From: a virus
DNA length: 64,000 bases
IMG/VR virus record: IMGVR_UViG_2630968591_000003
Location: 870-64,869 of that record
Strand: one strand, 5' to 3'
Shown: one piece after another, positions 1 through 64,000 of the stretch
Layout: every line of letters starts with the position of its first letter
Position numbering within the stretch: the first letter of the stretch is position 1
The notes under the pieces: model-generated
Database searches by the model: none
The model's input: only the letters and a program-made list of their open reading frames with translations
Told to the model about the DNA's origin: nothing
Position numbers and translations under genes: made by a program

Positions 1-124
1 CTTCTGCCGCAGAAAGTCCCGCAGGGATGACCTTGGTTTTTCGGACACGCTTGCCTTCGATGACACGCTCGAACGTCCACCTGTAGCGCCTGCGGCCATT
101 TTTGGTAATGGTTTCGATTGGCAT
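1..124 (-). CDS. Probable integrase, N-terminal part only (runs off left edge)
   Basis: ATG at 124 gives MPIETITKNGRRRYRWTFERVIEGKRVRKTKVIPAGLSAAE, a basic arm-binding-like segment; sits at the end of the leftward early operon; catalytic domain not in window. Confidence 0.5.
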   Translation of the reverse strand, partial: MPIETITKNGRRRYRWTFERVIEGKRVRKTKVIPAGLSAAE

Positions 125-297
125 GATGCGAGGAACCTATAAAGCGAGTCAAGATCGTAGACGTAAGTTTTGTGACCGAGCCTGAAGCGCTGAATTATCG
201 AGCACGTCCGGTCGATGCGGCTGATGTTTGCGTACGGTACGCCAAGGATTGCGGCGGCCTCTTTCGCGCTTACGCGCTTTCCCGCGGCGATGCTCAT
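1..297 (-). CDS. Excisionase-like HTH protein (open to left edge)
   Basis: ATG at 297 overlaps the upstream stop (ATGA); MSIAAGKRVSAKEAAAILGVPYANISRID is a Xis/AlpA-like HTH; no stop before position 1. Confidence 0.5.
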   Translation of the reverse strand, partial: MSIAAGKRVSAKEAAAILGVPYANISRIDRTCSIIQRFRLGHKTYVYDLDSLYRFLASCQSKPLPKMAAGATGGRSSVSSKASVSEKPRSSLRDFLRQK

Positions 298-632
298 CTC
301 TCCTTCTCCCAATGTCTGCATGCTGGCGACCGAAACAATATGTCGCTGCCTGGACCCCCCGTCCAAACTGATCTCATGAGCGCACACTTCCGATACGTGC
401 CTGCAGTATTGCCACTCACCCTGACGGCATGCTCGCAACTCTTGCATGTCTCGCCCGCGGGGCCAGTTCCGGGCGGCGCCGCATACCCGTTCGGCCTTGT
501 CGGCTTGCGCACACCCTTCGCCTCGCTAACTTCTATCACGACCGTCTCGCCGAACAGATCGATAACCTCTCGTCGCTCCATGTCGAACTCCCTCGCGGTC
601 ACCCGCAATATTCGTTCAAGTGCTGCGGTCAT
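294..632 (-). CDS. Phage hypothetical protein with CxxC (possible Zn-binding)
   Basis: ORF from MTAALER; CKSC...C...C; ATGA overlaps at both ends. Confidence 0.6.
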   Translation of the reverse strand: MTAALERILRVTAREFDMERREVIDLFGETVVIEVSEAKGVRKPTRPNGYAAPPGTGPAGETCKSCEHAVRVSGNTAGTYRKCALMRSVWTGGPGSDILFRSPACRHWEKER

Positions 633-901
633 GCGTGGCGTCTGTCCGGAAACGGAATCTTCGCCCGGTGCGCCACGCTGGGACGATCCTGGCCGACGTC
701 TGCAAACTTGCAAATCGGGTATGTCCGACGAACTTCGGCAAGGTTGAATTCCACGTGCGGACACCCGACCCACTCGAACACCGCCTTTCGCAGCCGGTTC
801 CGATAAACCCTGACAATCCCTGTGTGGATCCAGTCGATCACTTGCTCACCCCAAACTGGTTCCTCGTACGCTTGGCAGAAAACAACGTAGCTGGTGCTCA
901 C
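629..901 (-). CDS. Phage hypothetical protein
   Basis: 90-aa ORF coupled to both neighbours by 4-nt overlaps. Confidence 0.55.
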   Translation of the reverse strand: MSTSYVVFCQAYEEPVWGEQVIDWIHTGIVRVYRNRLRKAVFEWVGCPHVEFNLAEVRRTYPICKFADVGQDRPSVAHRAKIPFPDRRHA

Positions 902-1410
902 GACTGCACTCCCGCCTGAGCGCTCGCAATTTCCACGAGCCTCGGATCAGCCCTCGTCAGCACGTCCAGAAGCAGACGCTTTTCCTCGAGGTACGTCACG
1001 GCGAACTTCGGATCGTGTTTCACGATGCTCGACGTGTTGCTGATCAGGTCGGCGCATTTGATCGTCTGCACCCATGCCGGCGCCGCTGCGAGCCGGGCCC
1101 GAGAGGCGGCCTTGCGCTCGGCACGGTTTCCAAATTCCAGATCGGAAAGCATCACGACGCCAGCAGCGACGATCTCGCCAAACTCGCTCCGCAAGTGCGC
1201 CGACGAAACACCCTGATCTTCGATGCAGTCGTGCAACCAGGCGACGGCTACCATCGTGCTTGGGTGGGTCTCTTCGTGGGGCCATCCAAGTGCCGCCACG
1301 ATCCCGGCGACCTCTGCCAGATGGTCGACGTACGGATTGCCGGTATATTTTCGGACCTGATTCTTATGCGCCTCCCGTGCGAACTGCATTGCCTTGAATG
1401 CGATGCTCAC
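898..1410 (-). CDS. HD-domain RelA/SpoT-type hydrolase (small alarmone hydrolase/Mesh1-like)
   Basis: GTG at 1410; motifs AHKNQVRK, PYVDHLAEV, AWLHDCIED, LSD, IKCADLISN; no synthetase domain. Confidence 0.85.
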   Translation of the reverse strand: MSIAFKAMQFAREAHKNQVRKYTGNPYVDHLAEVAGIVAALGWPHEETHPSTMVAVAWLHDCIEDQGVSSAHLRSEFGEIVAAGVVMLSDLEFGNRAERKAASRARLAAAPAWVQTIKCADLISNTSSIVKHDPKFAVTYLEEKRLLLDVLTRADPRLVEIASAQAGVQS

Positions 1411-1640
1411 AGTTTCACCTCCTCGTATTCGCTTTTCACCGAGCATTCGGTCGAGTGGTGCCGCTGCATAATGATCCGCACGCCGTGGCCTATGTCGATC
1501 GGTCGCCCGTTGGCTTCGATAAGCCGGCTGGAATAATGGGTTCCGCCGAGCTGGGCGACCAAGTTCTCCCAGAACTCGACATCCCACTTCAGAGCGTGCA
1601 GTTGATCGTGATTGATCTCTACCAATGTGCGGATACTCAT
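1407..1640 (-). CDS. Phage hypothetical protein
   Basis: ORF from MSIRTLVEINHD; overlaps HD gene start. Confidence 0.55.
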   Translation of the reverse strand: MSIRTLVEINHDQLHALKWDVEFWENLVAQLGGTHYSSRLIEANGRPIDIGHGVRIIMQRHHSTECSVKSEYEEVKL

Positions 1641-1720
1641 AAAAAATCCTGTTTTCATTTCGGATTAAATTTTTCCCGTTGCGCCCCTAAAGTTTAGGTT
1701 CGCGCCGCCGATACAGCGGC

Positions 1721-1918
1721 ATGGACAAATTCGAAGCTAGAGCCCTCTTCGATTCGGCGAGTGAAATGGCCGATGCGATAGTTACGGCGAAATATGGTTA
1801 CTGCGATCCCACCGATAAAGTGCACGGCGCCGCGTACGACAAAGCCTTTTATGGGCTACTGTCGGAGCACTTCAGTGATATGACGATTCCAGATCTGATG
1901 GCGTGGATTGGGTATTAA
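1721..1918 (+). CDS. Small hypothetical protein, antisense to early operon
   Basis: 65-aa ORF in a gap with no minus-strand gene. Confidence 0.5.
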   Translation: MDKFEARALFDSASEMADAIVTAKYGYCDPTDKVHGAAYDKAFYGLLSEHFSDMTIPDLMAWIGY

Positions 1919-2031
1919 GTAGATAAATTCCGGCGGGGCCAATGGAATGCGCGCGAACGTCTCTTACTGAACTGACTTCCGTGTCAGGCGGGGGTAAAGA
2001 TCGATTTCACGACCATCAATACCTGGCGCTC

Positions 2032-2307
2032 ATGCACCGCGACCTCACCATTGGCGATTACGTCGTAGCGATCCGCGCGGAGCTTAAGTGCCTCGTGAGT
2101 CCCGACGTAGTCACTGGCTATACCGTCAGCTTCTCGATCAGACGAATAGACGGCAATTTCCTGCCGGACAACGTTCTCGCCGAGACGTCGGAAGAAATCG
2201 CGCCCAAAAACCACTACTTCTCCTCCGTCAAGACCGCCCTCGATGCTGGCGAACAGGAGGCGCGAGTTCGCATCGGTGATATTGAAGCGCGCCGAGGGAT
2301 TAGCTAG
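2032..2307 (+). CDS. Small hypothetical protein, antisense to early operon
   Basis: Likely start MHRDLTIGDY; beta-rich N-part followed by helix ALDAGEQEARVRI. Confidence 0.55.
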   Translation: MHRDLTIGDYVVAIRAELKCLVSPDVVTGYTVSFSIRRIDGNFLPDNVLAETSEEIAPKNHYFSSVKTALDAGEQEARVRIGDIEARRGIS

Positions 2308-2363
2308 GGCTCAACCGGGTGCGCTCGCGCCGTCACGACCACGAATTCGGTTATGTGTTGCGT

Positions 2364-2375
2364 CATGCTAGGATT
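2364..2375 (+). promoter_or_regulatory. Putative extended -10 promoter (TG-c-TAGGAT) for 2402..2641
   Basis: CATGCTAGGATT, identical to 3145-3156; followed by AGGAG RBS. Confidence 0.45.
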
Positions 2376-2401
2376 CCTCATACAAAAACAAGGAGCCCGT
2401 C

Positions 2402-2641
2402 ATGGAATTTGAGTACAAGCGCGACAAGGGTGAGCGGCATACTTATCGAGTGTCGCTTCAGATAACGCGCGATCCCGATGATGGCAGCCTGGGCTATGTC
2501 GCCAAAGTGCATCGAGGAGAGGACTACCTTGGTGAATTGAAGCCCATTCGCCTTCGAGAAACGGACGTGGACGAGGCCTTCGCGGAGGCGCGCGCATTTG
2601 TGGTGCGCGACATTGACGACCTCGTCGGTATCCGTGAGTAG
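2402..2641 (+). CDS. Small hypothetical protein, antisense to early operon
   Basis: 79-aa ORF with AAGGAG RBS and candidate promoter. Confidence 0.65.
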   Translation: MEFEYKRDKGERHTYRVSLQITRDPDDGSLGYVAKVHRGEDYLGELKPIRLRETDVDEAFAEARAFVVRDIDDLVGIRE

Positions 2642-2643
2642 CA

Positions 2644-3147
2644 TTACGCACCTTCCTTATCCGTAGATGCTGCTTTGAATTCCATGAGCGGCTGATCGCC
2701 GCGCACATACAGCGGGTGCCGCGGCGCGCCGCTTTTCGTCGTGCCAAGGCAAGTCAATTGCGCGCCTGCGTGGCGCAACAGGTGGACAACGGCTGCGACG
2801 CGATCGGCGCGCGCATTCGCGCCCCAGGCACAGACGACGCGCCCATGCGTTACCGCGAGCTCATACAAGTGGTCGTCATTCTCCGGGCCGATAGGGTCGG
2901 CGTGCAGCCAAAGCCCCGCGGGGTCTGTTGAGCGTAGGGCATAGAGGTTCGCGACCGTGATTCCGTCCATACCCCACGCGGCGGCAAACGATCGGCAACG
3001 GCGTATCGTCGGGTCGTCGAGCGTCGCATCGGCTGTGCTGGGGTTCAGCATCAAGAACATGGCGTGCGGCTCGCCGGCAGTCATCAGGCAGCCTGGCCGA
3101 GACAGCGAGTATCGGTATTGACCACAGGGGCTGATGATTGCGCTCAT
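2644..3147 (-). CDS. DUF1643 family protein
   Basis: MSAIISPCGQYRYSL, FLMLNPSTADATLDDPTIRRC, VVCAWG, PRHPLY. Confidence 0.85.
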   Translation of the reverse strand: MSAIISPCGQYRYSLSRPGCLMTAGEPHAMFLMLNPSTADATLDDPTIRRCRSFAAAWGMDGITVANLYALRSTDPAGLWLHADPIGPENDDHLYELAVTHGRVVCAWGANARADRVAAVVHLLRHAGAQLTCLGTTKSGAPRHPLYVRGDQPLMEFKAASTDKEGA

Positions 3148-3156
3148 GCTAGGATT
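3145..3156 (+). promoter_or_regulatory. Putative extended -10 promoter overlapping the DUF1643 start codon, driving 3177..3491
   Basis: CATGCTAGGATT, identical to 2364-2375; followed by GGGAG RBS. Confidence 0.45.
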
Positions 3157-3176
3157 TCCCCAACCAGGGAGAAAAC

Positions 3177-3491
3177 ATGGCTGTGCACGCAATTACCGCA
3201 GTTAGGCTTGACGCCCATTCGCGAACGATCACACACGTGCTTTGGGGTCAGGTTTCCGTGAGAGGGGAGCAGTTTGAAGTCGCACCGCATGAGGCGCCTG
3301 TAGCTGCAGTCGTAGACGCGCTGGTCGACGGCGACACTGTCGTCACGGTCTTTCAGGTTGATGGACAGCGCGTTGCAGGGCCGGAGGTTAGGCCCGTCGT
3401 GCTCGAGAGTTTGAAAATGGGCATTGAAACCGTACCGGATCCGCATCCGCGGCGGACGCTCGCCAATCTTCCTCGGCTTGATCACGAATAG
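3177..3491 (+). CDS. Small hypothetical protein, antisense to early operon
   Basis: 104-aa ORF, GGGAG RBS, converges on the DUF4031 gene. Confidence 0.6.
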   Translation: MAVHAITAVRLDAHSRTITHVLWGQVSVRGEQFEVAPHEAPVAAVVDALVDGDTVVTVFQVDGQRVAGPEVRPVVLESLKMGIETVPDPHPRRTLANLPRLDHE

Positions 3492-3500
3492 AGCACCCAT

Positions 3501-3860
3501 CTACGCACCTTCCTTGTTAGCCAGCAAGTCCACGAGTTCTAGCCGGCGTTTGACTTTATATGCGGCGACCCATGCGCTCGCCGTCCATGGGTTCCCGAGC
3601 TCGCCAGTGATCTTGCGCCGCGTGCTCATCGCGCCGGCCTGTCGCCATGTGATTTCGACGGCGCCGGCGGCAATCGCGAGAGCTTTCTTGGTCAGCGCGA
3701 TGTCGTAGTGGCTCGAGTGCTTCGGCGGCGCCTGGTGCCACTTGCGCGCGACACCGATCTTGTCGGCCATCGCGTGCAATTCCTCGTCGGTGTCGGCCAG
3801 CATGTGACACATCTTCATGCGGCCGTACGCGGCGTTCATGTCGTCGACGTAGACCGTCAT
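3501..3860 (-). CDS. DUF4031 family protein
   Basis: MTVYVDDM...MCHMLADTDEELHAMADKIG...HYDI. Confidence 0.85.
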   Translation of the reverse strand: MTVYVDDMNAAYGRMKMCHMLADTDEELHAMADKIGVARKWHQAPPKHSSHYDIALTKKALAIAAGAVEITWRQAGAMSTRRKITGELGNPWTASAWVAAYKVKRRLELVDLLANKEGA

Positions 3861-4237
3861 TCCGCCACCCCCTTAGCCTGCAATGCCGCGTCAATAGCGG
3901 CGTGCTCGTTGATCTGGATTGCGTCAAGGGTCGCGTCGGCCTGTTGCTTCGTGTATCCGCTGTAGCTGACCCATTTCAGATACCGCTCCGCATCCAGCCG
4001 CATCGCATCTATGTCGGCGCTGTGCTGGGGGGCGGCGGCGGGCGCACGACTCTCGACAATCGATTCGACGAATTCGATAAGACCGGCGCGGTTCTCGTCT
4101 AGGTTGCTTCCCAATCCGCCGAACCGATGGCCCGGCGTGCTATCGATGTGATACGCGGACTGGCACGCGCTAACCCAATCAAGGATTTCCGTCTTTTCTT
4201 CTTCTGTCAGCGCTACCGGCTTCAGTTCTGTGCTCAT
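3857..4237 (-). CDS. Phage hypothetical protein
   Basis: 126-aa ORF, ATGA-coupled. Confidence 0.65.
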   Translation of the reverse strand: MSTELKPVALTEEEKTEILDWVSACQSAYHIDSTPGHRFGGLGSNLDENRAGLIEFVESIVESRAPAAAPQHSADIDAMRLDAERYLKWVSYSGYTKQQADATLDAIQINEHAAIDAALQAKGVAE

Positions 4238-4620
4238 CGCTGTGTCTCCTTTGCGTCACGCTTGGCGCGCATCTTTCCTTCCTCGATGCCTTCGAGGTAC
4301 GCTGCTTTCTCGCCCGGCGTGCGCGGCGTAAGTTCGTCGCTGTACTGGATGTGCGCCACCGCCTCCCCGCTGCTCTTGCCGCACTCGGCTTGCGTCGTCT
4401 TGCACTTCTCGCACAGTTGCACGCCTTCGTAATACGGGACGAACTTGTGGGCGCATTCGGCTTGCGCATCGCGAGTGGTGCGGCGGGCGGCTTGCCATCC
4501 CTCGCGGAAAGCCCATTTCCAAAACGGGTCGAGCCCTTGCCCGCGATCATTTCCGAGTGCATCTAACGCCGCCTCGCATTCCGCATCGTTTGGCGTCTTG
4601 TCGTTTGGATGTTGGTGCAT
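4234..4620 (-). CDS. Modular phage early protein (QAEC/GEAV connectors)
   Basis: 128-aa ORF; two QAEC and one GEAV motif shared with other early genes. Confidence 0.65.
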   Translation of the reverse strand: MHQHPNDKTPNDAECEAALDALGNDRGQGLDPFWKWAFREGWQAARRTTRDAQAECAHKFVPYYEGVQLCEKCKTTQAECGKSSGEAVAHIQYSDELTPRTPGEKAAYLEGIEEGKMRAKRDAKETQR

Positions 4621-5132
4621 TACGCCGCCCCCTTGTTCACTGCCTGTTCGATGGCACTACCGGGCAGTGTGTCCTTATAGAAGTTGATCGCCTTTGCAGC
4701 CAATTCGATCAATTGGCCTTCGAACGAATCGGCCGTTGTCGAATTCCACATCTCGACCACATCGTGCAAGTCCATCACGAACGGCTTCGCACGCGGGGCG
4801 CACTCGGCTTGCGGGGCGGTGTAGACGATGCGCACTTTGTCCGGGCAGTTCGTCAGGTTGTTGCGATAGCTGACCTCCGATTGGTCCCGCCAATCACCGC
4901 TCGCGAGCCGATACTGATACACCGCCTCACCCTTGCCGCCATCCGGCACGGCAGACGATATAGCGGCGCGGGCTTGCCACATGCGCCACGACATATCGTT
5001 GTTGGTGATCGCCTGCTCTGCGACTCGCTTCGCAATGTCGGTGTTCTCAATGATAGAAAGCTCGTTCATGAGCGCCGCAATGAACTGCTCACGCTCCGCT
5101 GCTACGTCTGCGCGGTCATTGGTATTGGTCAT
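4620..5132 (-). CDS. Modular phage early protein
   Basis: 170-aa ORF; GKGEAV, TAPQAECAPRA and AIEQA shared with 11791..12417. Confidence 0.7.
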   Translation of the reverse strand: MTNTNDRADVAAEREQFIAALMNELSIIENTDIAKRVAEQAITNNDMSWRMWQARAAISSAVPDGGKGEAVYQYRLASGDWRDQSEVSYRNNLTNCPDKVRIVYTAPQAECAPRAKPFVMDLHDVVEMWNSTTADSFEGQLIELAAKAINFYKDTLPGSAIEQAVNKGAA

Positions 5133-5146
5133 GGTGTCTGGTCCCG

Positions 5147-5521
5147 TTATTTGATGGTGATGTCAGGAACGATCACCGACGGCTTGAAGATCACCCTGTA
5201 GTGGTAGGCACTGACATTGGCCCCTTCAAGTTGCTCGACGAAGTACGTCACGTTGTCGGAGAGGCCCAGGAAGTGCTTTTTGAAACTGGACGGCCCCGTC
5301 TTGCAGGTGATCGACACTTCCCGGCTTTTGTCGGCGTTGCCGAGCGAGCACAGGCCTTCGATGCTCAACATGTAGTCGCCGGTGATGCCGTTGTAGAACA
5401 CGACTCGTCGATTGATCTCGAAGTTGTCGGCGGCCTTCGACAGGTTCCGTGACGCCACATCCGCATCATTGCAACCAGACAGGGATGCCAGCAGAGCAAC
5501 CAACAACACAGACTTTTTCAT
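5147..5521 (-). CDS. Conserved phage lipoprotein
   Basis: Signal peptide with lipobox LSGC; RRVVFYNGITG...GLSDNVTYFVEQ motif typical of a widespread phage family. Confidence 0.8.
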   Translation of the reverse strand: MKKSVLLVALLASLSGCNDADVASRNLSKAADNFEINRRVVFYNGITGDYMLSIEGLCSLGNADKSREVSITCKTGPSSFKKHFLGLSDNVTYFVEQLEGANVSAYHYRVIFKPSVIVPDITIK

Positions 5522-5724
5522 TTTTCATTCCTTTCGTAGGCGCATGAGAGCAGGATCGCCTTTTCAAGCTGACGCACGCGGCTTTCAAGGTCTTCGATTC
5601 GCTGCTCTAGACTGCGTTTTTGTTTAGCCGTGCAAGACCCGAGGCAACGGCTGCTGGTGAAACAATCTCCGCTTGCGACCGTGCAGTGCGAGTGCGGGTA
5701 GAACTCTCCGTTATGTTTAGGCAT
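5518..5724 (-). CDS. Small Cys-rich/coiled-coil hypothetical protein
   Basis: 68-aa ORF, four Cys then LEQRIEDLESRVRQLE. Confidence 0.55.
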   Translation of the reverse strand: MPKHNGEFYPHSHCTVASGDCFTSSRCLGSCTAKQKRSLEQRIEDLESRVRQLEKAILLSCAYERNEK

Positions 5725-5768
5725 GGGGTAGGTGCGTGAGAGCGGCGGTCTTGGCGGGGGTCATGCGT

Positions 5769-6062
5769 CTAGATCCGACGCCCGCGAGTGCCGCGATGCT
5801 CGTTGATCGCCATCTTGCGAACGATCTCCGATTCAAGATCGATCTCTTGCCACTTGGCGAGATCGGCCACGCGCAGGATGATGTCTGCGAGTTCCTCGCC
5901 GAACGCGTCGGTCGGCTTATCGCCTCGGCACTCGTTGACGGCCTCGCCGACCTCGGACGCGATCAACGCGAGTGCTTCGAGCACGGTCTTGTTATGCCAG
6001 CCCATGCGCTCAACCCAGTCGTACTGTCGGTCGCACATTTCGCCAATCGTCAATTCGCTCAT
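5769..6062 (-). CDS. mazG: MazG-like nucleoside-triphosphate pyrophosphohydrolase
   Basis: LIASEVGEAVNE...GEELADIILRVADLA...KMAIN (EXXE..EXXD pattern). Confidence 0.85.
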   Translation of the reverse strand: MSELTIGEMCDRQYDWVERMGWHNKTVLEALALIASEVGEAVNECRGDKPTDAFGEELADIILRVADLAKWQEIDLESEIVRKMAINEHRGTRGRRI

Positions 6063-6067
6063 GTTCA

Positions 6068-6098
6068 TCTCTCTATCGTGTCCGGCGCTGTGCGCCAT
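6068..6098. repeat. 31-bp direct repeat, copy 1
   Basis: tctctctatcgtgtccggcgctgtgcgccat; 30/31 identical to 6720-6750. Confidence 0.95.
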
Positions 6099-6715
6099 CA
6101 AAGCTTCTTGAATTCAACGACCCATACCCACGGGTCGGACGCCCACGATTCGTTGCCGTTGATCGACGTCCACAGGCGGACGAAGCGCTCGCGTGCGTAG
6201 CCCGGGATGCTCGTGTTCGTGCGATCCACGCCTTCGGCAAGTGCGTCAGCATCTGTTATGTCGTGCAGGCGCTCGACGCGCACGCTGGTCACTTCAAGCG
6301 TGATGCGCGACGCATAGCGCGGCATGTGGATGGACGGCCTCCACTTTCCATCGATGGTCGACTCGGTCGCATAGCCGGCGGCATAGGCGAATGGGCCATC
6401 CTCGTCACGCGTGGCGCCGATAGCGGCGGGAGCGTGGTTCCACGTCTCGCGGACCCAAAGGCTATCTCCGGGCATGCCGTAGGGGCAGGGGATCAGGTCT
6501 ATCTCCGGGAAGTCGGTGCCGATGCCCCGACGCACGAAAACGCCAAATCGGCCTTTCTTCGGGTGGGGCGAGGAGATCCGCCCGAAGAAAGGCGGGACTT
6601 CGAACGCCCAGCCATCTGAGGGTTGTTGCGCAATCACGCGCCTCGTCTGTGTCTTACTGCCGTCTAGCAGCGCGCGCACCATCGGGCCGCTGAAGAGGAT
6701 CGGTCGTTCGCTCAT
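6098..6715 (-). CDS. ASCH/PUA-like phage protein
   Basis: MSERPILFSGPMVRALLDGSKTQTRR...WRPSIHMPRYASRITLEVTSVRVERLHDIT...DPWVWVVEF. Confidence 0.8.
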   Translation of the reverse strand: MSERPILFSGPMVRALLDGSKTQTRRVIAQQPSDGWAFEVPPFFGRISSPHPKKGRFGVFVRRGIGTDFPEIDLIPCPYGMPGDSLWVRETWNHAPAAIGATRDEDGPFAYAAGYATESTIDGKWRPSIHMPRYASRITLEVTSVRVERLHDITDADALAEGVDRTNTSIPGYARERFVRLWTSINGNESWASDPWVWVVEFKKL

Positions 6716-6719
6716 GATT

Positions 6720-6750
6720 TCTCTCTATCGTGTCCGGTGCTGTGCGCCAT
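6720..6750. repeat. 31-bp direct repeat, copy 2
   Basis: tctctctatcgtgtccggtgctgtgcgccat. Confidence 0.95.
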
Positions 6751-7139
6751 TAGTCGGCGGTTGCCTTCACGGCGCGTTTGCCGCGCCAGCGCCATCCGGG
6801 TGCGATCGCCTTCGTGCTCATGCGCTGCCAGCGCTGGTCGCGAGTCATCGGTTCGACCTCGTCCGGATCGCCGCCAAAGTTCTCGGGAACGATGAACGCC
6901 CAGTAGTGGACATCGATCCAGATTGACCGGGGGCATTCCTCAGTCCACTCGGGCTCGTAATACCCGCTCATGTAACCGAAGACGGGCGAGCCCTTGATGT
7001 CGACGTTGTTCGGATGCTCCTTGCGCGGGCAGGTGCGTACATCGTCGTCAAGATCGGCTTCAGTCCAGCCCGAGGTGCCATGCGATCGCAACAGTTCAAT
7101 CGCGCGCTTTGCCTGCTTTTTGTAGATCCGTCCGTTCAT
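6750..7139 (-). CDS. Phage hypothetical protein
   Basis: Likely start MNGRIYKKQAKRA within the longer track ORF. Confidence 0.6.
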   Translation of the reverse strand: MNGRIYKKQAKRAIELLRSHGTSGWTEADLDDDVRTCPRKEHPNNVDIKGSPVFGYMSGYYEPEWTEECPRSIWIDVHYWAFIVPENFGGDPDEVEPMTRDQRWQRMSTKAIAPGWRWRGKRAVKATAD

Positions 7140-7218
7140 GAAATTCTCGTTATTCAGTGAATCACCAAAGACAAAGCAAACACCGCTGCGATTACAGCAA
7201 GCACGATGTCGGAGCTGG

Positions 7219-7869
7219 TCACGCGGGTTGTTCGGTCGGAACGCGCGCAGCGTCGTACTGGCGGATGGCCCATGCGATCGCGTACAGGTTCCAGAGGAAG
7301 TGGAATGTGTACTCGTTGCAGTTCCATTCCCAGCAGTCTTCGAACAGGCGCGGGAAGTCCTTCGACTCGAAATCATGCATGTGTCTGAACGCTTCGCCGC
7401 CGTGTCCGTCTTCGACGTAATCGAAGATCTCGTCATTGATCTCCTGCCAGAGATCAGCGCGCTGCTCTGCTGTCGTCTCGTAGCCCTCGAGACAGCTATC
7501 AACCCGGTCCTTCACCCGAGCCTTGAATTGCGATGCAGAGAACCGCTCAGCTGCACCCTTGCCGTATCCGTCGCAGCTGACAGCCTGGAGCTTTTCAGCC
7601 CAATATCCCTCGTTGACGTACAGCTTCTTCGGGTCATTGCCGCGATCAGTCCGGAAGAACTGAAACATATCGGTCAGGCGCGAAAACACATACGTCCCGC
7701 AGTCGCCACGAATGCAGAGCGCACCGGGCCACGTCAAAATCTCGAACCAGTAGCTGCTGTCGCCGTCCGCTGCGCGGAACTTGATGTGCCGATCGACACC
7801 GTCGTCACGGACAACGGTCATCTTGTGGTTGGCGACGTCGCGTTCGAATCGTTTTTGATCACAGGTCAT
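7219..7869 (-). CDS. Conserved phage hypothetical protein
   Basis: Likely start MTCDQKRF; YWFEILTWPGALCIRGDCGTYVFSRL motif. Confidence 0.75.
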   Translation of the reverse strand: MTCDQKRFERDVANHKMTVVRDDGVDRHIKFRAADGDSSYWFEILTWPGALCIRGDCGTYVFSRLTDMFQFFRTDRGNDPKKLYVNEGYWAEKLQAVSCDGYGKGAAERFSASQFKARVKDRVDSCLEGYETTAEQRADLWQEINDEIFDYVEDGHGGEAFRHMHDFESKDFPRLFEDCWEWNCNEYTFHFLWNLYAIAWAIRQYDAARVPTEQPA

Positions 7870-7999
7870 GCTGTTCTCCGAATAAGTGCCGGATATAAGC
7901 GCCGGCGCGCTCTCCACTGTTTGGGGCGCCCACCATCCAGCACGTCGGAGAACACGCGATTTCGCCAATTCCTATTGGCTGGTGGGGGCGCTTGAAGGG

Positions 8000-9661
8000 T
8001 TAGGCGGCTTGCTGGCGGAGCATCGCTTGCTCGCCTGAAACCGCTTCGATATGCCGAATCAGAGCAGCGCAAATCTGCGGGAAGATTTCTTCGTGATAGA
8101 GCTTTGCTGCCTTGCCCGTGGCGGCATGCACAAAGCCGAGACTTGCCAAGCCATCGGCGGTCAAGGAAATGGGCGCCAGGCGCTCATTGATCTGTCCGAG
8201 GCGCAGTGTGGGCGCGGCATCGGAAGTGATCCGAGCAGGGGCGGTCCACGGGGCGAATTGCTCTTGCTTCGCCGAAATCGGCGCGGGCGATGTAGTCACC
8301 GGCGCCGGTATCTTGGCTTCAGCTTTCTCCTGCTCTTCCTTGCGGATCCGTTCGCGCTCTGCTTCGATCCGTTTTTCCTCTGCAGCCTTGTGATCCGAAA
8401 TCCGCGTCCGGATTACCAACTGAAGGTCTTCAATCGGCTTTCCAACCAGAGCCAGCTTGTCGGCAAACAGGAACTCATAGCCGACCGACTCATCCTTGAT
8501 ACAAGCAAGACTCGTCCGGATTCGCTTTGCGGACGCGTCAGCCTCAATCTTGGCGTTTGCGAGAACCGTGTTCGCCGCGTCCTGGATGCTAGCCACGGTG
8601 CGTTTTCCCTTCGCCGCACCCGCGAAGTCCGGTGCCGTCAGCACGATCCAAGGACCGCCGGTCTCTTCCTTCAGGCCGGCGATGTGCTGCTCATACATCG
8701 CCTTTGCCTTCAGGATGATGCCTTCCTTGATTTCGACTTTCCGGCGGCTGACCAGCTTGTCGAGCTCGAGACGAACGGCTCGCGCCTCGCTACTGATTGC
8801 GTCGATGGTCTTGAACAACTCATCGATGCTTTGCGTCTGGCTCAGCGCATGCTCTTTCGCCGCTTCAAGGCGCGATTCAACCTCGCCGCACCATTTGACC
8901 GTCTTTTCCGCGTCGGCGAAGTGTTGATCGGTGACCAACTCCCGGTTGATGCCTGCGAACACGGCGAGGGCGTGGTCCCTGAATTCGATCAAGTTGCTCG
9001 CCGTGACTTTGCCGGTCACCTCGACTCGGAGCGCGGGCAGCGTTTCGGGCGTGCGGCCGATCGGCTTGACTTCGACGGCTTCCGGTACATAGGCGGCGAG
9101 ATCCTTCTTGAACTGTGCCCACCCGGCACGAATCCGTTCGTGCCATGCCGGATCCGGAAAGACCTCCATGTATTCCATGTTCTCCCGCGTGCCATCCGAC
9201 ACGGTGAAGATCACTTTCTTTGCGCCCGTCACCATCATGACCTGCTGGCACTGCGGCTGGTGCTCCTCCGGGAGAATCTTGTTGCGCACCGATTCGGCGA
9301 GCGCGGCGTTGTGTTGCTTGTGCTCAAACGCCAGTTCCTCCGACATCGTCAAGCCGTCACAGGACGCCGACAGATCGCCATCCGAACAGGTCACCGGATA
9401 CAGATCTTCGCCGATCAGATCTTCGATGATCGGACGGGCCAATGCTTCGACTTCGTGCCCGTAGTCGAGGATGTTCTTTTGGACCCAATCGCTAAATTCC
9501 TTCGCGGTACCGGTATGCTTCATATGAAGCAGCTCGGTGCGCTTAACCTTGGACGACAGGCCGAGCATCGCTGCGGCCTCGCTGGCGCCAAAGTGATGCA
9601 GGCGGAAGTTCGCCCATTCGTCCGTGCCTTGGACGAGGTTGTGAATAGTGCGGTCAGTCAT
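8000..9661 (-). CDS. YqaJ-like viral recombinase exonuclease with long coiled-coil C-terminus
   Basis: FGASEAAAMLG, GHEVEALAR, LSASCDGL, FEHK, QCQQVM (lambda-exonuclease-type motifs). Confidence 0.9.
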   Translation of the reverse strand: MTDRTIHNLVQGTDEWANFRLHHFGASEAAAMLGLSSKVKRTELLHMKHTGTAKEFSDWVQKNILDYGHEVEALARPIIEDLIGEDLYPVTCSDGDLSASCDGLTMSEELAFEHKQHNAALAESVRNKILPEEHQPQCQQVMMVTGAKKVIFTVSDGTRENMEYMEVFPDPAWHERIRAGWAQFKKDLAAYVPEAVEVKPIGRTPETLPALRVEVTGKVTASNLIEFRDHALAVFAGINRELVTDQHFADAEKTVKWCGEVESRLEAAKEHALSQTQSIDELFKTIDAISSEARAVRLELDKLVSRRKVEIKEGIILKAKAMYEQHIAGLKEETGGPWIVLTAPDFAGAAKGKRTVASIQDAANTVLANAKIEADASAKRIRTSLACIKDESVGYEFLFADKLALVGKPIEDLQLVIRTRISDHKAAEEKRIEAERERIRKEEQEKAEAKIPAPVTTSPAPISAKQEQFAPWTAPARITSDAAPTLRLGQINERLAPISLTADGLASLGFVHAATGKAAKLYHEEIFPQICAALIRHIEAVSGEQAMLRQQAA

Positions 9662-10697
9662 TCTCGTGGCTCCAGGCATCGATGGTCATCTTCTGGTCTT
9701 CGGAAAGGCGCGTCTTCGTCTCGATCATCTTGACCAGATCGTCCACCGTCTTTTTCTTCTCGACGATCAGCTTTCGCCATTCCGGTGTCTTGGCCTGGAA
9801 TTGCTCGTCGGAACAAGCAGGAATCTGCTTTCCGCTCTCCGGCTCAGCGCCAGCGGTCTGCTCTGCCTTGTTCTCCATGACCGATTTCCAGGTGGCTTCA
9901 CCATCCTTGATCGCTCCGTAGATGCCCCGCAGATCGACGAGCTCAGTAGGTGAGCATGCGTCGAGCGAGTGGCCGAGGTAGCGCGTCAGATCCTCCGCCT
10001 TCACCCCAATCTCGCCAAACGCGTCGGCGATCTTCTTGCGCTCGGCGGCCGGATCGCGTGCCGCTTCGTCCATGCGGACCGACTTGATGATGTCTTCTGC
10101 CTCGTCCTGCAGATCGCCGGGTACGATGCGCAGGCCCAGCGTACGAATCGCCTTCGAGATCAGAGCGGCCCGCTTGTTCAGCAAGTCGTCATCGTTGGCC
10201 GTGACCGTGTACGTCATCTTTCCGTAGCTGTTCTTGCGGACTGAAATGTACGAACCGTCATCCATCGGCTTGGAGCGCTCGACGGTCTTGGACACGCGCA
10301 CGTCGAGCGGATAGGTCACGTTCGATTCCAGATCCGTCACGGCGACGCGGTGCACCTCCTTGGCGTCATCCTCGAAGATCATGGATGTCTCGATCAGCAC
10401 GTTGGTCATGCAGCGGAGCGCCACCTCGACGAACCGAATTCCGAGGCCCTCGACGCCCTGCCCGATCGGCTTGCGGTAGTACGCGCTTTTGTTGTGCGCG
10501 AACGACGGGCGCCGACACTCGCGGATGATGTCCTGACGGACCTGATCCCAATTCCGCGGACGTTGCATTGCCATGATGTAGCGGGCTTCGACCATCGCTT
10601 TCGCTTGTGCGGCAACTGCGGTCGAAGCGGTTTCGACGAGCGCCGTCGTCGTCTGATGCGCGCCGAATTCTTGGCGCACGGAAAGTGCTGTGCTCAC
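9654..10697 (-). CDS. Putative single-strand annealing/recombination partner of the YqaJ exonuclease
   Basis: 347 aa, immediately upstream of and overlapping the exonuclease; not recognisably RecT, Erf or Sak4. Confidence 0.5.
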   Translation of the reverse strand: MSTALSVRQEFGAHQTTTALVETASTAVAAQAKAMVEARYIMAMQRPRNWDQVRQDIIRECRRPSFAHNKSAYYRKPIGQGVEGLGIRFVEVALRCMTNVLIETSMIFEDDAKEVHRVAVTDLESNVTYPLDVRVSKTVERSKPMDDGSYISVRKNSYGKMTYTVTANDDDLLNKRAALISKAIRTLGLRIVPGDLQDEAEDIIKSVRMDEAARDPAAERKKIADAFGEIGVKAEDLTRYLGHSLDACSPTELVDLRGIYGAIKDGEATWKSVMENKAEQTAGAEPESGKQIPACSDEQFQAKTPEWRKLIVEKKKTVDDLVKMIETKTRLSEDQKMTIDAWSHEND

Positions 10698-10987
10698 ACA
10701 ACCTCCGAAGGTTTGTTCTCAATCGCCAAAAGCGACTGAATCTGTCCGTTTATTTCCGTGACCCGAGCGGTGAACGCTGCACGGAGCTTTTCCTTCTCCC
10801 GCTCGAGATTCGCCACCAGGCCGGGGCGAAGGTCGAAGTCGTCCGGAATCTCGACCGTGAATTCGTGATCGCAGACCTTGACCGTGTGTTCATCGGAGGC
10901 GTCGAAGCTGTAGAAGGTGTAGCTAGGCGCCCTCTCCCACCGGTGTTGCAGGGCGAATATCGCGCCCTTGATCGTTATCGTTGCCAT
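10694..10987 (-). CDS. Phage hypothetical protein
   Basis: 97-aa ORF, coupled overlap. Confidence 0.65.
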   Translation of the reverse strand: MATITIKGAIFALQHRWERAPSYTFYSFDASDEHTVKVCDHEFTVEIPDDFDLRPGLVANLEREKEKLRAAFTARVTEINGQIQSLLAIENKPSEVV

Positions 10988-11002
10988 CCCCTACCCCTTG
11001 GC

Positions 11003-11230
11003 TTAAGCCACGTTCACGTACGCAAAGTGCCGTGCGATATGTGGTGCTATATGCGCCGTTCCGATCGCCATCGGCTTGAGGCCGAGCCGTGCGTTGCGCT
11101 CTCTTTTCTCGGCCAACTGGGCGTCATTCATCGCAGCCAGATGACGCATCTGCGCTTCCATGCGCTCCGCTTGAGTAAGACGAACGGTTGTCGTCACCAG
11201 GCGAAGGTCAACCATTTGTAGGATGGACAT
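11003..11230 (-). CDS. Phage hypothetical protein
   Basis: 75-aa ORF. Confidence 0.55.
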   Translation of the reverse strand: MSILQMVDLRLVTTTVRLTQAERMEAQMRHLAAMNDAQLAEKRERNARLGLKPMAIGTAHIAPHIARHFAYVNVA

Positions 11231-11231
11231 T

Positions 11232-11426
11232 TCAGATTCCCAGAATTTGCTTGATAACCAGTGCGCCGAACGTCCCGACGAGCCCCAATGAAGCGCCGAT
11301 CAGAACTGCCGTATGCACGCTGATGACGCGGTCGATGCGGCTCTCTTGCTCCAACTTCCGGCGGCCGGCGGCGCTGATGTTGACGATCACACCGGCGCGG
11401 TCATCGACGATTTCCCATGCGGTCAT
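11232..11426 (-). CDS. Small membrane protein
   Basis: MTAWEIVDD...; C-terminal hydrophobic helix AVLIGASLGLVGTFGALVI. Confidence 0.55.
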   Translation of the reverse strand: MTAWEIVDDRAGVIVNISAAGRRKLEQESRIDRVISVHTAVLIGASLGLVGTFGALVIKQILGI

Positions 11427-11794
11427 TTCGGCTCCTTCACTGCCTGTTCGTTGGCGGCTGTGCACGCTGCTTCAGGGGTATCTCCTTGCCCGCGTGCCAA
11501 CACCTTGCGATTCCGGTCGTCGTCACGATGGTTAGAGCAAATCCACGCCATCCAGCCGGTTCGCCGCGTGTATGCCAGTTCGAAATATGCGTAGTCGTTC
11601 TTTTCCAACTCTTCGGCATGACGCGCTACCAGTTGGCGGATAGCATCACGCCGGGCGCACTCGGCTTGCTCACCGTGGGCGGCGATGTGCTCGATTAGCG
11701 ACAACTGATCGCGCTTCCAATCGTTCTCGTCGTGCACGTAGCCAAACCGCTCGCACAGAAGCCGATGGAAATTCTTGAAGTCTTGCTCACTCAT
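11423..11794 (-). CDS. Modular phage early protein
   Basis: 123 aa; EQAECA and ANEQAV connectors. Confidence 0.65.
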   Translation of the reverse strand: MSEQDFKNFHRLLCERFGYVHDENDWKRDQLSLIEHIAAHGEQAECARRDAIRQLVARHAEELEKNDYAYFELAYTRRTGWMAWICSNHRDDDRNRKVLARGQGDTPEAACTAANEQAVKEPK

Positions 11795-12417
11795 TTCCCG
11801 CTCCGTGCCTGTTCGATGGCGCGCTCCACGTACCGAAGCGCTGCTTTCCAGCCTTGACGCGCGGCGTGCGTCCTTTCATTCAGGAACAGCCAGTGCAGCG
11901 GGTGCTGCGACATGTCGTAATTCGCCTCTTGCGCCCACGCTTCAAACTCGTTCTGCTCCTTTCCGTCGCACACGATAGGGATCGCACGCGGTGCGCATTC
12001 GGCTTGCGGGGCAGTGAAACAATCCTCTGTCGCGAAGAACCCCCCGCCGTATTGAGGGTGGTGAAACTCCACTAGGTCGCCCATGTTGACCATGCGAATT
12101 TCACTCGCCACCGCCTCACTCTTGCCGATGGCTTTCGGTCTGGCGTATAGCTTTGTCCCAATGGGAAGCTTCTTAAGCACTTCCTCTTGAATCACAAGGT
12201 CGCGCTCTGCGAATGCATCAGGGTCGCCATACTTATTGACGACCTCCGCCACCGCCTCACCATTGCCGCCCACCGACGCCATAGCGGCGCGAGCAATGTG
12301 CAGCGCCATGTCGACCGTCACGGGATCTCCCCAACCGGCCTCGTCTGGCATCACTGAACAGGCGAAGTCAAAGTCTTTCCGGCGCTGTTCCCGCTCCGCC
12401 GCATCTACCGTCGTCAT
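11791..12417 (-). CDS. Modular phage early protein
   Basis: 208 aa; GNGEAV, GKSEAV, TAPQAECAPRA and AIEQA connectors. Confidence 0.7.
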   Translation of the reverse strand: MTTVDAAEREQRRKDFDFACSVMPDEAGWGDPVTVDMALHIARAAMASVGGNGEAVAEVVNKYGDPDAFAERDLVIQEEVLKKLPIGTKLYARPKAIGKSEAVASEIRMVNMGDLVEFHHPQYGGGFFATEDCFTAPQAECAPRAIPIVCDGKEQNEFEAWAQEANYDMSQHPLHWLFLNERTHAARQGWKAALRYVERAIEQARSGK

Positions 12418-12605
12418 ACATTCCCCCGTTGCACTCGCGGCATCGTGTCCGCGTCGAGCTTTTCATATCGGTCATCGTCCCAAGACGCTGCTCGCTCGGC
12501 CTCAGTCAGCGGCGGCTCACTATCTCCCATCGCTTCGTCTAGGTCGCGGTCTAGCCAGCGGTCGTATGCGTTCCAAATCGCTTTGTTGTTGTTGGACTTA
12601 CTCAT
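12414..12605 (-). CDS. Small acidic hypothetical protein
   Basis: MSKSNNNKAIW...; GAGG RBS. Confidence 0.5.
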   Translation of the reverse strand: MSKSNNNKAIWNAYDRWLDRDLDEAMGDSEPPLTEAERAASWDDDRYEKLDADTMPRVQRGNV

Positions 12606-12807
12606 AGCAGTCCTCAATTCGTTAAATAGTGACTCGCCATCATGGCAAGGACCGGCAGCCTGTCATGTCTGCCAGTTTTCAAGCGCTTCTCAGATCAACG
12701 GCTTACTTATACTGCCTTCACCCGTTTTAGCTCCACGCTACCTTGCCATCATGGTCCGGGCATCGCACCCGGAAGGCACTTCGGTGAGCCGTGCTGGCAG
12801 GGGGGAT

Positions 12808-13059
12808 TTAAACCTTCAGCGCAACGAGGTTGATCAGGTCTTGCACCGTCTGGACCTTCTCGGCGGCCTCGTTATCGTCCAGCTCGATGCCGAACTCGTC
12901 TTCCGCATTCATGATCAATTCAAGGAAGTCGAGCGAATCGGCGCCAAGGTCTTTGACGATGTGCATATCGCCCTTGAGGTCCGACAGATTGATGCCTAAC
13001 TGGTCGCTGATAACGTCCTTGACCCGCTCTTCGACGCCGTTGATAAGAAATTCGCTCAT
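12808..13059 (-). CDS. acpP: Acyl carrier protein homologue
   Basis: VEERVKDVISDQLG...DLGADSLDFLELIMNAEDEFGIEL...AEKVQTVQD; intact DSL phosphopantetheine serine; GAGG RBS. Confidence 0.93.
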   Translation of the reverse strand: MSEFLINGVEERVKDVISDQLGINLSDLKGDMHIVKDLGADSLDFLELIMNAEDEFGIELDDNEAAEKVQTVQDLINLVALKV

Positions 13060-13083
13060 GTTTTCCTCGTTGTTAAAACCGCT

Positions 13084-13182
13084 CTACCGCCGGGCGGCGC
13101 CTTGGATGAACGCCACGGCCATCAATACCAGCGTGATCCAAGCGCCAAGGCCGGCGTAGAAATAGGTCATGTTCAAGTTCAT
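13084..13182 (-). CDS. Small membrane peptide
   Basis: MNLNMTYFYAGLGAWITLVLMAVAFIQGAARR, read manually; ATGA overlap with upstream ORF. Confidence 0.45.
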   Translation of the reverse strand: MNLNMTYFYAGLGAWITLVLMAVAFIQGAARR

Positions 13183-13328
13183 TTCAGGCCCTCGATCGGT
13201 TCAAACAGCTTCGCCAGGAAGCGCTCATACGCGGTCTCGTCGACCTCGTTCTGCTTTCGCTGCTGTTCGGTCAGCCATCCCTGCGTGATCTCGACCCAGT
13301 AATCCAGAGCATTCTTCTCAAAGCCCAT
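13179..13328 (-). CDS. Small hypothetical protein
   Basis: MGFEKNALDYWVEITQG..., 49 aa, GAGGA RBS. Confidence 0.5.
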   Translation of the reverse strand: MGFEKNALDYWVEITQGWLTEQQRKQNEVDETAYERFLAKLFEPIEGLK

Positions 13329-13629
13329 ATTTCCTCCTCAGCACCAAACCACGTCACGACTGATATCCACGCTTCGCACAAGACGCGAATTGCGGTATTC
13401 GTCGTAATGCGCCGCGAAGCGCAGGATATAAGTCGATACGCGCGCACAGGTACGCGCGCCGAAGTCCTGATAGAACGCCATTCTTACCCCCCTCAAACGG
13501 ATCATGATGATGAGCCCGATTACCGCCTCGGCTACGCAGCCGATCAAAGCTAGAATGACCACGTTGGCCTCTTAGTAGTGCGAAGGGCGTCGGACAAGGC
13601 GACGCGGTTGATATCGTTTGGTTGCAGCG

Positions 13630-13754
13630 TTTCGTGAATGGCGCTATGGGCCGGCCTGTGTTTCCGGTCTGCTACGGGTTCACCTCAAAGGGTTTCCACC
13701 TGCCAGCGCACGTCGCAAGGGCCCGACGAGCCCCGCACAGCGCCATTCACGAAA
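13630..13754 (-). other. 16-bp perfect inverted repeat enclosing a structured segment of the pL leader
   Basis: tttcgtgaatggcgct (13630-13645) / agcgccattcacgaaa (13739-13754). Confidence 0.7.
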
Positions 13755-14029
13755 AACTGCTACACGCGCGGCGCTAGCTACTCCCGGCCTAGCCGGCTCC
13801 AGCTGCCGCGTGGTTTCCTACTCAATCCCTCAAGTGTTCTATAGCGCCATCTGGGAGCCAGGCACTTGAGAGATAGGCCCCGATCTTTTCAGCGGTAGGG
13901 CGTTGAGCGCTCCCTTGCGGGTATCTCTTCTATCAGGGTTAAAGATCAAACCGCGGTCCAGCTCTGCCGGGGCGGGTGCTGCGTCCCTTGCGGGTTGCGC
14001 CGTTTGGCGCGGTGTTTCGGTGTAAATGA

Positions 14030-14070
14030 ACGATAGCAAACGCTCGCGTATAACGCAAGCAAAAGCTATC
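14030..14070 (-). promoter_or_regulatory. pL promoter and oL operator
   Basis: Minus strand TTGCGT-17-TATCGT with TG extension; GCAAAAGCTATC at 14059-14070 also occurs at 16579-16590 in oR. Confidence 0.7.
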
Positions 14071-14158
14071 GCTCATATGCGAAATTTTTTTATCGCTGTG
14101 TTGTGGCAACGCAAACGTCGTGCATCACCTAGACTGAGTCGGTGAACAGGAGACGACC

Positions 14159-14359
14159 ATGTCGCCAGCTGATGTGCTGACTATCTTCGAGCGCCTTAAT
14201 ACTGAGGGCCGCGCGGACGTTCCGTTGGATGAGGCATGCGCTGGTTTTGCCGGCTGGCTCGCAGAGAGGTGGGAGGAGTTCGAGGGCGACGACTTGACGA
14301 TGTTGACGTCTGTTGGTGCCACGCTATGGCGCGAAGGATTTGCGCAGCGCCAGAAATAG
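14159..14359 (+). CDS. Small hypothetical protein (moron-like)
   Basis: 66 aa with AGGAG RBS; converges on the DUF1828 gene. Confidence 0.65.
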   Translation: MSPADVLTIFERLNTEGRADVPLDEACAGFAGWLAERWEEFEGDDLTMLTSVGATLWREGFAQRQK

Positions 14360-14380
14360 AAAACCCCGCTCGGGGCGGGG
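14360..14380 (-). terminator. Intrinsic terminator ending the cI-side transcript
   Basis: Minus strand ccccgc-cccga-gcgggg-tttt. Confidence 0.55.
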
Positions 14381-14402
14381 CGGCGTCACGCGGGGTCTCG
14401 GC

Positions 14403-15164
14403 TCAGCTCATGATGGAAGACGGCGGCGCTACTTGGCCCTGAAGACTCGATAGCATCCAGACATCGGCGAAACGGCTCAGAATGAGTGCCTCCTGCTGGG
14501 CGCGCTTCGAATCCTCTCGATCGTCAATGATGACCCTTATATCCGCAGCCGCGTTGGACGGAATCCCTCTCACATCGGCAAGCTTTCTGACCTCTGCAGC
14601 CGTCGACTGCGGTTTTGACGACACTACGTCTATCAACTCACCGTCCAGCAAGAAGTGGAAGTCGTGCGAACGGCCGGAGATGCCTGTCATGGGCTGATCG
14701 CGCAGCAGATCCAACTTTGGCTTCCATTGTCTGAGGTAGAACTCGACTTCGTTTGCCAGCGTTGTTGCGTCCGTCGTCATGCCGGCATTTTCGGCTTCCC
14801 ATCCCGCGATCTCCAGAATAGCGGTTACGACGTTGCGAAATGCGTCTTGAGCGTTGGACGCCATTGCAACCGCGGAAATCTCACCATCGTCCGACAGTTC
14901 CGCGCCCGCTTCCCTTGCTAGACGACGCAACGGGGACAGCGAGCGATTGTCGCGGAACTTAATTCCTGAGCCGGCGATGTGGAACATCGTATCGCCGCCG
15001 TCGAAAAAACGGATCGTCTTCCCCGCCTCTTCCGCGAACACGTGTATCCCATCCCCGTCGAAGTACTCAAAAGGCGTCGAGATGCAATGCACGACGTCGC
15101 CGCCTGGCTGCTGCAGGGGGCGGCACTTGAACCCGATCGTCGTGAAAAGTTGGGCGCAGTTCAT
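14403..15164 (-). CDS. DUF1828 domain protein with DUF1829-like C-terminus
   Basis: ISTPFEYFDGDGIHVF...FFDGGDTMFHI; C-terminal ISGRSHDFHF...IDVV..K. Confidence 0.7.
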   Translation of the reverse strand: MNCAQLFTTIGFKCRPLQQPGGDVVHCISTPFEYFDGDGIHVFAEEAGKTIRFFDGGDTMFHIAGSGIKFRDNRSLSPLRRLAREAGAELSDDGEISAVAMASNAQDAFRNVVTAILEIAGWEAENAGMTTDATTLANEVEFYLRQWKPKLDLLRDQPMTGISGRSHDFHFLLDGELIDVVSSKPQSTAAEVRKLADVRGIPSNAAADIRVIIDDREDSKRAQQEALILSRFADVWMLSSLQGQVAPPSSIMS

Positions 15165-15167
15165 TGT

Positions 15168-15632
15168 CTACCGAAGTTTGAATTCCAGAGGCGACTCGAT
15201 CACCTCGTCAAACTGAATGTTAACCGCATTGCAAAAATGCTCAAGTGCTTCTTCGAATGTTTGCGGGAACGCTGAGGATCCAAAGCAAATCCGATCCGTT
15301 CCGATATGTTCGTGTGGCCAGTCATGGTCTTCCGGATCGCAAAGCGGAACGTTGCTTGTATCAAGCTGGTACGCCCGCTTCGGAGCCCCGAACTCTAACC
15401 GGAAGAGAGAAAATTTGAAGCTTTCCCTGAGTGGCCTGACGCTCCGTTTGCATATTAGTTCCACCGTCAGAGCCTTTTTATACAACCCTCCCGGCGTGAT
15501 GACGCCGGTGACGAGTGCCCAAGACTCGATCCGGCCGCTTGACAAGGCGATCCATGCTGCCTCTGGGGCTGACTTCTGGACAGCCAGAAGTTCATCGGCC
15601 TCCTTTCGAGGAAGATCTAAATGGTTCGCCAT
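15168..15632 (-). CDS. DUF6978-like protein, usual upstream partner of DUF1828
   Basis: EADELLAVQK...PHEH...FEEALEHFCNAVNI; 3 nt from partner. Confidence 0.5.
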   Translation of the reverse strand: MANHLDLPRKEADELLAVQKSAPEAAWIALSSGRIESWALVTGVITPGGLYKKALTVELICKRSVRPLRESFKFSLFRLEFGAPKRAYQLDTSNVPLCDPEDHDWPHEHIGTDRICFGSSAFPQTFEEALEHFCNAVNIQFDEVIESPLEFKLR

Positions 15633-15745
15633 CGAGTGCAGTTCGAAATCGACATGAAACAGTTCGCGAGGTTTCCGTGGAAGCTTTTAACTCCACTCGG
15701 GGACGGCACAGGGGCGAGAATGGACGGCGCAGGGCGACCTAACAT

Positions 15746-16540
15746 CTAGACGCTTCGGTACATCCCAGATCCGCGCGGCACGATCGCGCCGACTCGATGA
15801 ATGCTGAGCACAATGTTCAGCGGTCGGGTCATTGGCGGGACGCCATTGTTGATGGACCCAAGACAGATTTCATCGTCTCGGACCCATAGCAGCTCCTTGA
15901 CGACGGCGCTCCCGTCTGTGAACTTCACCACGACGTCGTCGCCTGGCAGCGCTTCGAGGCCCGGCTCGACAACTATATATTCACCGCTCTTGATTCTAGG
16001 GCGCATGCTATCCCCACGGACCCTTAATCCATATGCGGTCGGATCGGGCGAATAAATGTGGAGCCACCCGTGACCCTGGCCCGGCGGATAGTCGTCGATG
16101 CTTATGAAACCGTCCGGCCCTCCCTGCACTTCCCCGACCACAGCGATATCCCTCCCCGCCCTGAGGCTCAATGGCTCGCTAACGTTTGCTTCTGTTTCTG
16201 GCGAGACATTGATGCTAGGCCGATGGTCACCGGGCGAAGTCGTGATAAAGCCGGACTTTTGCTCTATATTCGGTAATTCAGTGGGTGCTGAAATATGCTT
16301 ACCAAGTAATTCTTCCTCAAGGCCGAGGTCGAAGTACAGCGGGGCCAGCTTCAGATCAGCCTCCAGCCTGCGCGCTACGCCTTCTCGGAAGCCCTTTCCG
16401 CTCCGATAGTTCGCGTTGAGGATCTGCCGCAACCGTACTGGATCTTGATTGTGCATGCGTGCGAACGCCGCAACATTTCCTCCCGCCTCTTTGTCGACGA
16501 GCTCTTTTAGCCTCTTCCGGCGATAAGCATCGATATCCAT
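15746..16540 (-). CDS. cI: CI-type repressor with S24 autopeptidase
   Basis: N-terminal HTH; VRGDSMRPRIKSGEYIVVEP and VVKEL (Ser-Lys dyad); divergent from cro. Confidence 0.92.
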   Translation of the reverse strand: MDIDAYRRKRLKELVDKEAGGNVAAFARMHNQDPVRLRQILNANYRSGKGFREGVARRLEADLKLAPLYFDLGLEEELLGKHISAPTELPNIEQKSGFITTSPGDHRPSINVSPETEANVSEPLSLRAGRDIAVVGEVQGGPDGFISIDDYPPGQGHGWLHIYSPDPTAYGLRVRGDSMRPRIKSGEYIVVEPGLEALPGDDVVVKFTDGSAVVKELLWVRDDEICLGSINNGVPPMTRPLNIVLSIHRVGAIVPRGSGMYRSV

Positions 16541-16557
16541 TTGCGCATTACACCCGA

Positions 16558-16636
16558 AAACTAGCATTTGCTGTGTTCGCAAAAGCTATCTTTTGACGAG
16601 CATCTGCTTGCTTTGTGCGAAAGCAAATGCTATCGT
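16558..16636. promoter_or_regulatory. oR region with pR and pRM
   Basis: Inverted repeat tagcatttgct (16562-72)/agcaaatgcta (16622-32); pR TTGCTT-17-TATCGT (16608-16636); pRM candidate TGcTAGTTT on minus strand. Confidence 0.7.
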
Positions 16637-16643
16637 ATACGCC

Positions 16644-16982
16644 ATGGATATCTTTCACGCCTACCTCAAGAAACTGACCAAGGACGAGCGCCAGTCGCTC
16701 GCCGATCTGGTCGACACATCGGTCGCCTACCTCTGGCAGATCGCCTACAAGCAGCGCCGCTGCAATGAGTCGATGGCTATCGAAATCGAGAAGGCGTCGA
16801 AACGAGCTGTCCGCGTCGAGGACCTTCGGCCCGACGTTGATTGGGCCTACATCAGGGACTCGGCTCGATCCATCGCTGAAAGCGGTGCCGACATTGTAGA
16901 CCGATTGAAAGCTTCCGACGACGTGCAGCCTCCTGCGGGAGGCACGAATCGGAAGCGCAAGGAGGCGAAGCTCCGGGTTTAG
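16644..16982 (+). CDS. cro: Cro/YdaS-like repressor
   Basis: SLADLVDTSVAYLWQIAY...IEKAS...VEDLRPDVDWAYIR. Confidence 0.85.
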   Translation: MDIFHAYLKKLTKDERQSLADLVDTSVAYLWQIAYKQRRCNESMAIEIEKASKRAVRVEDLRPDVDWAYIRDSARSIAESGADIVDRLKASDDVQPPAGGTNRKRKEAKLRV

Positions 16983-17209
16983 AAGGTTGTTGTCCATAAC
17001 GGTTTTTGGTTTTCGTTTTATCGGAGGTCGCATCCTCCCTTTTTTTGGTCGTTAGCAGAAACCCTAACCGACCCTAATTTGGCGGGACGCTAAGGGAAGA
17101 AGTGATGAGCCGTTATCTATCAATGGTTTAAGGGCGCTAGCCGGCACCTGGCCAAAAGAGCCAGACCGATTCAACCAAAACATACGAGGGCGCTAAACAG
17201 CGCTTCTGG

Positions 17210-17617
17210 ATGCAAACCAAATTGTTCTACGAAGACGAGTTTGAAGCCCTCCAGCTGATGGTTAGCAGCAGCGGCAAGTCGGTCAAAGAGATCGCCGGGC
17301 ACCTGTGGCCCGACATGAAGCCCGAAAGCGCCTACGCGAAGTTGAAGGCGTGTCTGAACCCGAAGGGCGACGAGAACTTCCGGTTTAGCCAAGTCCTCGA
17401 ACTCATGCGCTTCTGCAACTGCTACGACCCGCTCTATTACGTATGCGACGAGACCATGCATGCCCGGCCGGATCGCAAGGCGCCCGAGGATGACGTGGTG
17501 AAACTCACGGAGACGATCCAGGCGGCTGCCGACGTGCTCACCAAGGCATCGGCTGCCCTTGAGCGCATCCAGAATCAAACGGCCATGATGCGGCCGGTTC
17601 CGCGGAGAGCAGCATGA
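17210..17617 (+). CDS. CII-like regulator
   Basis: Helical HTH-like protein between cro and replication genes. Confidence 0.55.
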   Translation: MQTKLFYEDEFEALQLMVSSSGKSVKEIAGHLWPDMKPESAYAKLKACLNPKGDENFRFSQVLELMRFCNCYDPLYYVCDETMHARPDRKAPEDDVVKLTETIQAAADVLTKASAALERIQNQTAMMRPVPRRAA

Positions 17618-17703
17618 CCCGCGCGCTGATCTTCCTTTGCTCCCTCATCTGCATGTGCGCTCTGCTCACGTGGGTTGGCAGTCTCCTTATTGAGAGGCTG
17701 TAA
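17614..17703 (+). CDS. Small hydrophobic peptide
   Basis: MTRALIFLCSLICMCALLTWVGSLLIERL, coupled at both ends. Confidence 0.4.
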   Translation: MTRALIFLCSLICMCALLTWVGSLLIERL

Positions 17704-18624
17704 TTGAACGACCTGCCGGAACCGCTGACGCCAGCTGACTGCGACTTGAAGGATTTCCCCTTCATGCCGCTCGAAGTAGCACGCTTACGCCGCTCGAAGG
17801 CATGGCTTGTGGCAAAGCGCACGCCGGCGCTCGCCTTTTACATGATCAACCTTTGGACGGCGTCCTGGCACGACAAGCCTGCTGCGTCGCTCGAAGATGA
17901 CGATGACGTGCTGGCTGACCTCGCCATGTGTGACCCGCACAAATGGACGAAGCTGAGAGCCGATGTCCTTCACGGATGGGTGAAGTGCACCGATGGTCGT
18001 CTCTACCATCCTGTTGTCGCTGAGAAGGCTCTTGATGCGTGGAATTCCAAGCTCGATCAACGATGGAAAACAGAATGCGCTCGCATCAAGAAACACAACG
18101 ACCGGCACGGGACAAAGATCCCCCGTCCTACTTTCGACGAGTGGATGTCCCAAGGTTGTCCCTCGGGACAGCGACTGCCTGTCCCTAGGGACAACTCCGG
18201 GACAGACTCCGGACAAGTTGGGGAAACGCCATCCAAGAGAGAGGGAGAGGGAGAGGGACAGAGAGAGTCTTTAAAAACTACCGTACCTACCGGTACGGGC
18301 GCCGAAGCGCCGAGCGGGATGAGTTCGCAGGAATCGATTTTCAGGATTGGCGTGCCTTGGCTGGTCAGCCATGCGGGCACAAACGTCAAAGAATCGAACA
18401 TTCGCTCAATGTTGGGCGGTGCTGTGAAGCAACTTGGCGACGATGGCGCGTGGGCAGTGGTGCAGGACTGCATGCGCGAAACGCCGATTGAGCCTGTCGC
18501 CTGGATCGCGGCTGCAATCAACGCCCGCATTCCTGCTGGCAAGGGCAAAGGGAAGCAGAGTCGCCACAGCGGCTTTGACAAGATCGATTATCGAGATGGG
18601 GTGAACGATGATGGAAGTTTCTGA
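17704..18624 (+). CDS. DUF1376/YdaU-like replication initiator (O-analogue)
   Basis: DFPFMPLEVARLRRS...LWTASW...SLEDDDDVLA...GRLYHPVVAE; upstream of DnaC-like gene. Confidence 0.8.
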   Translation: MNDLPEPLTPADCDLKDFPFMPLEVARLRRSKAWLVAKRTPALAFYMINLWTASWHDKPAASLEDDDDVLADLAMCDPHKWTKLRADVLHGWVKCTDGRLYHPVVAEKALDAWNSKLDQRWKTECARIKKHNDRHGTKIPRPTFDEWMSQGCPSGQRLPVPRDNSGTDSGQVGETPSKREGEGEGQRESLKTTVPTGTGAEAPSGMSSQESIFRIGVPWLVSHAGTNVKESNIRSMLGGAVKQLGDDGAWAVVQDCMRETPIEPVAWIAAAINARIPAGKGKGKQSRHSGFDKIDYRDGVNDDGSF

Positions 18625-19387
18625 GGCGAAGGTGTCCCGTACGAGCGAATGCGACCGGCATGGATCGTACGAAGAGTCGGGCGTGACGTTGCCGTTCGGA
18701 TCGCGGCGCACGATCTGGTCCGGTTGCGTTGCCTGCAATGCGGAGCGGCGTGAGACCGAGGAGAAGCGGCGTATCGCTGAAGAAGAGGCTCAGCGCCAGC
18801 GCCGCCTCGAGCAGCGTCTGAGCACGTCAGGAATCCCGCTGAGGTTTCGCGACCGGACCTTCGATAACTTCGTCGCGGATACGGATGCAAAGAAAACCGC
18901 GCTGCAGATTGCAGCCGAATTCGTCGACCAGTTCGCTGATCATGCCGAGCGCGGAACGACGGTGATCTTTTCCGGCAAGCCGGGAACAGGCAAAAGCCAC
19001 CTGGCGCTCGCCGCGGCAATGGCCGTCATGAAGTCGTCGACGGCGCTCTACGTCAACGCGCTCGATCTGATCCGCATGGTTCGCGACACATGGCGCCGTG
19101 ATTCCGAGATGACGGAAAGCGCCGTTCTCAACGAACTTTCGGCCGTAAGCCTACTGGTGATCGACGAGATCGGCGTTCAGTACGGCACGGAAGGCGAGCA
19201 AGTCATCCTGTTTGACGTTCTGAACCGCCGGTATCGCGATTTGATGCCGACGATCCTGCTGACGAACCTCGGCAAGACCGGCATGAAGGAATTCCTTGGA
19301 GAGCGCAGTTTCGACCGTCTCCGCGAAGGCGGGATCTGGGTGGCGTTCGACTGGGAATCCCACCGCGGCGCCCGCAAGGCAGCATGA
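18608..19387 (+). CDS. DnaC/IstB-like AAA+ helicase loader
   Basis: Walker A GKPGTGKS, Walker B LLVIDE, TILLTN, DRLRE. Confidence 0.9.
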   Translation: MMEVSEAKVSRTSECDRHGSYEESGVTLPFGSRRTIWSGCVACNAERRETEEKRRIAEEEAQRQRRLEQRLSTSGIPLRFRDRTFDNFVADTDAKKTALQIAAEFVDQFADHAERGTTVIFSGKPGTGKSHLALAAAMAVMKSSTALYVNALDLIRMVRDTWRRDSEMTESAVLNELSAVSLLVIDEIGVQYGTEGEQVILFDVLNRRYRDLMPTILLTNLGKTGMKEFLGERSFDRLREGGIWVAFDWESHRGARKAA

Positions 19388-19539
19388 CACCGGAGCAAGC
19401 GGCCGAGGTCGTTGCCGAAATTGCAGAGTGGCCTTTGCCTGAGCGACGGGCCTACATCAAGCAGATCCGAGAAGCGTTCGGCGATGCGGCGGCAAAGCAG
19501 ATCGAGGCTGGGCTAACCGAATTGTGGAATCGTAGGTAA
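19384..19539 (+). CDS. Small hypothetical protein
   Basis: MTPEQAAEVVAEIAEWPLPERRAYI..., 51 aa read manually. Confidence 0.5.
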   Translation: MTPEQAAEVVAEIAEWPLPERRAYIKQIREAFGDAAAKQIEAGLTELWNRR

Positions 19540-19546
19540 GGGAGCG

Positions 19547-20074
19547 ATGGAAATGGAACGAGGTACGGGCGTGGCGGATAGTACTCCTCAAAACAAGACG
19601 ATTCTCGCGATCGATCCGGGAACAGAGAAATCCGGCTGGTGCATTTTTCAGGATGGAAAGGTGTCCGACTCCGGCATTGACGAGAACGACGTCATCTTGA
19701 GCCTCGTTTATGGATGGCTTGGCGGCCCAATGGCGATCGAAATGGTTTCCAGCTACGGAATGCCTGTCGGTCGGGAAGTCTTCGAGACTGTGCTTTGGAT
19801 CGGGCGATTTGTCGAGGCACATCAATCGCCGGAATCTGTCCGCCTCGTGTACCGCAAGGACGTGAAGTTGCATCTGTGCGGATCGCCGAAGGCAAAGGAC
19901 GGAAATATTCGTCAAGCCCTGATCGACATGTTTCCGCGCACTGGCGGAGGGAAGACGCCGCAGGTTGGTACCAAGAAGCAACCCGGTCCGCTTTTCGGCG
20001 TGTCGTCGCACGCTTGGTCCGCGCTTGCGGTTGCCGTCTATGCGACGCATCAACGTGAACTGGAGGCCGCCTGA
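19547..20074 (+). CDS. RuvC-like Holliday junction resolvase
   Basis: ILAIDPGTEKSG, AIE, K..I..AL, HAWSALAVA. Confidence 0.75.
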   Translation: MEMERGTGVADSTPQNKTILAIDPGTEKSGWCIFQDGKVSDSGIDENDVILSLVYGWLGGPMAIEMVSSYGMPVGREVFETVLWIGRFVEAHQSPESVRLVYRKDVKLHLCGSPKAKDGNIRQALIDMFPRTGGGKTPQVGTKKQPGPLFGVSSHAWSALAVAVYATHQRELEAA

Positions 20075-20547
20075 TGGCCCGCTCCCAAAAGCCCCGCAAG
20101 AAGTACCAGCCGGCTCGCTGGCTCGAGCGCATGGTCAAGGCTCAAGAGACTCGCATGGATGTCCGGCCGTTGGATGACGACAAGCAGCGCGACCTAGGCA
20201 TCGCCTTTCGCGTCGCGTTCGACCTGATGATCCACGGGGGTGACGAAAGCGCATGGCACACGTTGGCTCAAGCGCTGAATATCGCCCTCGTCCTTTGCGA
20301 AGACGACTTCGGGAAGGCATACGAGCCCGACCTGAAGGCGGCGCTTGAGGGCCTGGTCCGCGCGAAGGAGCGATTTAACCGAACCGGCAAATGGGGATTC
20401 GACGGCGGCGCCATCCAGACGATTCGCTTCGGTCTGGAACTGCACGAAGAGCAGATGCGAGTAGCGGAGCGGTCGGCTGTTCGTCGAGCGATTCGCGAAG
20501 TCGAGCGTCGCATTGACAACGGTGATGTCTATCAGGAGGCCGCTTGA
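20074..20547 (+). CDS. Conserved phage hypothetical protein (nin region)
   Basis: 157-aa ORF, coupled. Confidence 0.7.
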   Translation: MARSQKPRKKYQPARWLERMVKAQETRMDVRPLDDDKQRDLGIAFRVAFDLMIHGGDESAWHTLAQALNIALVLCEDDFGKAYEPDLKAALEGLVRAKERFNRTGKWGFDGGAIQTIRFGLELHEEQMRVAERSAVRRAIREVERRIDNGDVYQEAA

Positions 20548-21062
20548 TGTACACAAAACCATGGCTAGTTTCCGAAGAAGCGACGCTTCGAACAATGTGG
20601 GCCGCCGGAGTCGATCCGAAATTGATCGCGTCCTACATTCCCGGAAGGTCAAGGGACGCAATTAGCAGGCATGCGCTCCACTTGGAACTCAATCGCCCCC
20701 ACTGGTACAAGCCGCCTAGGCCCCACACCAACTGGGATCAAGTCGAACAAATCATGACCGATGCCGGCTGCCCACTGAAAGCTGATCGGATAGCCGAACT
20801 ATCCGGCCTGCATGGCTCGGTCGTTTACAAAGTCCTCAATGATCGACGAGGAAGGCTCGTCTACGTGGCCGACTGGCTCATCACTACGCGAAAGCCGGCT
20901 GCCCTGTGGATGCTTGGTTGCAAACCGGACGCCCATCATCCGCTACGAGGGAAACAGAACCCCTTCGCCGTTGCCGCCGGCCTCGTGGCGATTCCCGAGG
21001 GCCGGCGCGGTCGCATCTATCAACAGTCGATGAGCATCACTGACAAGGAACTCGCGGCATGA
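20547..21062 (+). CDS. HTH/Myb-like DNA-binding protein
   Basis: W..SEEATLRTMW...IASYIPGRSRDAI plus second HTH. Confidence 0.55.
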   Translation: MYTKPWLVSEEATLRTMWAAGVDPKLIASYIPGRSRDAISRHALHLELNRPHWYKPPRPHTNWDQVEQIMTDAGCPLKADRIAELSGLHGSVVYKVLNDRRGRLVYVADWLITTRKPAALWMLGCKPDAHHPLRGKQNPFAVAAGLVAIPEGRRGRIYQQSMSITDKELAA

Positions 21063-21283
21063 AATCGCAAACCGAAACGACTCAGCTTGTCATCGGTATG
21101 AGCCACCGCGAGATGGTGGACATCATGCAATCGGCGGGGATCTTTTGCTCGCCAGATCGCTTCTGCCGAATCCTGCAGGAAGCGCAACGCCGCGCCCTTG
21201 CTGAACGAGCACTCGAACGCATGGCGGAGAACGCGGAGGAGCTTAGGTTGGATGACGTGGAGCCGGAAAGTGAAAAAGACTGA
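21059..21283 (+). CDS. Hypothetical protein
   Basis: 74-aa ORF, coupled. Confidence 0.55.
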   Translation: MKSQTETTQLVIGMSHREMVDIMQSAGIFCSPDRFCRILQEAQRRALAERALERMAENAEELRLDDVEPESEKD

Positions 21284-21476
21284 TTGGTTCCCGCCAGAGA
21301 GTAAGCCCGTTCGCGTCGGCATCTATGAAAGTCAGATTTTCGACGCCGGTTGGATGTACGACTGGTTTGTCTGGTGGGATGGGCGGATGTGGCGCGACAA
21401 AGAGAGCGGATGGACGCTGGAAAATCAAAACATCACTTGGCGTGGAATCGAGGCGAAAAATGAAGAGCAGCGCTGA
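21270..21476 (+). CDS. Trp-rich hypothetical protein
   Basis: MKKTDWFPPESKPVRVGIYE... Confidence 0.55.
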   Translation: MKKTDWFPPESKPVRVGIYESQIFDAGWMYDWFVWWDGRMWRDKESGWTLENQNITWRGIEAKNEEQR

Positions 21477-21642
21477 ATTGGTAGTCAAGCTGGGTCAGTT
21501 GCACACGAAGATCGAGGAAGCATCGGCCAAGGGGTTTAAGACGGACGCGGCAATGAAGCTGCTCTATGAGCTCGAAAGCGTCGTCGATTCCCTGCTCGCT
21601 GTCGGTACGGCTGAGTTTGTGGCGCGCGAGGTGACGCAATGA
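21460..21642 (+). CDS. Hypothetical protein
   Basis: MKSSAELVVKLG..., 60 aa. Confidence 0.45.
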   Translation: MKSSAELVVKLGQLHTKIEEASAKGFKTDAAMKLLYELESVVDSLLAVGTAEFVAREVTQ

Positions 21643-21782
21643 CCATCGCACCGTATCTATTCGCCATCGGATTCGCCATCGGCGGCATTCTCTCAACGCG
21701 CCGGATCGGCCTCGGCGACTGGCGCTACTGGTCGATTATGGCGCTGGTCGGCGCCGCTGCGGTGGTCGGGAGGGTCTCGTGA
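21639..21782 (+). CDS. Small two-helix membrane protein
   Basis: MTIAPYLFAIGFAIGGILS...WSIMALVGAAAVVG. Confidence 0.45.
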   Translation: MTIAPYLFAIGFAIGGILSTRRIGLGDWRYWSIMALVGAAAVVGRVS

Positions 21783-22312
21783 CTGCGCCGACCAAGATCC
21801 TATTCCTCGACATCGACGGCGTGCTGAACAGCCATCGAACCGTGACTATTCACGGTGGCCCGACTGAGTTTGGCGGCAAGCCTCGCGGCGGCGGATTCCC
21901 GCACGACTTTAGCGAGTCCGGCATGAAGAAGTTCGACCCGGTTGCGGTCGCTCTGATCCGCCAAGTCTGTATCGAAACAGATTGTTCAATCGTCCTCTCT
22001 TCGGCATGGCGAGTTTTGTTCAGCGCTCACGAATGCGCAAACAGTCTTGATCTGCCGATTATCGATAAGACGCCCAACCTCGCCGACGTGCGCGGAGCCG
22101 AAATCAAGGCGTGGCTCGACCAGCATCCGGAAGTCGAGCATTACGCGATCGTCGATGACAACAGCGACATGCTGGAATCTCAGCGCAGCAACTTCGTGCA
22201 GACGGACGGGCTAGAAGGCCTCAGCTATCGCGATTTCTGTGCGCTGCGTGACATCTTGGACGGCCGCGGCACAGGGCATCAACGCAAGGCTTTGGTGTGG
22301 GAGGACATGTGA
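21779..22312 (+). CDS. HAD-superfamily phosphatase (Swiss Army Knife RNA-repair type)
   Basis: ILFLDIDGVLN, IVLSSAWR, YAIVDD. Confidence 0.85.
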   Translation: MTAPTKILFLDIDGVLNSHRTVTIHGGPTEFGGKPRGGGFPHDFSESGMKKFDPVAVALIRQVCIETDCSIVLSSAWRVLFSAHECANSLDLPIIDKTPNLADVRGAEIKAWLDQHPEVEHYAIVDDNSDMLESQRSNFVQTDGLEGLSYRDFCALRDILDGRGTGHQRKALVWEDM

Positions 22313-22794
22313 GCGACATCCAGACTGCATTCCAAGGCGAGCTGCAGCTCGCAGGATGGTCCGAGACGCATAACGGCGGCTGCAAAGTCACGTTCTGGCT
22401 GCCGGATGCGACCGAGCTCGACGCGTTTCGCTCCCTGACGGTTCGCAAAGGCAACACCGCCGGCCACCGCTTCATGGCGGCGCTCGTCGAAATTGGTGAC
22501 GATGAAACACCAGTCCAACGCGAGCCGGAGCCGGAGAAGCCAAAGGGCGGCGCCCTAGCCGTTCTCGCCGGCCGCCTCTGTATGGATCCCGAGTTTTGGC
22601 GCTTCCTTGAGAACGAATACGGCGTTTCCTTTCATGCTTGCCAGGCAGCGAACGAAGCCGCTCAATGGATTCGCGAGCAATGCGGTGTAGCGAGCCGCGC
22701 CGAGCTCGACCATAACGAAGAAGCCGCCGCCACGTTTCATCGCGTGGTGCGCGGGCCTTGGCAGAAGTATTGTCAGCGTCGAGGTGCTGCATGA
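22309..22794 (+). CDS. Conserved phage hypothetical protein
   Basis: FQGELQLAGWSETHNGGCKVTFWL...CGVASRAELDHN. Confidence 0.7.
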   Translation: MSDIQTAFQGELQLAGWSETHNGGCKVTFWLPDATELDAFRSLTVRKGNTAGHRFMAALVEIGDDETPVQREPEPEKPKGGALAVLAGRLCMDPEFWRFLENEYGVSFHACQAANEAAQWIREQCGVASRAELDHNEEAAATFHRVVRGPWQKYCQRRGAA

Positions 22795-22879
22795 AAAGCC
22801 ATGCGATCGAAGGGAAATCGACTACGACAGAGCGTGCACCGCAGGGAATCTCGCAGGGCGCAAAGATTCGGGAGGCGTT

Positions 22880-23569
22880 GTGAAACTGAATGACCTTTCC
22901 GGGCAGAAATATGGCCGCTTCACAGTTGAATCTATCGACCCTACAAGGAACAAGGAGGGGCGCATCAAATGGATATGCATCTGTGATTGCGGGACTCGAT
23001 TCTCTACCACGGGCCGGAATATCAAAAGTGGCAACACGCGTAGTTGCGGGTGTCTTCGCAAGGAGACGTCGATCGAGGGCCTTAAGGCGCGGGGACAGAT
23101 TGGTAATTCGCTAATCCAAGCGGCCGGATCCAAGGCTTCCACAAAACATGGCATGCACCGGACGCGGACTTACCATTCTTGGAACAACATGAAAATGCGT
23201 TGCCTGAATCCGGGGGCGGACTCCTACCCAGCCTATGGCGGAAGGGGAATCAAGGTTTGCGAAAGATGGTATTCCTTCGAAAATTTCCTAGAAGACATGG
23301 GTGAATGCCCGGACGGGTTCTCTATTGAGCGAAAGGAGGTGAATGGAGATTACGAGAAAGGAAATTGCGCATGGGCGTCGATGGAGGTTCAACAAAACAA
23401 CAAGCGCAACAACAGATTCATCGAGTATCAAGGTAAGACGCTGACAGCGACGCAATGGGAAAGACTATTTGGTCTCCGGAATGGAACGGTTCTGCAACGG
23501 CTTAGACGCGGTTGGCCCATAGACCGAATATTCGAGAGGCCCCGAACATGCGCGCGGAGCGTTGCATGA
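22880..23569 (+). CDS. HNH-type homing endonuclease
   Basis: WICICDCG, TRSCGC, YHSWNNMKMRC, YGGRGIKVCERW, SIERKEVNGDYEKGNCAWA...QNNKRNN; AT-richer than flanks. Confidence 0.8.
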   Translation: MKLNDLSGQKYGRFTVESIDPTRNKEGRIKWICICDCGTRFSTTGRNIKSGNTRSCGCLRKETSIEGLKARGQIGNSLIQAAGSKASTKHGMHRTRTYHSWNNMKMRCLNPGADSYPAYGGRGIKVCERWYSFENFLEDMGECPDGFSIERKEVNGDYEKGNCAWASMEVQQNNKRNNRFIEYQGKTLTATQWERLFGLRNGTVLQRLRRGWPIDRIFERPRTCARSVA

Positions 23570-24018
23570 AGCGATCCCCACTCCAACGTAAGACGCCGAT
23601 GACGCGCGGCTCCTGGAAAAGCTCACCGGTCAAATCAACGGACTGGCGCGAGGATCTGCGCAGCGGCGGGATAAAGCGGCGCATCAAGAAGCCCACGGTC
23701 GCGGAAGGATCGAAATACCTGGCGGCTTGCCGCGAAGAGCCCTGCTACCTCAACGTCATGTGCCCGTGGACGGATTGGGCTGACCCGACTGTCGTCGATT
23801 GCCATTCGAACCAGGCCAAGCATGGCAAAGCAGGCGCCCGCAAGGCGGATCACGAATTCACCGTTCCCGGCTGCGCCAAGTGTCATTACTGGCTCGACTT
23901 CGGGCCTGCACCGTGGGAAGAGAAATGCGCCGTGTTTGACGACGCACTGGAGCGCTGGAAGCCGAGGCGTGCGAGAAAGATGGGATTGATCGAACAACAA
24001 GAATTGGAGGTTGCATGA
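23566..24018 (+). CDS. DUF1364/Ref-like His-Me nuclease family protein
   Basis: YLAACREEPC...VVDCHSN...K...PGCAKCHYWLD. Confidence 0.7.
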   Translation: MKRSPLQRKTPMTRGSWKSSPVKSTDWREDLRSGGIKRRIKKPTVAEGSKYLAACREEPCYLNVMCPWTDWADPTVVDCHSNQAKHGKAGARKADHEFTVPGCAKCHYWLDFGPAPWEEKCAVFDDALERWKPRRARKMGLIEQQELEVA

Positions 24019-24350
24019 TTGACATCGACAAGTTGGAAGAATTTGCAAAGGCGGCCACGCCGCAGAACATCGACGGCGCCGAAATCATCGAGCGTCACGA
24101 AGATGGAAGGTGTATCGAATGCCCAGCGTGCGGCGGCGAGGGGAGCGTGGAAATAGAGGCCGATTTCTGCAACTACGATGGCGAAGCGATCGGTCTGCAG
24201 TTCTACGGTATCGGTAATGCACATGGAGCCGCCGAAGCTTATTTTCGTGCAGCCAATCCCGCCACAATCCTCGAACTCTGCGCAGAGCTTCGGAGGCTGC
24301 GCGCCCTAGTTGAAATGTCAGTCGCACAAATAGCACAACAGCATCCGTAG
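24015..24350 (+). CDS. Ead/Ea22-like protein
   Basis: IDKLEEFAKAATP...RAANPATILEL. Confidence 0.65.
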   Translation: MIDIDKLEEFAKAATPQNIDGAEIIERHEDGRCIECPACGGEGSVEIEADFCNYDGEAIGLQFYGIGNAHGAAEAYFRAANPATILELCAELRRLRALVEMSVAQIAQQHP

Positions 24351-24425
24351 TACAACTTAATTCGTTGTACAATAGGTTGATTCCAAAGGCAGTAACCAAC
24401 TACATTTTGTGTCGCGGGGTTCGTG

Positions 24426-24938
24426 ATGTTCAAAGACCAGATCGCAAGTGACGTTCGCAGCTCGAATCTCGCGTGGAACGAGCGCGAGGTTAAATCCATC
24501 GACCGCATCACCGCGCTCGGCATGTCGGATCAGTTGGGCGCCGCACTCTTCCGATTCAAGTACGGCTCAGACGGCGCGGCTGGCAAGCGTGCATTGCACC
24601 TGTTGACGCACAAAGCGACGCGTAGCCTCGGCATAGAAATGACCTACGCGCGGAAACTCGCGACGGCATGTCTTCTTGAATTCGTGGCCGACACGTGCGA
24701 GAAATGCAACGGTACGGGGATCGTCATGAAGTCTGGGCATTCGGACGGCTGCAAGAAGTGTGAGGGATCGGGGCTAAAGCGCTACTCGGATACCGAGCGC
24801 GCGCTTGCCGCCGGCCTCCCGATAGATAGCTTCAAGGCTAAGCATCTAAAAAAGTTCGATCAGGTCATGACTTGCCTGATGGGATCTGTCGCGGCGACGG
24901 GCGGGAAGGTGCGCCACTTGCTTAGGGAGGCGGCGTGA
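24426..24938 (+). CDS. Probable Q-like late antiterminator (CxxCxGxG Zn finger)
   Basis: CEKCNGTG...CKKCEGSG; near end of delayed-early operon before the late promoter. Confidence 0.5.
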   Translation: MFKDQIASDVRSSNLAWNEREVKSIDRITALGMSDQLGAALFRFKYGSDGAAGKRALHLLTHKATRSLGIEMTYARKLATACLLEFVADTCEKCNGTGIVMKSGHSDGCKKCEGSGLKRYSDTERALAAGLPIDSFKAKHLKKFDQVMTCLMGSVAATGGKVRHLLREAA

Positions 24939-25660
24939 GCTTCGTTAAACGCTTCGAACGCAACACCGTAGGCCGAGACTTCGCTGTTGGCGACATCCAC
25001 GGACATTTCACCGCGCTTCAGAATCGACTGGCACAGATCGGCTTTAATCGCGACGTCGATCGACTGTTCAGCGTGGGTGATCTGGTTGACCGTGGCCCGG
25101 AATCCGATAACGCGCTAGAGTGGATTGACCTGCCGTGGTTTCACGCCGTCAGAGGGAACCACGAAGACATGGCTATTCGCTGGCCTAGCGGCAACATGGA
25201 CAGCGCGCACTATGCGGCAAATGGCGGCGGCTGGAACGTTTCGAATCCGCGCTATCTGCAACTTGCGTTCTCCGGCGCGTTCGACGCACTGCCCATCGCA
25301 ATGGAAGTTGAGACAGAAGCGGGCCTAGTTGGCATCGTGCACGCTGACTGCCCCTTTCCGACCTGGCGAGACTTTACGGTTTCTATCGACGACTCGAACC
25401 TGTCGAATAAGATGCGCAAAGCCATCTTTGAGGCGGCTCTGTGGTCGCGTGAACGCATTCAGGATGAAGACCGCAGCGGCGTTGCCGGCATTCGGGCGCT
25501 GATCGTCGGCCATACGCCGTTGAAGAATCCCGCCGTTCTGGGCAACGTGCACTACATCGACACGGGCGGCTGGTTCCGTGACGGGTATTTCACGTTGATC
25601 GACTTGTCGACGCTGGAGACGATTCCGCCGATACCGGGGAAACTGGATTGGGCGGCATAA
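24935..25660 (+). CDS. ninI: NinI/PphA-like Ser/Thr protein phosphatase
   Basis: VGDIHG, VGDLVDRG, RGNHE, VGHTP, IDTG. Confidence 0.9.
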   Translation: MSFVKRFERNTVGRDFAVGDIHGHFTALQNRLAQIGFNRDVDRLFSVGDLVDRGPESDNALEWIDLPWFHAVRGNHEDMAIRWPSGNMDSAHYAANGGGWNVSNPRYLQLAFSGAFDALPIAMEVETEAGLVGIVHADCPFPTWRDFTVSIDDSNLSNKMRKAIFEAALWSRERIQDEDRSGVAGIRALIVGHTPLKNPAVLGNVHYIDTGGWFRDGYFTLIDLSTLETIPPIPGKLDWAA

Positions 25661-25680
25661 AACAACATCTAGTTAAAAAC

Positions 25681-25711
25681 TTGTTTCAAACCACAACACG
25701 TGGTATATACT
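25681..25711 (+). promoter_or_regulatory. Putative late promoter (pR'-like)
   Basis: TTGTTT...TATACT in an AT-rich gap, about 100 nt before a strong terminator. Confidence 0.45.
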
Positions 25712-25808
25712 GTGCCCGTACCGTCTCGCATTAAGGATGTTTGGGGCGGTAGAGCCTAAGGGCTCCCATTTTTCTCCCGCAGCGGTCTCGCTCGCGCCAA
25801 AATTCCCG

Positions 25809-25835
25809 AAGCCACCCTAACCCGGTGGCTTTTTT
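25809..25835 (+). terminator. tR'-like intrinsic terminator
   Basis: aagccacc-ctaaccc-ggtggctt-tttt. Confidence 0.7.
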
Positions 25836-25846
25836 GCGTTCAAGCC

Positions 25847-26029
25847 ATGCGCTTCCCTGTCCCCCTCGAATCCGGAATGTACGGGAACCCCGAGCACGTG
25901 CTTGAGCAAAAGCAAGCGCAAGAGGCCAACGAAAAGCGCAAGGCTAGACGTACGCTAACCGTTCGGCCTGAGTGGAGCGAAGCACGAAAGGCGGTGGAGC
26001 AACTTTTCGAGCGGCTTGATGAACACTGA
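25847..26029 (+). CDS. Small hypothetical protein
   Basis: 60-aa ORF, first after the terminator. Confidence 0.5.
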   Translation: MRFPVPLESGMYGNPEHVLEQKQAQEANEKRKARRTLTVRPEWSEARKAVEQLFERLDEH

Positions 26030-26506
26030 AACCGAAAATCTGATCGACTCGATCGAGCAAGACATCCAGCGCGTCAGGAACCTTGACGCTGCGCTGAAGG
26101 CGTCGCTAATCGCCAAGCTCGACGAACTGCGTAAACTGGTGAAGTAATGGACGAGATCCTAGAGGCATTGGCCGCCGGCCCGTTGCTCGCCGCGGCGTGG
26201 CACCTTGGGATGTGCCGTGCGCTCACTGCGTGGGCGGACTTCCTGGTCGACCTGAGCGACGACTGATTAAGTAATGCAGACGCCTCAAAACGAGGCCTCT
26301 CAATGAGGCGCCCCGCGAGAACCGTTCCTCTAAGCCACGAGCTATGGAGGGGCATACGTCAAGCGCGGGGCTCCTCCTTGAGAGCTAGGCATGTCAAAGC
26401 CGACAGCGGGCGGCCGGGACTACGACAGCCCGGCGTAAGACTGCCATTGAGCGAATTCCCGCCGCTCTCACCAATCCCCTACCTGCATCACCTCCTTGCA
26501 GGTTTA

Positions 26507-26529
26507 GCCCGCCACGAGCGGGCGTTTTT
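26507..26529 (+). terminator. Intrinsic terminator
   Basis: gcccgc-cacga-gcgggc-gttttt. Confidence 0.6.
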
Positions 26530-26568
26530 ATTGGAGCAACGACGGCAAGGAAGAAGACCGTTGTCATC

Positions 26569-26766
26569 GTGGAAGAGCCTACTGAGACTTGTAAGTCATG
26601 TAGGTGTAGCCGGTTCCTTGAAAGCAAAGACGACACGGCTTGGTTGTGCCGCCTCATGCCGCCAACCGTGATCTACGACATTGTCGAGCAGAAGCCAGTC
26701 AGCAGGCTGCCAGAGGTGGCCGCCGATCACTGGTGCGCACAATTTCAGCCGAAATTGAATTCTTGA
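26569..26766 (+). CDS. Small Cys-rich hypothetical protein
   Basis: CKSCRC...LCRLMPP...WCAQF. Confidence 0.55.
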   Translation: MEEPTETCKSCRCSRFLESKDDTAWLCRLMPPTVIYDIVEQKPVSRLPEVAADHWCAQFQPKLNS

Positions 26767-26775
26767 GGGAAATCT

Positions 26776-27996
26776 GTGGACACAAACGACTTGTTGAAAG
26801 CCGTGAAGGACCACGGAAGCCTTCGCGGCGCCGCCGCAGCACTCGGGATTCCGGAAAGCACGCTGCGAGGTCGTCTCCGCGGTGCTGTTCCGCTCTCTGA
26901 GAATCAGCGCAAGTATCGCGATGACTGGACCGCTGATGACTGCATCGCCGAGCTTCAGCGAATCGCTAAGATCGACGAAGACAAGGTTATCTCCCGGAAC
27001 TACTTCCGCGTGCATTCGGAAATCTCCGAGTCCACATGGAATAGGCATTTCGGAACGTTCCACGAGTTCAAGCGTCAGGCCGGTATCGTTCTGTCGCGCC
27101 ACGCTCACGGTCTCGAGCGCGCGATTGCCAAGCACGCCAGCAAGGACGTGCAGCGCCGCATGAATGTGGAAAAGTCGGGCTGGGAAGACGCTTATCTGCG
27201 CCCCAGCTCGAAGCGGTTTCAGACGGTCCTGGTTGCGTCGGACATTCACGACATCGAATGCGATCCGTTCTGGCGTCGCTGTTTCATCGATACGGCGAAG
27301 CGCGTACAGCCGGAAAAGGTCGTCATTAACGGCGACGCACTGGATCTGCCTGAATTTGGCAAGTACGGCGTCGACCCGCGCGAGTGGGATGTGATCGGCC
27401 GAATCAAGTGGCTGCATGCCTTCCTAAACGACATCCGTGTGTCGTGCCCGGAAACAGAGATCATCTATGTCGAGGGAAACCACGAAGCGCGCCTGATCCG
27501 CCACCTCGGCGAAGCGACGCCCGCGCTTAAAGTCGTCCTTTCCGACCTGCACGGCTTCACGGTGCCGAAGCTGATGGGCCTTGACGCCTACCAGGTGAAC
27601 TATATCGCCCGGATGGATCTTGCCGCGTTCAGTGAGCGAGACATGAAGCAGGAGTTGGCGAAGAACTATCTGGTGATGTACGACTGCCTGATGGCGCACC
27701 ATTTTCCCGAAGGTAGGAATATGGGCGTGCCGGGTTTCAATGGGCATCATCACAAGCATATTGTGTGGCCGTTCTACTCGCCGCAGTTCGGGTCGAGCGA
27801 ATGGCACCAGCTCGGGTGCGGTCATGCCCGCGCGGCGACTTACTGTGCCGGCGAGAAGTGGGCGCTGGGCTTCATGCTCTGCCACGTCGACACGCAGAAG
27901 AAACACACGCAATTTGAGTACGTCGAGCTCCGCGACTTCGCGATGATCGGCGGCCGGTTCTACGAGCGACAGAAAACCGAATTAATGGCGGCATGA
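26776..27996 (+). CDS. HTH-containing calcineurin-like metallophosphoesterase
   Basis: N-terminal HTH (SLRGAAAALGIPESTLRGRL); ASDIH, INGDALD, EGNHE, AHH, GHHH. Confidence 0.8.
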   Translation: MDTNDLLKAVKDHGSLRGAAAALGIPESTLRGRLRGAVPLSENQRKYRDDWTADDCIAELQRIAKIDEDKVISRNYFRVHSEISESTWNRHFGTFHEFKRQAGIVLSRHAHGLERAIAKHASKDVQRRMNVEKSGWEDAYLRPSSKRFQTVLVASDIHDIECDPFWRRCFIDTAKRVQPEKVVINGDALDLPEFGKYGVDPREWDVIGRIKWLHAFLNDIRVSCPETEIIYVEGNHEARLIRHLGEATPALKVVLSDLHGFTVPKLMGLDAYQVNYIARMDLAAFSERDMKQELAKNYLVMYDCLMAHHFPEGRNMGVPGFNGHHHKHIVWPFYSPQFGSSEWHQLGCGHARAATYCAGEKWALGFMLCHVDTQKKHTQFEYVELRDFAMIGGRFYERQKTELMAA

Positions 27997-28292
27997 TGAC
28001 TCCCGAAAACTTCGCATACTGGTTAAACGGGTTCGTCGAGCTGACGCAAGGTCAGACTCCGAATCCTGCGCAGTGGAAGGCAATCCAAGAGCACCTTGCG
28101 CTAACGTTGAAGAAGGTGACGCCGCCAGTTGGTATAAAGCAGGAAATCAAGGCGCCGGCCGGCACGGACGCGGAAAAACTCTTCCGTGACTGGAGGGTGG
28201 CAACGCCGATCGATTGGGCCCAGACGCCCTACACCGTGACGTGCACGTCAGGCTTCGCGCAGGCGGACGCCAAAGGCGTGCTCATCTGCTAA
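27993..28292 (+). CDS. Phage hypothetical protein
   Basis: MTPENFAYWLNGFVEL...QWKAIQEHL. Confidence 0.65.
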   Translation: MMTPENFAYWLNGFVELTQGQTPNPAQWKAIQEHLALTLKKVTPPVGIKQEIKAPAGTDAEKLFRDWRVATPIDWAQTPYTVTCTSGFAQADAKGVLIC

Positions 28293-28387
28293 CCGTTTCC
28301 CGCCGAGGCCTATCTGGCCTTGTCACCCCGCCCGTCGTGCAACGCGACTGGCTGCCGAGCGATCGGCACCAATTCTGAGATTGAGCG

Positions 28388-28741
28388 ATGGCATTCCCGA
28401 ACTCGCAGTCAAACCCGAACGGCGCAATTCCCGTTTACATCACGTCCGGTTCTGGTGGCGGCGGAGGCTTGGCCGGGCCTGCCAAAGCTGGCGTAAGCGC
28501 GAAGGGTACTGTCGGCACGACGTCGGCGGCCATCATCGCCGCGGGCGCATTCGCGGGCTGGGTTACGGTCCAGAACACGAGCCCGGCGAACACGCTGTTC
28601 GTGTCGTTCACGGCACCGGCAACGGCGACGGATATCGCAATACTTCCTGGCGCGGCTCTGACGCTGCCGTTCGGGCCGACCAATGCGCTGAATGGCATCG
28701 GTTCGGCTGCCGGTACGACTTTCGCCGCAGTGGGGTATTGA
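28388..28741 (+). CDS. Gly/Ala/Thr-rich putative virion decoration protein
   Basis: 117 aa beta-rich; abuts the next gene. Confidence 0.6.
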   Translation: MAFPNSQSNPNGAIPVYITSGSGGGGGLAGPAKAGVSAKGTVGTTSAAIIAAGAFAGWVTVQNTSPANTLFVSFTAPATATDIAILPGAALTLPFGPTNALNGIGSAAGTTFAAVGY

Positions 28742-29479
28742 ATGCGCAAGATCCTACTTCTGCTGGCGCTGCTGCCGTCGCTCGCGCTCGCGCAGCTGTC
28801 GCCGCCGCCCTACAACCCAGCCAACGTCAAGATCACTGGCGGCACGGCGGCATTCTCAGGAACCGTGAGTACGACCGGTAACGTGAATGTCCAGGGCAAC
28901 GTTAGCTCGACGTCTAACACTCAACCGGCTAGCCCCACAAACTCAGGGGTTGCGCTAAATGCGACACCGAACATCGCCGATGTGCAGATGTTCGATTCGA
29001 CGCGCGCAGCTAATGACAGGACCGCGGAGTGGATATTTTTCAATGGCGCCGCAGCGTTACGTTTTGCAAATGACGCGCATAGTGCTGTGCTCGTCCCGTT
29101 CTCGGTGACTGGCGGCCAGGGCTCTGGTATCACGGGCATCACGTCAAACAGCGGAGCCGGAAGCTGGACCCACACCGGCAATATGGCCGTATCGGGTGCG
29201 CTGATAGCCGGAAGCGGGACGCTGAATGTCTACTCGCCCGCTGGCGTAGCTGTCACGACTCCGCACGTGGTGACTGGTACTGTGACGCTCGCCGCAGGAA
29301 CTGGAACGGCCACCTTCACCGGCAACGCCGTGTTTAGTAACACGACTTCTTACGTATGCACGGCGACGAATACATCTACAAATAGTGCCGTGCGCGCCAC
29401 GAACGCGTCTGCATCGTCCGTCACGTTTAACTCCGGCACGGGCGCGGACGTTATCGCGTTTCAGTGTATCGGCAACTAA
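28742..29479 (+). CDS. Fibre-like protein with Sec signal peptide
   Basis: MRKILLLLALLPSLALA|Q; Thr/Gly-rich stalk; C-terminal beta domain with two Cys. Confidence 0.7.
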   Translation: MRKILLLLALLPSLALAQLSPPPYNPANVKITGGTAAFSGTVSTTGNVNVQGNVSSTSNTQPASPTNSGVALNATPNIADVQMFDSTRAANDRTAEWIFFNGAAALRFANDAHSAVLVPFSVTGGQGSGITGITSNSGAGSWTHTGNMAVSGALIAGSGTLNVYSPAGVAVTTPHVVTGTVTLAAGTGTATFTGNAVFSNTTSYVCTATNTSTNSAVRATNASASSVTFNSGTGADVIAFQCIGN

Positions 29480-29508
29480 TCAGTAAGGGCCTGTGCCCCT
29501 AGGCGGGT

Positions 29509-29943
29509 ATGGCTAAATCGACGTACACCACAGCTATCGCGACCAAGATATGCGAAATGCTGGTCGAAGGTAAATCGCTCCGCCAGATATGCGAAGAACC
29601 GGGAATGCCTAATAAGGCAACGGTTCTGCGGTGGCTCGCGGATGAAAAACGCGCTGTCTTCCGCGACCAGTACGCACGCGCACGCGAGATGCAGGCGGAA
29701 GCGATCGCTGATGAGATTCTCGAGATCGCTGACGACGGGCGCAATGACTGGATGGAAATCGTTGGCAAGGAAGGCGACACGGTTGGTTGGCGTGTGAATG
29801 GCGAGGCCGTTCAACGATCACGTCTGCGAGTTGATTCGCGTAAATGGTTGCTGTCGAAGATGCTTCCAAAGAAGTACGGCGAGACGAAAGACTCTGGCGA
29901 AGACAGCGGCGATGTAAAAATTCATGGCGGATTGCCCGAGTAG
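29509..29943 (+). CDS. terS: Terminase small subunit
   Basis: KICEMLVEGKSLRQIC...TVLRWL...YARARE...ADEILEIAD...RKWLLSK. Confidence 0.88.
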   Translation: MAKSTYTTAIATKICEMLVEGKSLRQICEEPGMPNKATVLRWLADEKRAVFRDQYARAREMQAEAIADEILEIADDGRNDWMEIVGKEGDTVGWRVNGEAVQRSRLRVDSRKWLLSKMLPKKYGETKDSGEDSGDVKIHGGLPE

Positions 29944-29993
29944 GAGCAGATTCCTCCGACCCCTTGCGGGTCTATAAGAAATAATCTTCTTCT

Positions 29994-31271
29994 ATGCCTG
30001 ATATCTACCTGCCGACATTGCACGCCGGTCAGGTGGACATCTACAAGAATCGCACGCGCCTTAACGCTGTTCGATGTGGTCGGCGCTGGGGCAAGACCAA
30101 GCAGATGGTCACGATGGGCGGCGACGCTGCCGCCAAGGGGCGAAAGGTCGGCCTCTTCACTCCAGAACATAAGCAGCTTCTTGAGCCATACGATGAGTTG
30201 CTTGACATTCTGCAGCCGATCAAGAGGCGCGCGAGCAAGAACGAAGGAACGATACGCACTAAGACGGGCGGAATCGTTGACTTCTGGCAGCTAGACGATA
30301 ACGAGCTGGCTGGCCGCGGTCGTGAATACGACCTGGTGATGATCGATGAGGCGGCGTTCACGAAGAACGGCCAGATGATGAAGATCTGGGAGAAGTCGAT
30401 CAAGCCGACTCTCCTGACTCGCCGCGGAAGCGTTTGGGTGTTCTCTACCCCGAACGGTGTGGACTCTGAAAACTTCTTCTATCGCGTCTGTAACGACGAG
30501 AAGCTAGGTTTCGCGCAGTTCCACGCCCCGACGAGCAGCAATCCGTATGTCCCGCCTGATGAGTTGGAGAAGGAGCGGCTTAATAATCACCCGCTGGTCT
30601 GGCAACAGGAATTCGAGGCCAAGTTTGTTGACTGGTCTGGCGTTGCTTTCTTTGAGTACGACAAGCTAACCGTCGATGGTAAGGGCGTTCCCTACCCTGA
30701 GCATTGCGATGGCGTATTCGCCATCATCGATAGCGCGATGAAGGACGGAAGCGGCAACGACGGCACGGCTGTCGTGTATTGCGCGCTTTCGAAGCACGTC
30801 GGTCATCCGCTCATCATTCTGGATTGGGACATCGTCCAGATAAATTCAGACCTGCTCGTAACCTGGTTGCCGAACGTCTTCACTCAGCTTGAGCACTACG
30901 CAAAGCTGACCAAGGCCCGTGCCGGATCGCTTGGCGCGTTCATCGAGGACAAATCCAGCGGGATAACGCTAAACCAGCACTCCTCTCGCGTTGGCTGGCC
31001 GGCGCAGCCTATCAATGGCGATATCACTTCGATTGGCAAGGATGGGCGCGCGGTAGCTTGTTCTGGCTCCGTGTACCGCGGCGAAGTGAAGTTTTCCGCG
31101 CATGCATTAGACAAAGTCGTGGAATACAAGGGTCAAACAAAGAACCATCTTGTCTCGCAAGTGGTTGGCTACCGGATCGGCGATAAGGACGCGCACAAAC
31201 GCGCGGACGACTTGGCAGACGGTTTCATGTACGGCGTCATCATTGGTCTGGGCGGTCCGGACGGCTTTTAA
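29994..31271 (+). CDS. terL: Terminase large subunit
   Basis: Walker A CGRRWGKT, Walker B VMIDEAAF, FSTPNG, nuclease acidic residues (IDSA, EDK, DDLAD). Confidence 0.92.
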   Translation: MPDIYLPTLHAGQVDIYKNRTRLNAVRCGRRWGKTKQMVTMGGDAAAKGRKVGLFTPEHKQLLEPYDELLDILQPIKRRASKNEGTIRTKTGGIVDFWQLDDNELAGRGREYDLVMIDEAAFTKNGQMMKIWEKSIKPTLLTRRGSVWVFSTPNGVDSENFFYRVCNDEKLGFAQFHAPTSSNPYVPPDELEKERLNNHPLVWQQEFEAKFVDWSGVAFFEYDKLTVDGKGVPYPEHCDGVFAIIDSAMKDGSGNDGTAVVYCALSKHVGHPLIILDWDIVQINSDLLVTWLPNVFTQLEHYAKLTKARAGSLGAFIEDKSSGITLNQHSSRVGWPAQPINGDITSIGKDGRAVACSGSVYRGEVKFSAHALDKVVEYKGQTKNHLVSQVVGYRIGDKDAHKRADDLADGFMYGVIIGLGGPDGF

Positions 31272-31283
31272 CTCATCATCCCC

Positions 31284-32693
31284 ATGGCAGAAATCCTAAT
31301 CCACGGTTCGTCGCTCTCTACGAGCCTGATGGATCTGCTTGTAGCGGATGGCATCTTTCCGGGCCACGAGCCGAGTTACGCGCTCTGTAAGACGATCTAC
31401 GCGTTTCACCCGCTCGGCGGAAAGGTCGTCGACCAGCCCATCCAGATCGCGATGAGCCAGGCGCGGAAGATTTCTATTCCAGACAGCCCCGAGGAGCGCG
31501 TGCGCGATGCCTTCGAGCGCAAGTGGAGAGAGATCAACGCGGACACGTACATTGCGAACACGTGGAGGCTGGCGAAGATCTACGGCGCGTCGGCGATTGT
31601 GTACGGTGCCGAGGGTGTCGATACGGACAAGCCGATTCCGCCGGAGAAATTGGCGAAGGCTGATCTGTACTTCAACGCGCTCGATCCGCTGAATACGGCC
31701 GGTTCGCTCGTATTGAACCAAGACCCGAACGCGCCGGACTTTCAAAAGCCTGTGCTCGTGACGGCATCGGGCCAAAAGTATCACCCGTCGCGTACGTGCG
31801 TGTTCTTCAACGAGGCTCCGCTGTACATCGAGTTCACGAGCTCGGCGTTTGGCTACACGGGCCGATCGGTCTATCAGCGTGCGCTCTACCCTTTGAAGTC
31901 GTTCGTGCAGACGATGGTGGCCGACGACATGATCGCCCGCAAGGTCGGCGTGATCGTCGCCAAGATGAAGCCGGCGGGCTCCATTGCCGACCGTGCGATG
32001 GCTGTTCTGCAGGGCGTCAAGCGTAACGTCGTCAAGGAAGCGCAGACCAACAACGTCATCAACATCACGCCGGAAGAGGAGATCGAGACGCTGAATCTGC
32101 TGAACGCGGACGGCGCGATCACGACGGCGCGAAAGAACATCCTCGAGAACATCGCCGCGGCAGTGCCGCAGCCGGCCAAGCTGCTCAACTCGGAATCGTA
32201 TGCCGAGGGATTTGGCGAAGGCAGCGAAGATGCAAAAGAAGTGGTTCGATACATCGAGCACGAGCGCAAGTCCGTGCAGCCGCTGTACGACTTCTTTGAC
32301 CCGATCGTGATGCGCCTGGCATGGACGCCCGAGTTTTTCGGGACGATTCAAGCGACGGTTCCGGAATACAAGAACGTCAGCTACGAACAGGCGTTCTACC
32401 AGTGGAAGAATGCATTCTCCGCCGAATGGCCGTCTCTCATCGTTGAGCCAGAAAGCGAACTGGTGAACGTGGAGAAGGTCAAGTTTGAGGCGATCGTCGG
32501 CGCGCTTGAAGTGCTGATGCCGCAGGCGGATCCGGCCAACAAGGCGCGTCTGGTCGAATGGGCGGCTAACAACCTGAACGAATCGAAACATCTGTTCACG
32601 AATCCGCTCGTTCTCGACTATGACGACTTGGCGAACTACGAGCCGCCGACGCCAGAACCTGAGCCGAGCGAACCGCGTCCGCACAACATCTGA
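31284..32693 (+). CDS. Portal protein (DUF1073-like)
   Basis: 469 aa directly after terL; family typical of Bcep781-like phages. Confidence 0.8.
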   Translation: MAEILIHGSSLSTSLMDLLVADGIFPGHEPSYALCKTIYAFHPLGGKVVDQPIQIAMSQARKISIPDSPEERVRDAFERKWREINADTYIANTWRLAKIYGASAIVYGAEGVDTDKPIPPEKLAKADLYFNALDPLNTAGSLVLNQDPNAPDFQKPVLVTASGQKYHPSRTCVFFNEAPLYIEFTSSAFGYTGRSVYQRALYPLKSFVQTMVADDMIARKVGVIVAKMKPAGSIADRAMAVLQGVKRNVVKEAQTNNVINITPEEEIETLNLLNADGAITTARKNILENIAAAVPQPAKLLNSESYAEGFGEGSEDAKEVVRYIEHERKSVQPLYDFFDPIVMRLAWTPEFFGTIQATVPEYKNVSYEQAFYQWKNAFSAEWPSLIVEPESELVNVEKVKFEAIVGALEVLMPQADPANKARLVEWAANNLNESKHLFTNPLVLDYDDLANYEPPTPEPEPSEPRPHNI

Positions 32694-33529
32694 TGGCCAA
32701 GCAAACATTCTTTCAGGTGATCTCCGAGGCGATCCGGGAGTTTGAGACCAACGGCTTCGACAGCATCGAGCGCCTGACGTTCTGGGTCGACAAAATCCGC
32801 AGAGCCGCGGTCGAAACACTGACGCCTGAGAGCGTGCTCAACGAGGAGCTGACCCGCGTTCTGACGGGCACGTATAAGCGGCTCATCGATGACGGCCAGA
32901 TTCTCAAGGCCCATCCAGGTGTCGGCCGCTTCACCGTCGATCGCCTGAAACCGAAGCTGCGCACCGAGCTCGACCGGCGCCTGATGGTGTCGCGGAATCT
33001 GATCAAGCTGAACCGTCAGCAGATGATCGAGAAGACGACGCAGCGCTTTGCTGGCTGGGCGTCTTCGGTGCCGGCGGGCGGCAGTCGTGCGATCGACACG
33101 AAGGACGTCAAGGAAAACATCCGTAAGGCTATGACGTCGCTTCCGTTTGAGGAGCGCCGCGTTGCCATCGATCAGGGTCATAAATTCGTCGGGTCGCTCA
33201 ACGAGATCATCGCTGTCGACGGCGGCGCAATTGCAATGCGCTGGAATTCACAGTGGAAGCGCAGAGGTTACGGCTACCGCGTCGAGCACAAAGAGCGCGA
33301 CCAGAAAATATATCTGCTGCGTTCGAGCTGGGCGAAGGAGAAAGGCTTGGTCAAGCCAGGACCCGCGGGCTATTACGACGACATCACGAAGGTCGGCGAG
33401 GAAGTTTATTGCTCGTGCTTCGCGACTTGGATCTATAACCTGCGCGACCTCCCCGACGACATGATTACCGTGGCCGGCAAAAAATCCCTTGAAGAAGTCC
33501 GCGCGAAAATTGCTGCGATGAAGAGATAA
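32693..33529 (+). CDS. Head morphogenesis protein (MuF/SPP1 gp7-like)
   Basis: After portal; R..H..RD...Y and GEEVYCSC motifs. Confidence 0.75.
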   Translation: MAKQTFFQVISEAIREFETNGFDSIERLTFWVDKIRRAAVETLTPESVLNEELTRVLTGTYKRLIDDGQILKAHPGVGRFTVDRLKPKLRTELDRRLMVSRNLIKLNRQQMIEKTTQRFAGWASSVPAGGSRAIDTKDVKENIRKAMTSLPFEERRVAIDQGHKFVGSLNEIIAVDGGAIAMRWNSQWKRRGYGYRVEHKERDQKIYLLRSSWAKEKGLVKPGPAGYYDDITKVGEEVYCSCFATWIYNLRDLPDDMITVAGKKSLEEVRAKIAAMKR

Positions 33530-33532
33530 ACC

Positions 33533-35431
33533 ATGCCGCTTGGAAAAGGATCGTCGCAAGAGGCGATCAGCAAGAACATCGCGACCGAGCGCGAGGCGGG
33601 CAAGCCAGAAAAGCAAGCCATCGCCATCGCCTATAACGTCGCAGGCAAGAGCAAGGCCGATTCGGAGCCCATGCAAGCCGCCGGCACGCTGATTGTGGCC
33701 AACGGCGCCGTCCTGTTCCTGCGCCGCGGCGCTGGAGGTGATCACCCCGGTGAGTGGGCCTTCGCAGGAGGGAAGCAGGAGCAAGGCGAAACCGCCGAAG
33801 AAGCCGCCCGCCGCGAGACCGCCGAAGAGACCGGATACGAGCCGCACAAGCTGGTCGAGATCGCCAAGACCGACGAGGGCGGAGTCGAGTTCACGACGTT
33901 CTATCACGAGTGCCGGCCGTTCGAAGTCGCGCTGAGCGATGAAAGCACGGAATGGGCGTGGGCGCCGATTGGGTCATGGCCCGAACCGCTCCACCCTGGC
34001 TGCCGGTTCGTGCTCGAGTCGGATGCGTTCAAGTGCATCCGCAAGGCGCACATGACGGAGACGGAGGTTGCGCAGGCGATCGCCGCGGGCGATTTCACCT
34101 CGCCGCAGTTCGTGCGCAACATGTGGATGTTCGATATCCGCATCACTGGCACGGGCACATCGTTCCGGTCCAAGGATAACGAGTACGTCTATCGGCCGCC
34201 TGAGAATTACCTCAATGATGAGTTTCTGGCGCGCTGTAATGGCCTGCCGGTCATTGTTGACCATCCCGAAAAGGCGACCCTCGATTCGCAGGAGTTTAAC
34301 AACCGGATCGTCGGCACTGTTCTGTTGCCATACATCAAGGGCGATGAGGTTTGGGCCGTAGCGCGGATTTATGATGAAGCGACCGCGACATTGATGTCGC
34401 AGGAACAGCTCTCGACATCGCCCTCCGTCGTCTTTCGAAATCCAGATTTAGAGAATTCCACCGTTACTTTAGACGGTGGGCAACCCCTCTTAATTGAGGG
34501 AAAACCGATCCTGCTCGATCACATCGCTGTATGCGAGGTGGGCGTGTGGGACAAGGGCGGCCCGCCAACCGGCGTATCCACCAACCACGTTCAGGAACCT
34601 GAGATGACTGAAGAAGAGCGTAAGGCCAAGGCGGACGCCGAGGCGAAGCAAGAACTCGAAGCGCGTGCCAAGGCCGACGCTGAGGAAAAGGCTAAAGCTG
34701 ACGCCGAGCAAGAGAAGGCAAAAGCCGATTCCGAAAAGTGGGACAAGTTGATGTCTGCAGTCGATTCGATCTGCAAGCGCATGGACTCGTTCGAAGAGAA
34801 GAAGGCTGACGGCATGCCCGGCGACGAGCTCGAGCCGGTCGGCGACAAGAAGGCTGATGCCGACGAGAAGGACGCCAAGGAGAAGGAAGCCGAGGCCGCC
34901 AAGCTGAAGGCAGAAGCGAAGGAAGAAGAAGCCAAGGCCGACGCCGAAAAGTCCGCCCTGCTCGCGCGCGTTTCCGACCTCGAAAAGATGCTCGTGGCAA
35001 CCGCGCAACTCACGCCGAAGCCCCTGAGCGATTCGGACTACGCCGCGATGGCTGATGCCCAAGCCAAGGCCGACAGCGTCTATTCGGCATTCGGCAAGCA
35101 AGCCCCGCGCGCGCTGAACGGCGAAGACCTCCTGTCGTATCGCAAGCGCCTCGCTGCTGGCGTGAAGGCACACAGCGACCAGTGGAAGTCGATCGACATC
35201 AGCAAGGTCGATGCTGCCGTGTTCGAAATCGCTGAGCCGAAGATCTACGCCGACGCGTTCGAAGCCGCTGCTCATCCGTCCGCATCGCCCGAAGGCGGTC
35301 TGCGCGCGGTGACGAAGGACACCGGCACCGGCCACAAGATCACGACGTTCTACGGCCGCCCGAGCGACTGGATGGATTCGTTCCGCCCGCCGCGTCTGAA
35401 AGGCAAGATCAACGTGCAAAAGAGCCACTGA
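33533..35431 (+). CDS. Nudix hydrolase-DUF2213 prohead protease-scaffold fusion
   Basis: Intact Nudix box [23 protein letters not shown]; [22 protein letters not shown]; KAD-repeat coiled coil. Confidence 0.82.
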
Positions 35432-35494
35432 GCTCGTAGTCGCAAACCAACAGGCCGCCATCGCGCGGCCTTTCTCATTTCTGGATAGGAAAAC

Positions 35495-36385
35495 ATGGCA
35501 CTGAATACGCCCTTCTTTCCGTACGCGACTACGAACGCAGCTGGTTCGTTCTCGGTACAAAGCGCCGGCTACGTGCAAGGCGTCTACTTCGACGAGCCGG
35601 CCCTGCGCTACTCGCTCGCCCTCGGCACTCTGTCGCCGACCGCAACCGGCCCGATCTGGGGCGGCGTTCCGATCTCGGAAAGCATTCCCGGCGCGCCCTC
35701 GGACACCACGACCGGCGGCACGGTCATCCAAGCGTCCGCAGTCGCAAACATCACCGGCTTCACGGTGTTCAACCAGGCATATAGCTGGGTTGGCTCGCCG
35801 CAAAGCCAAGTCCCCCTTGCTGGCTCGGCCGGCATGACGGTTCCGTTCTTCCGCATGGGTTCGGGCGTGCGTCTGGCTGTTGCGATGGACCCGTCGCTCG
35901 TCTCGCTCGACGGCGGCCTGATCACGCAGCAAGTCTCGTGGGACTTCAACAACAACGTCCTGCAGCCGTTCAACGCAGCAACCGCAACCGTCGCGATCAC
36001 CTCGCAAACGGCAACGTTCGACGCTCCCTCGGGCACGTGGACGGTCGTAGTCGTGGCAGGCGCTGCCTCGCTGGTCGGCGGCGTTGGCGACTCGATCAAC
36101 ATCTCGGGCGCGACGAACGCCGGCACCGGCGGCGCTGGTCTGATCAACGGCACGCACGTCGTGACGGCGTTCACGGACAGCCAGCATTTCAGCTATCAAG
36201 TCGTGGCTCCGGCTGGCGCAATCGGCGCGATCGCTGGCACGCAAGTGCTGAACCAAGGAACGGGCGTTCTTCCCGTCAAGGTGCTGTCGACCAACGTCGG
36301 CAACAGCATGACCGTTTCCTTCAACCCCACCACTGGCGCAGCAACCTGGAATCGCACCGGTTCGGCGGCCATCATCCTGCTCTGA
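35495..36385 (+). CDS. Head decoration/minor capsid protein
   Basis: Between scaffold and capsid; GPIWGGVPISE motif; inserted FCCH-like beta domain. Confidence 0.7.
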   Translation: MALNTPFFPYATTNAAGSFSVQSAGYVQGVYFDEPALRYSLALGTLSPTATGPIWGGVPISESIPGAPSDTTTGGTVIQASAVANITGFTVFNQAYSWVGSPQSQVPLAGSAGMTVPFFRMGSGVRLAVAMDPSLVSLDGGLITQQVSWDFNNNVLQPFNAATATVAITSQTATFDAPSGTWTVVVVAGAASLVGGVGDSINISGATNAGTGGAGLINGTHVVTAFTDSQHFSYQVVAPAGAIGAIAGTQVLNQGTGVLPVKVLSTNVGNSMTVSFNPTTGAATWNRTGSAAIILL

Positions 36386-36394
36386 GGCTAAAAC

Positions 36395-37414
36395 ATGGCT
36401 AACATCGTACCGGCACAAATTCGGGTCAGCCCGAGCTACGTCGTTCCCGAACTGCTCCTGCAATACCAGCAGGCTTCGGGCGCATTCGAAACTATCGCCA
36501 CCGGCGACCCGCTCGTTCGCCTCGGTGAAGACGACCTCGCGGTCTACATCAAGCGTCTCGACCTTCGCACGGAAGTGCAAGTCGGCCAGTTCGCGGCGAA
36601 CCAGCTTCCGAGCTGCACGATCGTCTACAACGAGATCAGCACGCCGACGTACATGATCCGCTCGCGCGCGGAATACGATCACCACGACACGGCCGCTCTG
36701 GGCCGCGTTGGCGCGTCGACCGTCGAAGCGCACCGCCTGGCGATGCGTCAGGGCACGTTCCAGCAACAGCGGAACCTGCTGCTGTACGGCGCGAACCCGC
36801 TGAACGGCGAAGGTCTGCTGAACACGAACGGCGCCACGGCACTGAACCTGCCGGCCGACATGAACGGCAACACCACCGTTTCGACGTACGACAACGGCGC
36901 GTTCGCGTTCTTCATGCTTCAGCAAATCGGCGCGATCAAGGTCCGCACGATGCAGATGGGCATGCCGGCGCGCTTCTCGGTCGTGATGCCGCAGCGCATC
37001 CTCGAATCGATCAGCTATCAGGGCATCGTGCAACTGACGCAGTTCCAGCGTGAAGGCGCAGGTTCGAAGTCGGTTCGCGGCCTGGTGGATGACGTGCTCG
37101 AGTGGAACGAGGACGAAATCACGTGGGGCGCGGATGACACGCTCGTCGGCAAGGGCGCCGGCGGCACGGACATGATCGTCATCAGCATGCCGGAAGTGAA
37201 GAAGCCGAAGGCGAACAAGATCAACACGAACGTGTTCGCCGAGCTCACGCCGGGCCTCGAGGCATGCAGCCTCCAGCTCGTCGACCGCGCTGCGCCCACG
37301 GAGATCATTGCACCGCTCCCCGCTGGTGCTGTGGACGTCGTGTCGGAACTGCGTTCGACGTCGGGCTGGGCCGCGCGTCCGGAAGCTCTCACGCTGATCA
37401 GCGCGGGCTTCTAA
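36395..37414 (+). CDS. Major capsid protein (DUF2184-like)
   Basis: 339 aa, position, LLYG...GLLN motif, very high-GC3 codon usage. Confidence 0.8.
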   Translation: MANIVPAQIRVSPSYVVPELLLQYQQASGAFETIATGDPLVRLGEDDLAVYIKRLDLRTEVQVGQFAANQLPSCTIVYNEISTPTYMIRSRAEYDHHDTAALGRVGASTVEAHRLAMRQGTFQQQRNLLLYGANPLNGEGLLNTNGATALNLPADMNGNTTVSTYDNGAFAFFMLQQIGAIKVRTMQMGMPARFSVVMPQRILESISYQGIVQLTQFQREGAGSKSVRGLVDDVLEWNEDEITWGADDTLVGKGAGGTDMIVISMPEVKKPKANKINTNVFAELTPGLEACSLQLVDRAAPTEIIAPLPAGAVDVVSELRSTSGWAARPEALTLISAGF

Positions 37415-37422
37415 TCGGTTGT

Positions 37423-37474
37423 CCCACACCTAGGCGCCGGAGCCGAAAGCCCGTTCCCTGCGGGTTGGTGTGGG
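37423..37474 (+). ncRNA. Structured three-way-junction RNA element, copy 1
   Basis: cccacacc-TA-ggc[gccgga]gcc-GAAAG-cccg[ttccctg]cggg-TT-ggtgtggg; covaries with 42248-42300. Confidence 0.65.
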
Positions 37475-37510
37475 CATTCAATACAGGGATTCTTTTCAGG
37501 GAAAGAAGCC

Positions 37511-38020
37511 ATGACGTTGTATGTAGGCAATCTCACGAAGCAGGTTTTCGAACTTCATTTCTGGGTCGAGAACACCAAGAAGCCGATCGTCGTTAAGATC
37601 CAGCCCGGCAGCCAAGCGAACGTCTATCCGCAAGGCTCCCACCTCGATCACGAAAACATCGTCGGTCAGCACAAGATGTACGGTCTGACTCAGGTATCCG
37701 AGATCGACCGCCGCAAAGAATTCGTCGGCCATTGCTATCAGTTCGACACGCCGATCCCGCTTGATCGCCTGTTCACGACGATGGAGCGCAACGACGACAT
37801 GCTGTACGACCAAGCGCTCGAGCGTCGCAAGGAAGCCGCGCTGGCTATGGACGAGACGATGAAACGAACCGCGCAAGAAACCGACACGAAACTGCAGAAC
37901 TTCGAGGTCGAGCTTCAGGAAGTCGAGCAGAAAGGCGTCGACACGCAGGTTCACGAAGTCATCACCGTGGGCGACGGCGAGCAGCAGCAACGCCGCCGCG
38001 GCCGTCCGCGCAGGAGCTAA
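37511..38020 (+). CDS. Head-tail region hypothetical protein
   Basis: 169 aa after the capsid gene. Confidence 0.75.
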   Translation: MTLYVGNLTKQVFELHFWVENTKKPIVVKIQPGSQANVYPQGSHLDHENIVGQHKMYGLTQVSEIDRRKEFVGHCYQFDTPIPLDRLFTTMERNDDMLYDQALERRKEAALAMDETMKRTAQETDTKLQNFEVELQEVEQKGVDTQVHEVITVGDGEQQQRRRGRPRRS

Positions 38021-38022
38021 AT

Positions 38023-38520
38023 GTGTTCTTTTTCCCGCCACCTCCCGGCGCCGGCGGTCTTGCCCCGTGGCAGACACAGACCCAGCCGAACACCGCCGAT
38101 CTGTACACGTTCCTGACGACGGTGGCGGGCGTTCCCACGGCAGCGCTGCCGTCGAATAGTCCGTATCTGGCGTGGGCACTGAGTTTTTCCGAGGAGAACA
38201 CGTTGCTCGTGTTGCGGGCCGTGGGGCAGGACTATTACTGCTTCGCGGTCTACCTGCTCGCGACGTCGTTCCTGATCAACTGGGCGCCGGATCAGCTAGG
38301 CCAGACGTTCTTCGCTGATCTGCGCAACACGTGGAACATTTCGGGCTTCGTGGGCGGCATCGTGCAGTCCACGGCCGATCAGGGCACGTCGGAATCGATG
38401 ACGATGCCGGACTTCCTGAATGGCCTGACCCTCGGCCAATTGCAGGCTTTGAAAGACCCATTCGGGCGTCAATGGCTTGCGATGTCGCAAGAACTCGGGC
38501 CCATATGGGGCATTAGCTAG
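38023..38520 (+). CDS. Head-tail adaptor (DUF4054-like)
   Basis: Position; AVYLLATSFL and DPFGRQWL motifs. Confidence 0.65.
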   Translation: MFFFPPPPGAGGLAPWQTQTQPNTADLYTFLTTVAGVPTAALPSNSPYLAWALSFSEENTLLVLRAVGQDYYCFAVYLLATSFLINWAPDQLGQTFFADLRNTWNISGFVGGIVQSTADQGTSESMTMPDFLNGLTLGQLQALKDPFGRQWLAMSQELGPIWGIS

Positions 38521-38529
38521 GAGTGACCG

Positions 38530-39120
38530 ATGGCAGCCGCCCGCGACTATGCAACACCGCACGCTGACGGAGGCGGCAGCTATTCGGCGCCGAAGGTCTA
38601 CGCGAGTAACGCACCCAGCAGGATCACGCTCAACCTCGGCGTGATCGATATTCCGTATTCAAACGCCCCGCCGGCGGAGAAGGTGCCGCAGGCGAAGAAG
38701 GGCAAGGCGAACAAGCCGCTCAAGCCTAAATCGTCCGGCGGCACGAAAACAACTGGCGACGTTGCCGAGATCCTTGAAGATAAGTACGGGATCATGGACA
38801 CGTTCGCTTATGTCCAGCTTCCTGACATCGCGAAGGCGCTGGAGGAATCGATTGCCGGGTCGCTCGAAACCCTGCTGATGGGCGGTATGCCTAGCGCGAA
38901 TCCGTTTGCCTCGGCTGAATCCAAAATCACCGCCATGTTCAAGCAATTTTTGGCGACGGGCGCGATTGAGCATATGGGAATTGAAGGCGTTCCGACGCAA
39001 GCGGCGCTGAACGGCGTGAATCACCGCCTGAAGCACCCGTATGCGAAGGGGAATCCGCGGCGAGAGTCGTTCATCGATACGGGGCTCTATCAGTCCCATT
39101 TCTTGGCGTGGTTCTCTTAA
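38530..39120 (+). CDS. Neck/tail completion protein
   Basis: Position; C-terminal R..FIDTGLY motif. Confidence 0.6.
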   Translation: MAAARDYATPHADGGGSYSAPKVYASNAPSRITLNLGVIDIPYSNAPPAEKVPQAKKGKANKPLKPKSSGGTKTTGDVAEILEDKYGIMDTFAYVQLPDIAKALEESIAGSLETLLMGGMPSANPFASAESKITAMFKQFLATGAIEHMGIEGVPTQAALNGVNHRLKHPYAKGNPRRESFIDTGLYQSHFLAWFS

Positions 39121-40065
39121 ATGCCGTCGATCACAGAGTCCCTAAATTCGCAAAGCCAGCTTGCGAGCGGCTTAGCGGCCGGCGTGAATACGCTGTCGCT
39201 TAGTCAGACCATCCCATTCACGCGCTATACGCAAGCCGTCCTACCGCTGGACGGATACGTGTTCTACATCAACACGGGCGAGGTTGTAAGCGTCCAAGGC
39301 TCGTTGCACTATTCGACGGACCAGCAGCAGAACGAAGACGAAACGATCGATGTCAACCGCGTCATCTTCACCGCACTGAGCCAGATTGATCGATTCAATC
39401 AAGTCGCGCCAACCGACTTGTTCGTCGGCACGTTCGAAGGAATCCGGTTCTCGTTCAACGCGCGCGGATCGTTCTACGAACAGGCGAACCTGTTTCACTA
39501 TCTTGGGAACGCGGTCTACCCTGCCCTGGCGTCTCAGCTAGTCGAGAGCGCTGCCGACTTACCGACCGAGCCCGTCGTATCAAACAGCCTGCCGATTTGG
39601 CTGAGCCAGAACAGTTTCGCACCGGTCTATCCATCGTTCCTCGTGCCGTCGAACGTCGTGCCGCCGTACATCACGGCACACATCGAGCCGGATCTGACTG
39701 AGGTCCCGTCGTTCCCCATTTATGGATGGCCAGGCACGACCGAGCCGAATTCAGGCACGGCGCCGCTTCACGATCTGCCGAGCACGCAGCTGGCGAAGGA
39801 CAACGTCAGGCTGACGCTGTATGGCTTCACGAATCAGATGGCGATTCAGTATCTCGCATCGCTGATCGATCACTCGCTGAATGTCGAGGATTTCGGTTTT
39901 GGCAACTCCCCGGCGATCAAGGACCAGAAGCGCACGCAGTCCGAGCTCAACGTGATCGCCATGAAGAAGACGATCGATATCGTTGCGTGGTACTTCCAAA
40001 GCACGGCCGACGCCGTTGCGCGTCGCCTGATCCTGTCCGCCGGATTCTCTTCGATTACCCCATAA
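39121..40065 (+). CDS. Head closure/tail terminator-like protein
   Basis: 314 aa between neck and sheath. Confidence 0.55.
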   Translation: MPSITESLNSQSQLASGLAAGVNTLSLSQTIPFTRYTQAVLPLDGYVFYINTGEVVSVQGSLHYSTDQQQNEDETIDVNRVIFTALSQIDRFNQVAPTDLFVGTFEGIRFSFNARGSFYEQANLFHYLGNAVYPALASQLVESAADLPTEPVVSNSLPIWLSQNSFAPVYPSFLVPSNVVPPYITAHIEPDLTEVPSFPIYGWPGTTEPNSGTAPLHDLPSTQLAKDNVRLTLYGFTNQMAIQYLASLIDHSLNVEDFGFGNSPAIKDQKRTQSELNVIAMKKTIDIVAWYFQSTADAVARRLILSAGFSSITP

Positions 40066-40091
40066 GCGGGGCATCCCGCTTCGAACAACTC

Positions 40092-40113
40092 ACCCCGCTC
40101 CGGCGGGGTTTTT
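40092..40113 (+). terminator. Intrinsic terminator
   Basis: accccgc-tccg-gcggggt-tttt. Confidence 0.6.
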
Positions 40114-40130
40114 CATTTCTGGAGTCTCGT

Positions 40131-40439
40131 ATGCCCCAAGGTCCGATCGCTGTAAACCCCATCAGCAACACGCAGACCAAACTCAATGTCACGGCGAAGA
40201 CTGTGATTAACGTTGGTCCCGGCCGCGTCGCAAAGATCGTCTTCGTCGTTGCATCCACCGCCGGCACCCCTGGCGTCTATGACGCGGCCACGACTGCCGC
40301 TGGCGTTGCCGCTACCGCTCTATGGGCCGGCGCTGCGGTTACCACGATCGGCACTGTTGTCCCTCTCGATATGGCCTACACGAATGGTCTTGTGGTCGAT
40401 CCGGGCACGACCGGCGTGGTTTCGGTTTCGTTCATCTAA
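40131..40439 (+). CDS. Small beta-rich virion protein
   Basis: MPQGPIAVNPISNTQ..., GGAG RBS. Confidence 0.65.
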   Translation: MPQGPIAVNPISNTQTKLNVTAKTVINVGPGRVAKIVFVVASTAGTPGVYDAATTAAGVAATALWAGAAVTTIGTVVPLDMAYTNGLVVDPGTTGVVSVSFI

Positions 40440-40457
40440 TCCCCGGAGGCCGCCCAC

Positions 40458-41783
40458 ATGGCGCAATTTACAACCCCGACGATCGTAACGGTTAATACGA
40501 TCGTCACGCGAGCGCCTACGCCCTCGCAGCTTCAGCAAAGCGGCGCCATCGTATCCACGGGCGGCACCACTCTCGCACCAGGCACGTTTCAGTTTTGCGG
40601 TCTGCTTTCGCAGGTCGAAGATATTCTTTCGGCGCCGGCGGCACTGAGCACCCTCGCTTGGGCAACTGGCACTGTCACCGCGACGACCGCCGCCCCGATC
40701 GGATTGGCTACCGGCCAGACGTTCACTACGACGATCACTGGCGCGGTGCCGGCTGGCTATAACGGCACGTACACCGCAACGGTCACTGGCGCTAGCGCGT
40801 TCACCTTCGCTCTCGCGACGAACCCTGGCGCGGAAACGACTCCGGGTGTGTTTCTGCCGCCGGACGCTGCTTTCATCGATGACGCTGCAAGGACGTTCTT
40901 CGCTCAAGGCCAGACAATCGGCGTGTTTGTGCTCGAGCTCGGCCCGCAAACGACCGCTGCCGACGCAATCACGGCTCTGCAGACGTTCATCACGAACAAC
41001 AGCAACCCGCAAGTCTTCTACGCGTATTTGCTGGATCCGTCGTGGGACGAAGCGTCGGCGGCTGCCCTGAACACGATGACGGCGAATTTCGAAAGCCCGA
41101 GCGGGCAGACGTATTTCTTCGTCACGACGACGGTCGCGAATCTTCCGACCTACGCCACGAACAAGGCGGTCATCGCGATGGTGCCCAGCCCGAAGCAAGC
41201 GGCGACCGAGTTGCAGGCTGCAGCCATGTTCTATCAGTGGCTGGTGAACAAGCCGGGCCCGGCGAACCAGCTGGCGCCGATGGCGTACCGCTTCGTCTTC
41301 GGCGTGACGCCGTGGGATCAAGCCACGAGCACGACGGACATCAACACGGTCCTGACCAACTTCGGAAACATCATCCTGACAGGTGCCGAAGGCGGCATTT
41401 CGACGGCGTGCATCTTCAAGGGCACGACGATGGACGGCCAGCAGGCGGCGTTCTGGTACGGAATCGACTTCTTCCGTATCCAGGTCAAGCAAGCCCTCGC
41501 CGCAGCGATCATCAACGGCTCGAACCAGAACCCGCCGCTGCTCTACAACCAGAACGGCATCAACACGCTGCTCGCGGTTGCGCAGAACGTCGGGAACTCG
41601 ACTGTTGCATTCGGTTGCGCACTGAGCGTCGTTGTCAACGCCGTGCCCTTCACGACGTACACGACGCAAAACCCGAACGATTACAACGCGGGCGTCTATA
41701 ACGGCTTCTCCGCGACGCTCGTTGGCGTAAGCGGATTTTTGACGATCACATTCGAACTCGACGCGGTCGAATTCGTGGCGTAA
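40458..41783 (+). CDS. Tail sheath protein (DUF3383-like)
   Basis: 441 aa; FWYGIDF...KQALAAAIING...LYNQNGI; precedes tube. Confidence 0.78.
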   Translation: MAQFTTPTIVTVNTIVTRAPTPSQLQQSGAIVSTGGTTLAPGTFQFCGLLSQVEDILSAPAALSTLAWATGTVTATTAAPIGLATGQTFTTTITGAVPAGYNGTYTATVTGASAFTFALATNPGAETTPGVFLPPDAAFIDDAARTFFAQGQTIGVFVLELGPQTTAADAITALQTFITNNSNPQVFYAYLLDPSWDEASAAALNTMTANFESPSGQTYFFVTTTVANLPTYATNKAVIAMVPSPKQAATELQAAAMFYQWLVNKPGPANQLAPMAYRFVFGVTPWDQATSTTDINTVLTNFGNIILTGAEGGISTACIFKGTTMDGQQAAFWYGIDFFRIQVKQALAAAIINGSNQNPPLLYNQNGINTLLAVAQNVGNSTVAFGCALSVVVNAVPFTTYTTQNPNDYNAGVYNGFSATLVGVSGFLTITFELDAVEFVA

Positions 41784-41792
41784 GGACATCTC

Positions 41793-42239
41793 ATGGCTAA
41801 TGTACCTGTGGTAGCACAAGGCGTCCTGAACCGCGTTCGATGCTCCGTGATCGTTCCGAGCAACCCGGCGCTGAACATCACGGCGCCGTTCATGGGCCGC
41901 TCATTCGCTCGCATCGAGTTCGAAGGCGATTTCGTTCAGCAGATCGAGACCGGGACGGGCGCAGTTCGCTCGCCCGAGCCGTTCGTCATGGCGACGATTT
42001 CGGTTGGCCTGTTGCGCACTCAAGCGCTCGCAAGCAATTGGATGATGCAAGCGCAGACCAATGGCTTCTTGGGCGACGTGACGATCCATAGCGATACGGC
42101 AGCTTTCCAGCCGATCACTATCAACGAGGCGGTTTTGCGCCATCTCGACCCCGGCGCTTTTGACGGCACGGACCCCATCGTGAGAGTTACGGTGCGTGGC
42201 ACGTTCCCGATCAACGCCGACATGTGGAACTTCGCTTAA
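41793..42239 (+). CDS. Tail tube protein
   Basis: 148 aa after sheath, before chaperone and tape measure. Confidence 0.72.
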   Translation: MANVPVVAQGVLNRVRCSVIVPSNPALNITAPFMGRSFARIEFEGDFVQQIETGTGAVRSPEPFVMATISVGLLRTQALASNWMMQAQTNGFLGDVTIHSDTAAFQPITINEAVLRHLDPGAFDGTDPIVRVTVRGTFPINADMWNFA

Positions 42240-42247
42240 CGCTTTGC

Positions 42248-42300
42248 GCTGCGGCTAGGAACGCGATCCGAAAGCCGGCCCCCTTACCGGTTGCCGCAGC
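42248..42300 (+). ncRNA. Structured three-way-junction RNA element, copy 2
   Basis: gctgcggc-TA-gga[acgcga]tcc-GAAAG-ccgg[ccccctta]ccgg-TT-gccgcagc. Confidence 0.65.
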
Positions 42301-42332
42301 CTCTTCTAAGGGCTGACTGAAGGGAATCAGAC

Positions 42333-42971
42333 ATGAAGATCAACGAGAAACGGCACCTTGTGTTGCCGATCGTGACCGACCTGGTCACGAAGAAGGTGGA
42401 AGGAAAGGATGTGACCGAGGAAGTGGTTCGCATCTATGCTCATCACACGCCGGTCTCGCGCGAGGTATTCGAGGCGAATTATCGAATCCTTGCCGCAACC
42501 AAATCGGCGCTGGCGAGCAAGGGTTCGCACTACCTGATGTCGTCGGGCCCGCGCATCGCGGCTCTGACGCTTCGGGATGAAGGAAAGAAGGATGCAGCGG
42601 CGCGAGGCTCGTTCGATGAGCAAGGGCGCGTCGTGGACGAAGAGACCCCCGCTTTCTTTGCTGAACTGAAGCGCCTGACGATGGTGCTTTGCCCTGGTCA
42701 GCAAGGGTGGGACATGCTGCCCATCGACGCAGCCATCGGTGCCGGCAAGATCGACGCCGAGGATTGGGAGGAGGTGGCTTCGAGTCTCGTTTTTTTTACT
42801 TGTCATTATGCGATGGCGAGAAAAGCCGATCGCGAGACGACGGCGAACGGAACAGCTTCACTTCTGGGGTCGTCGATTTCATCCTTGGCACCTACGGAAT
42901 TCATCGCCTCCTTGCCGAGCTGGACGCCGGCCGCACCTACGATGCCGGTACAGTCTTCGATTCCATCCTAA
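42333..42971 (+). CDS. Tail assembly chaperone (gpG-like); -1 frame extends to 43081
   Basis: Between tube and tape measure; T8 run at 42790-42797 and open -1 frame to 43081. Confidence 0.7.
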   Translation: MKINEKRHLVLPIVTDLVTKKVEGKDVTEEVVRIYAHHTPVSREVFEANYRILAATKSALASKGSHYLMSSGPRIAALTLRDEGKKDAAARGSFDEQGRVVDEETPAFFAELKRLTMVLCPGQQGWDMLPIDAAIGAGKIDAEDWEEVASSLVFFTCHYAMARKADRETTANGTASLLGSSISSLAPTEFIASLPSWTPAAPTMPVQSSIPS

Positions 42972-43084
42972 GCTACATCACGGGCGAGGGATTCACGGAG
43001 ACGTTCGAACGATACGAAACCCCATACCGGTCTGCACTTGAATACCGGCAAAGATATTTGCTGGAAGGTATGAAAAGGTAAGCC

Positions 43085-44773
43085 ATGGCGGCAAAATCGA
43101 TAATCACCGTCGACGTCGACGACACCAAGTTCCGCGAGTTCCAAGCCCTCTTCCAGAAGTATCAGTCGCAGCTTTCGGATATGCCGGAGGACTGGAAAAA
43201 GGTCGTCGACGTAATCGATGATGCCAGCGGCGGCATGGATCATTTTTCGAAGTCGTCCAAGTCGTCGAAGGACTTCCTCATGATTGCCGCCATCCAGGCG
43301 GATGCCATCTCGAAGGCCATGCTCAAAGCCACCGGGGTGCAGGACAAGTTCAATACAAAAGCCAAAGACGGCGCGATCCAGATGACGCGGATGCAGAAGG
43401 CATCGGCGGCTATGCACAAATCGATGTCCGGCATGAGCTCTATCCTGCTCAAGCTGGGCACAGTAGGCGCGAGCGGTATCGGAACCGCAATCGCCGCGGT
43501 CTATGGCGCAACGAATCAACTGGCCGGACAGAATCTTCAGGCCCGCGGGCTCGGCCTTCGCATCGGCCAAACGCAGGCGTTCGGGGCGAACTTCGAAAAG
43601 TTCGGGCTTGGCGCGTCGGACCTCGGCAACGTTGCGAACGCGCAAGGCGACGTCAGCAAATGGCGGGCATTTATTTCCGCCGGCCTGACGCCTCAGCAGA
43701 TCCAGAACGAGGACGCGGAGCAACTGACGTACGACTTCTCCCGTGCTGCAAGCGGGAAGTATCGCGAGTGGCAAAAGTCAGGTATGCCGGCCGCCTCGAT
43801 GGCGCAGGCTTACGGCTTCACGGATTTCCTCTCGCCGCAGCAGTTGAGAACGGGTGCAAGCTATAGCGACTCGGACTGGATGAAGGCTCAGCAGAAGACG
43901 ATTTCCGCTGCTAAGGCGATGGAAGTCAATCAGGGCACTGCGGATCAGGCGTCGGACGTTAAGGCGGCGCTGAAGGCAGATTGGGCGCAGGTACTCAACA
44001 CTTTCAACGAGCAGCTTGCTGCGGCTAGTCCTGAACTGAAGGTCATGGGCGATGCTGCCGCAGTCGCTGCGACCGCGCTGCTGAAGGTGGCGGGTCCGCA
44101 GGGCAAGGAATTGCTGAGGGCCCTTGAAGGTCCGCCGGTTTCACGCGCCGATGCTGCAAAATCCAATACGCTAACGGGAGGCTTGGCTAGACTCGGTTAC
44201 GGACTACGCGACATTTTTACGCTTGGTTCAATCAAGTCCGGCGGCTCCTCCCCCGCATTCTCGGTGGACTCAAATCACCCGCTTGGGACGATTGGCAATT
44301 CTAATGCGGCGGCCGGCGGCGCTGGGCCGGCCGCAGCTGGCAATCGTTTAGCGTCCATGATCGACGCCCAATACACGGTCGAATCAAGCCGCGGTAAGAA
44401 GCTCCTTTCTAAGAAAGGCGCAATGGGACCGATGCAGTTCATGAAGGCTACGTGGGATGAATGGGGTCATGGAGATGTCAATAATTTGCATGATGCCCAG
44501 GATGCAGCAAGGCGATACGACACGTTCCTGCTGAAGCGCTATAACGGCGATAACCGCAAGGCTCTTGCTGCCTATAACTGGGGAATGGGACACCTTGATA
44601 AGGACATCGCTGCGCACGGTGCAAACTGGGAGAAGTTTGCGCCAAAGGAAACACAGGATTACATCAACAAGATCGTGACTTTGATGGCGAAGGGCGGCCA
44701 GACCGTCAACGTCAATATCACGAACCAAACGGCCGCGCGTGTAGCGGTTTCACAGAACGCGGCGCAGCACTGA
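43085..44773 (+). CDS. Tape measure protein with C-terminal lytic transglycosylase
   Basis: Helical Ala-rich body; VESS, GAMGPMQFM, ALAAYNWG. Confidence 0.88.
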   Translation: MAAKSIITVDVDDTKFREFQALFQKYQSQLSDMPEDWKKVVDVIDDASGGMDHFSKSSKSSKDFLMIAAIQADAISKAMLKATGVQDKFNTKAKDGAIQMTRMQKASAAMHKSMSGMSSILLKLGTVGASGIGTAIAAVYGATNQLAGQNLQARGLGLRIGQTQAFGANFEKFGLGASDLGNVANAQGDVSKWRAFISAGLTPQQIQNEDAEQLTYDFSRAASGKYREWQKSGMPAASMAQAYGFTDFLSPQQLRTGASYSDSDWMKAQQKTISAAKAMEVNQGTADQASDVKAALKADWAQVLNTFNEQLAAASPELKVMGDAAAVAATALLKVAGPQGKELLRALEGPPVSRADAAKSNTLTGGLARLGYGLRDIFTLGSIKSGGSSPAFSVDSNHPLGTIGNSNAAAGGAGPAAAGNRLASMIDAQYTVESSRGKKLLSKKGAMGPMQFMKATWDEWGHGDVNNLHDAQDAARRYDTFLLKRYNGDNRKALAAYNWGMGHLDKDIAAHGANWEKFAPKETQDYINKIVTLMAKGGQTVNVNITNQTAARVAVSQNAAQH

Positions 44774-44774
44774 T

Positions 44775-45515
44775 ATGGCAAATCAACCGGCATTCGCTAC
44801 GGTCTATGACCTCGCCTTCCAGGTGTCGCCTATCATCCTGGTCGACGGTATCGCGTCAACCACGCTGGGCGGAATGCTGCCGATTATTGCTCTGGTGGGT
44901 CAATCGGCAGCGTTCCTGCAAGGCGCAGCGTCTGATGGCTTCTCGACCAGCGATTTCTTCGCGCGATTCGTTCCGGTTCCGGGCTCGACGCTCGTCAATC
45001 AGCAGATCGCGACCTATCCTTTTGCCAATCAGCAGACGGCCGCTAACGCGACGATTCAGCAGCCGTTGAACATCTCGCTGCGCATGATTGCGCCGGTCAA
45101 GGATACGGCGGGCTACCTAACGAAAACCGCCATCTTCACCAGTCTGCAGAATTCGCTGGTGGCCCACAATGCGGCCGGCGGAACATATCACATCGCCACG
45201 CCGGCCTACATCTATAAAAACGCGATCCTGACGTCGATGACGGATACGACGGGCGGCGCCGGAAAGCAGCAGCAGATTGAGTATCAGCTCGATTTTGTGC
45301 AGCCCCTAGTCACGGGTCAGCAGGCAACTGCAGCGCTCAATTCCTTGATGAGCAAGCTTTCTAGCGGCGCCTCAGTATCCGGTGCAACGCCTGCTGCGGG
45401 ATCGTCGTTCTGGTCGAATGCCGCGGTCGCCGTGGGCTCGTCTGCGCAGAACGCTGTCTCTAACGTGACGGGCATTGCGGGCGTCGTGAACACTTATCTG
45501 AGCAGCGCACTGTGA
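44775..45515 (+). CDS. Baseplate/tail tube initiator-like protein
   Basis: Position after the tape measure gene. Confidence 0.6.
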   Translation: MANQPAFATVYDLAFQVSPIILVDGIASTTLGGMLPIIALVGQSAAFLQGAASDGFSTSDFFARFVPVPGSTLVNQQIATYPFANQQTAANATIQQPLNISLRMIAPVKDTAGYLTKTAIFTSLQNSLVAHNAAGGTYHIATPAYIYKNAILTSMTDTTGGAGKQQQIEYQLDFVQPLVTGQQATAALNSLMSKLSSGASVSGATPAAGSSFWSNAAVAVGSSAQNAVSNVTGIAGVVNTYLSSAL

Positions 45516-45787
45516 CTTTAATCCCGTTCACTCCCAACAACCTTTCGTCGCCGCCCTTCTCTACGCAGCTCACGCTCGACGGCGGAAGCTTCGTTGGAAA
45601 TGTGACGTGGAACATAGCTGGACAGAGATGGTATTTGTCCATTCTTGATAGCTCTGGCACGATGTTTTGGTCCGGTGCGATGGTCGGTTCCCCGCTCGGA
45701 TTTGACATCTTTTTGGCGCCGGGCGTGTTCTCTTCGTCGACGATTCTGTTTAGGGCGGACACGGGAAACTTTGAGATTGTCCCATGA
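45512..45787 (+). CDS. Small baseplate protein
   Basis: WNIAGQRWYLSILD motif; coupled. Confidence 0.65.
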   Translation: MTLIPFTPNNLSSPPFSTQLTLDGGSFVGNVTWNIAGQRWYLSILDSSGTMFWSGAMVGSPLGFDIFLAPGVFSSSTILFRADTGNFEIVP

Positions 45788-46746
45788 GCCGATTCTACGA
45801 GCTCTCTCTCACGCCTCAAGGCACCACGACGCCGACGCGGGTCTTCACTTCGCACCCGAAAGGAGTCTACGACCCCGCGGCGCTGGAAATCGAGTATGAC
45901 GCGTTGGTCGGCCCGTACGGCACGCCGAGCGGCGCCTCGACGGTCACGCTTCGCGGAATCTCGCTGAAGGATTTGACCCAGTCGCAGCAGTTCGCCGGCA
46001 TGACGCTCGAACTAAAAGCGGGCATGAAGGCGGGTCTGCCGCTCGTCAATCCGGCGCAGGCCGGGACGATCCTGAAGGGGCAAATTTTCCAGTCGTATGG
46101 AAATTGGGAAGGCGTAGAGCAAACGCTGGATTTCGTTGTCATCCCGGCTACGTTCACGATCGACAATCCGGGGAACTTCGTTCTTAACTGGACCGCCGGC
46201 ACGCAACTTTCCACGGCGCTGCAACAGACGTTTTCGGTTGCCTATCCCAATATGCCGGTGGATATGCATATCAGCAGCGATTTCGTCCAGAACTTCGACG
46301 AGATCCACGTATGCGGCACGCTTGACCAGTTGGCGCAGGCTGTATCGGAAATCACCGAGGGCGTTTTCGATAACCCGGTGACGATCGGCATTCAAGGCGG
46401 CCGGGTCGTCGTTTTCGACAAGACGTTTTTGCCTACGCCGATCCAACTAGCATTTACAGATTTCGTCGGGCAGCCAACGTGGATTGCCGTCAACACGATT
46501 CAGCTAAAGATGGTTGCGCGCGCCGACCTCGTGATGGGCGGAATGGTCCGGATGCCGCAGGGGCTTCAAAACCTGCCAGGCTTCGTGACAACCAGTTCGA
46601 ATTCGTTCCCGTCGACCATCAAGAATCAGACGACGTTTCAGAACAATTTCATCGTGTCCGAGCTGCGCCAGATCGGAAGTTTCCGTTCCGCCGACGCAAC
46701 GCAATGGGTCACGATCGCTAACTGCATCATGAATCCAAATGGCTGA
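45784..46746 (+). CDS. Baseplate hub protein
   Basis: 320 aa between initiator and spike. Confidence 0.65.
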   Translation: MSRFYELSLTPQGTTTPTRVFTSHPKGVYDPAALEIEYDALVGPYGTPSGASTVTLRGISLKDLTQSQQFAGMTLELKAGMKAGLPLVNPAQAGTILKGQIFQSYGNWEGVEQTLDFVVIPATFTIDNPGNFVLNWTAGTQLSTALQQTFSVAYPNMPVDMHISSDFVQNFDEIHVCGTLDQLAQAVSEITEGVFDNPVTIGIQGGRVVVFDKTFLPTPIQLAFTDFVGQPTWIAVNTIQLKMVARADLVMGGMVRMPQGLQNLPGFVTTSSNSFPSTIKNQTTFQNNFIVSELRQIGSFRSADATQWVTIANCIMNPNG

Positions 46747-47443
46747 CAATTACGCGAAGCTTTGGGTTCAGAAGAGCTCGAATCAGTTGGCGATCAACCG
46801 GGCTCAGCAAGCCATCTCGAACACCGGGCGCGCGCTTCCCTGCCGAGTCGTCAGCGTCTCGGGCTCGATTGTCACGGTTGCGTTTGAAGTCAGCGCGGCG
46901 CCGCTGACGCTCCCGAACATCACGATCCCGAAGGCGGAGAGCCCGTGGATCCGGATGCCGACTCAGGTTGGCGACAAGGGCGTCACGATGCCGGCCGACG
47001 CCTACCTTGGCGGCGTTTCGGGGCTCGGCGGTGGCGTAGCGAATCTGACGCGCCCCGGCAACCTTAGCGCGCTCGTGTTCGTGCCGATCAGCAACGCCGG
47101 ATCAGGCCCGATCGATCAGAACGCGGCGCAGGTTCAAGGCCCGAACGGCGCGATCATCCGCACGACGCAGGGCACGAGGTCCGAAATCGTCACGAACACC
47201 GATGGAACGACCGTTACCTTCGGGACGTCGACCATCGTCGTGAATGGAACAGAGACCGCTCTGACGTTCGGCGCGACATCGCTGGTTCTCAACGCGGCCG
47301 GCATCACGATGACGTTCGGCGCAAATACCATCGTGCTGAACGGTTCGGGACTGAGCATCAACGGCGAGAGCTACGAGAACCATACGCACGGATACTTCCC
47401 TGGCACTGGCACGAAGGTTCAAACCGATCCGCCGATCAACTAG
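46739..47443 (+). CDS. Baseplate central spike (gpV/gp45-like)
   Basis: OB-fold N-part (QVGDKG), beta-strand repeats, C-terminal HTH iron-binding HxH motif. Confidence 0.8.
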   Translation: MADNYAKLWVQKSSNQLAINRAQQAISNTGRALPCRVVSVSGSIVTVAFEVSAAPLTLPNITIPKAESPWIRMPTQVGDKGVTMPADAYLGGVSGLGGGVANLTRPGNLSALVFVPISNAGSGPIDQNAAQVQGPNGAIIRTTQGTRSEIVTNTDGTTVTFGTSTIVVNGTETALTFGATSLVLNAAGITMTFGANTIVLNGSGLSINGESYENHTHGYFPGTGTKVQTDPPIN

Positions 47444-47781
47444 CGCTGCGAATACGTGCCCTTGATGCCGTCGTAACGGTCTTCCCACATGCTGAATTTG
47501 TGCATGAAGTCCACTTCCCCGTTGCTCCAGCGGACAGTGATGTAACAGTCGATGCGATGAAGGCCCGGATAGTACTCGTAAGCCGGCGTACCGCCGACGT
47601 TCTTGATAGACGATATCTTCGCGGCGTTGGGACCGAGGTCCAACAGATACGGAATGTTCGACAGTTCCATATCCCGCGCGAGCGGCGCCTCGCAGTTTTG
47701 CGGAATGCCAGCGAGGTCGACGTCTTGTGCGTTGGCCGCCGATGAGACCAGCAAGATAGACAGCAGGGTTATGCGAATCAT
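47440..47781 (-). CDS. Antisense moron: small exported protein
   Basis: MIRITLLSILLVSSAANA|Q; GGAG RBS; two Cys; between spike and wedge genes. Confidence 0.7.
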   Translation of the reverse strand: MIRITLLSILLVSSAANAQDVDLAGIPQNCEAPLARDMELSNIPYLLDLGPNAAKISSIKNVGGTPAYEYYPGLHRIDCYITVRWSNGEVDFMHKFSMWEDRYDGIKGTYSQR

Positions 47782-47812
47782 GGTTTCTCCATTTGCTCTT
47801 TGAGGGATTGAA

Positions 47813-48217
47813 ATGCGTACGTGGGGAAGAATCGCCAATGCCGATGGCACTAAAACATGGGTCAAGGTTGAAACGGATGCGAACGGCTTTGATGACAATT
47901 GTTGGCTGACCACTCTAGCTCAAGCGCTAAAGCTGAATCTGGGAGAGAGCCCATTTTTTGCCAATACGGGCATTCCGCAGATGCAAACGATCGTCACTCA
48001 AGTCCTCCCTGATTTTTACGTAAATCAAATTCAGCAGCAGTTTTCCCCGCACTTCGCATCGCTCACTATCGCGCGCGTACAGGGATCATTCCCGCCGGTC
48101 TATCAAGTGACCGCCGTTTGCCACAACGGGGCGATATTGACTCCCTATGTGGACTCTTCGATCGTTGCTCCTCAACTCGATAACACGTTCACTCTCAATT
48201 CATCGACCCTAGCATGA
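47813..48217 (+). CDS. Baseplate wedge/sheath initiator (gp46/gp25-like)
   Basis: LAQALKLNLGESPFFANTGIP motif. Confidence 0.72.
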   Translation: MRTWGRIANADGTKTWVKVETDANGFDDNCWLTTLAQALKLNLGESPFFANTGIPQMQTIVTQVLPDFYVNQIQQQFSPHFASLTIARVQGSFPPVYQVTAVCHNGAILTPYVDSSIVAPQLDNTFTLNSSTLA

Positions 48218-49128
48218 TCAAACGTCTTGCATTCCTGTTGCTGCTCGCCTGTTCGACGGCGAACGCACAGTTCACCTCAGGTCAGATTCTGACGGCGGCA
48301 CAGCTTAACAATGCGTTTTCGAACGTTCTGTCGCTGTCGGGCGGGGTTCTAAATGGGCCGCTCACCGTCCCGACTCTTACGGTGACGGGTGTCCTCAATG
48401 CGCCGAATATTTCGATCCCGATCTCTGGTCTTTCGCCTGTTGCAGCGAATACGGTGCTCGCGAACGCAACTGGCTCGAGCGCTGCGCCGACAGCATTCAG
48501 CATGCCGAGCTGCAGCAGCTCGAACAGCTCTCTGCAATGGTCAAACGGCACCGGGTTCGTATGCCTGACGGGTGTCGCTCGAACGGGCAACCCGCTGTCT
48601 CAATTCGCCGCGACGACCAGCGCGCAGCTGCTCGGTGTGATCTCGGACGAAACGGGGAGTGGCTCGCTGGTCTTTGGCACGTCGCCGACGATCACAACGC
48701 CGAATATCGTCGGCACGACGACGAACAACAACGCGAACGCGGGTTCGGTCGGCGAGTATCAGTCGAACTCAACCGCAGGAACGTCGCTAACGAGTTCGAC
48801 GGCGGCAAATGCAACGAGCATCACGAACCTGCCGGCGGGAGATTGGGATGTTTCGTGTGCGGTGACGTTCGCTCCGGCAGCCGGGGTAACGCCAACTGTC
48901 CTCGCGGCCGGCATCAATACGACCTCAGCGACTGTGCCGGGGTCTAATCTCGGCGGCTTCGTCCAGCTAGCCAGCGGGTTTCCTATCGCAGCAGCCCAGG
49001 TTTTGGAAACGCCGACCGTGCGTGTGAGTCTCGCGAGTCCGACGACGACGTTTTGCGTAGCGCAATCGACGTTCTCAGGCGGCACGATGACGGCGAACGG
49101 GTTCATCCGCGCGCGGCGAGTTCGATAA
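48214..49128 (+). CDS. Fibre-like protein with signal peptide
   Basis: MIKRLAFLLLLACSTANA|Q; GTTTNNNANAGSVGEY; jelly-roll-like C-terminus; four Cys in mature part. Confidence 0.72.
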   Translation: MIKRLAFLLLLACSTANAQFTSGQILTAAQLNNAFSNVLSLSGGVLNGPLTVPTLTVTGVLNAPNISIPISGLSPVAANTVLANATGSSAAPTAFSMPSCSSSNSSLQWSNGTGFVCLTGVARTGNPLSQFAATTSAQLLGVISDETGSGSLVFGTSPTITTPNIVGTTTNNNANAGSVGEYQSNSTAGTSLTSSTAANATSITNLPAGDWDVSCAVTFAPAAGVTPTVLAAGINTTSATVPGSNLGGFVQLASGFPIAAAQVLETPTVRVSLASPTTTFCVAQSTFSGGTMTANGFIRARRVR

Positions 49129-49156
49129 CCAACACGCAAGTCTTTTAATCAGTCAC

Positions 49157-49180
49157 AAGCCCGCTTAGGCGGGCTTTTTT
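49157..49180 (+). terminator. Intrinsic terminator
   Basis: aagcccgc-ttag-gcgggctt-tttt. Confidence 0.7.
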
Positions 49181-49195
49181 ATTGGCCCGACCTAG

Positions 49196-50620
49196 ATGGC
49201 TACAACCATTAACCCAACGAACATCCCGTTGGTGATGACCGCGGCAGGGCCAACGACCACGCCCGTACAGACTCTGTATCAGAACCTGATCAATTTCGTG
49301 GCGTCGCAGTCGCCCGGCTTCACTGTATTGCCGGCTGGTTTGATCGACGACATCACCGGCACAGACGTCGGCGCACTTATCACCATTGATCAGGCTCGAG
49401 TCGACGCGATCAACTCTGTGACGCCTTTCGGCGCCAACGCATTCATCCTCGCCCAGCTCGGCGCGCAATTCGGCGTTCCGCAGGGCGTGGCGGCCAACGG
49501 CAGCGTCTTTGTGCAGTTCTCCGGGCCGCCAGGATTCGTATTTCAGCCGGGCTTCTTGGTCGGCGACGGTACAAACCAATATTCGCTGCAGGACGGCGGC
49601 GTTATCCAGGCGGGTGGCACCAGCCCTCTCCTGTTAGCTGTATCGACGAACAGTGGAACCTTCGCGATTCCGGCTGGAACGGTCTCGAAAATCGTCACGT
49701 CTGTCCCGAGTGCGTTTGCGGTCACGGTGACGAACCCGGAAGCGGGGACGCCGGCCACGACAACGGAAAGCGTTCAGGACTATCGGGCGCGCGTGCTGCA
49801 GGCTGGCCTCGTCACAGTGACGGGAACGCCGGCGTTCGTTAAGACTCTGCTCGGCAAGGTCACCGGCGTCCAGCAGCGTCTTATATCGGTCAATCAGTTG
49901 CCTGGCGGATGGCAGATCGTCTGCGGTGGCGGCGATGAATTCTCTGTCGCGACGGCGATCCTTCAGAGCGTTCCCGACATCGCGGCGCTTCAGGGTTCTC
50001 AGCTTGGCATCACCGCCATGACGGCAGCGAACCCCGTTGTCATCACGACGAACTTGCCTACTGGATTCAGTGTGGGTCAGACGTTCACGGTGACAGGCGC
50101 AACGCCGACTGCATACAACGTCACCTATACGGTCGGATCCATCGCTGGAAACACGATCACCACGACGACAAACGGCACCGCCTTCGGTGCCTATGTCGGA
50201 GGCGCCACGTTCTCGCCGAATCCGCGCGACGTTGTCGTTTCGTTGTTTCAGAACCCGAACACGTATTCCATTCCGTTCGTCAATCCGCCGCAGCAAAACG
50301 TGACGGCGGCGGTCACGTGGAATACGACGCTTCCGAACTTCACCGCGGGTCCATCGGTTAATCAGTTGGCGGCACCGGCATTGCAGTCTTACCTGAACAG
50401 TATTTTTGTGGGCCAGCCGATCAACCTGCTCGAGATGACGGCCACGTTTCAAAACGCCGTCGCATCGGTTATCGCGGCGCCGAATATCACTACTTTGCAG
50501 TTTGCCGTAGTCATCAACGGAGTCCCGGCAACGCCGGCCGCAGGCACCAGCATTATCCAAGGTGACCCCGAAGGCTTCTTCAACTGTTCCGCGACTGGTG
50601 TGACGGTCACGCAAGGCTAA
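49196..50620 (+). CDS. Baseplate J-like protein with inserted FCCH-like domain
   Basis: G...FQPGFLVGDG, GTTTESVQDYRARV, IVCGGGDE. Confidence 0.8.
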   Translation: MATTINPTNIPLVMTAAGPTTTPVQTLYQNLINFVASQSPGFTVLPAGLIDDITGTDVGALITIDQARVDAINSVTPFGANAFILAQLGAQFGVPQGVAANGSVFVQFSGPPGFVFQPGFLVGDGTNQYSLQDGGVIQAGGTSPLLLAVSTNSGTFAIPAGTVSKIVTSVPSAFAVTVTNPEAGTPATTTESVQDYRARVLQAGLVTVTGTPAFVKTLLGKVTGVQQRLISVNQLPGGWQIVCGGGDEFSVATAILQSVPDIAALQGSQLGITAMTAANPVVITTNLPTGFSVGQTFTVTGATPTAYNVTYTVGSIAGNTITTTTNGTAFGAYVGGATFSPNPRDVVVSLFQNPNTYSIPFVNPPQQNVTAAVTWNTTLPNFTAGPSVNQLAAPALQSYLNSIFVGQPINLLEMTATFQNAVASVIAAPNITTLQFAVVINGVPATPAAGTSIIQGDPEGFFNCSATGVTVTQG

Positions 50621-50624
50621 ATGT

Positions 50625-51530
50625 ATGGCCGACATCGAGTCATTTTCCACGCTGCCGATGCAGCAAATAATTCCATCGTATTTATACCGGCAGTATTCCG
50701 ACGATGTGAATCTTAGGGCGTTTGTTGACGCCTACAACTCGCTGTCTCAAGGGTATCTCTCGTGGTTCACCAGCACGCCGTTAGCGCTCTACACGTCGCC
50801 TAACATCACCGGCCCGCTACTGGACTGGATCGCGCGAGGAATCTACGGTATCCCGCGCCCGGTGCTGTCATCCTCGACGACAAGTAGAGTCGCTGGATAC
50901 GACGCCTACGCCTACAACACGATGCCCTACAACGGGCAGAAGATCTCGTCCTCCGGCTCCGCGGCGCTGGCTTCCGATGACATCTACAAGCGGGTGATGA
51001 CGTGGAATCTGTATCGCGGCGATGGGAAGGTCTTCACGATCGGATGGCTGAAGAACCGGATTAATCGGTTTCTCAACGGCGTGAACGGGACGGATTGGCC
51101 AGTTCAAAACAATCCTCCGTCCATAACCGTTTCCGGGAACATCTTCTCTATCACAGTGTTCTCGACGCCCGAGGCGCAGGCACTTCAGCAGTTATTCGCA
51201 AACAACGAACTGGCTGTGCCGTTCCAGTACGTCTATCAGTTTGTCAACGTCAATCTGATCAATAACGGCGGCATTTTGCAGATGACGCTGCCTCTCAATT
51301 TCCCAACGTCTCCGGATGGACTGGTGCCGGGAGCGCTTTGGTACAACGGCGGCGTCATATCGGTCATCCCTGGCGTCACGCCAAACCCGTCTGCGCCACC
51401 CGTGTTCTTCAGCCAAACGCTTACGCCTCAGGAGTTGCTAACCCTTGGCGGCGGCAATCTACCGCTCACGAATCCGGGCGACGGCACCCTCCAGTTATGG
51501 AATGACGCCGGCGTTATTTCGATTGCCTAA
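50625..51530 (+). CDS. Baseplate wedge subunit (DUF2612-like)
   Basis: GPLLDWIARGIYGIPRP...DDIYKRVMTW. Confidence 0.7.
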   Translation: MADIESFSTLPMQQIIPSYLYRQYSDDVNLRAFVDAYNSLSQGYLSWFTSTPLALYTSPNITGPLLDWIARGIYGIPRPVLSSSTTSRVAGYDAYAYNTMPYNGQKISSSGSAALASDDIYKRVMTWNLYRGDGKVFTIGWLKNRINRFLNGVNGTDWPVQNNPPSITVSGNIFSITVFSTPEAQALQQLFANNELAVPFQYVYQFVNVNLINNGGILQMTLPLNFPTSPDGLVPGALWYNGGVISVIPGVTPNPSAPPVFFSQTLTPQELLTLGGGNLPLTNPGDGTLQLWNDAGVISIA

Positions 51531-51541
51531 AAGGTGTATCA

Positions 51542-52366
51542 GTGGCTATTTTCACATTCGCGAACAACATCAGCACGACGCTGGCGGGCGCCGTCGCGCC
51601 CTCTGATACGTCGCTAACGCTTTCGAGCTCGGCGGGTCTGCCGGCCTCGATTCCTGCCGGCATGTCGTTGGTCATTACCCTCAACGATCAAGCGACGCGG
51701 GACAACTTCGAAGTCATCTATGCGGGCGCTGTCAGCGGAGCGACGCTGAGCAACCTGTCCCGTGGGCAGGAAGGAACGTCTGCGCTCGCGTGGCTAACCG
51801 GCGATTTCGCTTTTAGCGGACCGACCGCAGGTCAACAGCAATCGTTCGGGCAATTGGCTAAGGACAATGACTGGACCGGCTCGAACTCTTTCGAGCAATC
51901 CGTCGACGTAACGGGAGAAGTGACGGCCACTCAAGGCTTTCTCGTGCCGCATAACACGAGCAGCCTCGGCTATCAGCTGAGTTCGACTTTCGGCCCGTTC
52001 TCTGCATTCTTCTGCTCGCCTACCAATCAGGTAATGATTGGCAACACGTCCTTTCCGTTCTTCATTAGAGGCGCAAACGGAGGCAACGTATTTGGCATCG
52101 GTCAGACGCAAATCACCGTTATTCGCACATACAACACGCCCTTCGTTAACAACACGCCCGCTCCGATCATGGTTTCCGCAGCCACTTCTTCAACCGGAAC
52201 GGGATCGATCGGCATCTTTATCAATGGCGTCGAATTCACCAATTCGTCGGCAACATCCTCCGGCCAAGCTTTGTGCGTATGGGCAATTGTGATGCCGGGG
52301 AGCACATACCAATACGTTACAACCGGATCAGTTTCACCAACCGCAACATTCACGGAAATACGATAA
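51542..52366 (+). CDS. Tail fibre protein
   Basis: FANNISTTLAGAV N-terminal anchor; C-terminal small beta domain. Confidence 0.7.
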   Translation: MAIFTFANNISTTLAGAVAPSDTSLTLSSSAGLPASIPAGMSLVITLNDQATRDNFEVIYAGAVSGATLSNLSRGQEGTSALAWLTGDFAFSGPTAGQQQSFGQLAKDNDWTGSNSFEQSVDVTGEVTATQGFLVPHNTSSLGYQLSSTFGPFSAFFCSPTNQVMIGNTSFPFFIRGANGGNVFGIGQTQITVIRTYNTPFVNNTPAPIMVSAATSSTGTGSIGIFINGVEFTNSSATSSGQALCVWAIVMPGSTYQYVTTGSVSPTATFTEIR

Positions 52367-52585
52367 ATGCCGGAAATCTTTGGTCTGCCGCAACCGCTGA
52401 CGGGAAACGAGACGGTAACAATTCAGCAGGTTCAAAACGGGCAGATCGCACTTTGCACGATGCCCCTGTCGCAGCTCACGCAAATCCTCGGTTCGTCCAC
52501 TCAATGGGCGACCAACCTCCCCACTACACGTCCTGATACGCCCGGAATTCTCTGGGACAACGGCGGCGTCGTTTCGATTTCCTGA
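52367..52585 (+). CDS. Small tail-associated protein
   Basis: 72 aa ending GILWDNGGVVSIS, a motif shared with 50625..51530. Confidence 0.6.
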   Translation: MPEIFGLPQPLTGNETVTIQQVQNGQIALCTMPLSQLTQILGSSTQWATNLPTTRPDTPGILWDNGGVVSIS

Positions 52586-52606
52586 TTTCCATCCCCGGAA
52601 AATAAA

Positions 52607-54313
52607 ATGAAAAAGTTTGTTGTTGCGGCACTCTTAGTGCCGCTGACGGCGTTCGCCCAGAGTTTTCCGTCTCCGACATTCAGCTCTCTCACGCTGCAAA
52701 ATCCGCTTAGCTCCGCTAGCGGTGGCACGGGTGCTGCGAATGCTGGGGCAATCTCGGTAGGCGGCGACTTTACGGTCTCCGGCGCCAATCCGGTGACGCT
52801 CACGACGACCGGAACGACCAGCATCACGCTGCCGACAAGCGGCACGCTGCTCAATGGCACCACAGGTGCAACGGCCGGCGCGAACTCCAATATCACGTCG
52901 CTATCCGGACTGACGACGCCGCTGTCGGTTCCGCAAGGTGGGATTGGGAAGAACTCTCTGACGGCACACGGCGTCGCAATCGGCGCAGGTACGTCAGCCA
53001 TCAACGTGACGGCCGCAGGGGCAGCCGGTACGTTGTTTGCCGGCAATGGCGCATCTGCCGATCCGTCCTTCCAGACGTTGAGCTCGCTCGGTATCGCTCC
53101 GCTTGCTTCGCCGGCATTCACCGGAACGCCTTCCGCGCCCACTGCACCACTCGGGACGAACACGACGCAGGTCGCGACGACGGCGTTTGTCGCTAGCCAC
53201 TCGGACTGCGCGTCGATCCTCGATTTCGGCGGAAATAACCTCGGTGCGGCGAACAATGATGCAGCCTACGTGGCAACCATCGTTGCCAACCAGGCGACTC
53301 ATCCCAACAACGTATGCATTTTTTTCCCGGCGGGTACGTACAACTTTGCTAGCCAGGCGGCTTTCGGATTTCCGAACGCGCCCGGTAGCATAACCGTGCG
53401 CGGTGCGGGCGCGGATAATACCGTGCTGAACTGGGCAAATGGCGGCGGTCTTTCGTTCAATTACCTGCTTGCCTCCAATTCCGTACACGTCGATGGATTG
53501 ACCATTGCAAGCGGCGCATTGGGCGTCGGCCAGGGCATTTTCCTAAATCAATCGTCGGCCACGTTTGCTAGCGCTGCACTAAGTACCATCACGAACGTCA
53601 CGATCCGTGGGACGGATGGATACTTCGGGGCCAAATTTTTCGGGATCGGCATCGATATTCGAGGCGTATCTAACGTCAATATCGATCACGTCCAGGCGAT
53701 CGGGCCAGGTACGCCTGCTGGGACTGGGGTTCTCATTGCATCATCGGGAACGCTGCCACTGATCGTTTTCAACCTTAGCAATTCCAGTTTTGACCAGTGG
53801 AACGTCGGGCTTGAGTACGGCAACTTGGTGCAGGGCGTTCAGATGTCCAACATGAACTTCACCAACAATGTCAACGGGGTACGTGCATCGGGTGGATTGT
53901 CTGGACTGGATCAACTTAGTATCGTTGGAAGTCAATTCAACTCTGTTGCCAACGGTTTTAACATCCTTTTGCAGTCTGCCATTCCGAACGTACAAATCGC
54001 AAATAACCTGTTTTTGATCAACAGCAACTCGAGTGGCGTAGACCTTCAAAGCGCTTTGTCGACAACGACCATCACTGGAAATAGTTTCGAATCGAACACG
54101 GGCTCTACGTCTGGCATATTTGGCATTATCGTGAACGGATTTACGAATGGTGGAACGATCATCACCGGAAATTCATTCTTCACCCTAGGCAGTGGCATCA
54201 CCCTGCAGGCGGCATCGAGGAACGTAAATGTTCAATCGAATGTGTATATAAACTGTGTTACGACCGTAGACAATTCCGGTACGAGCAATGTGATCGGCGG
54301 CGGCTCGCCCTGA
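52607..54313 (+). CDS. Tailspike/depolymerase-like beta-helix protein with Sec signal peptide
   Basis: MKKFVVAALLVPLTAFA|Q; fibre repeat APLASPAFTGTPSAPT...TTQVATTAFV; SILDFGG...IFFPAGTY; N/G-rich parallel beta-helix. Confidence 0.8.
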   Translation: MKKFVVAALLVPLTAFAQSFPSPTFSSLTLQNPLSSASGGTGAANAGAISVGGDFTVSGANPVTLTTTGTTSITLPTSGTLLNGTTGATAGANSNITSLSGLTTPLSVPQGGIGKNSLTAHGVAIGAGTSAINVTAAGAAGTLFAGNGASADPSFQTLSSLGIAPLASPAFTGTPSAPTAPLGTNTTQVATTAFVASHSDCASILDFGGNNLGAANNDAAYVATIVANQATHPNNVCIFFPAGTYNFASQAAFGFPNAPGSITVRGAGADNTVLNWANGGGLSFNYLLASNSVHVDGLTIASGALGVGQGIFLNQSSATFASAALSTITNVTIRGTDGYFGAKFFGIGIDIRGVSNVNIDHVQAIGPGTPAGTGVLIASSGTLPLIVFNLSNSSFDQWNVGLEYGNLVQGVQMSNMNFTNNVNGVRASGGLSGLDQLSIVGSQFNSVANGFNILLQSAIPNVQIANNLFLINSNSSGVDLQSALSTTTITGNSFESNTGSTSGIFGIIVNGFTNGGTIITGNSFFTLGSGITLQAASRNVNVQSNVYINCVTTVDNSGTSNVIGGGSP

Positions 54314-54375
54314 TGATCTGTGGCCCGATACAGTCGGGCCGCACCTAAAGTTCACGCATTCAAAACAACACACCC

Positions 54376-54395
54376 AGCCCCGCAAGGGGCTTTTT
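54376..54395 (+). terminator. Intrinsic terminator
   Basis: agcccc-gcaa-ggggct-tttt. Confidence 0.7.
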
Positions 54396-54413
54396 CTTTT
54401 CCTGGACCGATTC

Positions 54414-54755
54414 ATGGATTTCACCGCCGTCGTCGAAGTGGGTTGCGCGGGCTTTGCCGCTGTCAGTGGCGTCTTTGGGTGGCTTTGGCAGCGGTCAGAG
54501 GCGCAGCGAGACAAGACGAGCAAGGAACAGGGCGACGCCATCAAAGAGCAGTCGCTTGCCATCAAGGAACTGAACAAAGCGCTCGACGCGCACAAGCTCC
54601 ACATCGCCGAGACGTACGTGACACAGACCGAGCTGACGAAAGCGGTGGGCAGTCTCGAGCGCTCCATTGAACGCCTTATTGAGGCGGTCAACCAGAACGC
54701 AACCGAAATGCGCGAGGGGTTCCGACTCCTACAACAGACAAAGGCGGACAAGTGA
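54414..54755 (+). CDS. Single-TM coiled-coil protein, possible holin/antiholin
   Basis: N-terminal TM (VGCAGFAAVSGVFGWLW) then coiled coil. Confidence 0.5.
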   Translation: MDFTAVVEVGCAGFAAVSGVFGWLWQRSEAQRDKTSKEQGDAIKEQSLAIKELNKALDAHKLHIAETYVTQTELTKAVGSLERSIERLIEAVNQNATEMREGFRLLQQTKADK

Positions 54756-56284
54756 ACGTCACACGTATTTCCAGCGTCACCTCGTTTGTAGCGGATACGA
54801 CGCTGAGCGGACGCTACATCTTTGAAGAAGGCGGAATGCTCCAGCCGGCGGCAGGCGTGACCCTCACGTTCTCGAAGGCGCTGATCGACGCGAACGACTT
54901 CCAGCAGATCTTCGACCTGTCCAAAGGCGGCACGATCGCCGGGACCATCTACAACGAATACCACTCCGCGTCGTGGTTCGGCGCGGATTACACCGGGCTC
55001 AGCCAATCTGGCACAAAGGTGCAAGCCGCGTTCGATTCGCCTCTCACGCAAAACGTAAAGTGCGTTCGCGGGATGTACCTGTGCAGCGGCGCGGAGCTCA
55101 CGCTGGTCGACAAGCACCTGATTTGCGCGAGCTACCCTTCGGGCAACACGACGGACGGCGTTATGTTCCGTTGGTCGCAAGACATGGGGCCAGGCACGGC
55201 AGCACTGCGCGTCTTTTCGGGCGGCAGGAAACTGGAAAACGCGCAGTATCGTGGTTTCCGCATGCTTGGTCCGGGACAGAAAGGCGCCGTCATGGGTACG
55301 ACGTCGGCTGGCTGCCAGATGGATGGCATCGTTTTCGGCAACGGCGGCAATCACAAGTTCGACGCGAAGGACATCTTCGTGACCGGCGTGCGCTTCGCCT
55401 ATACCGCATGGACCAACAACGGGCATAGCTCGCTCGATAACCTGGGCGGAACCGGCAACTTCGCAACGTGGTGCATCCTCAGCACCGGCGGCGACTGGAA
55501 GTGGACGAACTGCTCGAGCAACGCGGAACTCTGCGCTGCCTTCTACTTGCCGAAGAACGGGAGCATGGGCGTTCACGCCGACATTGAGGACTATTTCAGC
55601 GGTTTCAGCCCGTATTTCGTCTATCAATCAGATACGCTCGATCCGCGCCTTCCTGGCACGGCGACAGCTGGGCTTACCGTGGCGTCCGTCTGGAAGCGCG
55701 TCGCGTGCGAACGGCTGGGCAACGCGTTCATCAATCTCGTTCCGGTTGATTCGAGCATCTTCCAACTGAAATTAATTGCGACCGGCTGGGACTCGTTTGT
55801 CAGCGGCGCTGCGACGATTCAAGCGGAAGCGTCCGATTACGCGATCAAGGCGGGCTACATCGAAGGTCTGGACCTGGACGACGCTCTCGACTCCGGCGGT
55901 GCGGGAACGCTCGCGACGTTCGACCTCGGCGTCATTCAGGTCAGGAACTCGAACGCGCGCGGAATCACCGCGCGCAACGTCCACAACGTCCCTGCCGCCG
56001 GGAAGACCTTCCTAGAAGGGACAACAAACGCGCTCATCGCCGCGCAGACGTCCAAGCTGCCGGTTCTGACGATCCCTGCCGGCGCAACGATCGGCACCTA
56101 CTCGGCCACGGACCTCGAGGCGTGCAGCCGCACGAACTGGTTCCCCATGGCCCGCACGGCTCAAAGCCTTGGTGCTGCGCGTGCAGTTCTTTCCACAAGC
56201 GGCGACGTTGCAACTATCACGCTGTCGGAGGCACTGCCCAACGCAGTGTCATTCACCGTCAACCTGCTCCCTTCAGCTAACTAG
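54752..56284 (+). CDS. Second tailspike/depolymerase-like protein
   Basis: FEEGGMLQPAAGVTLT...QIF...ASWFGAD tailspike N-region, then beta-helix-like body; no signal peptide. Confidence 0.65.
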   Translation: MNVTRISSVTSFVADTTLSGRYIFEEGGMLQPAAGVTLTFSKALIDANDFQQIFDLSKGGTIAGTIYNEYHSASWFGADYTGLSQSGTKVQAAFDSPLTQNVKCVRGMYLCSGAELTLVDKHLICASYPSGNTTDGVMFRWSQDMGPGTAALRVFSGGRKLENAQYRGFRMLGPGQKGAVMGTTSAGCQMDGIVFGNGGNHKFDAKDIFVTGVRFAYTAWTNNGHSSLDNLGGTGNFATWCILSTGGDWKWTNCSSNAELCAAFYLPKNGSMGVHADIEDYFSGFSPYFVYQSDTLDPRLPGTATAGLTVASVWKRVACERLGNAFINLVPVDSSIFQLKLIATGWDSFVSGAATIQAEASDYAIKAGYIEGLDLDDALDSGGAGTLATFDLGVIQVRNSNARGITARNVHNVPAAGKTFLEGTTNALIAAQTSKLPVLTIPAGATIGTYSATDLEACSRTNWFPMARTAQSLGAARAVLSTSGDVATITLSEALPNAVSFTVNLLPSAN

Positions 56285-56337
56285 CTGACGCCTCACCGTT
56301 CCCCGGCCATTTTGGCCGGGGATTCACGGAGACACTG

Positions 56338-56784
56338 ATGAAACCCGATGACTTCATTGCCGCAATTTCGCCGGCGGCTCAAGCATGCGCGGCAAAAACC
56401 AAGATCCCCGCGTCATTCACTATCGCACAGGCCGCTCTTGAATCGGGCTGGGGTGCCGCATGCCCCGGCTTCAATCTGTTCGGCATCAAAGCGGATGCGT
56501 CATGGCATGGCCCCGTCACCGAACAGGTGACGCATGAAGTCGTGAAGGGCAAGCCAATCACGATCACGGCGAAATTCCGCGCGTACAGCGATTGGCTTGG
56601 GAGCATCGAAGACCACGCATCGTTTTTGACGGGCAACCCGCGATATAGCGGTGCGTTCGCCTATGCGAGCGGATCGACGTTCGCTCGAGCTGTGGCTGCC
56701 GCAGGGTATGCCACTGATCCGGACTACGCAACTAAGATCATCAGCATCATCAAGGCGCACAACCTTTCGACACTGGATTCGTGA
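56338..56784 (+). CDS. Endolysin, GH73 glucosaminidase/FlgJ-like muramidase
   Basis: IAQAALESGWG, NLFGIKA, FRAYSDW, GYATDPDYA. Confidence 0.9.
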   Translation: MKPDDFIAAISPAAQACAAKTKIPASFTIAQAALESGWGAACPGFNLFGIKADASWHGPVTEQVTHEVVKGKPITITAKFRAYSDWLGSIEDHASFLTGNPRYSGAFAYASGSTFARAVAAAGYATDPDYATKIISIIKAHNLSTLDS

Positions 56785-56796
56785 TAAGGGAATTCC

Positions 56797-57210
56797 ATGG
56801 CATCGAACCTCAAATACAGCGTCACGCTTAAGAATGACCAGCAAGCAGCGATAACGACGAGACTCGGCGCCAGCGCCGCATACGATCTGTATGACGGCAC
56901 GCAACCGACGTCGCCCGAAACCGCCGTCACCACACAGAACCTTCTCGCCACACTTGTCTGCTCGACGACTCTGGCACCAGCACCTTCGGGCGGCGTGCTC
57001 ATCCTCAACGCCATCAGCAACGGCACTGGCACCGCGGCTGCAGGCACGGGCAAGACGGCCAATTGGTACCGTCTACGAACTTCGGCTGGCGTCGCTCATG
57101 TAGACGGTACGGTCGGCATCAGTGGCTGCGACCTGAACCTCAACAACCCGAACATCGCCACCGGTCAAACGGTTAGCGTGTCGTCGAGCACGTACACGAA
57201 CGGAAACTGA
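56797..57210 (+). CDS. Virion fibre-module protein
   Basis: 137 aa Thr/Gly-rich; GTA.WYRL...DG.VG..G.DLNLNN motif. Confidence 0.65.
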   Translation: MASNLKYSVTLKNDQQAAITTRLGASAAYDLYDGTQPTSPETAVTTQNLLATLVCSTTLAPAPSGGVLILNAISNGTGTAAAGTGKTANWYRLRTSAGVAHVDGTVGISGCDLNLNNPNIATGQTVSVSSSTYTNGN

Positions 57211-57230
57211 TCTCGTAATCGGAGGCACGC

Positions 57231-58592
57231 ATGGGGAGCCTATCCGGTTCGACAACCATTCTCGCGGGCACAGAGACATTCAATCTCTCGTCGCCCGCAC
57301 AGACGGACTGGATCGAGTTTCACGCGTCAACAACGCCGAACCGCATGAGCGGAGCTGGCTCGACCATTGGCTTGCCGACACTGCTAGGTTCCGGCGTCTC
57401 GTGGGGCACGTTCGCATTCGGCCTTGGCTACACGTGGACCGGCGGCACTCCGCAAGCCTCTGGAACCGCCGTCAAGGAAGGCATTTTCGTCAGCGCGACA
57501 ACGGCAACAGCCGGGCAGGGTTTTAAATTCACCCTCCCAGCGGACACGACTAGTCGCACGGTTACGATTTATTGGGGTGGAAATAGCTGCGCCTCGCAGA
57601 TTGATATTTCGCTGTCAGACGGAAGCGCAGCCCCGGTACAGCATCTGCCTGCCGCACCGGGTTCAGGTGCGTCTCAGTTTCTAGCCACTACGCTTACGTA
57701 TAGCGCGGACTCGGCAGGCAAACAGCTGATCTGTCAGCTTACTGCCAAGTCGATTATAGGCGGCGGCGGTAACGTGTGGATGGGGGCAGCTAAGTACCTG
57801 AATGCCACGGCTACATCCACTGGCGCAGGGGCCTCAATTCAGGGTGGGAATACTGGCTCTGCCATCGGGGCGGTGTCGATTTCCCGATCTGCTGCACAGG
57901 GCCAGGCGAAGAATTCTGGAGCCACTTCCGGGGCCGTGGTTGTGAGTGGTTCAGGCGCCGGCACGCAGACGGCAAATGCGGTCTCTTCGGTGGCGCGAAG
58001 TGCCATATCTGGCACTTCGGCATCGACTCAGGCAAGCAACACGGCGGCGGCATCTGGCTCTGTCGGAATCTCCGGCGCGGCGGCAAGCACTCAAGCGCCG
58101 AATGCCTCGACCGCATCTGGCGCAATCGGCAATGTCTCGCAAGGCAGCGCGGCGAGCACGCAAGCGAAGAATGTGTCGGCGGCGGCCGGCGGCGTATTGG
58201 TTTCTGGTTCTGGCGCGTCTGTCCAATCGGAAAACGTCGTTGCGGCATCGGGAAGCGTCGTCTATTCGGTCATTTCTGGTGCGGGATTATCAACCCAAGC
58301 CAAGACATTATCCCTGGCGATTGGTGCAGTTTCCGTCTCCGGTTCGGCGGCATCGATGCAGGCGCCCAATAGCGATTCTTCGACTGGCGTCGTTGTTGTG
58401 TCGGGTTCTCTCGCGTCAGTGACTCAGCGACCCAGCTTGAGTGCTGCGATCGGCCAGGTTACTGCGACTTCGTACGCTGCCGATCAGAACTATCTCGTCA
58501 CAGTCGCGCCGCGGCCATTCTGTTCCATCGCTTCGGTTCGACCATTCTATTCGGCGGAATTAGCCCGCTATTTCTACGTGAAATGCGCATGA
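57231..58592 (+). CDS. Repeat-stalk fibre protein
   Basis: N-terminal beta-sandwich, then about ten 21-aa repeats xVSGxxASxQAxNxxxASGxV. Confidence 0.7.
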   Translation: MGSLSGSTTILAGTETFNLSSPAQTDWIEFHASTTPNRMSGAGSTIGLPTLLGSGVSWGTFAFGLGYTWTGGTPQASGTAVKEGIFVSATTATAGQGFKFTLPADTTSRTVTIYWGGNSCASQIDISLSDGSAAPVQHLPAAPGSGASQFLATTLTYSADSAGKQLICQLTAKSIIGGGGNVWMGAAKYLNATATSTGAGASIQGGNTGSAIGAVSISRSAAQGQAKNSGATSGAVVVSGSGAGTQTANAVSSVARSAISGTSASTQASNTAAASGSVGISGAAASTQAPNASTASGAIGNVSQGSAASTQAKNVSAAAGGVLVSGSGASVQSENVVAASGSVVYSVISGAGLSTQAKTLSLAIGAVSVSGSAASMQAPNSDSSTGVVVVSGSLASVTQRPSLSAAIGQVTATSYAADQNYLVTVAPRPFCSIASVRPFYSAELARYFYVKCA

Positions 58593-58948
58593 ACTTCAAT
58601 CTGACTCCACAGTTGAGCCTGAAAGACCCGCGCGAGACGGTTGTGATAACGATGGATGCGACGGCTATGCTGGCACCCGGAGAAACATTAACAGGGACGC
58701 CGGAAGTTTCTATCAAAGCGACTGCAGGCGCCGATTCAACGCCCTCTCTGGTTCTCTCGGGCGTGGTCATAAATTCGGTTCCTCTGACGCTACTCAAGGG
58801 CAAGGCGATCGCAATTGGCGCTGCAGTTCAGGCCGTCTGCTCGGCGGGCACATTCGGCAGTCAGTATTGGATCGCCATTACGTGCCAGACCAGCAATCCG
58901 AACAAGATATTGGTTTTGAAGGCAGCGTTGCCGATGTCGTCGCAGTAA
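58583..58948 (+). CDS. Fibre adaptor-like protein
   Basis: KDPRETVVITMD...GS.Y.IAITCQTS. Confidence 0.6.
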   Translation: MRMNFNLTPQLSLKDPRETVVITMDATAMLAPGETLTGTPEVSIKATAGADSTPSLVLSGVVINSVPLTLLKGKAIAIGAAVQAVCSAGTFGSQYWIAITCQTSNPNKILVLKAALPMSSQ

Positions 58949-58991
58949 TCGCCGGTCCCTACCGACCTTACCCAATCTTATGCATCTTACG

Positions 58992-59013
58992 GCCGCCTAC
59001 GGGCGGCTTTTTT
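58992..59013 (+). terminator. Intrinsic terminator
   Basis: gccgcc-tacg-ggcggc-tttttt. Confidence 0.7.
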
Positions 59014-59028
59014 GTTGGAGAAATGGAA

Positions 59029-59253
59029 ATGAACAACGCATCGTCCTTGATCACCGGCGGCGCCACTCTGACCGCAGCTTCGCTCGTGCCGGCCGTCCAA
59101 TGGGCCTCGATGGGCTTCCCAATGCCCATGCCGCCCGAAGTGCAACTGCTCGTCGCGGGCGCACTCGTGACGGCGATTCACGCGGTCTGCAACGTCCTTG
59201 CGGCCCGTGCCGCGGCGAAAGCAGAGCCCAAAGCGCCTGCAGTGCAATCGTGA
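59029..59253 (+). CDS. Probable holin (two TM segments)
   Basis: Two hydrophobic helices, basic C-tail, GGAG RBS. Confidence 0.55.
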   Translation: MNNASSLITGGATLTAASLVPAVQWASMGFPMPMPPEVQLLVAGALVTAIHAVCNVLAARAAAKAEPKAPAVQS

Positions 59254-59564
59254 ATCGCGCTCTGTGCTGCCTCGCGGTGGCGTCTCTCGCCGGCTGTGCC
59301 GGCACGGCGTCATATAGCGTGAAACCGTTCTATGAGCCGAACACGAAGCAAATCATCTGCTGTGAGGCCTCCGCCCAAAACGGAAAGGATATCAGTTCAC
59401 TCACGTTCGATCTGTCTATGGCGCCAGACAGCACCGTCACCGTTCACTTCGCTGAAAACGGCGTCGGAGCCACGGCTCCACTGAATGCGCAAGGCGCCGT
59501 CATCAGCAATGTCGCTGGCGCGGCCTCCAATGCCGCAGCCGCGGCTATCAAACTCGCTCCTTAA
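59250..59564 (+). CDS. Lipoprotein
   Basis: GTG start; lipobox LAGC. Confidence 0.7.
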   Translation: MNRALCCLAVASLAGCAGTASYSVKPFYEPNTKQIICCEASAQNGKDISSLTFDLSMAPDSTVTVHFAENGVGATAPLNAQGAVISNVAGAASNAAAAAIKLAP

Positions 59565-59573
59565 GGAAATCCC

Positions 59574-60029
59574 ATGCTTCGCAAATTCGCGCCCTTCATT
59601 GCGGCAGGCGTCATCGCGTCCGTTGTCTCGGCATGCGCCTCCGCTCCCGCTCAATCGCCCGCTCAATTGCTGTCCGCTGTGCATACCCAAGTCGGCATCG
59701 CTTGCACCGCCGCCGTCCCGTCTCTCAACTCCATCAAGGCGCTCGAGCCAGGCCTGACCGCGGATCAAGCGGCAGTCGTCGACAAGGTGTATTCGGATGC
59801 AATCGCGTTCTGCGCTGTGCATGATTCGGTCAGCGTCGCAAGTGTCCAGGCGTTTGCGAACACGTCGATTCCGGCCGCGCTGCAACTCGTGAACGATTCG
59901 TCGCTCTCGCAGAACGACAAGACGCTCGTGGCCATCGGCGCAATTGCGCTGCAGACCGCACTGAACACGGCAATTGCTCAGTTCAATGCGGCGGCTCCCG
60001 CTTCGGCTCCGGTCGGCGCGAGCGCGTAA
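59574..60029 (+). CDS. Lipoprotein with hydrophobic C-terminal helix (spanin candidate)
   Basis: Lipobox VSAC; KTLVAIGAIALQTALNTAIAQF. Confidence 0.7.
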   Translation: MLRKFAPFIAAGVIASVVSACASAPAQSPAQLLSAVHTQVGIACTAAVPSLNSIKALEPGLTADQAAVVDKVYSDAIAFCAVHDSVSVASVQAFANTSIPAALQLVNDSSLSQNDKTLVAIGAIALQTALNTAIAQFNAAAPASAPVGASA

Positions 60030-60418
60030 TGAGCAAGTTCCTGACGTCTCTCGTGATGCAGAACGCGACCGACCAGGATGACGGGAAGTGGCGGCTCACG
60101 CAGCCGCTCGTCTATGACTCGGACGTCGCCGGACGAGTGTTCGTTGTGCCGGTGGGGTTTGTGACTGACTTGGCATCAGTGCCGCGGGTGCCGATCGCTT
60201 ACCTGCTCGCGGGCGGCACTTCCGCAGAGGCATCGGTCGTTCACGATGCCATCTATACCTATCACTGGGTATCTCGGGAGATTGCGGATGCTGTTCTGCG
60301 CGAAGCATCCGCTGTCACTCAGGTTCCCTGGCTACGCCGCCAAATCATGTGGCTCGCAGTTCGCTGCTTCGGTGGCAGTCACTGGGATGCCCCCATGATT
60401 AGCGAAAAGTCCGTGTAA
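60029..60418 (+). CDS. DUF1353 family protein
   Basis: VPVGFVTDLASVPR...AS.VHDAIY...AD...EA...WLAVRCFG. Confidence 0.88.
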   Translation: MSKFLTSLVMQNATDQDDGKWRLTQPLVYDSDVAGRVFVVPVGFVTDLASVPRVPIAYLLAGGTSAEASVVHDAIYTYHWVSREIADAVLREASAVTQVPWLRRQIMWLAVRCFGGSHWDAPMISEKSV

Positions 60419-60799
60419 TTCGTCGGCCGCCTTGCAGTAAGCTAGGTGCGCCTCTTCGGGAGTATCGAAGAGGCCAAGATGCCTTTGCTTCCAGTTCACC
60501 ACAATGTAGGCCCTCCATTTTCGATTCTGAGCATGCCAGCAAACGCCTTTGAATCCTGACTTGTTGTTCTTGCTCAGCGACCGGTTATGCTGGTTTTGCG
60601 AGTGAGTGGCCTTGCGGAGATTGTCTATCCAATTTTCGCTCGGGACCAGATTCTTATGGTCAATGAGCGGCACGAACTCCCCATAATAAATGGCCCATGC
60701 TTCGAAGCCCATCACGGCATAACAGGCGATCTCTTGTATTCGCCTTTTACAGCCAATATGCTGTATCCCGCTACGCCAGCATGATCGGCGTAGCGGCAC
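60332..60799 (-). pseudogene. 5'-degenerate HNH-AP2 homing endonuclease
   Basis: LIDHKN...NWIDNLR...NNKSGFKGVCW...WRAYI...HLGLFDTPEEAHLAY; N-terminal part scrambled, no credible start or RBS. Confidence 0.65.
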
Positions 60800-60803
60800 C
60801 CCT

Positions 60804-60971
60804 CTACGCGCCTACGCGCACATCAACCAGCGGCACCAGCGGGACGATACGACAACCGCGATCTCCCGCTTCGTCCGCTTCCCGCTTGCTCTGCGTGACA
60901 AAGGTAAGATCCCGCTTCGGATCGTACACATGCCACGCAACAACATTCTCTTCTGCACTATTATTGTTCAT
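60804..60971 (-). CDS. Small hypothetical protein
   Basis: MNNNSAEENVVAWHVYDPKRD..., 55 aa, GGGGA RBS. Confidence 0.5.
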   Translation of the reverse strand: MNNNSAEENVVAWHVYDPKRDLTFVTQSKREADEAGDRGCRIVPLVPLVDVRVGA

Positions 60972-61003
60972 TGCTTCCCCGATTTTTAGGTGTGGGTTTC
61001 TTG

Positions 61004-63601
61004 TTATTCGATGTCTAACGTCATAAACGGTGTCGGGCTTACGAACCGTAGCCCGAGCACTCGTCTATTGATGAACTCAAACACATACACAGGCACTGCC
61101 GACCTCGCAAATACTCTAATTCCCCAAGTCTCGCCCTCCCGGACTCGAATATCTGTCAACTCGAAGCGCACCGGCTTTCCGAGGTCTGCCTTGGTCAGGT
61201 CTAGAACGACGTGATCCTTAATCTCGTTGTTAGGACTGACTATCTCGACTCCCACCAGTCCCTGCTTCACGAAGTCCACAGACATGACGAAAGAGACTGC
61301 GGCCAGCTTCCCGGCACGCGGTGCGACGCGGTATTCCCTGAACGGCATGGAGGACAGCGAGTCGCTCAGCTCCAGCGAAGATCCGGCGTTCCTCCATCCC
61401 ATCCGATCGCTGAACTGCTTCACCGGCACAAACTGCGGAGCAACGGCGCCCCATAGGTCAGCCCTCCTGCGGAAGACACGCAATCTCCACGAATAACGAG
61501 CCATATGGCGAAGGCCAGCTAGCTCGCTTGCCTGGGCGAGGGATAGAGATGACTGACCACCCTCCACAGTAGGAAATCCTGTCGTGGCGCGCACCCAAGC
61601 TGGCAGCCTATGGAGACGCCGCGCTTGTTCCGACCAACTTGCCTCGCCGCCATGACGACGCTGCATCTCAGCGATAACGCGGGCGTTTTCCTTTCCAGAG
61701 AAATGCTCTTCGCAATACGACGAGTTCGCCTCTTTTATCTTTTGCTGATCGTACTTACCGGAGACGACGTCCTTCAAGCCAAAAAGCCAAGACGTCGACG
61801 CGAATGGGTAGTTAACGACAATGGCGTTCTCACCGTCCTCAATATTGTCAAACGGCGGGGTATTCGGAACGATCGCGACGGCGTTTAACAGTTTCGCCGT
61901 GAGCAATGCGTGTTGGGTCTTAAACCGATTATTCCGCGTCTCACTCGGAGCGTGCAGAACATAATCAGGAGAGAACCGAGCGAAGCGCCGCATCGCAAAC
62001 AAGTATCCCGTTTCGAAAGGCAATAGAGTGACCCGCATGCCAGTCGGAAGGCGGTCAAGGTCGGTCCGTTCATCGTCGTCTGGCTTTGGCGCCACGAGGT
62101 GAATTCTTGCCCCTTGCTCCGCGAGGCTGACCAACGCCGGGAAAACTATCGACCACAATCCCTTATTCCGGTGTGACCCGCCTGCACACGCAATGACTAT
62201 CTCGCCTTCCGCTTTGTGCTCGCGGAAATCGACGGAAAGAGCACGCTGATCGAAGCTCGATACTGGAAAAACGGTCAGATTCTCGTGAAGTTTGTTCTCT
62301 TTAAAATAACCCAGCAGGTTGGCGCTCGATAGCAGCACGCCACTGAACAGTTTCAGGTCCTCGCGAAGCTTGGGTAAACGGAAATCTTCGCCGGGCACGG
62401 ACACCTCTTTGTTCTCAACCAACATTGGCAAGTTGTCGTCGAGGAAAAAGTAAGTGGGAATGCCCAGTGCTTTAGCCGCTTCAATCCAAGGTCGGAACGC
62501 AGAAATATGTCGAACGAAGATAACCGAGGTGGCTCGAGCGAGTTCCTCTACGCCGAAACCTCCGTGGTAGGAGATGACGCGCACTCGACGGGCAACTTCC
62601 GCGGGAAGCATGTCGAAATACAGAGTCGTTGAAGCGTTGTAGTGGAGGTTGACGACGAGTGTGTATCCATCGTCGGACTTCTTCGGCGGCTGCCATTCCG
62701 GGATTTTCCAGCCGCGCGCTTGTGCATGCTTTTGCGCCAAGCTGTCGCAAACGGACTGGGTACTGATACCGTGGTCTGGATTGGGCAACAAAACCTCGTA
62801 CTCAGGGATGTTCGCCGGCCGAAGCGCTTCGTTTCTTGACGTTCGCATCCACTCGTCTACAGCCCAACTATCGAGCGCATATGTGTTGCCCAGGCTGTCG
62901 GATGTCATCGGACCGTCTTCGCGTCCGACCGCGACGTCGACGAACCTAACTTCGTACCGCTCGGCCGCTCTGCACCAAAGATCCCAGTCGCAGACTCGAG
63001 CGATGACGATGTGGGGGTCGTAGAAACCGATGTCTTCGATCATGTCCCTTGGCATGAGGACCCCGTTGTTGGGAATGAAATTCCCAAGCCGAAGGTGGCC
63101 TTGTGACCTTGCGGACCCGAGCCGCATGTCAATAATTTCTCCCGTCTTCTGGTCCTTATGCGACCACTCAACGTGCCCATAAACGATCGCCGTAGGAAAC
63201 TTCTCGGATTCCGCAAGAAGCTTTTCAAGGGCGTCATCATTGAACATTGTGTCATCGAAGGCGAACGAAATCCGGTCGGCGCGAGCGCGCACGTACGCCT
63301 CATACTCAGAGATTGCGGGCAGACCTATGTTCTTCGGGTGACGAAGGCAACTGATTCGCCCGTCTCTACGCTGAAATTCCGCGATCTGATCGGCAGTTCC
63401 ATCAGTGCTTGCGTCGTCGATTATGATGAGTTCGATATCGTCGAGCGTCTGTGACAGGATTGACTCCACAGCCCTCTTGAAGAGGCCGCTTTTGCCGCGC
63501 CGAAAAGTGGGAAGCAGGACCGATAGCTTGGGTTTGACGTCTGCGTCGTACGAAAAACCCGGGATCCAGATGGTGTCGGAGATCAGTTCTTTTACTTTCA
63601 T
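61004..63601 (-). CDS. Multidomain glycosyltransferase (GT2 N-terminus, second GT-like region, C-terminal beta domain)
   Basis: LSVLLPTFRR, ELIIIDDASTDGT, AFDD, CDWDLW; 865 aa. Confidence 0.85.
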   Translation of the reverse strand: MKVKELISDTIWIPGFSYDADVKPKLSVLLPTFRRGKSGLFKRAVESILSQTLDDIELIIIDDASTDGTADQIAEFQRRDGRISCLRHPKNIGLPAISEYEAYVRARADRISFAFDDTMFNDDALEKLLAESEKFPTAIVYGHVEWSHKDQKTGEIIDMRLGSARSQGHLRLGNFIPNNGVLMPRDMIEDIGFYDPHIVIARVCDWDLWCRAAERYEVRFVDVAVGREDGPMTSDSLGNTYALDSWAVDEWMRTSRNEALRPANIPEYEVLLPNPDHGISTQSVCDSLAQKHAQARGWKIPEWQPPKKSDDGYTLVVNLHYNASTTLYFDMLPAEVARRVRVISYHGGFGVEELARATSVIFVRHISAFRPWIEAAKALGIPTYFFLDDNLPMLVENKEVSVPGEDFRLPKLREDLKLFSGVLLSSANLLGYFKENKLHENLTVFPVSSFDQRALSVDFREHKAEGEIVIACAGGSHRNKGLWSIVFPALVSLAEQGARIHLVAPKPDDDERTDLDRLPTGMRVTLLPFETGYLFAMRRFARFSPDYVLHAPSETRNNRFKTQHALLTAKLLNAVAIVPNTPPFDNIEDGENAIVVNYPFASTSWLFGLKDVVSGKYDQQKIKEANSSYCEEHFSGKENARVIAEMQRRHGGEASWSEQARRLHRLPAWVRATTGFPTVEGGQSSLSLAQASELAGLRHMARYSWRLRVFRRRADLWGAVAPQFVPVKQFSDRMGWRNAGSSLELSDSLSSMPFREYRVAPRAGKLAAVSFVMSVDFVKQGLVGVEIVSPNNEIKDHVVLDLTKADLGKPVRFELTDIRVREGETWGIRVFARSAVPVYVFEFINRRVLGLRFVSPTPFMTLDIE

Positions 63602-63705
63602 TCTGTAATTTTTTCCGGCTGGCCGAAGTTGGCGTGGATTTTACCGTAAGGGCTTACAGTAAACGCTATTCGTCTTATCGAATTTTTGTCTGAGCTTGGC
63701 GCCAT

Positions 63706-63742
63706 AAAAAAGTCCCGCCAACCAGCGAAGGTTGAGCGGGAC
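63706..63742 (-). terminator. Strong intrinsic terminator upstream of the glycosyltransferase
   Basis: Minus strand gtcccgc-t-caacc-ttcgct-ggttg-gcgggac-tttttt. Confidence 0.75.
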
Positions 63743-63838
63743 CATCAAGCGCAGCGCGCCATGCAAAACGCGCTTGTTTCTATTATCAGATGTTTGGCGC
63801 CTAGTTCAAGGCGCGAAATGATTCGCTGTATTTCAGAT

Positions 63839-64000
63839 TTAGTTGTCGCCCTTCCTCGCCCACTGCAGCAGCTCAGTCCGGGGGCTAAACCGAGGCGAGA
63901 CGAGCCATGCCGCAAAGACCGGTTCCCATTCCTCCCAAACGTAATCGTCGAGATCGAACTCCTCATCGATCCGGCCGGTGCCGTGCTCGCACAAAAACGC
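63839..64000 (-). CDS. 3' end of a hypothetical protein entering from the right edge
   Basis: AFLCEHGTGRIDEEFDLDDYVWEEWEPVFAAWLVSPRFSPRTELLQWARKGDN-stop. Confidence 0.5.
   Translation of the reverse strand, partial: AFLCEHGTGRIDEEFDLDDYVWEEWEPVFAAWLVSPRFSPRTELLQWARKGDN

Follow-up and report, generated by a model that had tools for sequence, protein, structure and literature searches.

Genomic Location and Flanking Genes

The stretch of viral DNA analysed here, hereafter referred to as the window, spans 64,000 nucleotides (positions 870 to 64,869) and makes up most of the 66.9-kb IMG/VR provirus record IMGVR_UViG_2630968591_000003. Two copies of a three-way junction RNA lie on its + strand, at 37423-37474 and 42248-42300, and each of them occupies the gap between two genes of the late structural operon:

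36395-37414, + strand: upstream gene of copy 1, 339 aa, probable major capsid protein (PHROG 264; PdC23 homologue)
37511-38020, + strand: downstream gene of copy 1, g169, 169 aa, ATG at 37511 (PHROG 6737; head-module position)
41793-42239, + strand: upstream gene of copy 2, 148 aa, probable tail tube (directly after a PHROG tail-sheath match)
42333-42971, + strand: downstream gene of copy 2, g212, 212 aa, ATG at 42333, probable tail assembly chaperone (position; -1 frame ORF)

The 339-aa gene has a match to PHROG 6671 and a weak one to PHROG 264, 'major head protein' (E 7e-07), and its protein has a homologue in Pantoea phage PdC23 that is annotated as the major capsid protein. In the second region, a tail sheath gene recognized by PHROG is followed by the 148-aa gene, the 212-aa gene, and a tape-measure-like gene of 562 aa, whose product has an SLT lytic transglycosylase domain; the labels 'tail tube' and 'tail chaperone' are used because these positions fit the sheath, tube, chaperone, and tape-measure order of contractile tails. 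An earlier note on this DNA had named the two upstream genes as capsid and tail tube, of which the former is borne out by PHROG 264 and by PdC23, and the latter is identified by position only. Moreover, g212 holds a run of eight T at 42790-42797, in the register U UUU UUU, together with an overlapping -1 frame ORF that stays open to 43081, shortly ahead of the 562-aa gene; the arrangement resembles the programmed -1 frameshifting of tail assembly chaperones.

Elsewhere in the late region, a 632-aa gene (33533-35431) contains a NUDIX hydrolase domain and DUF2213, a prohead protease-like region, and its homologue in Klebsiella phage Chronis occupies the same position and is annotated as a putative NUDIX hydrolase. 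Convincing terminator-like hairpins with U-rich tails are found on the + strand of this region at 35452-35471 and 40092-40109 only; the former precedes a 296-aa gene and the latter follows a 314-aa gene, and neither lies at a site of the junction RNA.

Architecture of the Two Copies

Both copies follow the plan P1-UA-P2-GAAAG-P3-TT-P1':

37423-37430/37467-37474, + strand: copy 1 P1/P1', CCCACACC/GGTGTGGG
37431-32, + strand: copy 1 junction UA
37433-35/37442-44, + strand: copy 1 P2, GGC-GCCGGA-GCC
37445-49, + strand: copy 1 junction GAAAG
37450-53/37461-64, + strand: copy 1 P3, CCCG-TTCCCTG-CGGG, with loop L3 TTCCCTG at 37454-60
37465-66, + strand: copy 1 junction TT
42248-55/42293-42300, + strand: copy 2 P1/P1', GCTGCGGC/GCCGCAGC
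42256-57, + strand: copy 2 junction UA
42258-60/42267-69, + strand: copy 2 P2, GGA-ACGCGA-TCC
42270-74, + strand: copy 2 junction GAAAG
42275-78/42287-90, + strand: copy 2 P3, CCGG-CCCCCTTA-CCGG, with loop L3 CCCCCTTA at 42279-86
42291-92, + strand: copy 2 junction TT

The minimum-free-energy fold of either copy is the three-way junction, at -28.5 kcal/mol for copy 1 (z -3.56, with 0 of 200 shuffles as good) and at -25.0 kcal/mol for copy 2 (z -2.58), and the reverse strands of both copies fold less specifically than the + strand. The sequence pattern of copy 2 has a chance expectation of 0.00 occurrences. The GC-rich P1 helix begins 8 nt past a TAA stop codon in both cases (37412-37414 for copy 1 and 42237-42239 for copy 2). 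No terminator-like site was called at either element, and the U-run that would follow the GC-rich hairpin of an intrinsic (Rho-independent) terminator is missing, the tails being CAUUCAAUAC and CUCUUCUAAG. On these points the earlier note, which had described the shared architecture, the 8-nt distance from the stop codon, and the absence of a U-tract, agrees with both the sequence and the folds. The extent that it gave, 37423-37474, holds for the core of copy 1 and falls short of the full length, since the element continues about 15 nt further 3', to 37489 in copy 1 and 42312 in copy 2, and this addition holds a pseudoknot strand.

The P2 loops of this phage lineage are 6 nt long and contain 4-nt GC palindromes (GCCGGA at 37436-37441, ACGCGA at 42261-42266, and UGCGCA), which could lengthen the stem or permit loop-loop dimers; island copies mostly carry a GACG loop.

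Assignment to the int-alpA RNA Family

Both elements belong to the int-alpA RNA family, RF02996. In a scan of the whole window with the Rfam covariance models, two matches and no more exceeded the curated threshold, and each of them is to this family and on the + strand; against a gathering cut-off of 35.8 bits, copy 1 scores 46.1 bits (37423-37488) and copy 2 scores 50.4 bits (42248-42312), each over model positions 1-71 of 71, and these two are the only copies of RF02996 in the record. The junction of the family (C-UAG ... CGAAA ... U-G) is present in the consensus alignment, in the folds, and in the relatives, and its purine tail (A-GGG about 10 nt past P1) appears as CAGGGA at 37484-89 and TAAGGG at 42307-12. 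The earlier note had not assigned the motif to an Rfam family, and a view that it belongs to none is mistaken; as both copies exceed the cut-off of a known family, the motif itself is not novel. The known self-cleaving ribozyme classes (hammerhead, twister, pistol, hatchet, HDV-like, and others) gave no Rfam match at the gathering threshold over the window, and around copy 1, at E values up to 10, Rfam added to RF02996 two chance-level matches only, Glutamine-II and an lncRNA. A ring like that of flavivirus xrRNAs, in which the 5' flank pairs with the GAAA junction, was considered and rejected, as the U-rich 5' flanks that occur in many island copies are absent from the phage copies, so that the resemblance is one of topology only; no xrRNA match was found in Rfam.

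The genomic setting is a provirus with close relatives in Paraburkholderia genomes, and neither copy lies near an integrase; other members of RF02996 in the same bacterial order are found downstream of P4-type integrases. Rfam types the family as an sRNA of unknown function that occurs near integrase and alpA genes in prophages. The motif was reportedly first described in the 2017 survey of Weinberg et al. It is not discussed in the main text of that survey (PMC5737381), and a literature search for the name int-alpA found no functional study of the RNA. The same search showed int-alpA RNA named among the predicted sRNAs of STEC genomes; elsewhere in the literature, the same string denotes the int-alpA-pri gene module of phage satellites and not the RNA motif.

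Conservation and Covariation in Relatives

A search with the capsid protein recovered 80 viral contigs at 59-90% identity, as well as prophages in Paraburkholderia dilworthii and P. phenoliruptrix, and the gene order is kept throughout these relatives. A covariance model was built from the two copies in the window, rebuilt from its matches, and searched against the relatives, where it matched the + strand only. Covarying homologues were found at the same two sites in approximately 35 related Paraburkholderia-type prophages; both sites are occupied in essentially every contig with a capsid protein identity of about 64% or more, and a few more distant contigs have the element at the tube site. 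A search of the same bacterial order with RF02996 gave another 32 matches, with 27 of 151 genomes positive. The combined set thus comprises 85 hits, of which 83 are distinct, and all 85 are co-oriented with their flanking genes.

Across the 83 distinct sequences, double-sided changes occur in every one of the 15 base pairs, and the share of paired cells is 99.0%, as against 68.8% in shuffled sequences, a figure that leans towards the structure because the alignment was fitted to the model, which is not so for the double changes. When the partner is slid by one to three columns, the covariation signal collapses. The junction bases are kept nearly throughout: among the 83 sequences, UAG is retained at its three positions in 83, 82, and 82 cases, GAAA at its four positions in 80, 83, 83, and 70 cases, and the U directly before P1' in 78. 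The proposal of a selected RNA structure that is oriented in cis, with helices that covary around conserved junction nucleotides, was right.

Complementarity of the P3 Loop to Two Downstream Sites

A purine tract that starts 6-12 nt past P1 (site 1) forms the pseudoknot with L3, the loop of P3. To a second copy of this tract (site 2), which either is or abuts the Shine-Dalgarno sequence of the next gene, L3 is complementary in equal measure. In the window, the sites are as follows:

37484-37489, + strand: copy 1 site 1, CAGGGA, 10 nt past P1; pairs with L3 UCCCUG; duplex -9.9 kcal/mol
37497-37503, + strand: copy 1 site 2, CAGGGAA, Shine-Dalgarno region of g169, 7 nt before ATG 37511; fully complementary to L3 (7 bp); duplex -10.4 kcal/mol
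42307-42312, + strand: copy 2 site 1, TAAGGG, 7 nt past P1; pairs with L3 CCCUUA; duplex -7.1 kcal/mol
42320-42324, + strand: copy 2 site 2, AAGGG, Shine-Dalgarno of g212, 8 nt before ATG 42333; complementary to L3 CCCUU; duplex -7.6 kcal/mol

Site 2 of copy 1 lies partly within a weak hairpin at 37490-37507, and most of site 2 in copy 2 falls within the loop of a small hairpin at about 42313-42332, the stem of which is closed by A42320 in the fold. Among the relatives, the loop covaries with both sites, in the following forms:

Most capsid-site copies: L3 CCCUGU; site 1 ACAGGG; site 2 ACAGGG
Most tube-site copies: L3 CCUUA; site 1 UAAGG; site 2 AAGG
L024: L3 CCUGUG; site 1 CACAGG; site 2 CACAGG
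L041: L3 UCCUUG; site 1 CAAGGA; site 2 CAAGGAA
L039: L3 CUUGAAC; site 1 GUUC; site 2 UGUUCAAG
L015, L029, and L010: L3 UUUGACCG; site 1 CGGUC; site 2 GUCAA

Both pairings are retained even in the variants that do not resemble a Shine-Dalgarno sequence (L039; L015, L029, and L010; L024). The dual complementarity was evaluated with one sequence for each distinct L3 (n = 37), the loops being permuted among sequences 1000 times. The mean longest Watson-Crick run is 5.76 for L3 with site 1, compared with 4.17 +/- 0.18 after permutation, and 4.95 for L3 with site 2, compared with 3.84 +/- 0.16, and neither observed value was reached in any of the 1000 permutations (0/1000 in both cases). The sites being purine-rich and L3 pyrimidine-rich, part of this complementarity is compositional, and composition is only partly controlled by the permutation because the sequences are related. 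The mean duplex energies are nearly the same, at -8.4 kcal/mol for L3 with site 1 and -8.3 kcal/mol for L3 with site 2.

The distances to the downstream gene are narrowly set, as the start codon lies 26-38 nt past P1 in 69 of 73 cases, and the end of site 2 lies 4-9 nt before the start codon in 61 of 67. In tube-site and island copies, site 2 is located in the loop of a small hairpin, the 3' arm of which abuts the start codon, and the stems of these Shine-Dalgarno-presenting hairpins in single-sequence folds include CUCAAU/AUUGAG, CUGAUU/AAUCAG, GUCAA/UUGAC, and GCUGA/UCAGC; most capsid-site copies are without such a hairpin, so that this platform is not uniform. The linker between P1 and site 1 (37475-37483 and 42301-42306 in the window, and likewise in relatives) is pyrimidine-rich and often starts with YCCY (CUCUUC, ACCUC, UCCCUU); in the minimum-free-energy fold, the linker of copy 2 pairs with site 2 and may be a third competitor for the ribosome-binding site.

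A further int-alpA-like element was observed in a distant Stellaceae MAG contig (L089:6177-6249), where it lies upstream of the capsid module and before a 236-aa ORF, with the loop AAUCCC and the sites UGGGA and GGGAUU. Its place outside the two usual sites shows that the leader is used at other positions in this phage group.

Association with the Downstream Gene

The spacing to the upstream stop codon is looser: of 30 capsid sites, 23 have a distance of 7-11 nt and 7 a distance of 17-55 nt, and at tube sites the range is 6-14 nt. A strict rule of 8 nt after the stop, with coupling to terminating ribosomes, was rejected, as the spacing is modal rather than fixed and some copies stand behind terminator-like hairpins with no stop codon nearby. 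In locus L005, an HNH endonuclease gene is inserted between the capsid gene and the element, and in L010, L015, and L029 an inserted GIY-YIG endonuclease gene separates the element from the tube gene; at each of these four loci, the element still stands directly before the g169 or g212 homologue, and it is preceded by a terminator-like hairpin, not by a stop codon. The homing-endonuclease genes are free-standing, occupy precisely the two gaps in which the element is found, and lie at L005:9121-9900, L010:14009-15043, L029:13967-14932, and L015:7887-8882. The inserted GIY-YIG gene has an int-alpA-type leader of its own, a variant with a different loop and different sites, and with this leader on the 5' side and a terminator-like hairpin on the 3' side, each such gene forms a leader-gene-terminator cassette.

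The same association recurs among the family members in the wider bacterial order, in which an ORF on the same strand starts 12-23 nt past the match in 29 of 32 cases, the 3 exceptions being contig ends or truncated. Upstream of these members there is a P4-type integrase gene (8 of 10 tested) or a gene for an HTH protein, and the downstream gene is variable and mostly without a Pfam family. Taken together, the spacing, the insertions, and the other genomes point to an element that goes with the downstream gene. An assignment of the module to the upstream high-copy gene, as a processing site or 3' stabiliser, was accordingly the weaker part of the earlier note, given that the spacing to the stop varies, that the element stays with the downstream gene, and that L3 is complementary to the ribosome-binding site of the latter.

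The two gaps are built differently in more distant relatives without the element. There, the tube and chaperone genes are 3-10 nt apart, and in Klebsiella phage vB_Kpn_Chronis and Yersinia phage vB_YenM_29.18 a plain intrinsic terminator lies in the post-capsid gap, with no element found in either genome (best score 11 bits, E 0.44, with filters off). Intermediate arrangements also occur: L041 has a terminator-like hairpin directly 3' of the element, and L039 has such hairpins both before and after it, the latter separating site 1 from site 2. Given the terminators of the distant relatives and the intermediates that have both features, a step-down of expression after the capsid gene is plausibly an ancestral property of this gap. 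The idea that the element sets subunit stoichiometry may accordingly survive as a post-capsid step-down or as downstream translational control, whereas its framing as an upstream module is weaker.

Proposed Mechanism and Alternative Explanations

The int-alpA elements are probably cis-acting translational control leaders for the genes that follow them, g169 and g212. They would act within the late polycistronic mRNA on translation initiation of the next gene, with L3 as the anti-Shine-Dalgarno strand for which a decoy, site 1, and the genuine ribosome-binding site would compete. As long as L3 remains paired with site 1, the ribosome-binding site would be free; when L3 pairs with site 2, as it is presumed to do in vivo, the ribosome-binding site would be masked. 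The split between these two states would set or switch the frequency at which the downstream gene is translated, in the direction of either a throttle or an enhancer, and the conserved junction may hold the RNA in a set geometry or recruit a factor that favours one partner over the other. In this operon, the likely net effect would be that low-copy genes are no longer coupled to the capsid and tube genes, which are translated heavily. A translational switch was among the options offered by the earlier note. The short modal distance of 7-10 nt to the upstream stop and the place after two abundant genes would fit a role for the upstream mRNA as well. It is possible, if doubtful, that int-alpA RNA is a genuine two-state switch in wide use among phages, satellites, and genomic islands, in which a small molecule bound at the junction, a phage or host protein, or a ribosome terminating 7-10 nt upstream would decide between the pairings. 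A conserved junction with two alternative pairings would be compatible with a candidate riboswitch architecture; no metabolic gene association and no ligand were found for the elements.

Several other explanations have to be weighed against translational control of the next gene. The element might instead be a 3' module of the upstream gene, a stable pseudoknotted structure that would block 3' exonucleases, serve as a processing site, or attenuate read-through, such that capsid and tube mRNA outlasts or outnumbers that of the distal genes. Its place 8 nt past the stops of two abundant virion genes, the GC-rich P1, folds of -25 to -28 kcal/mol, and the intrinsic terminator in the post-capsid gap of distant cultured relatives all suit such a module, and the hairpins right after the element in intermediate relatives suggest that a capsid transcript could terminate there and have the element as part of its 3' UTR. 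This explanation is nevertheless rather unlikely: the U-run is absent here, insertions leave the element with the downstream gene and several copies behind a terminator-like hairpin, members elsewhere follow integrase genes and not high-copy genes, and both the complementarity of L3 to the Shine-Dalgarno sequence and the fixed distance to the start codon would be left unexplained. At the level of DNA, a target of recombination or homing, marking the boundaries of cassettes much as folded attC sites do, is scarcely credible, even though homing-endonuclease genes are inserted next to the element in relatives and the family adjoins integrase genes elsewhere. The + strand has G-U pairs, with 14 at one P2 pair, for instance, and these would be A-C mismatches on the other strand; the orientation relative to genes is strict, and complementarity to a ribosome-binding site is sensible only for RNA.

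It is also quite improbable that the RNA acts in trans, as an sRNA, or that it serves as a protein platform or sponge, for instance for a protein of the CsrA/RsmA type that recognizes GGA motifs. The sRNA typing of the family by Rfam and the invariant junction bases, which suggest a specific partner, are consistent with either role, and the bracketing of the element by terminator-like hairpins in L039 and L041 would suit a trans-acting RNA; however, no promoter-like site precedes either copy, and without exception the element has the orientation of the next start codon, from which it keeps a fixed distance. As for a protein platform, AUACAGGGAU, the stretch made up of site 1 in copy 1 and its 5' flank, is similar to the CsrA consensus published from SELEX, which is reportedly RUACARGGAUGU, and about 13 nt away the Shine-Dalgarno sequence holds a second GGA motif. 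Variants without GGA at site 1 (CGGUC, GUUCGA, GGAC) nonetheless keep their complementarity to L3, which argues for RNA-RNA pairing and against a protein site of defined sequence. A protein that binds the junction would be compatible with translational control of the downstream gene, as its trigger.

Int-alpA RNA has been catalogued since 2017 without a function, and the phage lineage described here amounts to a clean natural experiment, with two fixed sites, dozens of covarying relatives, insertion variants, and distant relatives without the element. If the two-site model is true, a leader that is widespread among the genes of phages, satellites, and islands would have its explanation, and the model could yield a compact and portable part for translational control; if a two-state switch is involved, the element would be a portable cassette that gates translation of any gene placed behind it, core virion genes included.

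Comparison with Known Systems

The elements share with RF02996 int-alpA RNA the three-way junction, the UAG and GAAA junction bases, the AGGG-type 3' tail, and the setting in proteobacterial prophage DNA. In contrast to the usual int-alpA RNA, they are found in a core late structural operon and not beside integrase or alpA or before accessory genes, and their P2 loops are 6-nt GC-palindromic loops in place of the GACG loop common elsewhere; the downstream second site and the alternative pairing come from the present analysis. The preQ1-II and SAM-II/SAM-V RNAs are pseudoknot riboswitches, or translational operators, that mask the Shine-Dalgarno sequence, and the present elements resemble them in having a compact domain, conserved unpaired bases, a Shine-Dalgarno-like pseudoknot strand, and a pairing that would govern access to the ribosome-binding site. 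However, the pseudoknot strand here is a decoy copy and not the Shine-Dalgarno sequence itself, and the genes concerned are those of phages, satellites, and islands rather than metabolic genes. Membership in the preQ1-II, SAM-II, or SAM-V families is unsupported, RF02996 being the sole Rfam match at threshold.

The terminators of Chronis and vB_YenM_29.18 occupy the same slot, from the capsid gene to the g169 homologue, and a step-down would be expected in both situations; these terminators are simple GC hairpins with U-runs, whereas the present element has no U-run, combines a junction with a pseudoknot, and goes with the start codon downstream. In phage T4, the I-TevI and seg genes carry hairpins that sequester the ribosome-binding site and limit translation of the homing endonucleases; these are plain hairpins, relieved by the use of alternative promoters. 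The likeness lies in a cis structure that would mask a ribosome-binding site within a phage operon, and the GIY-YIG gene of the relatives described above itself has an int-alpA-type leader; the difference is that a junction with a decoy site and two competing pairings takes the place of the T4 hairpin. What is specific to the present case is that int-alpA RNA precedes a head gene and a tail chaperone of the core structural operon rather than accessory genes, that two syntenic sites are kept across a phage lineage in which insertion variants tie the element to the downstream gene, and that a terminator or tight gene coupling replaces the element in distant relatives.
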